Shown here: positions 1 through 64,000 of the stretch, piece by piece | How positions within the stretch are numbered: the stretch's first letter is position 1 | Layout: each line of letters begins with the position of its first letter | Source: Octopus vulgaris | Taxonomy: Eukaryota | Assembly (NCBI GenBank): GCA_951406725.2 | Contig: OX597815.1 | Span: forward strand, 146,816,001-146,880,000 | Reading direction: 5' to 3' | DNA: 64,000 nucleotides | Program-made: the position numbers and the translations under genes | Notes under the pieces: generated by a model | What the model was told of the DNA's origin: nothing | Databases searched by the model: none | Seen by the model: only the letters and a program-made list of their open reading frames with translations

Positions 1-339
1 GAAGTCAATGAATAATTAGTAACATATCTCTTTTTGAGAAACTAGCTGCACTTCAAGTGCATTAGCAAAAAGTAGGATAAATATACCAACCCCAGGTATT
101 GAAGGTGAAGATATATTCTGTTAACATGGGTAGCGAAGTGTTGTATCGAATCTAGACTAAGCCAGTTAATTTGCTATCAGAGAAATATGTATCCGCGTTC
201 TTTCAGAACCAAGAATCTTGATGCTATTACGAAAAAAAAAAAAAATGAGCAGCATTTGAAAAAATGCATCCTGTACAGGCTGTCAACAAGGCCTCAGGAT
301 TCGATTCTGTATTTCAGTTGAATGATTTATGTAGAGAAT

Positions 340-640
340 GTTCTCGTGTTAACAGGGAGTTGGAAAAACAAGTACAAGAAAACAAAATAAATATTGAAGT
401 GAAATAATGTACTATGTTGTGGCTGTAACAATATTCCTATCCGAAAGAGGACTGCTATTTAGGGAGACTGAAGAGATTATAGGATCTAGGCACAAAGAGA
501 ATTTGAGGGGCAATTATTACACAATTTGATCCATTAGGGCAATTGGCAATCTTGGAAGTAACAAGCAGTAATACTTATTTCTACTATCTACAAACGAATT
601 GTTCTGTTGAATGTAAAACATATTTTATTATATTGTAGCA
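340..640 (+). pseudogene. Decayed hAT-superfamily transposase fragment (DUF4371/ZMYM1-like region)
   Basis: Manual translation from 416 gives VVAVTIFLSERGLLFRETEEIIGSRHKENL, preceded by RVNRELEKQVQENK and followed after a frameshift by IITQFDPL. This resembles the hAT pattern IIAVIKFLAERGLAFRG..E..GS...GNFL...LAEFDP. Contains stops and frameshifts; boundaries approximate. Confidence 0.65.
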
Positions 641-836
641 GAGTTTAACATTTTTAATATATCCGATCACTACACAGGAACATGAAGTAGGATTAATGAG
701 CTAACTCGTTAATTTCAGTTACGTGCAATAGGAAATTTTGAGATTTAAAATTGGTCATATTTCATGAAATTTAATTTTTGTGTATAAGTGGTCTACCCAA
801 GCTAAAGTGCCCATCATACATTATATCTGATCCAGG

Positions 837-863
837 ACACACACACACACACACACATACACG

Positions 864-956
<93 letters not shown>
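837..956. repeat. (CA)n-(TA)n compound microsatellite, representative of dozens in the window
   Basis: Directly visible; source of the poly-HT/poly-YI pseudo-ORFs. Confidence 0.98.
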
Positions 957-1262
957 GTGGAGGCGCAACGGACCAGTGGTTAGGGCAGCGGTTGCAGGAT
1001 CGCGGTTTCGATTCCCAGACCGGGCGTTGTGAGTGTTTATTGAGCGAAAACACCTAAAGCTCCACAGGGCTCCGGCAGGGGGTGGTGGTGGCGATCCCTG
1101 CTGTACTCTTTTGCCGCAACTATCTCTCACTCTTTCTTCTGTTGGCCTGCTCGCTTAGCCAGCGGGGTGGCGTCATTTGGAGGCTAAAACAATGCGAAGC
1201 GCATTGTGACCAGGGATGTGTAGCTATATCTGATAGCCTGGTCGATCATGATGGTGATCACG

Positions 1263-1266
<4 letters not shown>
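957..1266 (+). mobile_element. tRNA-derived SINE, family A
   Basis: Head GGAGGCGCAACGGACCAGTGGTTAGG (A box) and GGTTTCGATTCCC (B box); ends in (TA)n; second copy at 49146-49410 on the minus strand. Confidence 0.88.
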
Positions 1267-1306
<40 letters not shown>

Positions 1307-4062
1307 CATACACACACACTCATATTATATATATTTGTATAGACATATATTTAGTAGTGTCTGTCTATATGTATCTGCACGTGTATCTATGTGTGTGTGC
1401 GTGTAAGTACTTACAAATAAGTATTTGTGCTCAATGCGTAGTGAAAATTACACAAAAAAGAGAAACAGAAAAAGCAAAATAATAATTTCTTCCGTCGATG
1501 ATGAAAATGATTAATTGAATTCTAACAGCAGTTCTAACCAGGAATCGATAGTCTCATTAAAAGTACAGCAGCAGATCTGAGAGGAAATATCTACACATAT
1601 GTCTCGTAGACAGAACTGAACACCAACTTGTGTTATATCGATACAGGAATTACCCGTTCAGAGCTATAAAGCAAACTGTTTCTTTAAAAAGATCATTCGC
1701 GTTTAAATAATTAACGAATATAGCCGTTCTTTTTTTTATTCCCTTTTTCTTACATTAGCTAGAAGTAAAGAAAGATTAATGAGGTATAAATCATTTTTAT
1801 GTATTTTATTGGAAACATTTGATTAAATTTCAATTATTTTTCATACTTAGCCTAGGCTTATCTTTTTATTGGTTTTATTGCCATTTCCTCTCTGTCTTTC
1901 TCTACTGTTTTTCGCTTTCCCTCTATCGCTCTTTCTATCCTATCTCTATCTCGGTCTATCTCTCTCTTACTTGTTATCTCTCTGTTTTCTTTCTTCCCTG
2001 CCCCTCTCGGTAGGTGTACCGAGTACGTACATGCATCCACACATACGTATTTACTTAATACTTGCTTGTGAATATTATACATATAATTTTCTCGCACACA
2101 TGACACTTACAAACGCTCGTGTGTATCTGCTTTAGGGGATTGGTATAGGCATTCATACGCAGATTCTTACATATGTAAACTCATACACATATACCTAAGT
2201 ATGTGTGTGTGTTTGTGTGTATTTGTCTATACGTAGGATTGCTGTATTTTGGGTGTTTTCGGCTAAGTAGAATCATGCTCATAGTTCTTAGTTTTCTCCA
2301 TGTTTTGTGTATGTATGTATTTTGTGCGCACGCACGCTTTTAGCTACATACATATTTCGTATTCTTTGGCTATTAAATGATGGAATGTGGCATTGTAGCC
2401 ATGGAATAGATAAAGGGTATCACTGTACGCAAGTGAGAAATTGTATTCCCGTAGGCTATGAGATTTTTGATAGATAATATAATCAACGATAAATCCATCT
2501 GCTTTCGTCTATCAAGTTGCATATTAGCTGAAATAAAACTGATATTGTTTTCGGTAAAGCAGTGTTGTATTAAGATATTTCACATAGAGTTTCACAATAC
2601 TTCCTCTACCTGATTCCTTCTTACCATTATCGATTTTGCTTTCATTTTCGGTATGCATGATGCCTTAACCCCGTGTAAACTTTACAACTAAGCGTAGATC
2701 TACATATATAAAGAATCCTGTGATTGTTTTGGGTCACATATTGATACCAATCTCATCTGTAATTATATTTGCTGAATCGATATTCTCCGAACATCTGTGT
2801 TTCGTCTTAATCCATAGCTTTACATTAAAAATAAATGATGACTTTTCGTGGTTTAATCAACAGCCATGTATATGTTGATATTCGTTTCCACGAGAATACA
2901 AGAATATATTGTTGGTTTAAATAGCGGTGCACCGTTTTCCTCACGCCGAAATCTAATTATTAATACCTTTACTTAAACATGTCAGATGGAGAAAGAAAAT
3001 AAACAGAAATTTTACATGTTTAAAAAGATTTAAAATAATATTGACTACAAAAACATTAATCAAAGTTCAATAATTGTATGAGAACACTTGTTGTAAACAT
3101 TAGAAGTGCAGTGAAATGTAAATCGTCTATGCATGCTAGTATGAATGCAAAGATAGCAACAGCTGTTCGTATTTGCAGCATGTGTCTGTCTGTTCAGTAT
3201 ACTTGTTGATAGAGACTCTAAATCAATTTTTATTGAACTGTTATCAAAGAAGCTAAGTGCAAGTATATCTCACTGCATAACCCAATTCAATTGCTCAAAG
3301 AATTAGTCTTCATAAAATCTAGATCTAGCTTGGCCACATCATCTCTAACGTTGTGAAACAATGTGTAAAGCAAGGCGTTAAAATGTCTTGAGTACAAATG
3401 AAAGGTGTGCAGTGACACTTGACTAGCGAGAAGTAGTAGCAAACTATTTTGTGTGAAGAAAATGACACATTGGGTATTGCTGTTGTATTTCTACAGACAA
3501 AAGTCGTGGTCAAATATGGAATGCCTTTGATAATTTTGTTCTGTCTGGGTTAGCAGTGGGCAACAAAAGCAACAAAATAACAACAAACATTATGTTGACT
3601 TCATTAATTACATTGTATCTATAATTAATGTTTAAATATTACTATCATTTATGCAATTAGTATATTGCTGTTCTTCTGTTTAAAAAAAAAACGACGAAAA
3701 AGAAAAAGAAGGAAATATCAAGTTCTTATTAGTTCAGAAGTTCATTTTTTTTTCTATCCTTAAATAAGGGAGAAATTTTTGATTGAATTTATTCCACTAT
3801 AATTATACACACCCTAAGTAAATTCATAACAGTGAGTTTACTGATTAAGACAATAGTGTGATCACAAAATATATTAAAGCCATTTTTCAGTAGGGTTTCA
3901 ATATGGATTTAGAATATAACTATTAATGAAATCTAAATGAAAGAAAAAATATCACGATACAGATTTATGATTCAACAGAAACTTAGATAGACAGAGAGAC
4001 GAACAGAACATGGATAAATAGATAGATAGACTAAGTGACAGACAGAAAGACAGACAGATATG

Positions 4063-4127
<65 letters not shown>

Positions 4128-4150
4128 GGATAGATAGATAGATAGATATG

Positions 4151-4221
<71 letters not shown>
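4063..4221. repeat. (GATA)n tetranucleotide microsatellite
   Basis: Directly visible; further GATA/TATC arrays near 32.0-32.2, 33.1-33.4 and 48.84-48.91 kb. Confidence 0.98.
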
Positions 4222-4222
<1 letters not shown>

Positions 4223-4568
4223 GTGACTGATAGTTTAGCATTAATAGTCGCCAGATTTTTGTCTGAGTATTAAGAACCCCATTCTGTAAATGATCTGTTG
4301 TTATTCTGAAGTTCGCTGCTGTAAAACACGTTCAACGTAACTTTTAGATATTCTGATACATAAATGTAAGTCGCATTCGTTTATGATTTGCAGTAACATA
4401 TATAGAAGATGATAGAGACGTGCATAGAAAGTTATACAGAAATAAAAACTTGAAAGAAAATGAGAGGGGTTATGTTAATATTAAGAGCTCTTAAGTGAAG
4501 TAGAGAACTTCACCTCTGTAGGCATCAATTAATACGCAAAGATAAAGGGTTTATATACGTGTGTATGT

Positions 4569-4610
<42 letters not shown>

Positions 4611-4773
4611 TTCTGTATGAGGTAGAGGTTAAGAAAGCATCTAAGGGATATTAAATATCCAGTATACTACTGAATATGTGCCTAACTATTTATAACCAAG
4701 TGTCTACTATTGCATGGCAATATCGCAATTGGGTATTAGGTACGGGTGCGGGTTAATTACAAATTTACCCATT

Positions 4774-5346
4774 TATAAGGCAAATATGAAAGTGGAGACG
4801 GTATACAATCGACAAACATCAGCCGGTAAACATACAATTATATCTACTTATTAAATGATTAGGAACATATGTGTAACACGAATTAACGATTGAAATAAAT
4901 CAATAACTGCATAAACATATGTATATATATATACATAAACATATATATATATATATATATATATAAACGGCAGTTTGTCTGTGCGTGTTTCTGTGTGTGT
5001 TTGCTTGTACCCTCACCCTGACCACGGCTTTCAACCGATTCTGATGAAACTTGACACACACATAGCCCAATGTCATAATTCAAAACTAACGCAGCGAAAA
5101 TTTTGAAAAGTTCCCCCAGTTCTGAAAAAAAAATCGATAAATTCGACATGGGGTCGAGAATCAGAAACACAAACCACAAACTCCACCTTTTTTTAAATCT
5201 CAAAAGAAATTTACCATCATTTTTTTCCATTTTTTTACTATTTTTTTACTATAACTCTAAAAATGCTTTATAGTTATTTCCCTTACAAACCTGAGCAACG
5301 CCGGGCGATACTGCTAGTATATATATATATATATATGTATATGTAT

Positions 5347-5425
<79 letters not shown>

Positions 5426-5445
5426 TATATGCGTGTGTATGTGTG

Positions 5446-5476
<31 letters not shown>

Positions 5477-5624
5477 CTGTTTATGTAGTTATTGACTTAT
5501 TTCATTCGTTAATTTGTAGCAATCACACATATGATTGTAATCATTTAATAAATAGATATAATTGAATGTTTACTAGCTGATGCTTGTCGATTGTATATCC
5601 TCTCCATTTTTTATTTGCATTATA
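4774..5624. repeat. Pair of ~150-bp inverted repeats (4774-4920 and 5475-5624) enclosing microsatellites and a Helitron
   Basis: Left arm TATACAATCGACAAACATCAGCCGGTAAACATACAATTATATCTACTTATTAAATGATT aligns with the reverse complement of the right arm, TATACAATCGACAAGCATCAGCTAGTAAACATTCAATTATATCTATTTATTAAATGATT. Confidence 0.9.
4941..5317 (+). mobile_element. Non-autonomous Helitron, copy 1
   Basis: 3' GC hairpin CCTGAGCAACGCCGGG followed by CTAG|T at 5314-5317; nearly identical to 45379-45774; 5' end lost in the (TA)n array. Confidence 0.85.
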
Positions 5625-5634
5625 TATATATTAT

Positions 5635-5713
5635 ATAATTATTATTATCATACATACACGACAGGTTAGACTGTTGGAAAAGAAAAAATCCTAACATCGT
5701 GCTACAACAGCCC
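5635..5713 (-). mobile_element. Short 3'-end fragment of an R4/Dong-like LINE
   Basis: Similar to the 3' UTR at 6179-6255 (ttattat..cata.ca...ca...tt..ctgtt.gaaaa...acat.gtgcta.aaca) and next to an (ATT)n run. Confidence 0.5.
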
Positions 5714-5744
5714 ATCATAATAATTATAGTAATAATTCGTGTTG

Positions 5745-5982
5745 AAAAAAAAGGCGGCGAGCTGGCAGAAACGTTAGCACGCCGGGCGAAATGCTTAGCG
5801 GTATTTCGTCTGCGTTACGTTGTGAGTTCAAATTCCGCCGAGGTCGACTTTGCCTTTCATCCTTTCGGGGTCGATAAATTAAGTACCAGTTACGCACTGG
5901 GGTCGATGTAATCGACTTAATACCTATGTCTGTCCTTGTTTGTCCCCTCTGTGTTTAGCCCCTTGTGGGTAATAAAGAAATA
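5745..5982 (+). mobile_element. tRNA-derived SINE, family D (most abundant here), with a 17-bp TSD
   Basis: Head GGCGGCGAGCTGGCAGAAACGTTAGCAC, B box GAGTTCAAATTCC, tail AATAAAGAAAT; TSD AGTAATAATTCG/TTGTTG at 5728-5744 and 5983-5999 with one mismatch. Confidence 0.92.
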
Positions 5983-6178
5983 AGTAATAATTCTTGTTGT
6001 TCTTGTTATCATTGCTATTATATTACTATATTTAAAATCCGCCAAATTGATTTATGCCTTCCAACACTTTTCGGGGTCGATAATATATATACCAGCTGAG
6101 CACTGGTTCGATCTGATCAGCTTAGACTAACCACCGAAATTGCTGGTCTTTCACTAGAACCTGAAGTCATCACTGTCA

Positions 6179-6965
6179 TTATTATTTCATATACATGCAA
6201 CAATTTAAGCTGTTCGAAAAAAGGTTTACTGACATTGTGCTAAAACAAGTAACCATAGTTGCTAAGAAGGTTCCTAAGTATCCTAGCTCTCCCTAATAGT
6301 ATTGTTTTCTAAACTAGGTATTATGTATATTTTATAATCTACGTAATATGTTTATTTTCTCTATCCATCTGTTGAAATCTTTAGGGATTGTTCGTAACTA
6401 CAGAGATACATTTTACCTATAACTACAGAGATAAATTTTACCCACAGTTTCCAGAACCTCTCTAACTCAATGGCTAGGTCCTGGTATTTTGCTATTTTCC
6501 ATGTAACTCTCATATTGGTTTTCCTCATCTGGGACTGCAAAAGTACCTAACACTTTCTATTCTCTTTACCCACCACTAGAAACCAGGCCTTCCAATTTCC
6601 ATTACTCTATCAAAATGAATGTTAAAGTCCCACATCTCATAATTCTTACTATCTAGCACTTTACTAGGATTAAGTTCATGCCATTTATCAGTATGGTCGA
6701 ATCATAACTTTCTACATAAATCCCAGTGGATTATACTCTCCCGGTTGTCATATATTTTCGTGTATTCTTTCTGCGCCAGCATGCTATAGTCACTTAATAT
6801 ATAAGTAACACTTTGATTTACATAACCTATATTGGAAGTCTACCTGATTTTTGTCTATCTTGGTTCCTATCCAATTAATCTTCAATGTTTGATCTTGTGC
6901 TACAAATAAAAAAAACTTCCTGTCTTCCTTTACAGCCTTCCTTTCTGCAGCTACAACCATGCCTC
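6179..6965 (-). mobile_element. 5'-truncated, decayed R4/Dong-clade LINE (C-terminal zinc-knuckle region and restriction-like endonuclease)
   Basis: Minus-strand translation gives VAQDQTLKINWIGTKIDK, SMLAQKEYTKIYDNRESIIHWDLCRKL*FDHTDKWHELNPSKVLDSKNYEMWDFNIHFDRVMEIGRP, FAVPDEEN and KIAKYQDLAIELERFWK, matching the R4/Dong WDF..RPD..D..K..KY.DL pattern. Ends in an (AAT) tail. Internal 25-bp tandem duplication at 6395-6444. Confidence 0.88.
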
Positions 6966-7871
6966 ACTATTACTATTTTCTGTCAGTATCTTTGGCACTC
7001 AACCAATGGATACTTACGTATATATTAATGTATATACGGACATGTCCTACTATTTACATACACATGCACATGGACAGATTAATATACCTGTAGATATAAA
7101 GATACAAATATATGTAAAATCACATTCAGACACGCAGTTTCACGGTCCACTGTTAATTCCGGATCCATCGGAGTGAAGGTTCCATGTATGGGGTAAAATG
7201 AGTAAAGACATGAACGGGCTGAGGATCACTACAGCTATTTAAGATGCATTTGCTGTTGACGAACAAATCAATATTATATCATGACAAAAACCGTTCCTTC
7301 AGGTGAATTGAAATTTAAACATAAAATATAACATTTGGCTCATATATATAATATCACACATCTAATTACATGTATAGTTCATACCTTATTTGCATACAAT
7401 TAATCATAAAACATTATCTTCTGAGTATGATTTCCTTCGAACTATTTGGTGATAGACGTAATTGTAATTAAAAAAAAACTGTTTAGTTTTTACAGCGTTT
7501 CTAGTTCTGTACAAATTTTAAATATAATTCACATTCGAATATGTTTTGTAGTGATGTAGTTTTAAATTCCGTACTTCTATGTAAACTGCAATTGTATCAA
7601 ATTTCTTTTATGGAATTAAACCATTTATTCTTTCTAATAGGAAACAGTCAAATATAATTAAAGATACATTTTCATATTTAATTAGAGTCAAAATTCAACG
7701 AATTTCCAATCGAAATTGACCCTTTGGGTTACGAGTATTTATGTAGGTCACTAAACGGATGAAAAGGAGAAATATTTGCACTTTATATTCAGAATGCAGA
7801 AATATATTTGGTGGTGCAAAAAGTTATGATGGTTATTCTAACAGTACCAGAAATTATTACAATACTTTGCC

Positions 7872-7919
<48 letters not shown>

Positions 7920-8073
7920 TATACACATATGTGCGTGCGTGTGGGCTATGTCGTTTCGAAAAGAGTAAATAGGATGCGTTAAGCTTTCATGACATTTCAA
8001 ACACAAGTACTGTGAATGAACTGGAAAATCTAAATTTAAGGCAAAACATCGGAAATGTTTATAATGTGCACTG

Positions 8074-8458
8074 TTACTCATTTACTCTTTTACTTGTTTC
8101 AGTCATTTTGACTGCAGCCATGCTGGAGCACCGCCTTTAGACAAGCAAATCGACCTCAAGACTTATTCTTTGTAAGCCTTAGTACTTAATCTATCGGTCT
8201 CTTTTGCCGAACCGCTAAGTAACTGGGGCGTAAACAAACCAGCATCGGTTGTCAAGCGGTATTGGGGACACACGCACACAAACATATACACAGACATGCA
8301 TATATATATACGACGGGCTTCTTTTACTTTCCGTTTACCAAATCCACTCACCACAAGGCTTTGGTCAGCCCGAAGCTATAGTAGAAGACACTTGCCCAAG
8401 GTGCCCGGAACCATGTGCTTGGCAAGCAAGCTACTTACCACATAGACACTCCTACGCC
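8074..8458 (-). mobile_element. tRNA-derived SINE, family E (internal microsatellite, (GAGTAA)n-like tail)
   Basis: Minus-strand head GGCGTAGGAGTGTCTATGTGGTAAGTAGCTTG...CCTTGGGCAAGTGTCTTCTACTATAGC; related copies at 42908-43235, 50511-50660 and 58975-59075. Confidence 0.85.
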
Positions 8459-10691
8459 CGATATTTTTTAAGTATTACACCTTTGACATATTTATATACA
8501 GGTATATTTATTTAATTATTTATGCGAGGTCTACTCATATCCGTTTAAATTCGAACTTTAAAAATTCTCTTCATCCTATCTCATAAAATTATCAAGAAAT
8601 AGACACTCAATTTAATTTGAAGAATAGATCTTTTCCCCTTCGTTTCATTCAAAAATATACTCCAAGGTAATTTTCTCATTTAGTGTAGTGTATCATCACA
8701 AATAAAGACGGCTACCGAAATAAATACTATAGCCTTATTTATTTCTGAGATAAAAGTTTAAAATATTTCTGGAGATTGTTACAGTCGATGTCAGTATTGG
8801 ACATATATTTATCTGAGAAACACACAAAGATGCCAAAATTGAATTCGATGGGATTTAAAATATAAACGTATAAGACATTTAAATGACTTTAGTCCCAAGA
8901 CGATTTTTTCAAGTAACGTTATAAACTTAATTTTCTGGAGGTTGTTGAAGGCAGGCATGGTACATACACCTCGGAAATCTTTAGATCATATTGTCTTGTT
9001 CTTCATGATTCTGTGTTTCAAATACAGCGTATGTCGACGATTTAACTCAACGCGTAGCAGGATTTATTATGAGCTTAGTAACATTTATCTACATTGTCGA
9101 TATATCTAGGATGTTTTCAATTGCTGACCTTAAAATACAAGCTTATGATAAGAGACTTCCAATCAACATAGTATGATGCAGCTCAGATATGCAGATAAAA
9201 CATCATAGAGACTGCGGTAATGGTAACGGCATCACGGAACATACGTATTTAGAAATAAGAATGAAAGTTGTAAAACAGTAAGAATGTGTAGGAAAAACAC
9301 TGAATTTAATAGTAATTTGTCAGCAGATACTACCTCGTTCACAAATGTACAATTCGTTGCAGAATGAATTGATGCCATAGACAAGCAGATGAATAAACCA
9401 TGAATATTATAGGATTATTCTACAGAGGGCAGAGTGCCATTTGACAGGAATAGGGAGAGTATAAAAAAATTATTACATAAATTAAAAATTCGCTTCTCAG
9501 AAATAGAATTCAATCTTAGGATGATTTGTATAAGTTTCTATAACAACAGTGAAATGTACGCGCATGTATGTATGTAAGCATGTATGTATGTATGAATGTA
9601 TGTATATATGTATATGTGCATGTATGTATATATGTATGTATGCATGTTTGCATATGCCTGTATAAATGCATGTTACTATATAAATATATACATCATTTAT
9701 ATGCACTGTGCTAACTCTAGTTATCTGTTTATAAATATATATATATATATATAATATACATAAAGATATGTCAAGCTCAAATATGTAATATGTACATACA
9801 TACACACGTACCTACATACATACATACATACATACAAACATACATGCATACATATATATATATACACATATATATACATATATATACATATATTTATATA
9901 TATATATATATATATACATATGCACCAATATATATATATATATATATACATATGCACCAATGTATATATATATTTGATGCAGAGTTAAAGAAACCTGAGT
10001 AAATCTAAATACAAGATTACTATCAATATGCGTTGTTGATTCAGAATGTTTAACTATTCGGTATTGAAGGAATATTTGCATATGCTATGCTTCCATAACA
10101 TGTTGAGAACCTCTTAGAATCTCCAGCAATTCACTTTTCATTAGCTTTCGATGTTTCCTCAGCTCAGTTTTCTAAGACAAACTTTATATAATAAATAGAA
10201 TAAAGATAAAAACTAAAATATCTGAAAACTCTGTTAGAAATAAAGTATAAAATAACAATATTTATTTCACAGAATTTTTTTCTCCATTTGTTTGGCCATT
10301 ATATTTTGGGTTGTTGATCATGAATTATCGTATTTCTTCATTCAACTTTTGCATATGTCCGCTAAGTCAACGCTATTAATTTTTTGTAGTGGGTGGTTTC
10401 TTATTACTTAGAGCTCTTCAGTGTTCTGTTTTATCTATTTAGGTTATGAGTTCAATTTTGTTTCGATTCTATTTCTTCAAATATATATTTGAAAAATATT
10501 TACTATAATAGGAATATAAAATATTCGCTCTTAAAATTGTGATTAAGGCCATTAATTTATTAAGACTAATTCAGTGGATGAGGGGGCTAGCCGTGATATT
10601 TAAAACAAGTACAATGGTCGAATTTTTATTGAATATAATTCAAACGAAAATGGTGTCAATGAGACATTGGAGATATTACATTAGCGAATGA

Positions 10692-11130
10692 AAGCGGTGA
10701 GCTGACAGAATCGTTATCACGCCGGACAAACTGCATAGCAGCATTTCGTCCGTCTTTACGTCATCAGTTCAAATCTGGCCGAGACAGTCTGTACCTATCA
10801 TGCTTTCAATAAAATAGACACTGCTTGAATACCGGGTCGATGTAATTTATTTTCACCCTTCCCTAAATTGCTGGTCTTGTACCAACACATGAGACCAATA
10901 TTACATTTCTCGCTAAGGCGGCAACCTGGCAGAAGCGTTAAAATGTCGGGCAAATGTTTAGCAGCATTTCAACTAATTTTACATTCGAAGTTCGAATTCT
11001 GCCGAACATCTTTTTGCTATTTATCCTTTCTTGGTCGAATAAATAAGTAACAGTCAGGCACTAATGACGACATCATTGAATAGCACCCTCTCCCCAAATT
11101 CCAGGCCTTGTGCCCATAATAGAGAGCATT
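10692..11130 (+). mobile_element. Two tandem degenerate family-D SINE copies
   Basis: Heads AAAGCGGTGAGCTGACAGAATCGTTATCACGCCGG (10692) and AAGGCGGCAACCTGGCAGAAGCGTT (~10915), each with a degenerate B box and a CCTTGT..CA tail. Confidence 0.75.
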
Positions 11131-13709
11131 ATTATATTGTGAAGGCTCATCGCCTAATAGTTTAGTGTGTTACGCTCACGAATGTGAGATCGTGGTTTTG
11201 ATTCTTGGACCGGACAATGCATTCAACCACTAATTTTTAATTTTACAATAATCACATATACAGGATGGTAATTTTCATATTTGAATAGGTAAAACGAAAG
11301 AAATATTCTGTGAAATATGTGAGACACTCCAGATATTAGGCTTTTGTATTACATTCCTCACCACAACAGTATTGGATGCGATATCTAAGGTACCACATGA
11401 CATGCTAAAATTAGCAACCAAATCGTCACCAAAATATATTCCATCATTTTCAATAAGGAAAGAATCAATTTGATAATAGTTATGCAGTACTCTGGAGGGA
11501 CACATGTTGCTAAAATATCATTTAGCGCGCATGCACACACACAAAGACATATACACACACGCGCTCATGTATATACATGTGTCAATTATTATCTCAGTTT
11601 TCGTTTGACCATGCTCTTGTGTATTCATCAAATCCTACCATGATTTCTCGTAGACTGAGCCAGAGGTTAAAAGAATATTTGACTTGTCCAATGATTCTTT
11701 CTTATTGAGAGGTATCTATCTCCACGAAGAATTTGACCATTAAAAAAATTCCATGAACAATTTACTATCACAGCACACCTGTATATTTCTTTTCTTTTCT
11801 TTCTCCTTCTCCCTCTTCTTTCCCTACTCCTACTTCTCTTCCTTCTTCATCTTCTCCTCCTCCCTCTTCATCTTCATAATCTTCTTCTCGTCCTTCGGCT
11901 GCTCCTGCTTAAACCATTAATTCTCTGTACCCATACTATTCCTTCAGATTTACTACTACTACCCACCAACGAGACATCCACAAAGGAATAGAGAGACACA
12001 GACAGACTACCTGAAGACTATGGAAATATTCACTTATCCAAAGACTATAGAAATATCTATTAAAAAGTTTCACTTAATTTTTTTTTCTCCAATATAATTG
12101 TTTTCTTCTTATTTTACTCATAGTTGAAAAAGTCTAAAAGACGGAAACAGGTATTAAAATACATTCATGATAAAAGTATTTTAGCATTTTCTACCTTGTC
12201 TTATTTTCCTTATACATTTCAACTCGTGTGATTTTTTTTCTACCTTCTACATACATACATACATACATATACATATAAAGAGAGAGGGAGAGAGATAGAC
12301 ACACACGTGTGTGTGTATGTGCCTGTGTGTATCTACGCATATAAGAATGCATGCATACATATATGTATACATACATATGATTTTACGTATATATATATAT
12401 CAAACAACTATCACACGCACTGACACTCATAAGCGCACGTATATTCACCTAAATTTACGGAAGAAGATAGTTTGACTTAAACAATTTTGGAAATGATATG
12501 TTAGTGTTCTTCTATAGAAATATATATAAATACATTGTAACAAAAGTAAATCTAATATATTAAGTATAGAAATATAGCTAAGAGTCTAGGAATGAATAAA
12601 ACGGAAATTTTTAGAAGAGACTTGTAAATAGAGTTTTAATAAAATAAAATCTTATATTGAGGGAAAAATCATTCATAAAAGTAGCTCGTTTATTGTATAG
12701 AACCTTAATATATTGATATGAAATATTTGTTTTCTTTTTCCGTTAGTACGCAGAAACAGGAACGATAAGTCTTTCAATAATTTTCGGTTGTACAGTGACT
12801 TAAAGAAACAGAAACAAATAATTTTTAATGTAAAGAAGATAGTTTATAAATATTTACTCGTCAGATGAAACAGTTTCTATGGGGTTAATACGACGTGAAA
12901 ACATTGCTGTGTAATATTCCTGTTTTCTTTTTTTTTTTTGGCTTCTGAGCTTATAGTTTTATGATCGAAGTCACACCGTATTAAACCATATAGGAAAAAT
13001 GTAAATCATATCAAAAAGGAAGAAGTTATGTTGAGCTTCATTGCTCCCATTATGCTAAACAAACGTCCTACGAAATATATTTTCATATTTTTTATAAGAT
13101 CATCTCTTCATATTTTCAATCATTAATGTGTGAAATATATTCAATGGTTTCTAAACATGGATGTCCATTGTTTAGAATTTCAAATATCTTATCTTGTTAC
13201 AGCCTTCCTTTCTCAGTATAACTTCCAAATCCAAATGCGGAAGTATGCATAAACAGAAATACAGATGCTCATACATACATACACACATACATAAATATAT
13301 ATATGTATATATATGTACCTACACACACACACACATACACACACACACATATATATATGATCATATGTATATAGTAAAAAGCAAATAAATAAGCGATATT
13401 CTCAATTAATATTATTAGTTAAGGGCGCAAGAAAGAATGGAAAGTGTAAACATTATAGAGTTAATGTTATAACTATTCGGGCATAACATTTCTCCGGATA
13501 TCAGAGGAAGCTAAAGACAATCAAGGGAGTGAATAAAGGGGGTAAAAAATGAAAATATATAGGAAAAATATATCGTGTGTTAGGCTTGTATGTTTGACAG
13601 CTTGTTCTCTACAAACAACCATATATCATCACTGTCATCATCATCATCATCATCGTCATCATCATCACCGTTTCATGTTACTGCAGACTTAATTCGGTCT
13701 CTCATGAAC

Positions 13710-13957
13710 CTTAGGATACAGATGACCACCATGGTCTCCATTCAGTAGAAATAACCGAGATTACAAAATCTCCCACTAGAACTAGATGCTGGTCCATCTC
13801 CGGGTTAATTTTTTCAGCTTTATGTGGAAGTCCTTTATTGCTGAGTGGACTTGAACAATGTGAAATGAAGAACACAACTTACCACATGCAGCGTGAATCA
13901 AAACCATAATCTAACAATCGTTTGTGCAACACCCAAACCATTAGGCTACGTGGCTTT
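13710..13957 (-). mobile_element. Old degenerate tRNA-derived SINE
   Basis: Minus strand CCACGTAGCCTAATGGTTTGGGTGTTG...TTCATTTCACATTGTTCAAGTCCACTCAGC...CCCGGAGATGGACCAGCATC shares segments with the SINEs at 16832 and 29222. Confidence 0.55.
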
Positions 13958-15600
13958 AAGTTGCAGACCACTCGGCCGATCATTACAGGTCCCACGCTGG
14001 TGAATCCCTTTCGTCCCCCAACAACTGTCACACCTTCAATGTTCCGATGATTCCAGTATAGATGAATCAGGACTATATCTTTGTTCGCGTTTACATAAAC
14101 ACCTAAGCAATAAGCGAAAGCAAAGTTCTTTCCACTAATTCATACTTGCGAGTGATAGTTATTCTCATGTCTTAGTGTGTATGTATGTGTAAGCACACAT
14201 GTGTGGATTTGTATATGTGTACGTACTTGTGTGTATGCATTGATATGTGCGCATACATAGTGTATGATACAATATAATTCAATCCAACATTTAGTAAATA
14301 ATCGTTATTAAGTCATCTATCATTGATGTCCGGTTGGCTTTCGCTTGGTAATTGGGAATAATATATTTTATCAGTTATCCGTGTTTTGTTTAGCAATAAA
14401 TTGTAATTCAATACACATACATTACATCTACCATACTTATTTTAGGAAAAATAAATGCCACCTGATATTGTTTTCCCATTGCTTGCGAGATAGCTTTATG
14501 TCGTATGAAATCATGTAGAAAGTATGCATAATCATTTTTTGTCATTAAGTTGACGTTTCTTTTTTGTCCTTTGTATTCTAATCAGGAATTTCTCGCATCC
14601 CATTCAAGGACTTCGAATTTCTTGGAGGATGTGAGGAACGTGTCCCTAAATCTGAGACTCGAGTCTAATGCATGTGAAAGAATGGACGCAGGTAAAAGCA
14701 TTCAAATTTCCAAGGGCTGGATTTCTAAACAGGGTACAATTAAAATCTATTAGCTAAATAGGTGATCGCGGGTTTTGAACTCAGATCACAGCGAATTGAA
14801 ATAAAAACCAAAAGGGATACGACTTATCATTGTTACATATACTCCAATACACAGGGGTGGATTAGTAGTAGTAATAGATATAATATGGGTACATTTGCTG
14901 TGACCGCGATTCGCTGAATGCTCCATTTGTTGTGATACCCTATAAATCGCAGGCGACTACATTACGTCACTCAAGCGACAACCCACCAGCGGCTGGGTCT
15001 ATTTGAGCGGTTATTGCAGGTGAAAGTTTTAAGAAGTCGGAATGCAAACCCTACTTCGATCTATTTTAGTCATCTTTTACAACAGGCATTCTATCCACCC
15101 ACTAAACAATGTCAATTAACTCTCTACTCATCTCTGAAATTTTACTTCTAAGTACTTTTTCATTATACACAAACGTCTTGTTAGCATATGACGTACAAAT
15201 ACTGTTGCCTATTCGTATTCGTGGCTTGGTCAGATAAAGGAAGGTACAGTTAATAACAGTTTAGATGCTCTCAAGTTTGAATGGAAACTGGTATTACACT
15301 AAAGAAATTACCTGACTATTTACAAAAAGTGATTTGTACTAATATCTCCCCAACCACAACTAGTGGCGTTTAATTCAGAAAGCAAATAGTTTGGCAAAAC
15401 TCAGAAGTTTACATTGGAAGAGAATACGTTCCCTCTATAAAACATAAATAACACAGAAGCATGTGTGGAAGTATCTCTTACGCGGGACAGTATAATGATT
15501 TCACATTTTGGCACAAGGACAATAGTTTTAGTGGTAGGATGTTTGTAGTTTACATCGACCCAATAATTAACGGATATTTATAAACTTTATCTTATTAATA

Positions 15601-15830
15601 TAGTAATCTCTCACCATATCGCGGTCCAGCTGGCGCGGTTCACCTATCACGGTTTAGTATTTAAGCTTACGTCGATTCCTCCATGGTGTCGTCTTGAATT
15701 TATAACAAAATAAATATACACAAATTCTATATATATATATAATTATACAGTACATTTTCTACTTCGCGGATTTTCACCTTTCGCGGTGGGGTTTTGGAAC
15801 GTAACACCTGCAATAGTCGAGGGATTATTG
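15601..15830. mobile_element. Tigger/pogo-type MITE nested in a family-D SINE remnant
   Basis: TA|TAGTAATCTCTCACCATATCGCGG ... CCTGCAATAGTCGAGGGATTATTG|TA: imperfect TIRs of the CAGTA.TCCCTCG type with a TA TSD; SINE sequence continues on both sides (15507-15600 and 15833-15945, minus). Confidence 0.8.
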
Positions 15831-16831
15831 TACTTAATCTCAGCGATTTTGGCCGGAATTTGAACTCAAAGCTGAAAGAAATGCAAGAGATTCCACTACG
15901 TAATATTTTCTCATCACTAACAATTTTTGCCATCTCAACGCCTTCACAGGCCAGAATAATAGCCATAAACTGATAATAATATTTCTAACCTTTTCAAGTA
16001 TACTTGATTCTGCTTTTAGAATTTTAATGTTCCATGCATTAAATATGTTCACACCCACGTATCTTCTTTTTATTATCATGGCTAAAAGTTATTATTCGAT
16101 TGATAATTTCAGTTTCGCTCAAAGATGTCTGCTCGCCCGTTCAATGTATTCGTTGTAATCAATAGGTATAGCTTTAAATATTTCCCGACGTCGAGTTCAC
16201 TGATATTTTCTTTGATGATTAATAATATTTCTTTAGCGTTAATTATCCGTAACTTATTAAAATATCATTAATTAAAAGCTAAAAATAAACAATTAAAAAT
16301 TGAAAGAAGTCAATTAATTAAAACTTCTGCAAACAATATATATATTAAACATTTTTAACTTATGTTGCAATAAGTTTATTTATTTCCCCTTCATGAAAGT
16401 CAACATTGACTTCAAAGACCGGTTGAATTTTACAGCTTTATATTTGCTGCTATTATTATTGTTTTATCTCTCATCAACATCTGAAAATGTGATCAAGGAA
16501 GTTCATCTCAAAACTTGTATCTCCATCAGAGCTACGTATCACGAACAGGTTGTGGCAAATGAATAACTACACTAACGGCAGCTATATGGTTCTCACAAGA
16601 ATCGCCGTATCGTCAGTTAGCCGCCAGGTACAGACAGAGCTGTTCTTTTCCTTGAAGAATTGGCGAAAACCAAGTACGTTGCCATCGAACATACGAAGCA
16701 GACCACGCAGATTATCTATATTATGAATGTATTCCTTTAATGTATTAAATCATTGAACTGCAACTATGTTAAAACAACGGTTTCAAGAAATTAATCCGAT
16801 GATATTAATTATAGAAGTTATTGTTTCTGGT

Positions 16832-17172
16832 GAAGACGCGTGGCTCAGTGGTTAGAGCGTCGAGCTTACGATCGTGAGGTTGTGAGTTCGAATCCCGGAC
16901 CGGGCTGCGTGTTGTGTTCTTGAGCAAGACACTTTATTTCACGTTGCTCCAGTTAACTCAGCTGTAGAAATGAGTTGCGACGTCATAGATGCCAAGCTGT
17001 ATCGACCCTTGCCTTTCTCTTGGACAACATCGGTGACGTGGAGAGGGGAGGCCGGTATGCATGGGCGACTGCTGGTCTTCCATAAAACAACCTTGTCCAG
17101 ACTTGTGCCTCAGAGGGTAACTCTCTAGGTGCAAAACCCATGGTCAGTGTCTGACCGAAGGGGGTCTCTCTC
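16832..17172 (+). mobile_element. tRNA-derived CORE-like SINE, family C, with a 10-bp TSD
   Basis: A box TGGCTCAGTGGTTAGAGC, B box GAGTTCGAATCCC, then GTGTTCTTGAGCAAGACACTTTATTTCACGTTGCTCCAGTTAACTCAGCTGTAGAAATGAG resembling the MIR CORE domain; perfect TSD TGTTTCTGGT at 16822-16831 and 17173-17182. Confidence 0.92.
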
Positions 17173-17364
17173 TGTTTCTGGTATATTTTTTTTTATCAAA
17201 ACGCTAAGATGCAATATTTTTTAACCAACACTAGTTTTGCTCAGGCAAAAACACAAACACACCAATGTGAGAATTATCTTTACTCGTTTAACTCGTGTTG
17301 TGTATAAACTGTAATATCAATGTGATAGCAAAAAAGATATGGGATAAATTAATTTCATATTATA

Positions 17365-18453
17365 TAGGGTGCAACAAAGAAAACCCACTCGGATATTACA
17401 AATGGTGACGGTGTGTCAAGGCAGCTAATGCTTTACCGTTTATTAGTTAACTTGTAGTATAACCCGGCCTTGCTCGGGATTAAGTTACGATTATTAAGCT
17501 AATCAAGTTCTTTATTTCAAAACAAACTAAGTAATATCGACGTCAAATTTGGGTGAAATCCGTTGAAATTGGTAGGGTTATTTAAGGAAATAAAGTTAAC
17601 TTCTGTTATGTTTGTAATGTTCATGAGATATTTGAAAGGCAGTGCTAATATATCAAATAAATGGATCGTCAACAAAACACTTTTTTAATCGGCGTAAAAT
17701 AAAAACAAAACTCTTTCGCACCCAAAGTAATATATATTTGAGAGAGTGGGGAGAGAAGGATGAACGATTTAAAATAAATATATTGTAATTGTTATGTGAG
17801 AAAGTATATATACTCTGATTATAAAATATAGTGTCTTTCAAAAACTATATCTCGTGTTTAAGAAAAAACAAAGCATTTTTACAGTTTATTTTTTATGAAC
17901 GCTGTGACTTACTCTCCCTCCACCTCTCTCTCTCACTTTGTCTTTACCCGTTTTCTTTTTTGTTAGACGCCGTGAAACTATCTCTCTTCCTTGCACATAC
18001 TTTTCCTTTACTATTTTTTTTAGACGTTGCGAAACACTCTCTCTCACTTACACACACACACACGAACATACATCAACGCACAACTTCAATCTCTCTCTCA
18101 CACACACACTTTCGCTTGGCTATAGCTAGAAGGGATTTAATTCATGTTAGCAATCTTCAAAATAGGTAAAAGCTATGGCTGAAAATAGATTTTTACCTAT
18201 ATCCGCGCGTGCCTCGGGAAAAAATATGTTGACAATACCGAGGTAGGGTTTTCACGAATGCCCTCCTATGCGTGCTAATTTGTGGACGCGCATAAATTAC
18301 AATCACGTACACACATACACACACACACACATATATGCACACACATCCTGCCTTATATATATACAGATTACGGGCAAGGTTTGAATCTGCTATGACGTGA
18401 GTTTGTTAAAACGTTTATAGATAAAAGTAAATCATATTGTTTGCTGCACCCTA
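17365..18453. mobile_element. Tc1/mariner-type MITE (~170 bp) split by a Helitron
   Basis: Ends TA|TAGGGTGCAACAAA and TTTGCTGCACCCTA|TA are inverted repeats with TA flanks. Confidence 0.7.
17451..18367 (-). mobile_element. Non-autonomous Helitron (917 bp, a different family)
   Basis: Minus strand begins A|TCTGTATATATATAAGGCAGG and ends with hairpin CCCGAGCAAGGCCGGG-TTATACTA-CAAG|T (CTAG variant); inserted at an AT site with no TSD. Confidence 0.82.
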
Positions 18454-20805
18454 TATGTATGACAATAATTACACACATTACCACCCACGTAAATATGTCT
18501 ATTATATATTTTTAAATTTATTTATGGGAAACGTTTTGAATACACAAATATAGCTCCTATTCCGGCCACAGGCTTATGATGTGTGTACCAGTTTGTGGGG
18601 TTTCATCCAGCTGTACCGATATAATATAGGATAAATATAGCAATAATAACAATAATCCTTGGATGGAATGTATAAATATTCTAATGCATCGCTACGCGCA
18701 TTTCCACAAATCACATATCACTTAAGATCACAGTAATGATTACAGTGTGGTTCGTAATATCTGAGGTCATTGGGTAGATCATCTTCATGGTTTCATTTCT
18801 TCAGGCGATATAAGATCAATGGATGTTTAACTGAAGGTCGTTTAGCCCTTTTGGCCTGTGAGAAGGTTGAGTTACGCGGGTATTTCTCTGTGTATTTGGT
18901 ACGCAGGAGGGGTGTGTACGTGAATGTTTGCGCGCATGTATGTGAATGCGTATGCATATGTGTGTGTGTGTGAGTGTGTGTGTGTGTGTGTGTGTGTACA
19001 CGTCGGAATTCCGCATAGTTTCTATGCATTAAAATTCACTTTAAAATTATTTGGCAACCTAAAATAAAAGTCTCATTCACAAATGTCCATGAAGTGAGAT
19101 TGAATCCAAAATCACTTAGTTTCCGACAAAACTTTCTTTGCTTTGAACATATATACTGATATTTATCAAATACTTTTAACTTACGCTTTAGATACTTCGA
19201 ACTAGTTAAGAAACACCAGAAACTCTAGCAATTGTGACATACAGTTCGTTCACTTTATACCGAAGGCTGCGAAACAAACACAAGCCAAAAAACATCGGGA
19301 TGTAATGAGGATTTCAAGAGAGGACTTTTTGTTGGAATACGCAATTATATGTTAATTTACACAAGGAATCAATTTACTTGAGTGAGAAAGTGAATGTTTA
19401 TCGTCGAAACCAAGGTTGGTTCAATAATAGCAATACATTCAGCATTACGGTTTATCCGTCGCTCTACCGAGGACAGACAGTACTAAGAGTTGTCAAAATT
19501 TATCACCCCTTATATATATTGATTCTTCACAGACATTCTACAACAGAATATAGTGTCGCTCACAAGCAAGAATGGTGTGATAGAATTTACTATGCTTTCG
19601 CTAAATGTTTCATGTTCTTATGTACACACTCTTGGTTCCATCACGCTCAATCAACAGAAAAATCTGGGAAGCAGTTATACAGGCAGAGAGGGCTGCATCA
19701 GCATACTGATAGCAATCATATAGAACTGTGTAGGAGAGAGCATAAAAGAGGATTTTACTGAAGGATCCAAGAGAATCACCTCATCAAATAACTGAATGCA
19801 AAGCTCTTGATTATATCCGAAAAACGTAACTACTAGATTTCGATTCTTCCCAGACATAATAACTCCAAAATATGGTTGCCTCCAGTCTATTAGATAAAGA
19901 CCAATATTCAACTGATATTTATTTTCTCGATTTCACTGATTAGAAACTTTAAGAAGTTTACATCAACGTAATCCGGTTTACACAGATTTTTGCCTACCAT
20001 TCGAACAAAGACATACATTAAGCATATTTTATTTTCATTCAACACCATACACTAGTTTCTCTAAATTTATTTTCACTATTGCCAGTTTTCTTTTCGTTAC
20101 ATTTTGAACACTTCAATCCAATTTAATAAACATACAATACTACCCAGCCAGAGCAATTTAGTTATGGGTATGAGTGGGAAGCGAATTACTAATAAATACA
20201 ATAACACCCCGCTGTAAGCACAGATGGAATACTATAAACATAGGTGGTATGCATTCTATGTTCTTCACTTATTTCTTTACATTCAGAAGTCTATTAATAT
20301 TGCTGATATTTGCCAGTATAATTATATATTTTTTGAGCATGTAAGCGAACTTCATATTTATAAGAGATACAAGAATAAAATAACATTGCACCTATGCTTA
20401 TATTGCACCCATAGCAAAACGTTCGTCCTTATTACCCATGTAACATATATCCTCTCCGTCTTCCGAGGATGGGGTGGGACAGTACCGTCTAGTTTGGGAG
20501 ACGCATCATGCTTTCTTTTATTACGCTTGGCAATGTTTGTTCTCAAACTTGTTCTACGATTTCCAATAATTCAAAGTATTCATTCTTCAAATGCTGACCA
20601 TTAATATGAGAAAATAGAAACATCAGTTAATTATATTTTCTCGTTTTATTCCTTTTTCCATTTTACCATTGATTTTATTTTTATTTAATTCCGATTCGTG
20701 TAAAGTATAAAACACTTGAACTGTATGATAATGTTTTGTAAATTTTTAGAGCATATTTCTGTCTCTCTTTGTTTCAACTATCTATCTAACTATCTATGTG
20801 TGTGT

Positions 20806-20860
<55 letters not shown>

Positions 20861-20904
20861 TGTGTATCCATATTCATTTGCGTGTATGTACATACATACA
20901 TACA

Positions 20905-20947
<43 letters not shown>

Positions 20948-21619
20948 CATGTATACATACATATATATGTAAATACACACACACATACACACCCACATAT
21001 ATATATATACACATAAGCACATGTTTATAGATATATATGTGTAAATATATATCAATATATTTATACTTAAATACAACTGTATATACAATCGTATATGTTG
21101 TTTTATCAGCCTCTGTTTACATACATATATACACCCACAACCGTGTCTGAGTGTGTGGAAGTGTGTGTGTGTATACTTGCTAATTTGTGTATATGTATGT
21201 CTGTCTGTGTTTTTGCCTATTTGTCTATCTGTTTATCTCCCCTCCAAATTCGTTCGGCAATCAACTAACGAACCAATTAAATATCGGATTTCGCGTCTGA
21301 ATGCTATATTAATCAATATTTCGATAAATGTACACGTCAATAACCTTCATCTGCTTAGTTATGGAAGCATATGCCAAAAGCCATAATCACACGTTTGATC
21401 ACAAAGCTAGTTATATTGCACTTTCAATCAATCGCTACCAAGCACACATACACACAAACACACACACACACACACACGCACACACACGCGCACACACACA
21501 CACACACACACACTCACAAACACGCACACATAAGCAGAAACACACGTCACTTACATGCCAAACACACGTTCATATGCATATATGTATACTATATATGTAT
21601 GTATGTAAATATTATACAC

Positions 21620-21655
<36 letters not shown>

Positions 21656-21685
21656 CCTTCATACATATATATATATATATGTATA

Positions 21686-21773
<88 letters not shown>

Positions 21774-22138
21774 GTTGTGTGAGTGTTTGTATGTATGCAT
21801 GAATGTATGTAGGCATAGACAACTAAACTAGCAGTTCGATTTACGTCCCCGCTGATGCAATCTCAATCGATAGCAGCTTGAGTAAATGTGTTTTACCATA
21901 AACTCACATCATAAGTAACCAGGGGTAGATTAAAAACGGACTGGAATCCGTCCACTTGATAATAGCTGTAAGTGTTGGTGGGTGGATATCTCGGAGAAAA
22001 CCTCACACGTTTTACCTAAAGACTTTTCCATAATAGATCGAATGTGTATTATGCAATCATCTACAATAAATTTAAATTGTTATGCTGTATTATTAAACGA
22101 TTTACTGAGGCGCCCGTATTCCAAATATATACACACAT

Positions 22139-22174
<36 letters not shown>

Positions 22175-22463
22175 GTGCGTGCAGATGTACACACACACAC
22201 ACACATACACATAATCAAATGGTATGTTAAAAGTTGAATAATCCAACATCAAAAATAACAACGACAAAACAAGAGAACATACACACGGAATGAATTAGTG
22301 AAGGGGGAAAGAAGAGTGGGCTTTTTATCGTTTCGCGAGTATCTCCTCGGCAGACCCCGAGAACGAGAAATTTCACGAACACCTCGTATCTGGTTTATAT
22401 ATATATAAACTTACTTGGAAATGGATGCACGACTTTCAGTGGTATGATAATATAAATAATATA

Positions 22464-22566
<103 letters not shown>

Positions 22567-22620
22567 GCATATATACATGTTAATGTACATACTTATATAT
22601 GTATATACATATGGATATAT

Positions 22621-23200
22621 GGGTACATGACGTAAACAACATGAATACGAAAACATGGAATACGAACTTTTTTTGCGAAGAAAGAAAGAAGCAAGTAGAA
22701 AACAAGGCAAGTAAAATAAAGAACGGCCCTTCATCAGTTTTCGGTTGTTTTATCTACTCCTCAGTAATTACGACAAGATGTGTCTTCGAGAAACAGTTGC
22801 ACCCGCAAAATAAAATTTGAGATTGCAGAGGGTCAAATATGGTGACAAAAATAGGGCAGTGACCATCCTCCAGCGTTCACCACCCCACCTCGTTATGGCT
22901 TAGTAGCACTTACTGTTCGTTTTCACTGTCCTCGTTTTGTTATCAACTTTGAGCCTCTGCAAATCCAAAATTTTATTTAATTTGCTCTGCAGGAAGGATT
23001 GTTACAATTAAGTCGCGTCTTGTCGTTACCTTTGACACGCGGAGTAGACGGAATAGGGAAAACTGAAGAAGAGGAATGTTCCTTGTGTTGTATGTCTTGT
23101 ACTCTGTTTTTTCATTGTGTTAAAAAAGATCGTTTCCATGTTTCTGTCTATATGTTTTCGTTTCTCATTGTGTTCAACATTTTGTTGGTGTCCTGTACTC
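22621..23200. repeat. Imperfect ~580-bp fold-back (arms 22621-22862 and 22923-23200) flanked by (TA)n; third copy at 42368-~42860
   Basis: Reverse complement of the left arm (TCACTGCCCTATTTTTGTCACCATATTTGACCCTCTGCAATCTCAAATTTTATTT...TCTTGTCGT...GGAGTAGA...GAAAACTGATGAAG...TGTACCC) aligns to the right arm (TCACTGTCCTCGTTTTGTTATCAACTTTGAGCCTCTGCAAATCCAAAATTTTATTT...TCTTGTCGT...GGAGTAGA...GAAAACTGAAGAAG...TGTACTC). Confidence 0.8.
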
Positions 23201-23699
23201 ATAATATATGCATGTATATATACATATAGATGTAGGTATGTACATATATGTATATATATATACATATATTCATATATTTATATAGGAAAGATCTGACTTC
23301 TAAATTTTTTGAAGTGTAACATTTAATAAGGAAAAATTAGTGGATACATAACAACATCGTTCATCCCCAGATGTAAGTCCATTGCATAACTTATTACATA
23401 GCATTTTATAAATTCGTATTGTTCCATAACTATTGCATCTCTTCGGCTGATGTTCTGCCATACATACACACATACATATATACATACGTACGTCACGTTA
23501 AGACCACAGATCACAATATGCAGTATGCCTAGAACAAACTACAGGGTATAGTTTCTGTCCCGTTACATGGCTGCTATTCAGTCTCTGCTGCGGAATCAGG
23601 ATTAACATGAAATAATGTGCTTTGCTTGACTTTTACTCTCAAGAAGTTGAACCCACGACGTTATAATCGTTAGCCTATCAACTTATCAAAATAAAAAGT

Positions 23700-23990
23700 G
23701 AGAGCACATGGCTTAATGTTTACGTTATTCGACTCACAGTCGTGAGTTCGATATCCGGCAGTGAGCTGTATTCCTGAACGAGACACTTTATTTCGTGTTG
23801 CTGGGGTTCACTCAGCTGGCAAATATGAGTAGTACTTCCAATTTAAAGAGCTATATTTATCACATTCTGTGCCATGTCGAATCTCCCTGAGACTTGCGTT
23901 AAAGATATGCGTGTTTGTGGGTAGCTCAGCCACTTGCAGGTTAATTTCACGAGCTGGAACCCTCGTCGTCATAACCGACGTATTGGCAGC
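23700..23990 (+). mobile_element. Degenerate CORE-like SINE with a different 3' tail
   Basis: CATGGCTTAATG...GAGTTCGATATCC...GAGACACTTTATTTCGTGTTGCT..GTTCACTCAGCTG; terminal stem-loop CGTCG-TCATAAC-CGACG; related tail remnant at ~55400-55520. Confidence 0.7.
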
Positions 23991-24310
23991 TAGGAACTAT
24001 CGACTGGACTATAATCTTCCACATACACACGTACACAAACATACGCACACATAAACACACATAACACTCACATGTGATCAACCGTCGATGCTGAATCGTG
24101 AAAGTCAATCGCCGAAATTGTTTAGTTGGTAAACCGTGAAACAAGCTCGCAGTGGTATCTATATTTCATTCATGATCAATTGCTTCTAACTGGAATATAT
24201 TGCAGTATTTCAGCATTTCCGATTATTGTGTTACTCTCCCACAGGAAATAAATACCGTCCTTTCTTTCACTCGCCCTGTCTTTCTCTCTGTCTGTCAGTC
24301 TAACTCTCCC

Positions 24311-24353
<43 letters not shown>

Positions 24354-24713
24354 TCTCTATATATATTTATTAGTCTCTTGGATATACTCACTCTTCTCTC
24401 TCCCTCTGTCTCCAACAGACATTCGTTTTTCAGTTAACAAAAACACAAATTAAAGAACTAATATAAAAAAGCCCTGAGGGTACTATTGAAGCATTCAATT
24501 ATTTATTGTCACTTGAACAGAGCGATTCGATCTTTCAGACCGGAAGTCGTCACCAGACTGAATTCTTCTTCTGGAATGTGTCGACGCTCACATAAATGCT
24601 CCTCTAGGAAATAAAGGTTTGATATAAACACATCAATAAAAATCGACGATAATTTCACTTCCAATATAAAATATTGCAAACACCTCCAGAGAAGGAGTAT
24701 TTCAGCAATAATC

Positions 24714-24828
24714 ATGTTGTTGTCATCACTTCTATTATATTCTGGTATTCTTGGTACCATTAGAAGTCATTGTAGAGGGAAAAAAAGATACGGAAAGCCA
24801 GAATGTAAGATAGATATGGATAGCATTG
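24714..24828 (+). CDS. Candidate first coding exon of a secreted or membrane protein (signal-peptide-like)
   Basis: ATCATG start, MLLSSLLLYSGILGTIRSHCRGKKRYGKPECKIDMDSI, then a consensus phase-1 donor G|GTAAGT at 24829. Upstream is non-repetitive with a TCAGTT Inr-like motif near 24430 after (CT)n tracts. No homology recognised. Confidence 0.3.
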
Positions 24829-26624
24829 GTAAGTCACTCTATAAACGTACTCTAAATTTTCCTGTCTTTCTTAGGTTATATATACATAAATTTATTTATG
24901 TGTGTCTATTTATACACAAGCACACAAACATACACACATACACACACAAGCACACACACAAGCACACACACACACACACACACAAGCACACGCACGCACA
25001 CATCCAGAGGGAGATGCAGAGAGTGAAAGAGAAATGTGGGGATAGGGATGTCAAATATATTTAATAAATCATAATTATCAGCAGCAGCATCGGTGTTATA
25101 TTCATCACCCTCAATCATCATCATCATCATCATCATCATTGCAACTAGAACGAATATTACCTTTATCACCATCACTGTCAGTAAATAAACACAAATTATC
25201 AGCCTAGCCTTAATCGTCGCCATCAACTTCATTAGCGTCCGCCATCAATATGTGACATAAATTATTCTGAGAAACTATAAGTATTAAATAAAATATGATT
25301 TACTAATGCTTTTTTATTTATTTGCTTCTTTATTTATTGAGTTCTCGTCGGAATTCATTCCAAGATCGATGGTTACTTTTGATGGAAGAAGCTGCTTATT
25401 ACAAATTAGATTACAATGAATAAGAAATTGGGAGAGGAATATTGGAAATGGTAAAGAAGCAAAAACGCTTTTCGACTCAGAGGAGATGGATTTTTCAATT
25501 TAGCTGAATTAGAATTAATGGTGGAATTACAGAGATGCTCCTTGTAGTAAAAGAAATATTGGATAGTAATTGCCCTCAACCAGCTAGAATCATTATGATC
25601 AATCATTTGAAGTATGTGGATGAACTCCAATCAGGAATACATTTACTTACAGGTCACATCACTACGGACTTGCATCTGAAAGGAATGGGTTTTAATTAAG
25701 CGATATTAATGAAGTGACACATATTTCCAAACGGTAAAGATTCTAAATAATGATATAAAAAATATATTATATGGGCAAAAAGAAATACATGGACTATAGG
25801 TTACACAAGCATGCGCGCACACACATGTTTAAGTATATATGTGTATGGAGTATACGTACACGTATATACATATATTCATGCATACATATATACATACATG
25901 TATGTATATCTACAGAGCATGCTTTCTATAGACAAAATCATGGCCTATATAGATTATTCATATACACTCATATATATTCACGTATTATATATGCGGATGC
26001 TTATATATCAAGTCTGAATATTTTTAAAAGAAGCATAGTCTACACTTTAGAAAAATTCGTTTTGTGTGTTTCTCTACATAATATTATCTCTACATAATAT
26101 CTATTTATATATAAACGTAGCTGTTTATACATAAGCACGAAAAATATATTGTGAAGACCAACAACAAAATAGAACGGAAGAAGTAAAAGCACATGTTACT
26201 GTGTGTTTGTTTAAAGCTTGAATGAAAAGGAAACAGTCTTGACGATTCGGATTTTATTTCTGCATCAGTAGAGAAGGAACCAAAGTAAAGAAGTGAGTTA
26301 AAGAAGGTTGGTTGATGATTTATATTTACCATAATTCAAATAATTTACCATTGTTTTGAAACATTTGTAAAATATATTGTACTGTCATTATTTATTCATC
26401 TTTATTTATTTGAATTTCTTTAACGCGCGACATGTATACCTAATGTTGGTAGATACACGTCAGATACAGAATGCTAATTAACATTTGTGATTATATTATC
26501 TATTCTTTTGAATGGATTATAAAATTGGGACATTAATATATTCGTATATCTAGAGAGTACAACTCAAGCTTAGATACATCTAGAGGTTACCGAGAAAAAT
26601 TAGCGATCGTAACACAAAAAGAAG

Positions 26625-26669
<45 letters not shown>

Positions 26670-26760
26670 GTGTGTGGGTGTCTGTGTGTGTGTATATATA
26701 TATATATAACATAAATAATACATAAATATATGAATATATACATATATGTACATACTTACA

Positions 26761-26847
<87 letters not shown>

Positions 26848-28413
26848 ATATATATACCACACAGCCCCTCCTCCGCCAAAGCTATATTACTGCTTTTATG
26901 TCAAATTCTATATAAAACATCTTTTAGTTTAGGATGAAAATTTTCTCAAATCTTTTTAGTAAGAACATGTTTTCCAAACATTTTCACAGAATGATTTGAT
27001 AGTGGTTTTGAAGCTTCGGTTTTCTCGACTTTCTCAGTCTGACAATGGTAATGAAGCTGAAACTACGAAGTCACAGCTACTATGTCCGCGGAAAAATTTA
27101 ACAAATACACAAACACACACACACACACAAAGGCATACGCACACCAAGGCATACACATACAAAGGCATACACACACTCATACATACACAGTGACGTATGC
27201 ATATATGCAAATATACACGTACATATACACATACATATATATATATACATATGTGTATACATATACATACATAATGATGTTTGTGTGTGAGCGCATTATT
27301 GCAGTTTAATATATTTTATCGCCTTTTCTTTTCTCTCTAGAGTCATGATGCTGGGCACCACCTTTTATTTCTGTGTAGATATATTTTGTGTATATTTGTA
27401 TGTGTGTGTGCATGTGCGTGTGCATGTGTGTGTATGTGTGTATGCGAGCGTCTATGTGCGTGTGTCAGTGTTGATGCTCTTTAAACCAAGAATTTAAAAT
27501 GTTCATTATTCCCTGCGTTTGCTAGTTATTCATACCCTGCCTAGAATACATTCTGTAATGAACGCAATGTTATATCCATGAAGATACATAATTGGTTGAA
27601 GATACGTAAAATCTATGTGATAATCACCTATGTCTTAAGGTGACTTTACATAATCACGTCGATGCAAATAGCTTTGTGTAATACATTGTTCTTCCATATA
27701 ACATAATATTTCCTCTTTCCAAACGAGATTAGATATCCAACTAAATTATATTCTACGTAATAATGATAAGTGTGCAAGTTTGGCAACGAAACGTTCACTG
27801 TAATTCAATGAATTGATTCGGCACAGCGATCTTCTGGCCAGTGTTGCATAGTTACGCAGGCATATCAATTTTTCAGGTTAATCAACATGATTATAATTCA
27901 TTTTATGGGTAACAGAGACGAGATAAAGGAATTACACACACATACACACACACATAAACACATGTATATCACACACATGCACACATACTCGTATATGCAT
28001 ACTTAGCATCGTTGGTCTTCTGAGGGCATTTGCTTGTTAACGATTATATTAGAATATTACTCATACACTTGGTTAAGGCTAAATACATATGGTCCTTAGC
28101 TGAATGCATGATAGGAAATATGATGATGAAGATTGCTTAGCCTGAAATCAGACTTCATTAAGCAAATCTATAATCAAAGACTTCCAGGATGTGAGGCGTG
28201 ACCATATCATCTTGTTTCAAGTATATTGCAACTAGAATTGCAATTCTGGATATATGAATAATATATATATACATACATATATATATATATATATATACAT
28301 ACATGTATTTACATAACCAGGATCAAATATTCAGGTAGACGTACGTATGAATGCGTCCTTATGATTAATATATATATATGTTTATATATAGCATATTCAT
28401 ATATATAGATACA

Positions 28414-28448
<35 letters not shown>

Positions 28449-29221
28449 AAATAAGTTAGGGATTACGAAAATCCAGTTAATCTCGGTCAGCACTCTATTT
28501 GAGTTACCTTGCTAACAGAATGATGAATATTTAAACATAAATTCACTTAAACAATTGGGCGTTCCAATTCAACTGTAAATCATTTTATGATGTTATGTAA
28601 CACCACCATGTTCAGACTTTTGTCTATTTACTATACTTAAATATATATATATAAATCAAAAGAAGCAACAAGGTTATTCAGGGGTATGTAGTACGATCGT
28701 TTCATGCAACTCCATTCAATTGAACAATGCAAATATGCATGTATGTACAACACTGCCAGAAACAATAAGTCCCCAACGAAATAGAACCGCTAATAGAATT
28801 AGAATACCAATGAAGCAATATCACGCATAATCAATAAATGATATAAAGTATATACCAAAAGCGCCATAAAGAAAGAAACCAAGGACTACCTAAACGTATA
28901 TAACCGGTGTCACGGATAGGTAGTGAGATTATCAAATCACGTAATGCGGCCTTTCCCGTTGTCGTAGCAGACGATTATCTTTTGTCTACAATACGTTCAT
29001 GAGTGCTTTTAATCCCCTCAAGTCCATATGCAAAATATTTTCATAGCAAATAACAAAATATTTAATCTTGTAACACAATCACCGTTTGCAACGAGATTTA
29101 AATATATGAAGCTAAAATGAATGAATACTCAATACCTCTTACTATAGAAACGTATGCACACACACGCGCTCTCTCTCTCTTCCCTCATCTGCCCACACAC
29201 ATATAAATATATATATATATA

Positions 29222-29506
29222 TTGTTTGTTCCTACTCGAGCCGGTTTCCCGGTTTCCTTGGCGTATATGTTCCCCACCTGGACCGGACACCGGTCCGTCG
29301 CAGTTGAACTGCAAGATGCAGGAGGAAAGAGTGACAGAAAGTTGTGGCGAAAGAGTCAGTAGAAGTTTGCCATTACCTTCCGCTGGAGCTGCGTGGAGCT
29401 TAGGGGTTTTGCTAATAAGCACACACACATCACCAGATCTGAGATTCGAACTCGCGATCCCTCGACCGCGAGTACGCTGCTCTAACCACTAGGCCATGTG
29501 CCTCCA

Positions 29507-29507
<1 letters not shown>
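29222..29507 (-). mobile_element. tRNA-derived SINE, family B (head and body shared with family A, V-domain-like 3' part)
   Basis: Minus strand GGAGGCACATGGCCTAGTGGTTAGAGC...GAGTTCGAATCTC...CTCTTTCGCCACAACTTTCT, then CTGCGACGGACCGGTGTCCGGTCCAGGTGGGG...GAAACCGGGAAACCGGC. Confidence 0.85.
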
Positions 29508-29554
<47 letters not shown>

Positions 29555-29911
29555 TAAACACACAACTACAAGCATCTACTGCATGTGTATTCTATTCTTA
29601 GTTGCATGTCTTTAAATTCTCCTGCAATGGCCTGGAAATAACGCTTCAATTATGCACCCGTGTATGCTACAGGGTTTATCCACATTATTTTACATATCTC
29701 GTTATCTACACTAAAATCGATTAATCAACCGCGGTATTCACCGCAAAAGGAACAAAAAATAAGATGAAATGAACAATTCATATATTTAGGTGTCTGTGAA
29801 GGAATATTCACGCATGGGAAAATGATCAACCGTTGCATGTAACGAAATACTAAGAATTAAAGATGGGTGGGCAAAGAAGAAGTCGGAGTGATGACGAATG
29901 AGAGTGAGTGA

Positions 29912-29949
<38 letters not shown>

Positions 29950-30618
29950 GAGAAAGAGAGAGAGAGAGAATAAAGGGAATGTATTAGATAAATGGTTATC
30001 TTCGTTGCAACTTTGACTAATCGAAAGCATAACACCTGATATATGATTCAGAAACTTTGCTAACGAGATACTCATAGCGAATTCTTGTATATGCACATAA
30101 TTGTTCTAACTCTAAAGTAGAATAGATTTAGTTATTATCCATTTGTATCATCCTTACTTTATAAATATCATTTTATGCATTATATGGGCTCTTCCTATGA
30201 GCGCTATCTCCTTGTGTTTTTGTCTATAGAAGGTTTCCCAAGAAGATTTTCGATTTTATTTTTCGCATATTGCTTGACGGATTATAATGTTCCCGTAATG
30301 ACACAGAGTATTCCGTTCCCGCATTCTATCTTCACGTTATTTCAGGCTATTGGTCGTTTATGTATTGTCTTTACTTCTTCTTTTTGCAAAGCCTCATTAT
30401 TGAAATATTATCAGTTGTGCAAGAGAGATACATTTCTACACTATATCTGCATCCCTAGATATTCATAATGATGTTAGTTCGGCTAGCTCTTATTGCTTAT
30501 GTATATACCCGTATATCTCAAAGAAGAGCACTACCGTTGTCCCTGGGAGAAACGGAAACTGATTCTCTGCTCAGCAATTAATATCCTTACGTATGCTACA
30601 ATGAGAACAAGTAGCAGC

Positions 30619-31057
<439 letters not shown>

Positions 31058-32076
31058 AATTCATTTCTATTTCTCTGTGCAGTTTTCTTTACTTACCTCT
31101 GCCTAATGTTCCACACCTTAAATTAGACGTTAAGTGAAATATATAAAAGACATGCCATCAATTGGAAGAACTCATATATAATGCCATGCAGATTGATCGA
31201 TCTTGCAAGAACCATTTCATCTAATTCATTTTAGAAATATCTTAAAGTTTTTTTTTTCTCTGCCTTTTCCTTTTAGAACATTTTCTTCTCTCACTTTTAC
31301 TCTCTCTATTTCTCTCTCTCTCTCTCTACTTCTTTCTTTCTGTTTGTCATTAAGTGTTAAAAGCATAAAGAATTCCTTCTCCATACTGCAGTGAAAGAAA
31401 AAAAAGTCTCAGAAAGATGTTGTAAACGGGCGAAAATAAGAATGAAAAATATAGGAAAAATAGAGTTAAAATTCTACCGCAAAAAAGAAAACATCAAACA
31501 CAACTATAGTGTCACAACTTTAAGTAATAAGAAATGCTTGCTTCCATTATTATCAAATGCTTCGCTTCCATATTATTTATTTACTGATAATGTGAAACGT
31601 AGTGAGGTGTTCAATTTTAATAAAATACTGATAGTTTCTGTTGAGATACGATCAATATATTGGTAGACTCCACGTTCTATTAGCTCTTTGAAACCGTTGG
31701 ATTCTTGGACATTAAGACTCCCAACCAGCTAAATTGTTCATTCGTAAAAAAGTTATATATATGATTGGCCAATTTCTACTCACCAACATACCTTAAAAAC
31801 TAGTCCAAAAACCAATGAAAGACAGAAATAGAACATTCGGCATCGTTCGGCTTATTAAACTCTCTCATATTACTGATATCATAGGCAGGAATTCAGCGAA
31901 CCAGCGATCGACATGTTAGATATAATAACTTAATATAGTTATTGTTTAGATAAGCACAGGCCTTAAAATGAATAAATAGCGAGTCAAGCTACATAAACAT
32001 TTGTTGATAGATAGATAGATAGATTGATTGATAGACAGACAGACAGACAGACATATATATATATATATATATATAT

Positions 32077-32160
<84 letters not shown>

Positions 32161-33124
32161 CAGAGTAAGTATGAGAGAGGAGAGCGAGAGAAAGAGAGAG
32201 AGAGGTAAAGAGAGAAGAGAAGTGGGTCTCTATGTGTTCGAACTGCATGCCAGAAATAACTACCAAACATGACCTTCAGTCATACACTCACTTCCGTAAA
32301 ATTTAAAGGAAATAATAGGTAATGAAATCTCCCGACACATACAATAGGATCTCAACAGTAAAACCTTGGATGGATTATAGCTCTGCTGATTGAAGATCGA
32401 TTGGGGCAAAGCATCATTTCACCACTACCACCACTACGACCGCGACCACCACCGACACCACCACCACCATCACCACCACCATCACCACCACCACCACCAC
32501 CACCACCACCACCACCACCACCATCACCACTACCAACACCATCACCACCACCACCTTAAACAACAACAACAGCAGCAGTAGCAGCAGTGTCAGCAACAAA
32601 CACAACAAACAGAACAACAAAAAAAGCAATCAGAAAATAATAATGTCTAACATGAAAGCTTTAATAGTTGTTTCGCATTCATCTTTGTTTCTTTTTGTTT
32701 TTGATAAATGAGAAATTTATTCTGCAAAGCAGTTATTTTAGCGATTAAATAAATTGTCCACATTTAACTTAATTTTTTTTACGTATATTACATTGGCTTA
32801 TCTCAATTTTTACCGAGTGTACTGGAATACGCTTAATTGCACTATACATTTTCTGGTTGACAGCAATAATGAATTGAACAATAAGATTGCTTATTATGCA
32901 ATTATATGGTTAGATGTGTTTAAAATGCGTGTTACTTCTACTTCGAAATTTTTCAATTAAATTAGTCTTCTTTTTAGAAAATTACTATGCATCAATAAAT
33001 GTGGATTTTTTACCTTATTCGTCCGTTAAATGGGCATAAATACACACTATATACATGCATATATACAGGCGAAGTTACTCTCGAATATACATATATGCAT
33101 ACATGCATACATTCTTAAGTACAG

Positions 33125-33169
<45 letters not shown>

Positions 33170-33347
33170 TATACATACATACATACATACATACATACAT
33201 ACATACATACATACATACATACATACATGCATACATACATTCATACATACATAAAGAGACAGACAGTCCGATAATCATCAGAAAAGCCGACAGCCATTAA
33301 ACAATCAGAGGGACAGATAGACAGATAGTTAGACAGACGGACGGATT

Positions 33348-33425
<78 letters not shown>

Positions 33426-33845
33426 CAGGCAGGCAGACAGACAAATAAACAAACAGACAGAGAGACAGACAGATAGACAGAGGAATTGATGGATGGATAA
33501 ATACAGGTAGCGAGCTAGTTAGTCAAGTTGATAGGGGGATGTCCGTCAGTTTCGACAATGAATATTCTATTGTTTATTGATTAAAGTGAATTAAAATGTA
33601 AGTCATCCAGTATTCCACAAAGAGTGTACCCTTAATGCTAATTCTCATGCTTAATCAGCGTGACGGAGTGTGACAAGGCTCTGCATTTAAATTATAGGTA
33701 CAATTCCATCGGCGCGATTCAGTACAGTTTTCGTCTATACAAATTTATACACAGATTGTAGATTGTTTCGAGAGCAAAGGAAATAGCATACGTCGAAGAT
33801 TTTAAGCAGTGGGGGCGCTAATCACAAGCTTCTCAAGCCAAACTT

Positions 33846-35074
33846 CATAATTAATGCGGTTTTTTCAATTGTATGAACTAAAGGTCAGAGTGGGTCTGGA
33901 TAAAATACTGGCATCAACTTGCTATAAAAGCAGGTAGTAATTTTACCTTATACTTATTCTTAGTGCAAATTTTGAAGACTGCGGTTCGATTTTAACAGTA
34001 ATTTTTTTAAAGCTATAATGGAAGTGACAAAGGAGCATATTCGGCATATTTTGCTTTATGAGTTCAATAAAGGCAACAATACAATAGAAAGTGTGAGGAA
34101 TATTAATGCAGTATATGGGGATCGGACAATGAGCTTAAGTCAATGTCAACGGTGGCTCCAGAAATTCCGAGTCGGAAACTACAGCCTAGAAGATGAGCCT
34201 AGTTCTGGAAGATCCGTAGAGCTCGACGAATAATATCTCGCAATAGTTGAGGAACTAGCAGAGAAGGTTTCATTTGGTCATTCAACCATTTATTGACATC
34301 TGCGTGCCATCGAAAAAGTCAGCAAATTGGGTCAATGAGTTCTTCACAAACTTTCCGAGATTAAACGGGCACAAAGAGTGAATGTGTGCTCTTCTTTACT
34401 GTCACGTCTCACGAATGAACCTTTTTTGGAACGAATAGTGATTGGTGACGAGAAATGGGTTCTCTATAAAAATGTGAAGCGCCGAAGACAATGGGTAGGG
34501 AAAAGAGAAACACCGGCAACTCAAGCTAAAGAAGGTGTTCACCCATATAAGGTTTTGTTATCTGTTTGGTGGGATATGAAACTTTGAACTTTTAAACTCA
34601 AACCAAACGCTAACAAAAGAGATCTGCTGCCAACAGCTTGAGTGGCTTAAGTCAGTGCTAGAAGAAAAAACACCATCTTTGGTTTGAAGACGAAAGGTAT
34701 TCTGCCATCAGGATGATGCTCGGCCACGTACAGCGAGCATGACATTGCAACGGCTGGAGCAGTTTGAGTGGGAAACAGTGTCCAACATATTCGCCGGACA
34801 TTGCCCCATCTGATTATCATTTATTTCGCTGTCTTCAAAATCATTTAGACGGAAAAAATATGAATTCTGTAGACGAGGTTAGAACAGTACAGGAGGAGTA
34901 ATTTTCGTCACGGATAAGTGAATTTTGGAAGAGGGCCTTGCAAGTCTACTAGATAGTTGGAAGAGCATTGTAGAAAAAGAAGGAGAGTATATTTTAGATT
35001 TAAAAAACTTTGTTTATCTTAATTTTGAAAAATAAACGAAGTACAAAAATTCTCATTATTATGGGATGACCCAA
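33846..35074 (+). mobile_element. Near full-length defective mariner (DD34D) transposon
   Basis: Transposase from ATG 34018 to ~35002: MEVTKEHIRHILLYEF..HTH, *VLHKL (WVPHEL motif), IVIGDEKWVLY, HQDDARP, YSPDIAPSDYHLF, EGEYILD, with several stops and frameshifts. Right TIR ...CATTATTATGGGATGACCCAA|TA; the left TIR is only partly retained (CATAATTAATGCGGTTTTTT). Confidence 0.93.
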
Positions 35075-36332
35075 TACATACCTATATACTTACATTCATG
35101 TGTGTGGGTGTATACTTATAAACATTGTTGCAATTACTACAACTATTTTTAAGCTGGTACAATCATTAAAGCCTTGTGAAAATGATTTGGTATATTTCTT
35201 TCTACTATTACATTTTTGCTTCAGACCTTACCTAGGTCAACTATACCTTTCATCCTTCCGTATTCCATGCAATAAGATGCTTGTCAATCACTATAGTCGA
35301 TTCCATTAACTAACACCGCTCCTCCCAAAGTTGCTGGCTTTGGGCCCAAATCAGAAACCATTAATATTATCAGTCTTCAGCATAAATGGAATCAAAGTTT
35401 TCTTGGCATTCCTAGCACTGAACACTATGAGATAAATATATATTTTTAAGCACACATATACGTGCACACGAACTGACACACGCACACGGATGCCTGTACA
35501 ACTTACACATTCAGAAATAGTTTGGAAAGTGATTTGAACAACGCTCAGCTTAGAAAGATAGATAGAAGCAAGGCATGCTGAAGAAAGGAGACATCTATGC
35601 ATCAATTTAAGGTAGCCTAAAAATCCATTACGCAGTATACACATTTAGTTTTATAGTCGTTATCATTGGAAGGACAGGGCATATATATCAAGAAGTCTAT
35701 TTCAAATTATGGATGAACATGTATTTTTCGAGAAAGAACAGGGCACCATAAATCACCTTTTCTACGACGATAAACATCTGCAAGACGGATGTGCGCACAA
35801 TGCATAAGAAAAGAACAAGATACTTCTCTTTAATAACTTTTCTTTACAATCTTACTCCAAAGCAAGTGCCCGCTTAATCTAAAATCTAAAATACTGCAAA
35901 CGGGAAGTAAATCACATATGCACATAATATATACATACTTACACACTCACACATACACACAAACATAAATATATGCATGTATATATAATATACATTATAT
36001 CACAATATATACATATATATACATATATATATATTATATATATATATATTATATATATATATATGCACACACACACAGACACACACACACATACAAATAT
36101 TATGAAGGTGCATGTCACAATGATTGAGGATGTTAGTCGTATAATGGTAAGTCCGTGATTCCTATCATGGATCGAACAGTGTGTTGTAATATAGAGCAGG
36201 GCACTTCATGTCACGTACTACCATTCTACTCATCTGTAGCCGACAGCGCGTGTATCTCTCTCTCTCCCTTTCCACCCTTACTCTCTCTCCCACATATTTA
36301 CTCTCACTCACTCACTCTCTCTCTCTCTCTCT

Positions 36333-36367
<35 letters not shown>

Positions 36368-36700
36368 CAGCTATCACATCCTAGGTGTTCAATAATGCTG
36401 CAACTGAAAATGTGTCTATGTCTATTTGCAGCTATAGAGGTACATAAAACAATAAGCATACACTTCTAGCGTAAGTGCTGGACATGAGGCTCCGCGCTAT
36501 TTCTTATAAGTCTCTGCACCTAGAGTCCCCTTAAATGGATGTCATCTTCACTTTTCATCCTTCCAGGGTCGATAAATTTAAAACAATCCATAGTGATACA
36601 TTACCTAAATTTAAGACCGTCGAAACAATGCGTCGCGCTGTATATTTCTCTCTGGCTGTTTGCGATTCCTATGTGTGTACATATGTGCGTTTGTATGTAT

Positions 36701-36850
36701 AAATTCCGTGTAAAGCAAAATTCTGTTATATGACAAAGTTTGTTTCTCTGGAGATTGTCAAAAGGATGTGGACGCCTGTGATGAGAACCCAATATATCGA
36801 TTCTATATGAAAAAGTGGCAAATATGTACTCAGAGTGATTTGAACCCTCA
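36701..36850. repeat. Local templated duplications: 94-bp inverted copy of 37659-37752 plus 58-bp direct copy of 37783-37841
   Basis: By eye, about 2 mismatches in the inverted block and about 3 differences in the direct block. Confidence 0.95.
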
Positions 36851-36860
36851 GAGTGATTTT

Positions 36861-37555
36861 GCAAATACGTTTGAGGTGAGGGGGACATTTGGTAAGGATG
36901 AGTGACGAGCGACTGCCCAAGCAGCTTTGTATGGAGAGCTGGAAGATGACAGGACACCAGTGCATAAGCCTACACTAAGGTTTAAGGATTGCCTTAAAAA
37001 TGCTCTAATACAGCAGGTAATTGCGAGGGGCAGGCACAAGACCGTGATGGATGGAGGAAGATGGTGCATGATGGTTGTTCAAGGCTTGAGAGGGAGAGAG
37101 GGTAGTATGAGAGAATTTGGAGGGGGCTTAGAAGGGGGAACATATAGAAAGTGAGAGACTGTTGCTTTTTATGTGTGTGTGGTTTGTGGGTGGAGGTGTT
37201 GAGCCGTACAGGCCTGGTGAGCCATCGAGATTCTCATAGAAATCGACCCATGATAAACAATGATGTGGCTATTAAAATTCATAACACAACGTTGGTAAAG
37301 TATGGAAGGATGTTCTTCTCAGTTGGAGGTCTAAAAAGACAAGGTAAGAGAGTGCATATGGTGACACCTGTTTCTCCTGCCAGACTACACAGTTGTCTAC
37401 TATGTAATAAAATGTGTAAAAGCTTGGCCGGGCTTAAAAGTCAAATAAGGGCATCACATGGCAAGAATCATGAATCATATCAGTAAGTCTTCTTGGCAAT
37501 GGCTTTTCTCGTGTAACGAGAAAGCAGCTGTGATATATATATATATATATATATA
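36861..37555 (+). mobile_element. 5'-truncated, decayed RTE-clade LINE 3' end with C-terminal C2H2-like zinc fingers
   Basis: QIRLR*GGHLVRMSDERLPKQ/LYGELEDDRTPVHKPTLRFKDCLKNAL (RTE/BovB C-terminal motif), then SRTGLVSHRDSH, FFSVGGLKRQGKRVH and CLLCNKMCKSLAGLKSQIRASH; 3' stem-loop TTTCTCG-TGTAA-CGAGAAA (37505-37523) followed by (TA)n. Confidence 0.9.
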
Positions 37556-40080
37556 TGCACATATATATATATATATTTACACGCAACATATGGTGTAATT
37601 ATAAACGGCATATTTTAGCCATTTCTCTATGGGCTGAAAAACAAGAGATGAACAACCTTATTGGGTCCTCATCAAAGGCGTCCACATCCTTTTGACAATC
37701 TCCAGAGAAACAAACTTTGTCATATAACAGAATTTTGCTTTACACGGAATTTGCCTGTTCACCGCCTAGTATTGACTCTTTTTATATCGATTCTGTATGA
37801 AAAAAGTGGTAAATATGTACTCAGAGTGATTTGAACCCTCACCGCTGAAAGTCATGACTTGATATATACTGCCTGATGTCTTTACCAAGTCTTCGCCAAC
37901 TGACTCCAACGTCAAATTTTCGTAAAACATGTCTTTTGTATATTCTAGTCTAGAAGACCATACTCTTTACAATCAACTAAGTCCTCGAGGTTCGTAGAAA
38001 GGAGTAAGGAAGATCTTAAACTGGTGACCTCGCCAGAATGCATGCAGCAAGCTCCCAGATGGTGGTTGAGGACTTGCGACGAATTCATTTTACTAATCAG
38101 AACTATAGGAAATCATACACGCAAGTTTTCTGATTTGACGTCTTTACAGTTCCACCAATCTGTAACTGTTTAGGTACTTGTTTATCGACTCTGAAAGGAT
38201 CAAAAACAAAGTTCATTTCAGCGGGCTGTGAACGAATAGCACAAAAATTCGGAGGAAATACCGAGAGACATAATATCCAGTGTAATCACACATTTGCTAA
38301 TGTATACCTACTGGAGTGTACTCTAAAGTTCATGTAGATTGTCCCAGTGTATACACCAGTCGGCTAGACAAGTATAACAGTGAGTATTAATATTGTTTTC
38401 ATTGATACGTTGCTAAATATTAGCAATATATTGCAACTGAAGAAAAACATAACTACTGAAGAGAGTAACTGAACACAATAACAAATAGTCCAAAACTTTC
38501 GGAAAATGCTAATACAACTCTGTTTATACGATAATGAATGCACTATCGTATATGGATGAATACATGTGATTTCGGTATGAATTTCAATTTATAGAAACAA
38601 TTTAACGTTGTCCTATTTGGTAAATGTCGAAGAGCTAACCGTTTCAATGCTGGCATCTGAGCCAATTCATGAAATACGTTGTTATATATCTCTAATGTAG
38701 ATAAAAATAGGAAAACTAGAAAGGTTAACTTCACGACTGGAGTGGTGACATCATTGAATAATTGATGTCATACCAAAGGCAAGCTTTTCTATATATATGT
38801 TAATTCATCTCATGACCCAGCATTATGAAGTGATTCTATATTCACCTACGCTACAAAAAGTTTTAATCATATCGGTTGTGTGATAATTTAGTTTGCATTA
38901 TTGTACCTATTATACTAGTATCAATACTTCTATATGAGTGATTGTCCTACGTTTACGTTGATCAAATCTATCATCTAGAAACAAGCATCGATTATTTGTC
39001 AAATGATTAGAAAATATACCAGAAATATACATATCTGTATGTGAATAATTAATGAATTTCAGCAATTCAAGTGTAAGCTGAATGACACAATATTGACTCG
39101 GTTACTATTTCTATAGTATAAACTTCAAATTGCAGAATACCCGTAATGCCTTTTATACGAAACATCATTGGACTTTCTGGTATGAGTTCAGCAACCTTGG
39201 AGATTTTAATTGTTTAATGCAATCAAATAAAATATTTATTTATCGACTATCACTTTACCCCCTGTAGAACAACCCTTAAATTGTAGCGCTCATTTTGCTT
39301 TGTGTGTGATACCTGAGCATTTTGAGAACATTAACGATTCTTTGTAAAATTTAGATGTTTAATACCATCAAATGGAACGTGTATAATAAAGAAGAGCGTA
39401 CAGCAATACATTATTTCCCTTATTTGTTTTATCTGACAAAATGCAGATACTCGATCCTAAAGCTGCTAGGAAGAAATCATATCGACTAAGAGCAGAAATA
39501 TTACATTAAATAGTGCTAGGAACCTAGGATTTACCATGATGTGTGAGGCTGAATTAATAACTGTTGAAATAACGAATTCGCGATAGCAATAAAAGCTTCA
39601 GTATTGAAAAAAAACCGTTCATGGAAAATAGACAAAAGTTTCATATGAATGCGAAATCTTCGGGGTTACATTAAGTGGATATTACGACAGTCGCCGTTAC
39701 TTGCAGCGAACAAAGAATATTAGTAGAGCTGATACAATTTATATTCAAGCTATTTGCTTATATTTCAATTTTCTTTTAATATCGTATGAAACTATACAAA
39801 GAATTTCCCGAAGAATACTACGAGACAGTTATATTAAAGTATTATAAAGAAAGGAGATATTTGCAAAAATAATTGGATTTTGATAACTATTATTTTATGC
39901 AAAGAGGCCAAATATCTATTTCTCTTTCTCTGTGTGTGTCAGTCTCTCTGTCTCTCTGCCTCTCTGTCTGTTTCTCTCTCTTTCTCTCTCTCTATGTATA
40001 TATATGTGTGTGTGTGTATGCATCTTTATCTCTTATCTCTCACGTAATAAACACATATACATACACACACATATATACAT

Positions 40081-40118
<38 letters not shown>

Positions 40119-40219
40119 TTGAGTGTGAATATACATGTATTTATGTATATATGAATTATGCCCTTACATGCACTGCATGCAGTCGGATTCAAGCGCCACA
40201 CACGCACACATAGTATACT

Positions 40220-40443
40220 TATTTCTTTATTGCTCACAGGGCGCTAAACATAGAAGGAATAAACAAGAATAAACAAAGGGTTTAAGTCAATTACATCGAT
40301 ATCAGTGCATAGCTGGAACTTATCTAATCGACACCGAAAGGATGAAAGCCAAAGTTGACCGCGGCGGAGTTTGAACTCAGAACGCAACGGCAGACGAAAT
40401 ATCGTTAAGCATTTCGCTCGGCGTGCTAACGATTCTGCCAGTC
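40220..40443 (-). mobile_element. Family-D SINE with a perfect 15-bp TSD
   Basis: Reverse complement matches 5753-5982; TSD CACACATAGTATACT at 40205-40219 and 40444-40458. Confidence 0.93.
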
Positions 40444-40500
40444 CACACATAGTATACTGTTCCATGATAAGCATGTGTATGTGTGTACGTATTATGTACG

Positions 40501-40532
<32 letters not shown>

Positions 40533-41408
40533 TACATAAATGTATGTATAAATATATATGCATATATATATATATATATATGTATGCATGTATATAGGTA
40601 TGTATAAATGTATGTATATATGTATATATGTAATGTATGTATGTAGGTAGGTATGTATGTAGGTATGTAGGCATAAAGACAGTGAGAAAAGTAGGAAAAA
40701 CCTTTAGACAGAGGCTGACAGAATGGCACACACACAAAAAAGATAGACTGTGCAAAGGAAAAATTTGTTTCTCGTCAGTCACATAAACCGGTAAATAACA
40801 AATGGATATGAAATAAGAAACAACTAAACCGAAATATATTATGAAATTAGAGTGCAGATATTATAATTAATTCCTTTTCGTATCATGTCAACTCTTGCAG
40901 AAATATAAAGAAGAGACGTTTATATAATTTGGAATGAAATTAATAGCTTAAATACCCTGGTGAATGCCTAATATGTAAGTCAAATTTTACTTCAGAAAAA
41001 ACCCTGTCGGAGTTATTGACATAAAGGTATAGCTAATACAAATGGACATATGAGAATAAAAATAAAGATATATATTGGATCTTAACACTGAAATCTACTA
41101 TTGTCTTCTATTTAACCCTCTTATATCGTCTTTGATGGTGGGATATATTTTATATACCTGAAATAGCTGTAAGATACCTTTCTCTTTATAAAATTCCCCG
41201 AAATTTCACACTGCTTTGGCTTTGTTTCTCAATTTATTTAACCTGTACACACCAAAACACGATCAGCGCTAGACTCCTCACTCATACTATTATCGTACCA
41301 AGAGACCAACAGTGGTCCTTCCGTAGCACATACATAGCGTTGCCTGCGTTTTGGATCTTCTGAATACCAAAACCTCTCATACATACATGTCTACATACAT
41401 ACATACAT

Positions 41409-41469
<61 letters not shown>

Positions 41470-41473
41470 TACA

Positions 41474-41544
<71 letters not shown>

Positions 41545-42314
41545 GCGTGTGTGTCGGAATGTGTATGTGCGCGTCTGCTTTGTGTGCGTGTGTGTTATTC
41601 TGTTACTCGACTGCAAAAATTAAACTGCCGTTTCGCTCCTATTAAGTTTTCATGGAGTTGGCTTTGTTTTTTACTGATATTTTTCCTAGCTTCTTTATTC
41701 AGCTAAAACGAAAAAAAAAGAAAACTATTCTCTTGTAGTCATTCTCAGTTCTTGAAGTCAAATTTAGACTAAAGATACACTGTTACATTCAATAAAACTA
41801 CAAGACTAGTATTCTGGACCAATATATCTATTTATCATTGTGTTTAAGTCTCCAGATTCATCTTTATTTGTATTTGTATTTGTAGATCAATAGACTACGC
41901 AAAGTTTTAGAGCACAATAGTCAATTATTTTTTCCGATGACTCATTTGCATATATGTTATCGATTGACTTTCTCTTTACGTACGATATTTAGTGTCGAAG
42001 AGGATCATAGATGATAGATAACTTAAGCTAAACAGTTAGTGACGTTCTGATTATCCATCTAGACTTATCTACCTTTACACGCAATTTCAATGCAGATAAA
42101 ATTACATATATTATGTCACATGTTTATTACAAAACCATTTATCATATAACAATTCAGTGGAGTGATAGGAATGGCCGGGCAGCTGACTATATAATTTTCA
42201 GTATTTAATTACGTCCAATTGTTTTCTAAGCTTCCTATGAAAATAATTTTTACCACAGAAGGATGAAATGAGTTTTGTTAATGATACAGATTGTGATATA
42301 TTCCCGATAAATAA

Positions 42315-42358
<44 letters not shown>

Positions 42359-42907
42359 TGCATTTAAGGGTAAAGGGCGTCACCAACAGTAAACGACATG
42401 AAATACGTAAACAAATGAGTTCAATACACAAACTACGAGAGAGAGAGAGAGAGAGAGAGTGAGGGGAAATGGAAAACAGGACAAGCAATATAAAGAACGA
42501 CACTTCATCAGTTGTCGGCTGTCTGTCTACTCCTCATTTCGAGCATTAAATGACAATATGAATCTTCGAAGACAGTTGCTCCCATGAGTACCAAAATAAA
42601 ATTTGGGATTTATTGTGGGTCAATTTTGGGAACAAAAGCAGGACCGCGAAGACATACAAGGACACAATGAAAACAATTATGGAGAGCCGTTAGACCAGAA
42701 CGAGGGTAAAATATCGAACACTTGAGCAATACTTTCGTTGACAAGAGAAAAGATAGAAGTGAGGGATAGTTTTCTCCAGTCCTTAGGACAGTCCTGAAAG
42801 AAAAGAAAGATGATTACGCGAGAAAAAGAAAGATGGACGATGGTCACGTGTGAGCACCGAGAGAGAGAAAAGGAGTGAGATGGAGAGAGAAACATGTATA
42901 TTCGTGC

Positions 42908-43235
42908 TGGCGTAGGTGTGTGCTAAAATATTTGATTCTTCACAACGTTATTTCGGGTTCAGTCCCACCTTTGTAAGTGTCTTCTGCCTTAGTACCAGGC
43001 ACACGAAAGCATTGCGAGCAGATTTATTACAGAGGAACTGAACGAAGCTTATCTTATATATGTGTATATGTATGTCTTCATGCTGAGTTTGACCCCCTCC
43101 ACATGACGACCGTTTTTGATTTGTTTGCATTTCCAAAACTCATCGGTTCTATAAAGTAAGAGATAGAGAAAATACCAGAAATTTTAACAAAAAGTGAGCA
43201 CTGGGGTTCATTTATTCTGCTAAATTCCTTCCAAG
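42908..43235 (+). mobile_element. Degenerate family-E SINE
   Basis: GGCGTAGGTGTGTG...GGGTTCAGTCCCAC...GTAAGTGTCTTCT..., with an internal TA/TG tract. Confidence 0.6.
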
Positions 43236-43590
43236 ACGAGACCCCATCTTTCCTATATTCTACTGGCCGATATGCCTGTACTCGTGCAATGTAAACAGAG
43301 ATCCTACATTCCGTATTGCTTCTATTTCTTTTCTCTTCAGTTATTTAATGCTTCTTCTCTTTGATAAAGAGTCTAACCTGAAACGTTAGAACCACTTTCT
43401 TTATTCCCTCGCATGGTATAACACATCTCCTTTAGCTGTTAGTGTTTCATTCATTTTTCTACAATTTTACTTCATTTATCTATCAATCATGCAATATGCA
43501 CGTGTGCATATCAATATATGTGCGTGTGCGTGCGTGTGTGTGCGTGTTTAATTATATATACTTTCTCTTCAGTACGTTCTTTCCTCATTC

Positions 43591-43626
43591 CTTTCTGTAG
43601 AAGAATGTTGGCTCGAAACGTCAAAG
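43591..43626 (+). ncRNA. Degenerate minimal type-I hammerhead ribozyme motif in a Penelope-like repeat (tandem partner at 43358-43390)
   Basis: CTTT-CTGTAGA-A-GAAT-GTTG-GCTC-GAAA-C-GTC-AAAG: stem I CTTT/AAAG, palindromic ACGT stem III, GUC triplet; core A6 changed to U and stem II damaged. Confidence 0.55.
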
Positions 43627-44349
43627 ACATTTTCTATTCTTGTTGAGCGCCTAACACATATTGTTTGTTGTTTACTCGCGTCTCTGTCCATACAAGTTTC
43701 GTTTTACATACATTCTAATGTTGAAATATCAATTACTGCAGTACTGTAACGTTAAAAGTATGGAAATTGCGCAGATGGCCTGGAGAAGAATGTTACACCC
43801 CTCCATCACATCTCTCTATCCCCTTCTGTCTCTTAATTATTTAAAGAGCGTTTATTGCGCTTTATTCTGCCAGCGAAAGCGATGCCTAAGTTTTAATTAA
43901 CACGATGTTTACTGTCTGCAGCATCATTATGATGATATAAAATACAAAAGAACAATAAATAATGAGAGGGAAAAAAACGAACAACAAAATATCCAATTAG
44001 TCGTTAAAACACTTTAATGCGTTGCATGGGTTACTGTTATTAAGTTGAATGGGCATTTGTTTGAATTTATAAGATTCCAGTTGCAACCATTTTTCTATGC
44101 GATAAGGCATACATTTTTCGTTATCCAACAAAGTAAAAAGAAATAAATAAAACAGATACGGCTACAAAACCCGGATATCCTTATCGGCTGAACACATGCA
44201 TGCTTTACTTTGTATTTTTCTAGTGTAATGCATATATGTATGTATATATACATGCATGTATATGTATGTATGTATGTTTGTATGCATGTATTTTGTATCT
44301 ATCTAACTACATATATATATATATATATACATATATAGATGTACAGCCC

Positions 44350-44392
<43 letters not shown>

Positions 44393-45335
44393 CTTAAAGT
44401 GAAGCATAATTTACGCAGACACCAATTGATGTGATAGTTGATTAATAATTTACTACCGGCGCACATGAGAAATTACAGGAGTTTGGTCGATTAATCTGCT
44501 AAAAATACCAGCCACATCACTTGAAAATCCCATCCTCTTTCAAAACAAAGAGAAAAGACACAATGCAGTATTAATGTAATCATCTTATTTTTAGGAAGCT
44601 ATACACATATATAAACGCGCCCATACTGAATCCTTTGAACATTTATCTTCTCAATTAGCGCTCGAATAATGCCTCATGAACTTTATCTCATAATAGATGT
44701 GAAATTATATTTTTATAAAACATCATGATCGATTTGTGCAGTGTAAAACTGACTAAATTCAAACTGGAGAAGACCGCCCGATGCATTGTTCCTGTTATTC
44801 AGAGGACCAATATAATTGTATTCTCTCAGCTGGATTTTGTCTGAAACGTGCATTAAGCATAGATATGTCTATGAAATACTCTATTACTTCCACTTTAACC
44901 CAATCAGTTACAATTTCAGCAGACCAAACAGACTGAGGTCTACTTACTTTCTAAATAGTTGTATTAAATATATTCTCTGTAGTATTCTCAATATATTTCG
45001 GTATTCCACTTGAAAGTTTGGAGTAATAGGATTTTTCGAAAATCAAAATTTTTCACAATGTTTAAGCGTGTTTAATATAATACGGTAAATGAATATTTAA
45101 TATATAGTATATTATATATAAAATTAGGCGGCAATCTGTTACAATTGAAAACATTGATGGGAGGCATTGCTTTCGACTTTATGTTCTTAGGATCTGTGTT
45201 CGAATGCCGCCTGGGTCGAATTTGACTTTCATCCTGTCGGATTCGATAAAATAAGTATCGATGAAATAAGGTCGATAACATCAGCTGAACACTTTGGGTT
45301 GGTATGCCAAAACCAATGTATAAGTATTTATAGTA

Positions 45336-45378
<43 letters not shown>

Positions 45379-45381
<3 letters not shown>

Positions 45382-45773
45382 ATATATATATATATATTAT
45401 ATAAACGGCAGTTTGTCTGTGCGTGTTTCTGTGTGTCTGTTTGCTTGTACCCTCACCCTGACCACGGCTTTCAACCGATTCTGATGAAACTTGACACACA
45501 CATAGCCCAATGTCATAATTCAAAACTAACGCAGCGAAAATATTGAAAAGTTCCCCCAGTTCTGAAAAAAATTGATAAATTCGACATGGGGTCGAGAATC
45601 AGGAACACAAACCACAAACTTTGTAGGTGACGCAACTCCACCTTTTTTAACTATCAAAAAAAAATTTACCATAATTTTTTCCTTTTTTTTTGCTATTTTT
45701 TGGCTATAACTCTCTAAAAATGCTTTATAGTTATTTCCCTTACAAACCTGAGCAACGCCGGGCGATACTGCTA

Positions 45774-45774
<1 letters not shown>
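45379..45774 (+). mobile_element. Non-autonomous Helitron, copy 2
   Basis: A|TCTATATATA...ATAAACGGCAG start, hairpin CCTGAGCAACGCCGGG, CTAG|T end; embedded in (TA)n on both sides. Confidence 0.9.
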
Positions 45775-45826
<52 letters not shown>

Positions 45827-45866
45827 ATAATAGGTATTACATATATTAATGTATGTTAGCAAATTA

Positions 45867-46535
45867 CGAGGAAGAGTCCAAAATTATACGCACTCTTGAT
45901 TTTTCAATGTAATAATACAAGAGTAGAGGTTAAGCAAGTACGTCATTTTTCTATATAGTCTCCTTCCATTTCGATGCACTTGGTCCGGCAGTCCACAAGC
46001 TTGCGTATTCCCTCCAAGAAGAAGGTTTTCGGTGGTCGTGCAACTATTTATGCTCCGCTTCCTTGACATCTTCATCCGTAGGAAGTCGACGACCTCGTAA
46101 ACAATCTTTGAGTGATCCAAAATATGAGGCGAGATCTGGGCTGTTGACAGAGTGTTCCAGCACCTCAAAACCCAATTGATCAATGGTTTCAATGGTGTGG
46201 GTGGCCATGTGAAGGAGTGCATTGTCATGCAACAAAACTTTCTTCGACAATAAGCTTCGACGTTTGGTGCGAATTGCTGAATTCAGTCTGTTGGCCAGCA
46301 AAACAATATATTTTCTCTGTTGATCGTACACTGCTTTTCCAGAGTAATCGGATCACTGCCCTTTGTTGTTCTTTGGTGTACACTGTAAAGCCAGTAAGAA
46401 AAATGATGCGATCAGGCTCAAAAGTCGATCACGTGACTACAATAGTACCAACTTTATGCACGCACGGGTAGGAAGTAGTGTGACAATAATAAAGATATTA
46501 TGACGAAAGCGCATATAATTTTTGACTTTTCTCCG
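45867..46535 (-). mobile_element. Internally deleted mariner (669 bp) with both TIRs and TA TSDs
   Basis: TIRs TA|CGAGGAAGAGTCCAAAATTATACGCAC and GCGCATATAATTTTTGACTTTTCTCCG|TA; transposase pieces YTKEQQRAVIRLLW fused to LEKQCTIN...KVLLHDNA...NSPDLAS...FGSLKDCLRGRR...KCIEMEGDYIEK. Confidence 0.92.
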
Positions 46536-48326
46536 TATTATTTCTTCGTTTCCAAGATTATGAAATTAAAGATAGTGGTAATTTACATCTGAAGTTAGAT
46601 GGCCAAGTATTTAAGAGTCCCATGATCAGAAATTTTGGGGTTCAACTTTTACACGGGCAGAATATTGTACCTTTCAGGAAGAAACTCTACTTTACACAAT
46701 GAGTTCTAGTAGAGTTCTCTTTCAACCCTCCTTTTGTTTCATAATTCTGCACGTAGATCAAGTTCGCGAAAATCGACAGAATGTGTAAGTAATATCACGA
46801 TTGCATAAGCGCTTAAAGAAGTTAATGAAAGCATGGTGCATGTTAGCAAGTCATACTCACTCGCTAGTGGCTGTTGGCTGTGCTGTATTTGATAGAACTT
46901 TACATCCTTTTACATTTTAAAGATTGTTTTACCCAATAAGACTACGACTACATCACAGCTATTATCATCAGACAGCAACATAATTGAAATCTTTGTACGG
47001 TTTCTTTCGAAACATTCATTACATGAATTGGTCAATGAACTTCTTTCGACTTGTTTGTATCTCCAATTGTGTCAAAAATTATGTCTCAACGTGGTCATTC
47101 AACCTGTTAGAAATAGCGGTCAAACTCGTCACAATCCTACTCAGTCATCACAAGCCGCTGGGTATTTAAAAGTGAATATTAAATCTTCAAAAGATGATCT
47201 TCTCACGTGATCGAATTGCTTGGTAGAAATAGCCTAACATGAGATCTAAAATGAGGACAGGAAATATGGTGCTGCTCTAGATACTCTATGTCAAATAAAT
47301 AGGCATGATGGTCACTGTTGTATGTTCTTCCCTCATAAAGATATTCGATCATGGATAATATGGCTATAAACAATAACATCAACAGCAATTGGGTTAAATT
47401 AACTTCTTTATTCAACTGTCTTCGTTATCTGACATAAATGTTCTGATGCATTTAGAGATGCAACTCGAAATCTGCTCCCAAAGGCGCAGAAATGGGAAAT
47501 AATTTTTATTTTCTGCAGACTATTATCAAATATCCACGTTTCCAACACTCTGCTTTTCATCACATTTGCACAGAAATATTTAGAAATGATACAGTTTAGT
47601 ACCTGTTTCGTAGTAGACTTTGCTTCTATAACGGAAGCTATAGAAATACATCTTTTCTGCCGTTTTATCAAGTCACCTAAACCATAACGTTTGGCGATAT
47701 AAATTCAACCTTGGCGGTAATTGAAGTTAGGACGCAAATATTTGGAACGAATCCGGCTATATATATATATATATACATGCGCATGTATGTGCACATACGC
47801 ACATGCTAAAGCACATATATACATAGGTAAACATACGCGCCAATATTTCCAAAGACCGAACGGATCTTCAGTATATTCAGCGCCGATAATCACAAATTTT
47901 GTTAACAAAAGTGACCTTTTGAATTACTGGCAGATACCACGCAGGTACAGTATGGTCATTGCTAAAACATACATACACATATACACTCAAAATCACCACT
48001 CGTGCATACATAACACGGTGCAGTGATATTACTTTCTTCGTTCTACATTCTTAGATCGAGTTCTCGTTGGTAACTACTTTGTCTCGTATTCAACTCGATT
48101 CAATAAAATAAGTATCTGTAATGTTATAAGGTTGATTCAATCGAATACATCTTTTTTGTGCAGAGTTGAAGTAAATGTGATCTTCTGACGACTAAAAAGA
48201 AATCGATATTAAAAGATATGCTAATAAGTTCATGTTCTATTTACCAGAGAACTACAGGTCTTACAAAATAGATCGATAGGAATATTTTTATGCTTCATAT
48301 ACATATATATGCAAGTATGTATATAT

Positions 48327-48375
<49 letters not shown>

Positions 48376-48843
48376 AAAGTATATGTGTGTATGTGTGTAT
48401 ATATATATATGTGTGTGTGTGTTCATATATATATATATATGCATACATACATATATATATACATATATGTGTGCGTGTGTAAGTATACATGTATACATCT
48501 GTGGGTGTATGTCTGTATGGGTGGGTGTGGGTGTGCATCTATATATCGACATCACTAACTGGAATATAGTTTTGATATTCCTGTTTTACAAAATGTATGC
48601 GACTCCAATAGAGTCAGAAATGAAATTATGTCTAAAATTAATACTTCAACTGCAACTCATATTATTTCCCTCAAGACTAAATATCCGATGCTGATACATG
48701 AAGACTTATTCAATAAAATATAAACCTAGTGTTCAATATGTTGGAAACGTAAATTTAATGGTTGAATGTAATCTTAAATGAAATGTTTCTTACGCTACCT
48801 CTATTTCGCTCTCCATTTCTCATATTGCGTGTATATATATCTA

Positions 48844-48984
<141 letters not shown>

Positions 48985-49145
48985 AACGATATATGGACTG
49001 TTGGCGATTTTTTTCCTCCTTTTCTCTTGGACTTTTCTCTGTCTCCTGTTTCTGAAAAAGAGCTTTGCTCGAAACCTAAGGTACCCTTTCTTTCCTTTTC
49101 TGAGCGTCTTTGCATGTACCACGTGCTTGCATTGTTTGTTTTTTG
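48985..49145 (+). mobile_element. Hammerhead-containing ~200-bp repeat (Penelope/retrozyme-like), 3' end cut by a SINE
   Basis: Homologous to the reverse complement of 49783-49990; motif GTTT-CTGAAAA-A-GAGC-TTT-GCTC-GAAA-C-CTA at 49048-49078. Confidence 0.7.
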
Positions 49146-49410
49146 TCGCTAGTCAAAATGTACTTCGCATTGTTTTAGCCTTCAAATGACGCCACCCCGC
49201 TGGGTAAATGAGCAGGCCAACAGAAAAAAGAGTGAGAGAAAGTTGTGGCGAAAGAGTACAGCAGAGATCACCACCATCCGTTGCCGGAGCCTCGTGGAAC
49301 TTTGGGTGTTTTCGCTCAATAAACACTCACAACACCCGGTCTGGGAATCGAAAACGCGATCCTACGACCACGAGTCCGCTGCGCTAACCACTGGACCATT
49401 GCGCCTCCAC
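49146..49410 (-). mobile_element. Family-A SINE, copy 2
   Basis: Reverse complement aligns with 957-1215. Confidence 0.9.
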
Positions 49411-49411
49411 A

Positions 49412-49489
<78 letters not shown>

Positions 49490-49693
49490 AACAAAGAGAT
49501 GATACCGGAAAAACCGACTGTTATGTAATAAACGTCATTAACTTAGAGCTGTGTTTGCTATAATATTTGGTGAACTCTTAGTTGAGTACCAGGATAACAC
49601 CCTTAAACACCATCGCAGCTGTGAATATGAACTGCATTCTATTTAGGAAAGGTACATTTTCAGCACAGGCAGGCGTTATGACTGAGATAGTTT

Positions 49694-49780
<87 letters not shown>

Positions 49781-49782
49781 CA

Positions 49783-49990
49783 GTTAATCCAAACATGAAA
49801 ACACAAAGAGAAAACACAACAACGTGAGGACGTGGATCAAATATAGTATTATTGGACGCTCAGGAAGGAAGGGAAGAAGGAGGGTTTTGCGTTTCGAGCG
49901 GAGCTCTTCGTCAGTAACATAAGAAAAGAAAGATCCAGAGAAGGGAAGGCGGAGGAACAAAAGATCGCCAACGGTACGCACGCGGTCACA
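49783..49990 (-). mobile_element. Hammerhead-containing ~200-bp repeat flanked by microsatellites on both sides
   Basis: Minus strand 49918-49884 reads GTTA-CTGACGA-A-GAGC-TCC-GCTC-GAAA-C-GCA-AAAC: intact CUGANGA/GAAA core and a perfect stem II. Confidence 0.78.
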
Positions 49991-49996
49991 TTTTGA

Positions 49997-50052
<56 letters not shown>

Positions 50053-50075
50053 AAATGTGTATAAATTAATATATG

Positions 50076-50502
<427 letters not shown>

Positions 50503-50510
50503 ATATATAT

Positions 50511-50765
<255 letters not shown>

Positions 50766-52184
50766 CATTTATATATATCTATATGTATGTATATATATCT
50801 ATATGTATATATGAATATAGTATGAATAGCGAATTTTACAAATATGAAGAATCTCACTTCTATAATTATCTCTATTATGTGTTCGAAGTCTCGACCTTCA
50901 TACCAGAAATCCTTTTGTATCTTTGTGAAAAAAATTATCTCTATATTGAAAAGTGGGTATTTAAAAAATAGCTGTTAAATGCAAACCCTTTTTTTTTAAC
51001 ATACATGCGCTTTTAAAAATATGTATATATACTGTATTTGTATATGAAAAGCCGACCCAAAGATACGCATTACGCTTTTTTCATCTGTTCGTAATTAAAA
51101 GATACGAATTCTTTGGTAGTGATATATAAATTTAGAGTAACGGGTGTAAGCACTTGTTTTCCAAATTAAGTACTTAAACACTGCAGTTGTCTTCCAATTA
51201 TATTTATTTCTACAAATGATTTTTATCTTTTTTTTTTTCTTCAGAAACCGTTCATTCATTCTGTCTCATATTTACTAATATTAGTTTAAAAAGAAATATA
51301 CCTGCCAATGTACTTTTAAGTCGTTATCATTTACGAAATGAAGCCAAAATATTATCCGTGTGCAATTTAAATACGTAATTCAGTATGCAAATGATATCTA
51401 TTATGTCAAAGTTTTTTCCTTTTCACTAACAATAGAATGAAAGATTGCACATATGCACATACGCATATATGCAAACCATACATGTGCGCGTACATGTACG
51501 TACACACACGCGCTAAAGCTAGCATGTGCTTGTGTGTGCTTCGCTTTTTCACTGTATGATTGCATACATACATAAATTTATACATACTGACACACACACT
51601 CACACACACACATATATACATATATATATTGATATTTATGAGTACATTTATTCCTTTATCTACGTGTCTAAATGCGTGTGTATGTCCCTGTGAGCGGGTA
51701 TATGTGCCGCTACAAGTTTGCAAATATTTAACATTTTTCAGTTCTATATGTTGAAGCAAAATTTCTTCTGATAGAAAAGAATCTCGAAAATGGTGGAAAT
51801 TTTAAAAAATCATAAAAGAAATGTTGACAGCACTGCTAAGAATAATAGCTACATTAATAGCAATTGAATAACAGAAAGTTAAAAAATACCAGAACACATT
51901 CTGAAACTTCAATAGCATCGCTGATTGAATGGACCTAAGATTATAACCAATAATTATTTTTATCGATTCTTGGAGGTATGCAAAAGAATGTAGTAGCTGG
52001 TGGGGATTGATCTGGAAATCGGAATGTCAGAAAATATATATTTCACCATATTCAGTTGATGTAACAAGAATGTTGTTGGCGCAGTCTTTAGGATACTCAA
52101 TTTTGAGGGATGCGTTTCCTAACATATATTTGACATATTTAAGGGTTAAAATAACACTATCTTGATTTAAACTCGATTTTTCTT

Positions 52185-52425
52185 TCGTCTGTCTTCCCAC
52201 TCTGAGAAAAAATTCCGCCGAGGTCCACTTGGCCTATCATCCTTTCGGGGTTGATAAATTACGTACTAGTTGCGTACGGAGGTCGATCTAATCAACTGGT
52301 CCCTTCCTCCAAAATCCCGGGCCTTACGATGACGATAAAATAAGTACCAGTTGCGTACTGGGGTCGATTTAATCGACTGGCCCCCTTCCCCAAAATTTCA
52401 GGCCTTGTGCCTAGAGTAGAAAAGA
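52185..52425 (+). mobile_element. Family-D SINE with a tandemly duplicated 3' module
   Basis: The block GATAAA.TA.GTAC.AGTTGCGTAC...GGTCGAT.TAATC.ACTGG.CCC.TCC.CCAAAAT...GGCCTT occurs twice (~52253-52325 and ~52334-52406). Confidence 0.8.
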
Positions 52426-53387
52426 AAAAGTTATTGGTGGGCAGCAATTGAATCATTTTATTATAGCTTGCTCTTTAAAGTCGGTGAAAAACGGGTAGAA
52501 ATATTGTTGTCGTTGTTCCTAATATTATTGTTTATTTCTAGGAGAACTCTGATCGAATATACCTGAGATAACATCAGAATCATTGGACATCCCATCGTTT
52601 TTGGAAAGGTGACATTGTCTAATGTTTAACCGAAGGGTAGTTTAAAAGAGAATACTTGGTTGCGATTTGTAACACATTGAGCAATTGGATAAAGACACTG
52701 TACTACAATATTCATAATAAAAATTGCCGTGCTAGATATTATTAGATTTAAGAGATATTGTCTCAACTAAGAAGAATTTATGATATAGTATAAGAACAAA
52801 CGAACTTCATCAGAACCATCGTTACACTGTTGAGAGTTCTCCTCTCTCTTGCATACGTATAATATACCATGTCTGAGGAAAGCTGTAAGGTACCCGTCTA
52901 AAGATAAATTTATCATATAGAGCCTATTTGGCTTAATAGACTATAGAATCATTTAAATAATATACACGGTCGTTTATACATTCAATGTCTATGTCAAAAA
53001 ATGTATTTGTTATCTTTAGAGATAGAACTATTTCCTCAATTTTATTTCCTGATTTTCATTTCAGTTACATTTTTGCCAATTTAAGATTTTTTAAAGAAAT
53101 ATACTATTGAAGTTTTTTTGTTTTTGTTTTTATCTCAATATACTTGATAATCGCATAAAATTCTCATATCTAACTGATTGCTAAATATTGTGACGATCAG
53201 TCGGTCATTCATATCTAAGTTCATGGAAATGAAGTACAATGGAGGGAAACTATTTACTCAGAATTATAATGAAATCATTTGTCAAGGATTTCAGTTACAA
53301 TTCAACAGCGCGACTAGTAATAACAACATTTACAATAGATCAAGTAATTTACTGCTTCTCCCCTAGATGCTGCTACTGCTTCTGTTG

Positions 53388-53418
<31 letters not shown>

Positions 53419-53495
53419 TTCTACTACTACTGCTGCTTCTACTACTACTGCTGCTGCTACTACTACTACTACTACTACTATTACTACTACTACTA

Positions 53496-53552
<57 letters not shown>

Positions 53553-54140
53553 TATGGTTTAATGTTAAAGATGTCTAATGATTGTGTTCAACCAGTGAAA
53601 GACGTCGTTCGCTAAACTAACATCTGCTTTAATCTCCTCAAACTGATTCCGTTAACCGAATTTCTTTCAGAACCCATAGGCTAACACGGACGTAGAGTAT
53701 AAAGCATTTGCACAAAGTATTTTTTACAAGGATCGAACTCAGAAACGTACACTATTCGAAATAATGCTTACCAAAACAGCAAATGCTTAAAATAAAATGT
53801 TGTATTTGTATGAATATGTCAGTATAAAGTTTTTCATGTGTGTGTGGATGCGTGTATGTGGGTATGTTTGTATGTGTGTATGTGTGTATGTAACAACTAC
53901 AATAAATCAAATCACAAAAAAGTCTTATATTGGAATACATTTAAGTATCTCGTGGAATATGTGGAATCTATTGCACATGGTTTGGTGTTTTGGGATTGAA
54001 AATTAAAAATACGAGCATGTATACAAGAGCATGTTGTAGAGGAAATATCGGATATATGTGTAAAGATATATATATATATATATATGCATACCTACATAAA
54101 TATATTTATATATATGCATGCACACACACATACACCCACC

Positions 54141-54190
<50 letters not shown>

Positions 54191-54787
54191 CATAGAGACA
54201 AATATAACTGAAAATAAAACCAGACTTTTATTATTCCAATATAGAAGAGAACTGTATAAAGTGAACATAGTTAAAAAAGATACAAATGATAAAACAAAAC
54301 AAAAATGATACTTCCTTTAATTATTGAAAAAAAGTAGATTATGATATTGGAAAAATTTAAGAAAAAAATTATTATTACGAAAATTAAAAATTTCTGAAAA
54401 ATTCCACTTGTAATATTTTAATCGATTTTGAACTGAATGTTATAACAAAAAAATATATTCGAAGAGAAGAGTAAAATATATGGGAAAATATGGAATAATG
54501 TTTTATTTTATTTAAAAAAATTATTCTAGTACCAATGATATGTTACATTCACATGTCATACTTTCACTTTGTTTATAATCACTGATTCACACAAACACCT
54601 ACACGCGCTGCGCACACACACAGTAACACACAGACACACGCACACACGTATACATTTATCTGTGTATATGTGTGTGTGTAACTGCGTGTGTGTATATACA
54701 TATATATATATCATATTATATATGTATATGTATGTATGATATACATAAATATATACATACATATACATATATATATATTATATTCTA

Positions 54788-54857
<70 letters not shown>

Positions 54858-55573
54858 TATATGTGTATATTTATTTATTGAAACCTGACTACACATGCTG
54901 TTTTTTTTCTGTTTATCTAAATATGTGAATGCTTTTAAATCAACACTTATGTAGTGTAATTTATTTAAACATAGCATCTCAAACTATGTCATTGAAACTA
55001 GGTGATAGTTCAATTTATAATTGTAATGTAGGTTTCAACAGACACACACACATACACACATACTCTTTTTTTCTCCCTTTCTCTTTCATACACACACCTA
55101 CATATACACACACGTATATGTATGTGTATATTAGAAAATACCCAAGGGTTTTATCGGAGCTCCCAATCCCACGTTTATCTTCTGATCTAAATCTGTTGGT
55201 AACGTTGCTAGGCATTTCTTATAAATAAAAATATTGTTCTGAACAGGCTTACATGCATTGTATATTTCAGTTTAGAAGTGGATGTCCATGAGGGCTTGTA
55301 GTGTCGAAAGATTTAGATTCTCTCATATTGACCTATATTTTGTGATGGAAACAGGTAAGCAGAATCTATACAGAAACCCCTGTAAATCCAATGTATAGCC
55401 TTCTCGCATGTTCTTTGACATAATGAATGAAAGTGTGAATTAAGTAAAGCATACACAAGTGTGTGGAATGTTCAGCTACTTAAATGTTAATTCAGGAGAA
55501 AGTGATTTGGTCGATCGAACGTGCGCACATTCTTACACATTATACGTATATGTATTTGTATGTAACATATATG

Positions 55574-55623
<50 letters not shown>

Positions 55624-55627
55624 TGTG

Positions 55628-55649
55628 TACAGTGCTCAGGTGCACTACA
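55628..55649 (-). other. LINE 3' UTR stem-loop (probable RT recognition signal)
   Basis: Sense TGTAGTGC-ACCTGA-GCACTGTA: 8-bp stem (two G-U pairs) with a 6-nt loop immediately before the tail. Confidence 0.7.
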
Positions 55650-55672
55650 ACTCATCTAAAGTGTATATATAA

Positions 55673-58438
55673 TCAGGTGTAGTTTCGGCGGATTTCGGAA
55701 AGCATGAGGGCCTTAAAAGATGCAGTGTCATGGCAGTCAACAACTGACGCAGGCAGTTTATTCCATGCTTCAGCAATTCTGAGCGTGAAAAAATGTTTCC
55801 GAAAGTCATGGGAGCTGTATTGTTTTCTGACTTTGTAGGCATGTCCACGTGTGTTAGACACATGGAGATCAAAAAGGTGTTCAGTGTTGTTGTTGGTGAG
55901 GTGGTTGATAACTTTGTGGGTGTTTACCAAGTCCGTCGCCAAACGCCGGAGCTTCAGTGAATCCATGCCCAGGGAAACAAGGCGCTCAGAATATGGTAGG
56001 TGTCTGATGGAGGGTATGCGTTTGGTTGCACGTCTCTGGACAGATTCCAGGAGGTCAATGTTCTGTGCAAGATAGGGGTTCCAAACTGATGATGCGAATT
56101 CCAAGTGTGGTCGTACCATAGCTGTATACAGTTTTAAATAGATGGCTGGAGAGCGGCTAACAAAAGACCTGCTGAGTGATGCCAAGACACCCTCGGCCTT
56201 CCTGACAATCTTAGAGATATGCTTTGACCAACGCAAATCACTGCTGACAGTGATGCCTAGGTCACGCTCACAAGAGGATTTCTTGATATCAGTGTTGTGG
56301 AGGGAGTATGTGAACGCAGGGTTTTTTCTCCCAAAATGCATGGTGGTACACTTGTCCACAGCCAGTTTCAGTTGCCAGTCTGTGATCCATTGCTGCATTG
56401 TGTCTAGGTCTGATTGCAGGAAAGAGTTGTAGACATCAGGATCTGTCCTCTTGATTTCAAGGTACAGCTTGATGTCGTCTGCATATTTCAATACTGTGGC
56501 ATTCTTTAAATTGGCATCTATGTCGTTAATGTATGCCACAAACAAGAGGGGACCAAGGACAGATCCCTGTGGTACACCCGATGACATCTCATATGGTGTA
56601 GAGTGCTGTCCTAGAACTGTGACTACCTCCTTTCGGCTGAGGATGAAGGATTTCAACCAGTTAAAAAGGTCATCCCCCACACCCATTGCAGAGAGTTTCA
56701 CCATAAGCCTTTTGTGTGGCACAGAGTTGAAAGCCTTAGCAAAGTCAAGGTAGACAACATCCACCCATGAGCCACTGTCAGTAATCTGAGTAATGTCCTC
56801 AAGGAACTCGACAAGCTGGTCACTGCAGCTGGAGTTAGGGACAAATCCATATTGTGAGGGTCGGATGAGACTGTGAGAGCTCCAGAAGTTCCAGAGTGTT
56901 TCTCTGACACACGATTCCATCAGTTTTGCAATACAGCTAGTGAGACTGACTGGGCGATAGTTGACAGGTGATGTGCGGTCGCCCTTTTTGAACAGAGGAA
57001 TGACACTGGCAGTTTTCCACTGCTCCGGAGTAGCACCATTGTTGAGACAGTACTGGAAGAAAATAGAAAGCTGGTGTAAAAGGAAGTGCCTGCCACGTTT
57101 GAGAAGCAGGTATGTAACTCCATCGAGACCAGGGGAGGCATAGTTGTGCTTATTTTGAAGGTGACGTCGCAGCATTGCAGGTGTAAATTCCATAGTTGTT
57201 ATGGAGTTTGCTGTTAGTGATGGTGAAGATGGTACATTTTGACTTTCAACAGTGAATATGTTTGCATAGCACTCGGCAATGAGTTCTGCGCATTCCTTGG
57301 GGTCGTCAGTGATCTGGTTTGTGTGAGGGTTGCGAAGAGGGCCCACTGGAGAGTGAGGTCTCTGCTTTGAGTGCACATATTTCCAGAAAACCTTGCTGTC
57401 AGGATTGGCTGCTATGCACTGTTCAAATTCAAGCACTGCTTTTTTTGTCACTTGCTTGAGATGGTTGGAGGATTTATTCCGCTTCTTCCTGTTGGTGTCT
57501 GATTTATGCAACCTGTATTCCCGTTCAGCAGTCCGACGTTCCCTCCTGGCAAGTCGGACCGCTGAAGTTTCCCAAATTGCCCTTTTGGGGCGGTTCTTCT
57601 TTTTTTGTTTACGTGGCACTGATGCTGCACATGCTGCCCATATTGAGTCCAGGATACTCTGGAGTATAGTATTCACATCTCCAGAGTTGTAGAATTCACG
57701 CCAGTTTGGGTGCTGTAGTTCAGTGTGGTACAGGTTCCAATCTGCTCTCTTCCAATCGAAGGAAGCAGATTGGAGATGGTTCAGGTTTTTGTTGCCCGCA
57801 AGAGCCAGATTGGCGATGATCATAGCATGATCAGAGTCACCTAGAGGTTCCTCCGTAGTGCAATTGATAACTGCTTCAGGAGTTGTGGTGAAGAGCAGGT
57901 CCAAGGTGTTGTCGCCTCTTGTTGGAGAGGTGACTACTTGTGACCAGTTTGAGTCCAGCACAAGCTCAACAAAATCGTTTGCACTCTGTGGCCAATGGAA
58001 GGTCTCCCAATCGATCTCAGGATGATTGAAATCGCCTGCAATAAACACATAAGTGGCTGTTTTCCTGGCAGCAGCTCGGAGGACATTGCAAAGCTGTGTG
58101 TCCCGATGGTAACTTGGGGGACGATAAACAACGCCAAGCAGGAGTGTTGACATGGTCATACGCACGTCACAGAAAAAAACTTCTTCTTGTGATTCGTTCA
58201 AATCGGCACAAGGAATTACCAAAAAATTTGAACGAACGTAGACCATCACACCACCACCACGGCGGTTAGTGCGGTCCTTACGGAAGAGGTTGTACCCCGT
58301 AATGTTGAAAACCCCATCACAGAGTAAGGAATGCGCCCATGTTTCCGTGACAGTGATGAAGTCAGGGTCAACACTTCTGACGTAGGCGTTGAACAAATGT
58401 ATTTTGTTGCATAAACTGCGAGCATTTAAGGACAACAA
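55673..58438 (-). CDS. LINE ORF2: APE endonuclease + reverse transcriptase (CR1 clade); frame open from 58522 with no initiator ATG
   Basis: 921 aa uninterrupted: LNARS, VTETW, VVYRPP, AGDFN, TLDL, SDH (APE); NYRPVSLTS, QYGF, YLDFAKAFNSV, GVPQGSVLGPLLF, KYADDIK, ERDLG (RT); HLEFASSVWNP, LESVQRRATK, RGH, WNKLP (CR1 C-terminus). Confidence 0.97.
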   Translation of the reverse strand: MLSLNARSLCNKIHLFNAYVRSVDPDFITVTETWAHSLLCDGVFNITGYNLFRKDRTNRRGGGVMVYVRSNFLVIPCADLNESQEEVFFCDVRMTMSTLLLGVVYRPPSYHRDTQLCNVLRAAARKTATYVFIAGDFNHPEIDWETFHWPQSANDFVELVLDSNWSQVVTSPTRGDNTLDLLFTTTPEAVINCTTEEPLGDSDHAMIIANLALAGNKNLNHLQSASFDWKRADWNLYHTELQHPNWREFYNSGDVNTILQSILDSIWAACAASVPRKQKKKNRPKRAIWETSAVRLARRERRTAEREYRLHKSDTNRKKRNKSSNHLKQVTKKAVLEFEQCIAANPDSKVFWKYVHSKQRPHSPVGPLRNPHTNQITDDPKECAELIAECYANIFTVESQNVPSSPSLTANSITTMEFTPAMLRRHLQNKHNYASPGLDGVTYLLLKRGRHFLLHQLSIFFQYCLNNGATPEQWKTASVIPLFKKGDRTSPVNYRPVSLTSCIAKLMESCVRETLWNFWSSHSLIRPSQYGFVPNSSCSDQLVEFLEDITQITDSGSWVDVVYLDFAKAFNSVPHKRLMVKLSAMGVGDDLFNWLKSFILSRKEVVTVLGQHSTPYEMSSGVPQGSVLGPLLFVAYINDIDANLKNATVLKYADDIKLYLEIKRTDPDVYNSFLQSDLDTMQQWITDWQLKLAVDKCTTMHFGRKNPAFTYSLHNTDIKKSSCERDLGITVSSDLRWSKHISKIVRKAEGVLASLSRSFVSRSPAIYLKLYTAMVRPHLEFASSVWNPYLAQNIDLLESVQRRATKRIPSIRHLPYSERLVSLGMDSLKLRRLATDLVNTHKVINHLTNNNTEHLFDLHVSNTRGHAYKVRKQYSSHDFRKHFFTLRIAEAWNKLPASVVDCHDTASFKALMLSEIRRNYT

Positions 58439-58494
58439 TTTGTACCCTGCTCGCAGTTTATGATGGTGTGTAGAGGATGGCAGGTTGTTCTGGC

Positions 58495-58935
58495 TTAGTT
58501 TCCCTGAGTTGCTGTAGTATTTTTAGTTATTGTGGGTAGAGAGCACTCAGACCAGCTGGTATCTCTCTTCCACGTTTCAGCAGTCTTGACAAATCTCCAG
58601 ATTTGTCCATCTTCCCGAAGACTGAAGCTTTCCTGTAGAGCTGAGTTCCTATTCAGGGAAGCCACTACACGTAGCTTCGGACGTACATCGGACGGTAAGC
58701 CTGGGCGTGTTCGGAAGGTGGTCCGATTTTCCCGCCCAGCTTTAACTGAGGCCAGATGGTAAGAGGTTGCCTCAGTGGGGTCCGTAAAAGACAACTTGAT
58801 GAGCCTAGGTTTTGGGCCAGGTCGTCCAAGGCGGATAGCACCCGTTGGGGGAACGCAGCCTAGGTCTTTGGCTGAGTTGGCAGCAAAAGCCTGAAGATCA
58901 GCCATGTCTTCAAAAGCCTGAAGATCAGCCATGTC
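58495..58935 (-). CDS. 5'-truncated LINE ORF1 (C-terminal part)
   Basis: Contains AIRLGRPGPKPRLIKLSF, typical of CR1/L2 ORF1 RRM-like regions, and ends QGN*. The ATG at 58959 probably lies in flanking DNA. Confidence 0.8.
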   Translation of the reverse strand, partial: DMADLQAFEDMADLQAFAANSAKDLGCVPPTGAIRLGRPGPKPRLIKLSFTDPTEATSYHLASVKAGRENRTTFRTRPGLPSDVRPKLRVVASLNRNSALQESFSLREDGQIWRFVKTAETWKRDTSWSECSLPTITKNTTATQGN

Positions 58936-59332
58936 ATATGACTGTGCATTTACCAACATCCTTCTATGTTTGTTCGAAAACTTCCGTTTACTATATGTTA
59001 CATTACACTCACAAGTGTTTGGTCAACCTGAAGCAATGATAGTAGAATCTTGCCCACGGTACCTTGAAGTGGTATTGAGTACTGTACTACGTGGGGGTGA
59101 TATAAATTATAGTAACTGATGCCCAGGTTTGTACGTTCTTTAATACTTGTAATGTAATTTCAATTTCTGGGTAATTATACGACGTGGCAACAAAAATGTT
59201 TCCAACTTTTTGGCACAAGGAAAATAATTCCGGGGGAGGAGAGTAAGTCGATTACATCGAACCGTTGATCAACAGGTAGTTACTCCAAATGTGAAGTACA
59301 TAAGAAGAGTTAGGAAATTAGGAGAGTTGAAC

Positions 59333-59416
<84 letters not shown>

Positions 59417-60009
59417 TTCAAGCTGATAATACTTGATGTTGCCGTTTCAGATAATAGACATTTTCGGTGAGTCTCGAAATATCTTCAGTTCGCAGTTTTG
59501 ATCGGCAGCATATTAATGCCGTTTTGAACGGTAGCATATTAATGAAGGTATTCTTTTTGTTTAAGATTTTCAACAATATTACTCCTAATTTAGGTGCGCT
59601 TATCGTCACAAATCGACACTATAAATCCTCTTTAGTCTCGGAGTATTATCCAGGTGTACATCTCCGACGTAACAGTTAAAGGGATGTAGATAAAACTACA
59701 TTTACACTCTCTGTAAATGGAAGAGGATTCTATTTGGAGGAGACGTTTATCCACATCTAATTGCATCTAATTGCATTGTATATTATTGTCATATGTCCAA
59801 AGTCATATTTGAAGGATTATGGAAACGAAGTGAATGCTATTGCTGGTGAGTTGCGATTGCTATTTGGCTATCATGCTGGATATTTTCAGTTGATCTCTGT
59901 ACACTAACAAAAGCCGTATCACTATTCTCCACAATTAGACACGGAGTGTACAAATATTCATGACGCTGATTCATAAACTTGTACTTTTGAGTTCATAATT
60001 CTTCGTATC

Positions 60010-60224
60010 CTTTTCTACTCTAAGAACAAGGCCCGAAATTTTGGTGAGAGGAGCCAGTCGATTAAATCGACTCCAGTACGCAACTGGTATTTAATATATC
60101 GACCCCGAATGGATGAAAGGCAAAGTCGACTCCAGGCGGAATTTCAACTCAGAACCTAAAGACAGACGAAATACCGCTCAGCATTTCTCCCGACGTGCTA
60201 ACGTTTCTGCCAGCTCACCGCCTT
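60010..60224 (-). mobile_element. Family-D SINE (GCCTTGT..TAGAGTAGAAAAG tail variant)
   Basis: Minus-strand head AAGGCGGTGAGCTGGCAGAAACGTTAGCACG; degenerate TSD ATAATTCTTCGTATC / ATATTTCTTCATATC. Confidence 0.9.
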
Positions 60225-62814
60225 TATATTTCTTCATATCATAACACCCAGTATGCACACGTACACATGCGCACGCATGTACGCACGCACGTACGCATGC
60301 ACGCACGCACGCACACACTCACGCACGCACGCACATACAAATATATGTACATATGTATATTTGTCCTTACATACATATGTGTGTCTGTATATCTATGAGC
60401 ATATATATATGTGTGTGTGTGTGTGTATGTATGTGTGTTTGTATGTATGTATGTGTGTTCAGAGAATGAGAAAGGGAATCGGTAGGTAGATAAATAATTA
60501 ATAGCTAGATAAAGTGTACAGAGAGTGATAGGCGACAGAAAAAGAAATTGAAACATTCAGAGAAGCTTTGATAGAATAGAAAAATGTGATTTCTTTCAAC
60601 CACTTAATACATAGTGCGTCTACAATATACAGCACTTCACTGTTGAGAAGCAGACGAAACACCTATGAATTTATCTATTGAGTAACATTCTGTTAAGAAA
60701 TTCATCAAAAGCTGCTTCTCTATCGCAGATATAAAGTCTACTGTAACAATAACTTAGACAATTTTCCTCTGGCTATGAGTTGATTAAATCGCAAGAAACG
60801 AGTGGATCAATTGGTTACCTCACACATGGGAAATATTCAATGAAGATTCACTATCGAAAATTAGATAAATTTATTTTGCGTTCACAACTAACCAATTCTT
60901 ATTTCGATCTGAAACACGCAAATACAATTTGGAGTTTCCTAATGTACTGCGTAGTCATGTAACATCCACCAATTACCGGAGAGCGGGGAGTTATTGATAC
61001 GTTTTTCAGTCTATAATTATTGTTGTTCTTGTTGTTATAGTTTAGCTTCGGGTCAGTTCATATTAGGCAAGGCAATGATTAAACCATGCTAGTCATGACT
61101 ATCTCGCCTTTTTTTCTTTCTTTCTTTGGTCAGACGTAGTGTATAAAGTTTAACGTTATATAAGATATTTCCATTCCTTACAGAAGTTAGAGTGCAAAAT
61201 TTGTGAGTTGTTGGCTGCTATTTATTACAGTAGTTAGTATGGCTACTTAAGGCTACCTTGTATGGTGTTATTATATATCTTTCGTGGTACCGTTCGGTAG
61301 AAATTACAGTTAATTACCGTTAAAATGTAAAAAAATAGACAAAAGAGAAGTTTTCTCTCTCCACACACACACGCACACATGCTCACACGCACATAATACC
61401 CAGAAATGCACACACACACGTTTTCGACATTTAATCTCATTACGTGCAGTATGAAATGCAGTTTATGCGTTTCACATATCGAAAGCGACTAATATAGAAA
61501 TATTCAAATACTTCCAAAGTCTTTGGTGCAGTTGTAACATAGAAGTCACTTCATTTATATATTTTTTTGTAAATAATGTTTGGTATTTCCTAATTAAACA
61601 CACAAATCAGATATTATTTAACCTTGAGCACTGATGATTATAAATGCGAATCAGAATTTTGCATCCAGGCTACATAAGTTTGATATTTTCTGGTTGTTCA
61701 CCACTGATGATCTTTTTTACATGACTTTGGCAAAAGAGATTAACATCTAATGGGTCACTGATATTTACTACAATTACTTCACTTCTTTTGAGACTACTGT
61801 AATTGAATGTAATTTATCTATCACTCCATCAGGAAGATTGTCTCACCCTTCATGTCATCATGCCATAGCATATAATGTGAGTCTTAAACGTAAATTTCAG
61901 CTGATACGTGACATAACTTTTTTCACATTTTCACTTCAAATTTTGAAGTTTAGTCTTCCCTATGGTCACGCTGAATAGGCATAGTACACCCAGAGCCCCT
62001 ATTTAAGTAATTCAGATACCCCACTCATATTATCATATTTACTTTCAAGTACACATGCGATATAACTATATATCCAGCCAAGCACCGGTGTCTTTTTTTT
62101 AAATTTCTAATAGCAGCATTTTGCCAATCAAGTCTACCGAAATTGATTTCGAAAAGACACTGGTCTATAACCTGATTATATATCAGTCTTGCTTCGTATT
62201 TCAAGCACCTCTCTAAATAGTGTTTTAATCAGTCTATCAATCTTTTTAAATGTATAGACCAAAGCCGTCGGAGCTTGGCATGGCACAATGCAGTTAGTAT
62301 CTACGATGAAGACACCTGACTTTACACTTCATATCTTTGTTTCATTTCCTTCAAGAAGTGAGGAGACGTTCGGCGTAGACCTAGGCTCTCTACTCTATTC
62401 AATACCTCATTGTTTTAAGCAGCCCCCGTGCGACTTATACATACATTATAGTTAGGCATGCTATGTAATGAAATATTTTGATACCACATACTTCTTATAG
62501 CAGCCAAATACGAGCTTTGTCTCTGTGGTCTGTACTCAGTGTGGCATTTCTAGCTCAGCATTCATTAATTCCGCAAATGGCTAACTAGATGTTTCCCGCG
62601 TAATCTAAAATTCCACTACCATTCCTATGCGATTTTGTAATGGCGGAGTTTACAGCTTGCGATTTTGTAATGGGGGGTTTTCACTAACGGTGTTATAGTC
62701 TCGAAGACAAGTTTGTATGGTATTCACTCTAAATCCCCTTTCATGCTACAATATTACGATTCTACTGCCCATATATTTTTTTGGACACACAGACATATAT
62801 ATATGCAACTATAA

Positions 62815-62873
<59 letters not shown>

Positions 62874-63149
62874 CATGTATGTACACATACATACATATAT
62901 GGATGTATGTAACTATGCATGAATATATATATATATATCTTCACTGTTTACCCAATCACCATGCAACATGTCAGAAAAAAGTCCATCATTCAACTAAACT
63001 CAGTGAAATGAAATTTGCAGCACAACTGTCCATATTTATATTTTTTGCATCTTTTAGTGTATATTTGCTGTGTATTTATTTTATCTACTTTCGTATCTTT
63101 AAATTTTTATCGCTGTATATGCACCTACTCATGCATACGTACACACATA

Positions 63150-63218
<69 letters not shown>

Positions 63219-63406
63219 GTGCTTCTGTGTGTACATATATAAAAATTATATATGTATATACTTATATATACATACACATTTATATATCTATATTTATATA
63301 AATGTATACCTGCATATACCACACACATACATATATATATATACATATATATAAATATATATATATATATATAGATATAGATATATATAAACATATACAC
63401 ATAGAC

Positions 63407-63541
63407 ATGCATACGTATATATATATATGCATGTATATATGCATACGTATGTATATATATGCATGTATACATGCATACGTATATATATATATGCATGTAC
63501 ATATGCATACGTATGTATATATATGCATGTATACATGCATA

Positions 63542-63548
<7 letters not shown>
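63407..63548. repeat. 32-bp minisatellite (4+ units) derived from (TA)n
   Basis: Units ATGCATACGTATRTATATATATGCATGTAYAY start at 63407, 63439, 63471 and 63503. Confidence 0.9.
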
Positions 63549-63588
<40 letters not shown>

Positions 63589-63635
63589 TGTGCATGTATA
63601 TATATATGTAAGTATGTATATATATATATATATGA

Positions 63636-63672
<37 letters not shown>

Positions 63673-63697
63673 AACATATACACATACACATGCATGC

Positions 63698-63810
<113 letters not shown>

Positions 63811-63943
63811 TGGGCAAGTAGTTTATTTAATTTAGTTTTCTTTTTATCTCCAAGTAACGTAACATCAAAGTGAAGTTGCTGGATATTCCAACATCACGTT
63901 CATGATTGTGGTATTTATTCAATTTTATTTGCTGCATGAGTGT

Positions 63944-63996
<53 letters not shown>

Positions 63997-64000
63997 TGTG

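Follow-up and report, generated by a model that had tools for sequence, protein, structure and literature searches.

A young CR1-type LINE of Octopus vulgaris probably makes its enzyme by programmed −1 ribosomal frameshifting, which would yield an ORF1-ORF2 fusion like Gag-Pol. The copy studied here lies on the minus strand of a window of 64,000 nucleotides (assembly GCA_951406725.2, contig OX597815.1, positions 146,816,001 to 146,880,000). Its second open reading frame overlaps the first in the −1 frame, no usable AUG precedes the endonuclease core, and the slippery heptamer G_GGA_AAC is conserved together with the stop codon that directly follows it. Because this slip sequence is kept in distant relatives and no start codon lies before the enzyme core, the enzyme is likely an extension of ORF1.

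The coordinates of all features are given in Table 1. Searches of the host genome (assembly 2.8 Gb, 227 contigs) identified the element as a member of a young, high-copy family, here called family A: DNA matches were 99-100% identical in 40 of 40 scored cases, and the whole 949-codon frame is retained in many of the 150 copies scored. The other 39 scored matches all start at 58911. Hence, the window copy is 5'-truncated at this point and carries the last 138 ORF1 codons only. The 175-codon open frame that represents ORF1 in the window is a truncated remnant composed of these 138 LINE codons, a short stub and flanking DNA. In full copies of family A, the ORF1 product is about 404 aa long; its N-terminus is of the Cys/His kind, and it also has a poly-Q tract and a C-terminal domain. 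The stub duplicates sequence just inside the truncation point and possibly reflects a template jump during insertion. The length of the poly-Q/QNQPQPE repeat differs among otherwise near-identical copies (L002-L029).

Table 1 Features of the LINE copy in the window and junction types at metagenome loci
Feature	Position or loci	Strand	Basis
5'-truncated copy of young CR1-type LINE (family A) with (ATT)n tail	55578..58911	-	family matches, tail
949-codon open frame of ORF2 with APE-type endonuclease and RT domains; first ATG at 58246	55673..58522	-	ORF and Pfam
Strong RNA hairpin confined to family A, with a basal stem of 15 bp; begins 35 nt downstream of the heptamer	58410..58462	-	
Linker of 20 codons in the ORF2 frame, heptamer to endonuclease strand 1; predicted disordered	58445..58504	-	pLDDT 42-58, residues 1-20
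In-frame CTG, 10 codons ahead of the NARS Asn, in 5' arm of hairpin; best non-AUG start candidate	58454..58456	-	
ORF1 stop abutting the heptamer 3' (TAA; TAG in L251)	58495..58497	-	directly read
Slippery heptamer G_GGA_AAC in ORF1 frame; final two ORF1 codons	58498..58504	-	directly read
Last 138 ORF1 codons and TAA	58495..58911	-	full copies of family A
24-nt stub, duplicate of sequence just inside the truncation point	58912..58935	-	directly seen
−1 overlap with a correctly framed canonical heptamer	L251, L252/253, L257, L264, L276/278, L308		
G_GAA_AAC	L255/266, L256, L261, L269, L274		
−1 overlap, no site	L297, L310, L325		
Single TGA then CT between in-frame ORF1 and ORF2; mostly no ATG ahead of endonuclease	L258, L259/260, L267/304, L268/282/293/323, L277, L317		

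Hallmarks of the CR1 group are a 3' microsatellite tail, frequent 5' truncation and the lack of an RNase H domain. The element has an (ATT)n tail, at which its 3' boundary was read by eye, and occurs in truncated copies. A Pfam scan of ORF2 found an APE-type endonuclease (PF03372/PF14529) followed by RT (PF00078); the same scan detected no RNase H family in the element and no protease in ORF2, i.e., nothing that would cut a fusion. The assignment is made at the level of the CR1 group, and the tree was built from unnamed endonuclease domains only. The element is similar to the CR1/L2 LINEs with a PHD-type ORF1 (types IIC/III; Metcalfe and Casane 2014, PMC4120745) in having two ORFs, APE and RT domains, a microsatellite tail and a Cys/His N-terminus in ORF1. 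An ORF1 of the CR1/L2 kind carries PHD, with or without a coiled coil and an RRM. No Pfam family scored above threshold in ORF1 itself; in its Atlas neighbours at 0.85-0.90, PHD families are found among 11-43% of members, which serves as a lead only. A SINE-like repeat at approximately 60000-60230 on the minus strand was recognized by eye only.

At the junction, the ORF1 frame reads CAG GGA AAC TAA, and a shift by −1 gives TCA GGG AAA CTA AGC CAG, which is the frame of ORF2. The latter opens at 58522 and runs for 949 codons. The heptamer starts 66 nt ahead of 58438. Position, spacing and frame relation agree in every respect with what the earlier note had claimed from the letters of the window. 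According to that note, GGGAAAC is also the shift site of PEG10 and the poleroviruses. Six LINE ORFs with 3231 codons in all contain 15 canonical heptamers in frame, corresponding to approximately 3% for the 7-codon overlap. A heptamer in a single sequence is modestly above chance and is weak evidence by itself; it gains weight because it is conserved. The arrangement follows the consensus for −1 sites, with X_XXY_YYZ in the zero frame and the second ORF open in −1 (PMC3542737), and a review counts G_GGA_AAC as one of the heptamers on which mammalian ribosomes shift most readily (PMC5009743).

ORF2 had been proposed to lack an ATG until after essential endonuclease motifs, and this holds. The first in-frame ATG (in GGGVM, residue 93) lies past the start of the PF03372 match (residue 31), predicted strand 1 (YKLLSLN) and the conserved Asn and Glu. 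AlphaFold2 modelled the first 250 residues, counted from the heptamer, with a mean pLDDT of 89.6; the first Met of this model is residue 87, past the invariant Asn27 and the near-invariant Glu54. The top Foldseek matches of the model are the L1 and TRAS1 endonucleases; a sequence search against solved structures gave chance hits only. As strand 1, Asn and Glu all precede the first AUG, a start at this codon is predicted from the model to delete part of the catalytic core. In copies with an intact frame, no in-frame ATG was found between the heptamer and the Asn of the NARS motif, and the frame relation is −1 throughout. A script flagged an in-frame ATG ahead of the Asn in 4 of 105 contexts (from a list that was not de-duplicated). 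Two of these trace to foreign flank (L117, L148), one to an A-run that is shifted (L089) and one to a deletion within the heptamer (L250). Creation of an AUG by A-to-I editing was rejected as well because no in-frame ATA is present from the ORF2 opening to the Asn in five representatives. Linker length differs between lineages by multiples of 3.

Conservation of the heptamer among family copies was checked, and it is intact in 103 of the 107 unique family A copies that cover the site; the other 4 carry single-copy changes. In older A subfamilies, the ORF1 tail has insertions of 6, 9 and 18 nt, with further changes on either side of the site and none inside. Since family A copies are young, the figure of 103/107 is weak alone. 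Family B was found in the same genome by searches with distant proteins; queries with P0001, P0002, P0003 and P0005 gave no families there beyond A and B. Its endonuclease is identical to that of family A in 185 of 249 aa (74%). Among 47 unique family B copies, 29 have the intact heptamer, 4 have G_GGA_AAU or G_GGA_AAA, which are still within the slippery consensus, and 14 have an extra G. The extra G places the ORF1 tail in frame with ORF2 and was considered as a lead to a natural fusion. It was rejected: 13 aligned copies have one common 5' junction inside an RTE-type LINE, and the flanks are common on both sides in 6/6 copies fetched with long flanks, so that these copies represent one dead, truncated insertion which was later duplicated with its flanks. 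The unit, several kb long and made of an RTE-type LINE with a nested family B copy (L373-L378), recurs on different chromosomes at 14 or more places and may be a segmental duplication or a large mobile carrier. Subfamily D reads ATG GGA AAC TAA with the ATG in the ORF1 frame; as it was fetched by a pattern containing the heptamer, it was left out of the frequency counts. Family C (L222-L244), a second young CR1-like family of the host, has a −1 overlap that is open for 115-126 codons ahead of the endonuclease, contains no ATG and carries two canonical heptamers, G_GGU_UUU and G_GGU_UUA.

Outside the host, a single scan across metagenome contigs yielded 80 loci, which fall into 42 clusters; their junctions were classified by eye, many loci being degraded copies. 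The nearest locus, L251, is identical in 126 of 247 endonuclease residues (51%). It has a homologous ORF1 C-terminus ending in CAG GGA AAC TAG, 63 nt ahead of the endonuclease, and its ORF2 frame opens 2 codons before the heptamer. Family B and L251 have the same heptamer with an immediate stop, 63-66 nt ahead of the endonuclease. The ORF1 tail ahead of the terminal Gly-Asn is divergent in sequence and length between the lineages. When A, B, D and L251 are anchored at the site, they agree at 9/9 positions of the heptamer-stop block, at 4/45 upstream and at 9/51 downstream. Three-way agreement of A, B and L251 at synonymous positions amounts to 15/60 for fourfold and 22/52 for twofold sites. 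The shift site is conserved past coding needs. A, B and L251 form one clade (support 100/99), which argues for one ancestral site kept under selection and not for three inventions. Their grouping with an eight-family clade of AAC-ending sites has weak support (85/82).

The serious rival among the explanations considered is termination at the ORF1 UAA and non-AUG reinitiation in the ORF2 frame at a CUG that lies ahead of the NARS Asn by 10 codons (−10) or, in family A, by 19 (−19). We regard it as unlikely, though it is the best of the alternatives. The −10 CTG is present in A, old A, B and D, and the −19 CTG of family A has an A at −3 and the strong hairpin 21 nt past its first base. A stem approximately 14 nt downstream is described as boosting non-AUG starts (PMC3542737), and reinitiation is the route used by the LINEs covered in the reviews (PMC2881922, PMC3708506, PMC5009743). 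In addition, L251 carries an in-frame ATG that precedes the Asn by 2 codons, and another in-frame ATG follows the heptamer of L252 by 10 codons. However, B and D have CAG in place of the −19 CTG. As to the −10 CTG, it is part of the hairpin in A, is preceded by a C at −3 in B and D, and is missing in L251, where the ATG falls inside predicted strand 1. Moreover, long-overlap relatives keep the ORF2 frame open for 21-59 codons under ORF1, and reinitiation leaves the invariant 9-nt heptamer-stop block amid variable flanks unexplained.

Described cases of coupled translation in LINEs are similar in part. SART1 and human L1 also have a bicistronic RNA whose ORF2 depends on translation of ORF1, by UAAUG stop-start coupling in SART1 and by AUG-independent reinitiation in human L1, as outlined in PMC3708506, PMC2881922 and PMC10275272. 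SART1 is described there as requiring a downstream structure, and family A has one. In contrast to both, the junction studied here lacks a UAAUG as well as any AUG close to the stop, and its two ORFs overlap in −1 where the slippery site lies. No in-frame ATG was found near the stop in A, B or D, as coupling of the SART1 type would need, and the overlap differs from the non-overlapping ORFs and spacer of L1-type reinitiation. The motif UGGGA, a calicivirus-like reinitiation signal, was also considered and rejected because it occurs in some subfamilies only and lies too near the stop.

We consider it much less probable still that the block is kept for a Gly-Asn C-terminus or as an RNA signal for packaging or termination, with ORF2 translated by a start-codon-independent route. 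ORF1 ends in Gly-Asn in all lineages, and L1 ORF2 is thought to initiate without its AUG (PMC5009743, in its account of L1). Against this, a protein constraint would leave three wobble positions free, all of which are fixed in the slippery state, and Gly is preceded by CAG, TTG or ATG, codons for different residues (Gln, Leu and Met, respectively) that all end in G. Least probable of all is that ORF2 comes from a spliced RNA, or one with an internal start, in which an AUG exon from upstream is connected to an acceptor within the linker: CAG acceptor-like sites are found 54-57 nt past the heptamer start in A, B and D, and a branch-point-like CTAAC (by the general consensus) spans the stop in B, but the acceptor phase is 1 in A and 2 in B and D, which makes splicing unlikely, L251 has no match there, and no clear pyrimidine tract is present. 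Contigs from runs of three organism labels span the junction unchanged and with no joint across it; they may be DNA and thus do not show that splicing is absent. The one long joint that was seen is read as family A sequence aligned to B.

Frameshifting being the preferred reading, the question of a stimulator arises. A stem CCTGC...GCAGG had been put forward as a weak candidate. The stem exists but starts 13 nt downstream, is rivalled by a far stronger hairpin and is unmatched in the sister families. The stronger hairpin has a z of −5.9 (0/200 shuffles as good), with values of −3 to −6 in the A subfamilies and −0.8 in B. Its 15-bp stem is perfect in the youngest subfamily and has an A-C mismatch in older ones. 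As conserved stimulators, both the CCTGC stem and the +35 hairpin were rejected because they are family-specific. Canonical −1 sites have a stimulatory structure 5-9 nt downstream (PMC3542737); no conserved structure was found at this distance, the nearest being at +35 in A and at approximately +11 to +14 in L251, with none of note in B and D. Therefore, the site likely works like a frameshift site but does not qualify as a canonical structure-stimulated cassette, and the efficiency of frameshifting could be low, though a long-range structure or a protein could still act as stimulator. The sole neighbour common to the sites of the lineages is the adjacent stop codon. In pea enation mosaic virus, changing a stop 3 nt downstream of the shift site to sense sharply altered frameshifting (PMC5009743). 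By analogy, slow termination at the ORF1 stop may act as the stimulator.

In the proposed mechanism, a minority of ribosomes would slip back one base at G_GGA_AAC, presumably by tandem slippage of tRNA-Gly and tRNA-Asn, and continue into an ORF1-endonuclease-RT fusion of approximately 1345 aa. Most ribosomes would stop at UAA and release ORF1p. The predicted transframe peptide is ...ATQG(N/K)LSQNNLPSS..., and a flexible 20-residue linker would join the ORF1 part to the endonuclease. The pause would come from the adjacent stop, or from a distant or non-local structure, and not from a classical stem 5-9 nt away. As an outcome, a ratio similar to Gag/Gag-Pol would be expected, and the enzyme would carry an ORF1 module of its own when it enters the ribonucleoprotein.

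Retroviruses, LTR retrotransposons and PEG10 are similar in that an X_XXY_YYZ site ends the structural gene and the enzyme gene lies in −1 (PMC5009743, PMC3542737). Unlike these Gag-Pol systems, the present element is non-LTR, has no Pfam protease and no conserved stem or pseudoknot 5-9 nt on, and its stop abuts the heptamer. Recoding is known in non-LTR elements from the gag frameshift of Drosophila HeT-A and from 2A 'StopGo' sequences in the ORF2 of CR1/L2 elements (PMC5009743, PMC3708506). However, the HeT-A shift occurs within gag of an element with no RT, and 2A separates products, whereas the site described here would join ORF1 to ORF2. Full-text searches, which covered main texts and a minority of the older subscription papers, found no description of a slippery ORF1/ORF2 junction in CR1. 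Frameshifting was reportedly suggested early on for certain LINEs of insects and fungi whose ORFs overlap, so the idea may be in print as speculation. The word 'frameshift' occurs 0 times in the main text of the paper on CR1/L2 elements (PMC4120745) and of a 2026 survey of vertebrate CR1 (PMC13343379).

A −1 overlap was found in 14 metagenome clusters, 6 with a canonical heptamer, 5 with G_GAA_AAC and 3 without a site (Table 1), so that an AAC-ending site is present in 11/14. GGA is a documented variant of XXX (PMC3542737). The five G_GAA_AAC clusters retain this site at a pairwise synonymous identity of 58/159 at fourfold and 100/168 at twofold positions. At L256, L257, L261 and L274, the open ORF2 frame begins only 1-2 codons upstream of the site, with no ATG from there to the endonuclease. 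Of the places where a synonymous T would make a stop in the −1 frame, 86 of 245 carry this T ahead of the sites and 0 of 51 beyond them, a contrast that is partly circular because the sites were chosen inside open frames. As A_AAA_AAC and G_GAA_AAC lie inside ORF1 motifs (KNL and ENF, respectively), their conservation is partly protein-driven.

Other junctions take different forms. Ten clusters have an upstream ORF of 100 codons or more in frame with ORF2, and five of them join the two across UGA-CU. This junction is similar to UGA-CUA, a readthrough motif (PMC3542737), and suggests that the ORFs are fused by a different type of recoding; no notable stem follows the UGA-CU junctions. At least 8 clusters have a +1 overlap of ORF1 and ORF2, and the remainder are too broken or short to call.

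Tentatively, and with clearly less confidence than for the octopus element, we suggest that ORF1-ORF2 fusion by recoding may be a main enzyme-making route in CR1-group LINEs. In that case, the Gag/Gag-Pol logic of retroviruses would extend to LINEs, and the annotated N-terminus of many ORF2 proteins would be wrong. Translation of the second ORF of LINEs is called unclear in the passages of PMC3708506 and PMC5009743 that deal with it, and the worked cases there are reinitiation. If frameshifting is confirmed, the enzyme would be born fused to ORF1p with the protein ratio set by recoding, and a −1 site would function with no classical structure downstream.

Two further observations concern the metagenome loci. 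Several of the loci with a +1 overlap (L272, L273, L281, L288, L303 and relatives) have double ORF1 stops, e.g., CAG TAG TAG. In L270 and L289, 2A-like GDI..NPGP motifs lie upstream of the endonuclease domain, as in described CR1/L2 elements.
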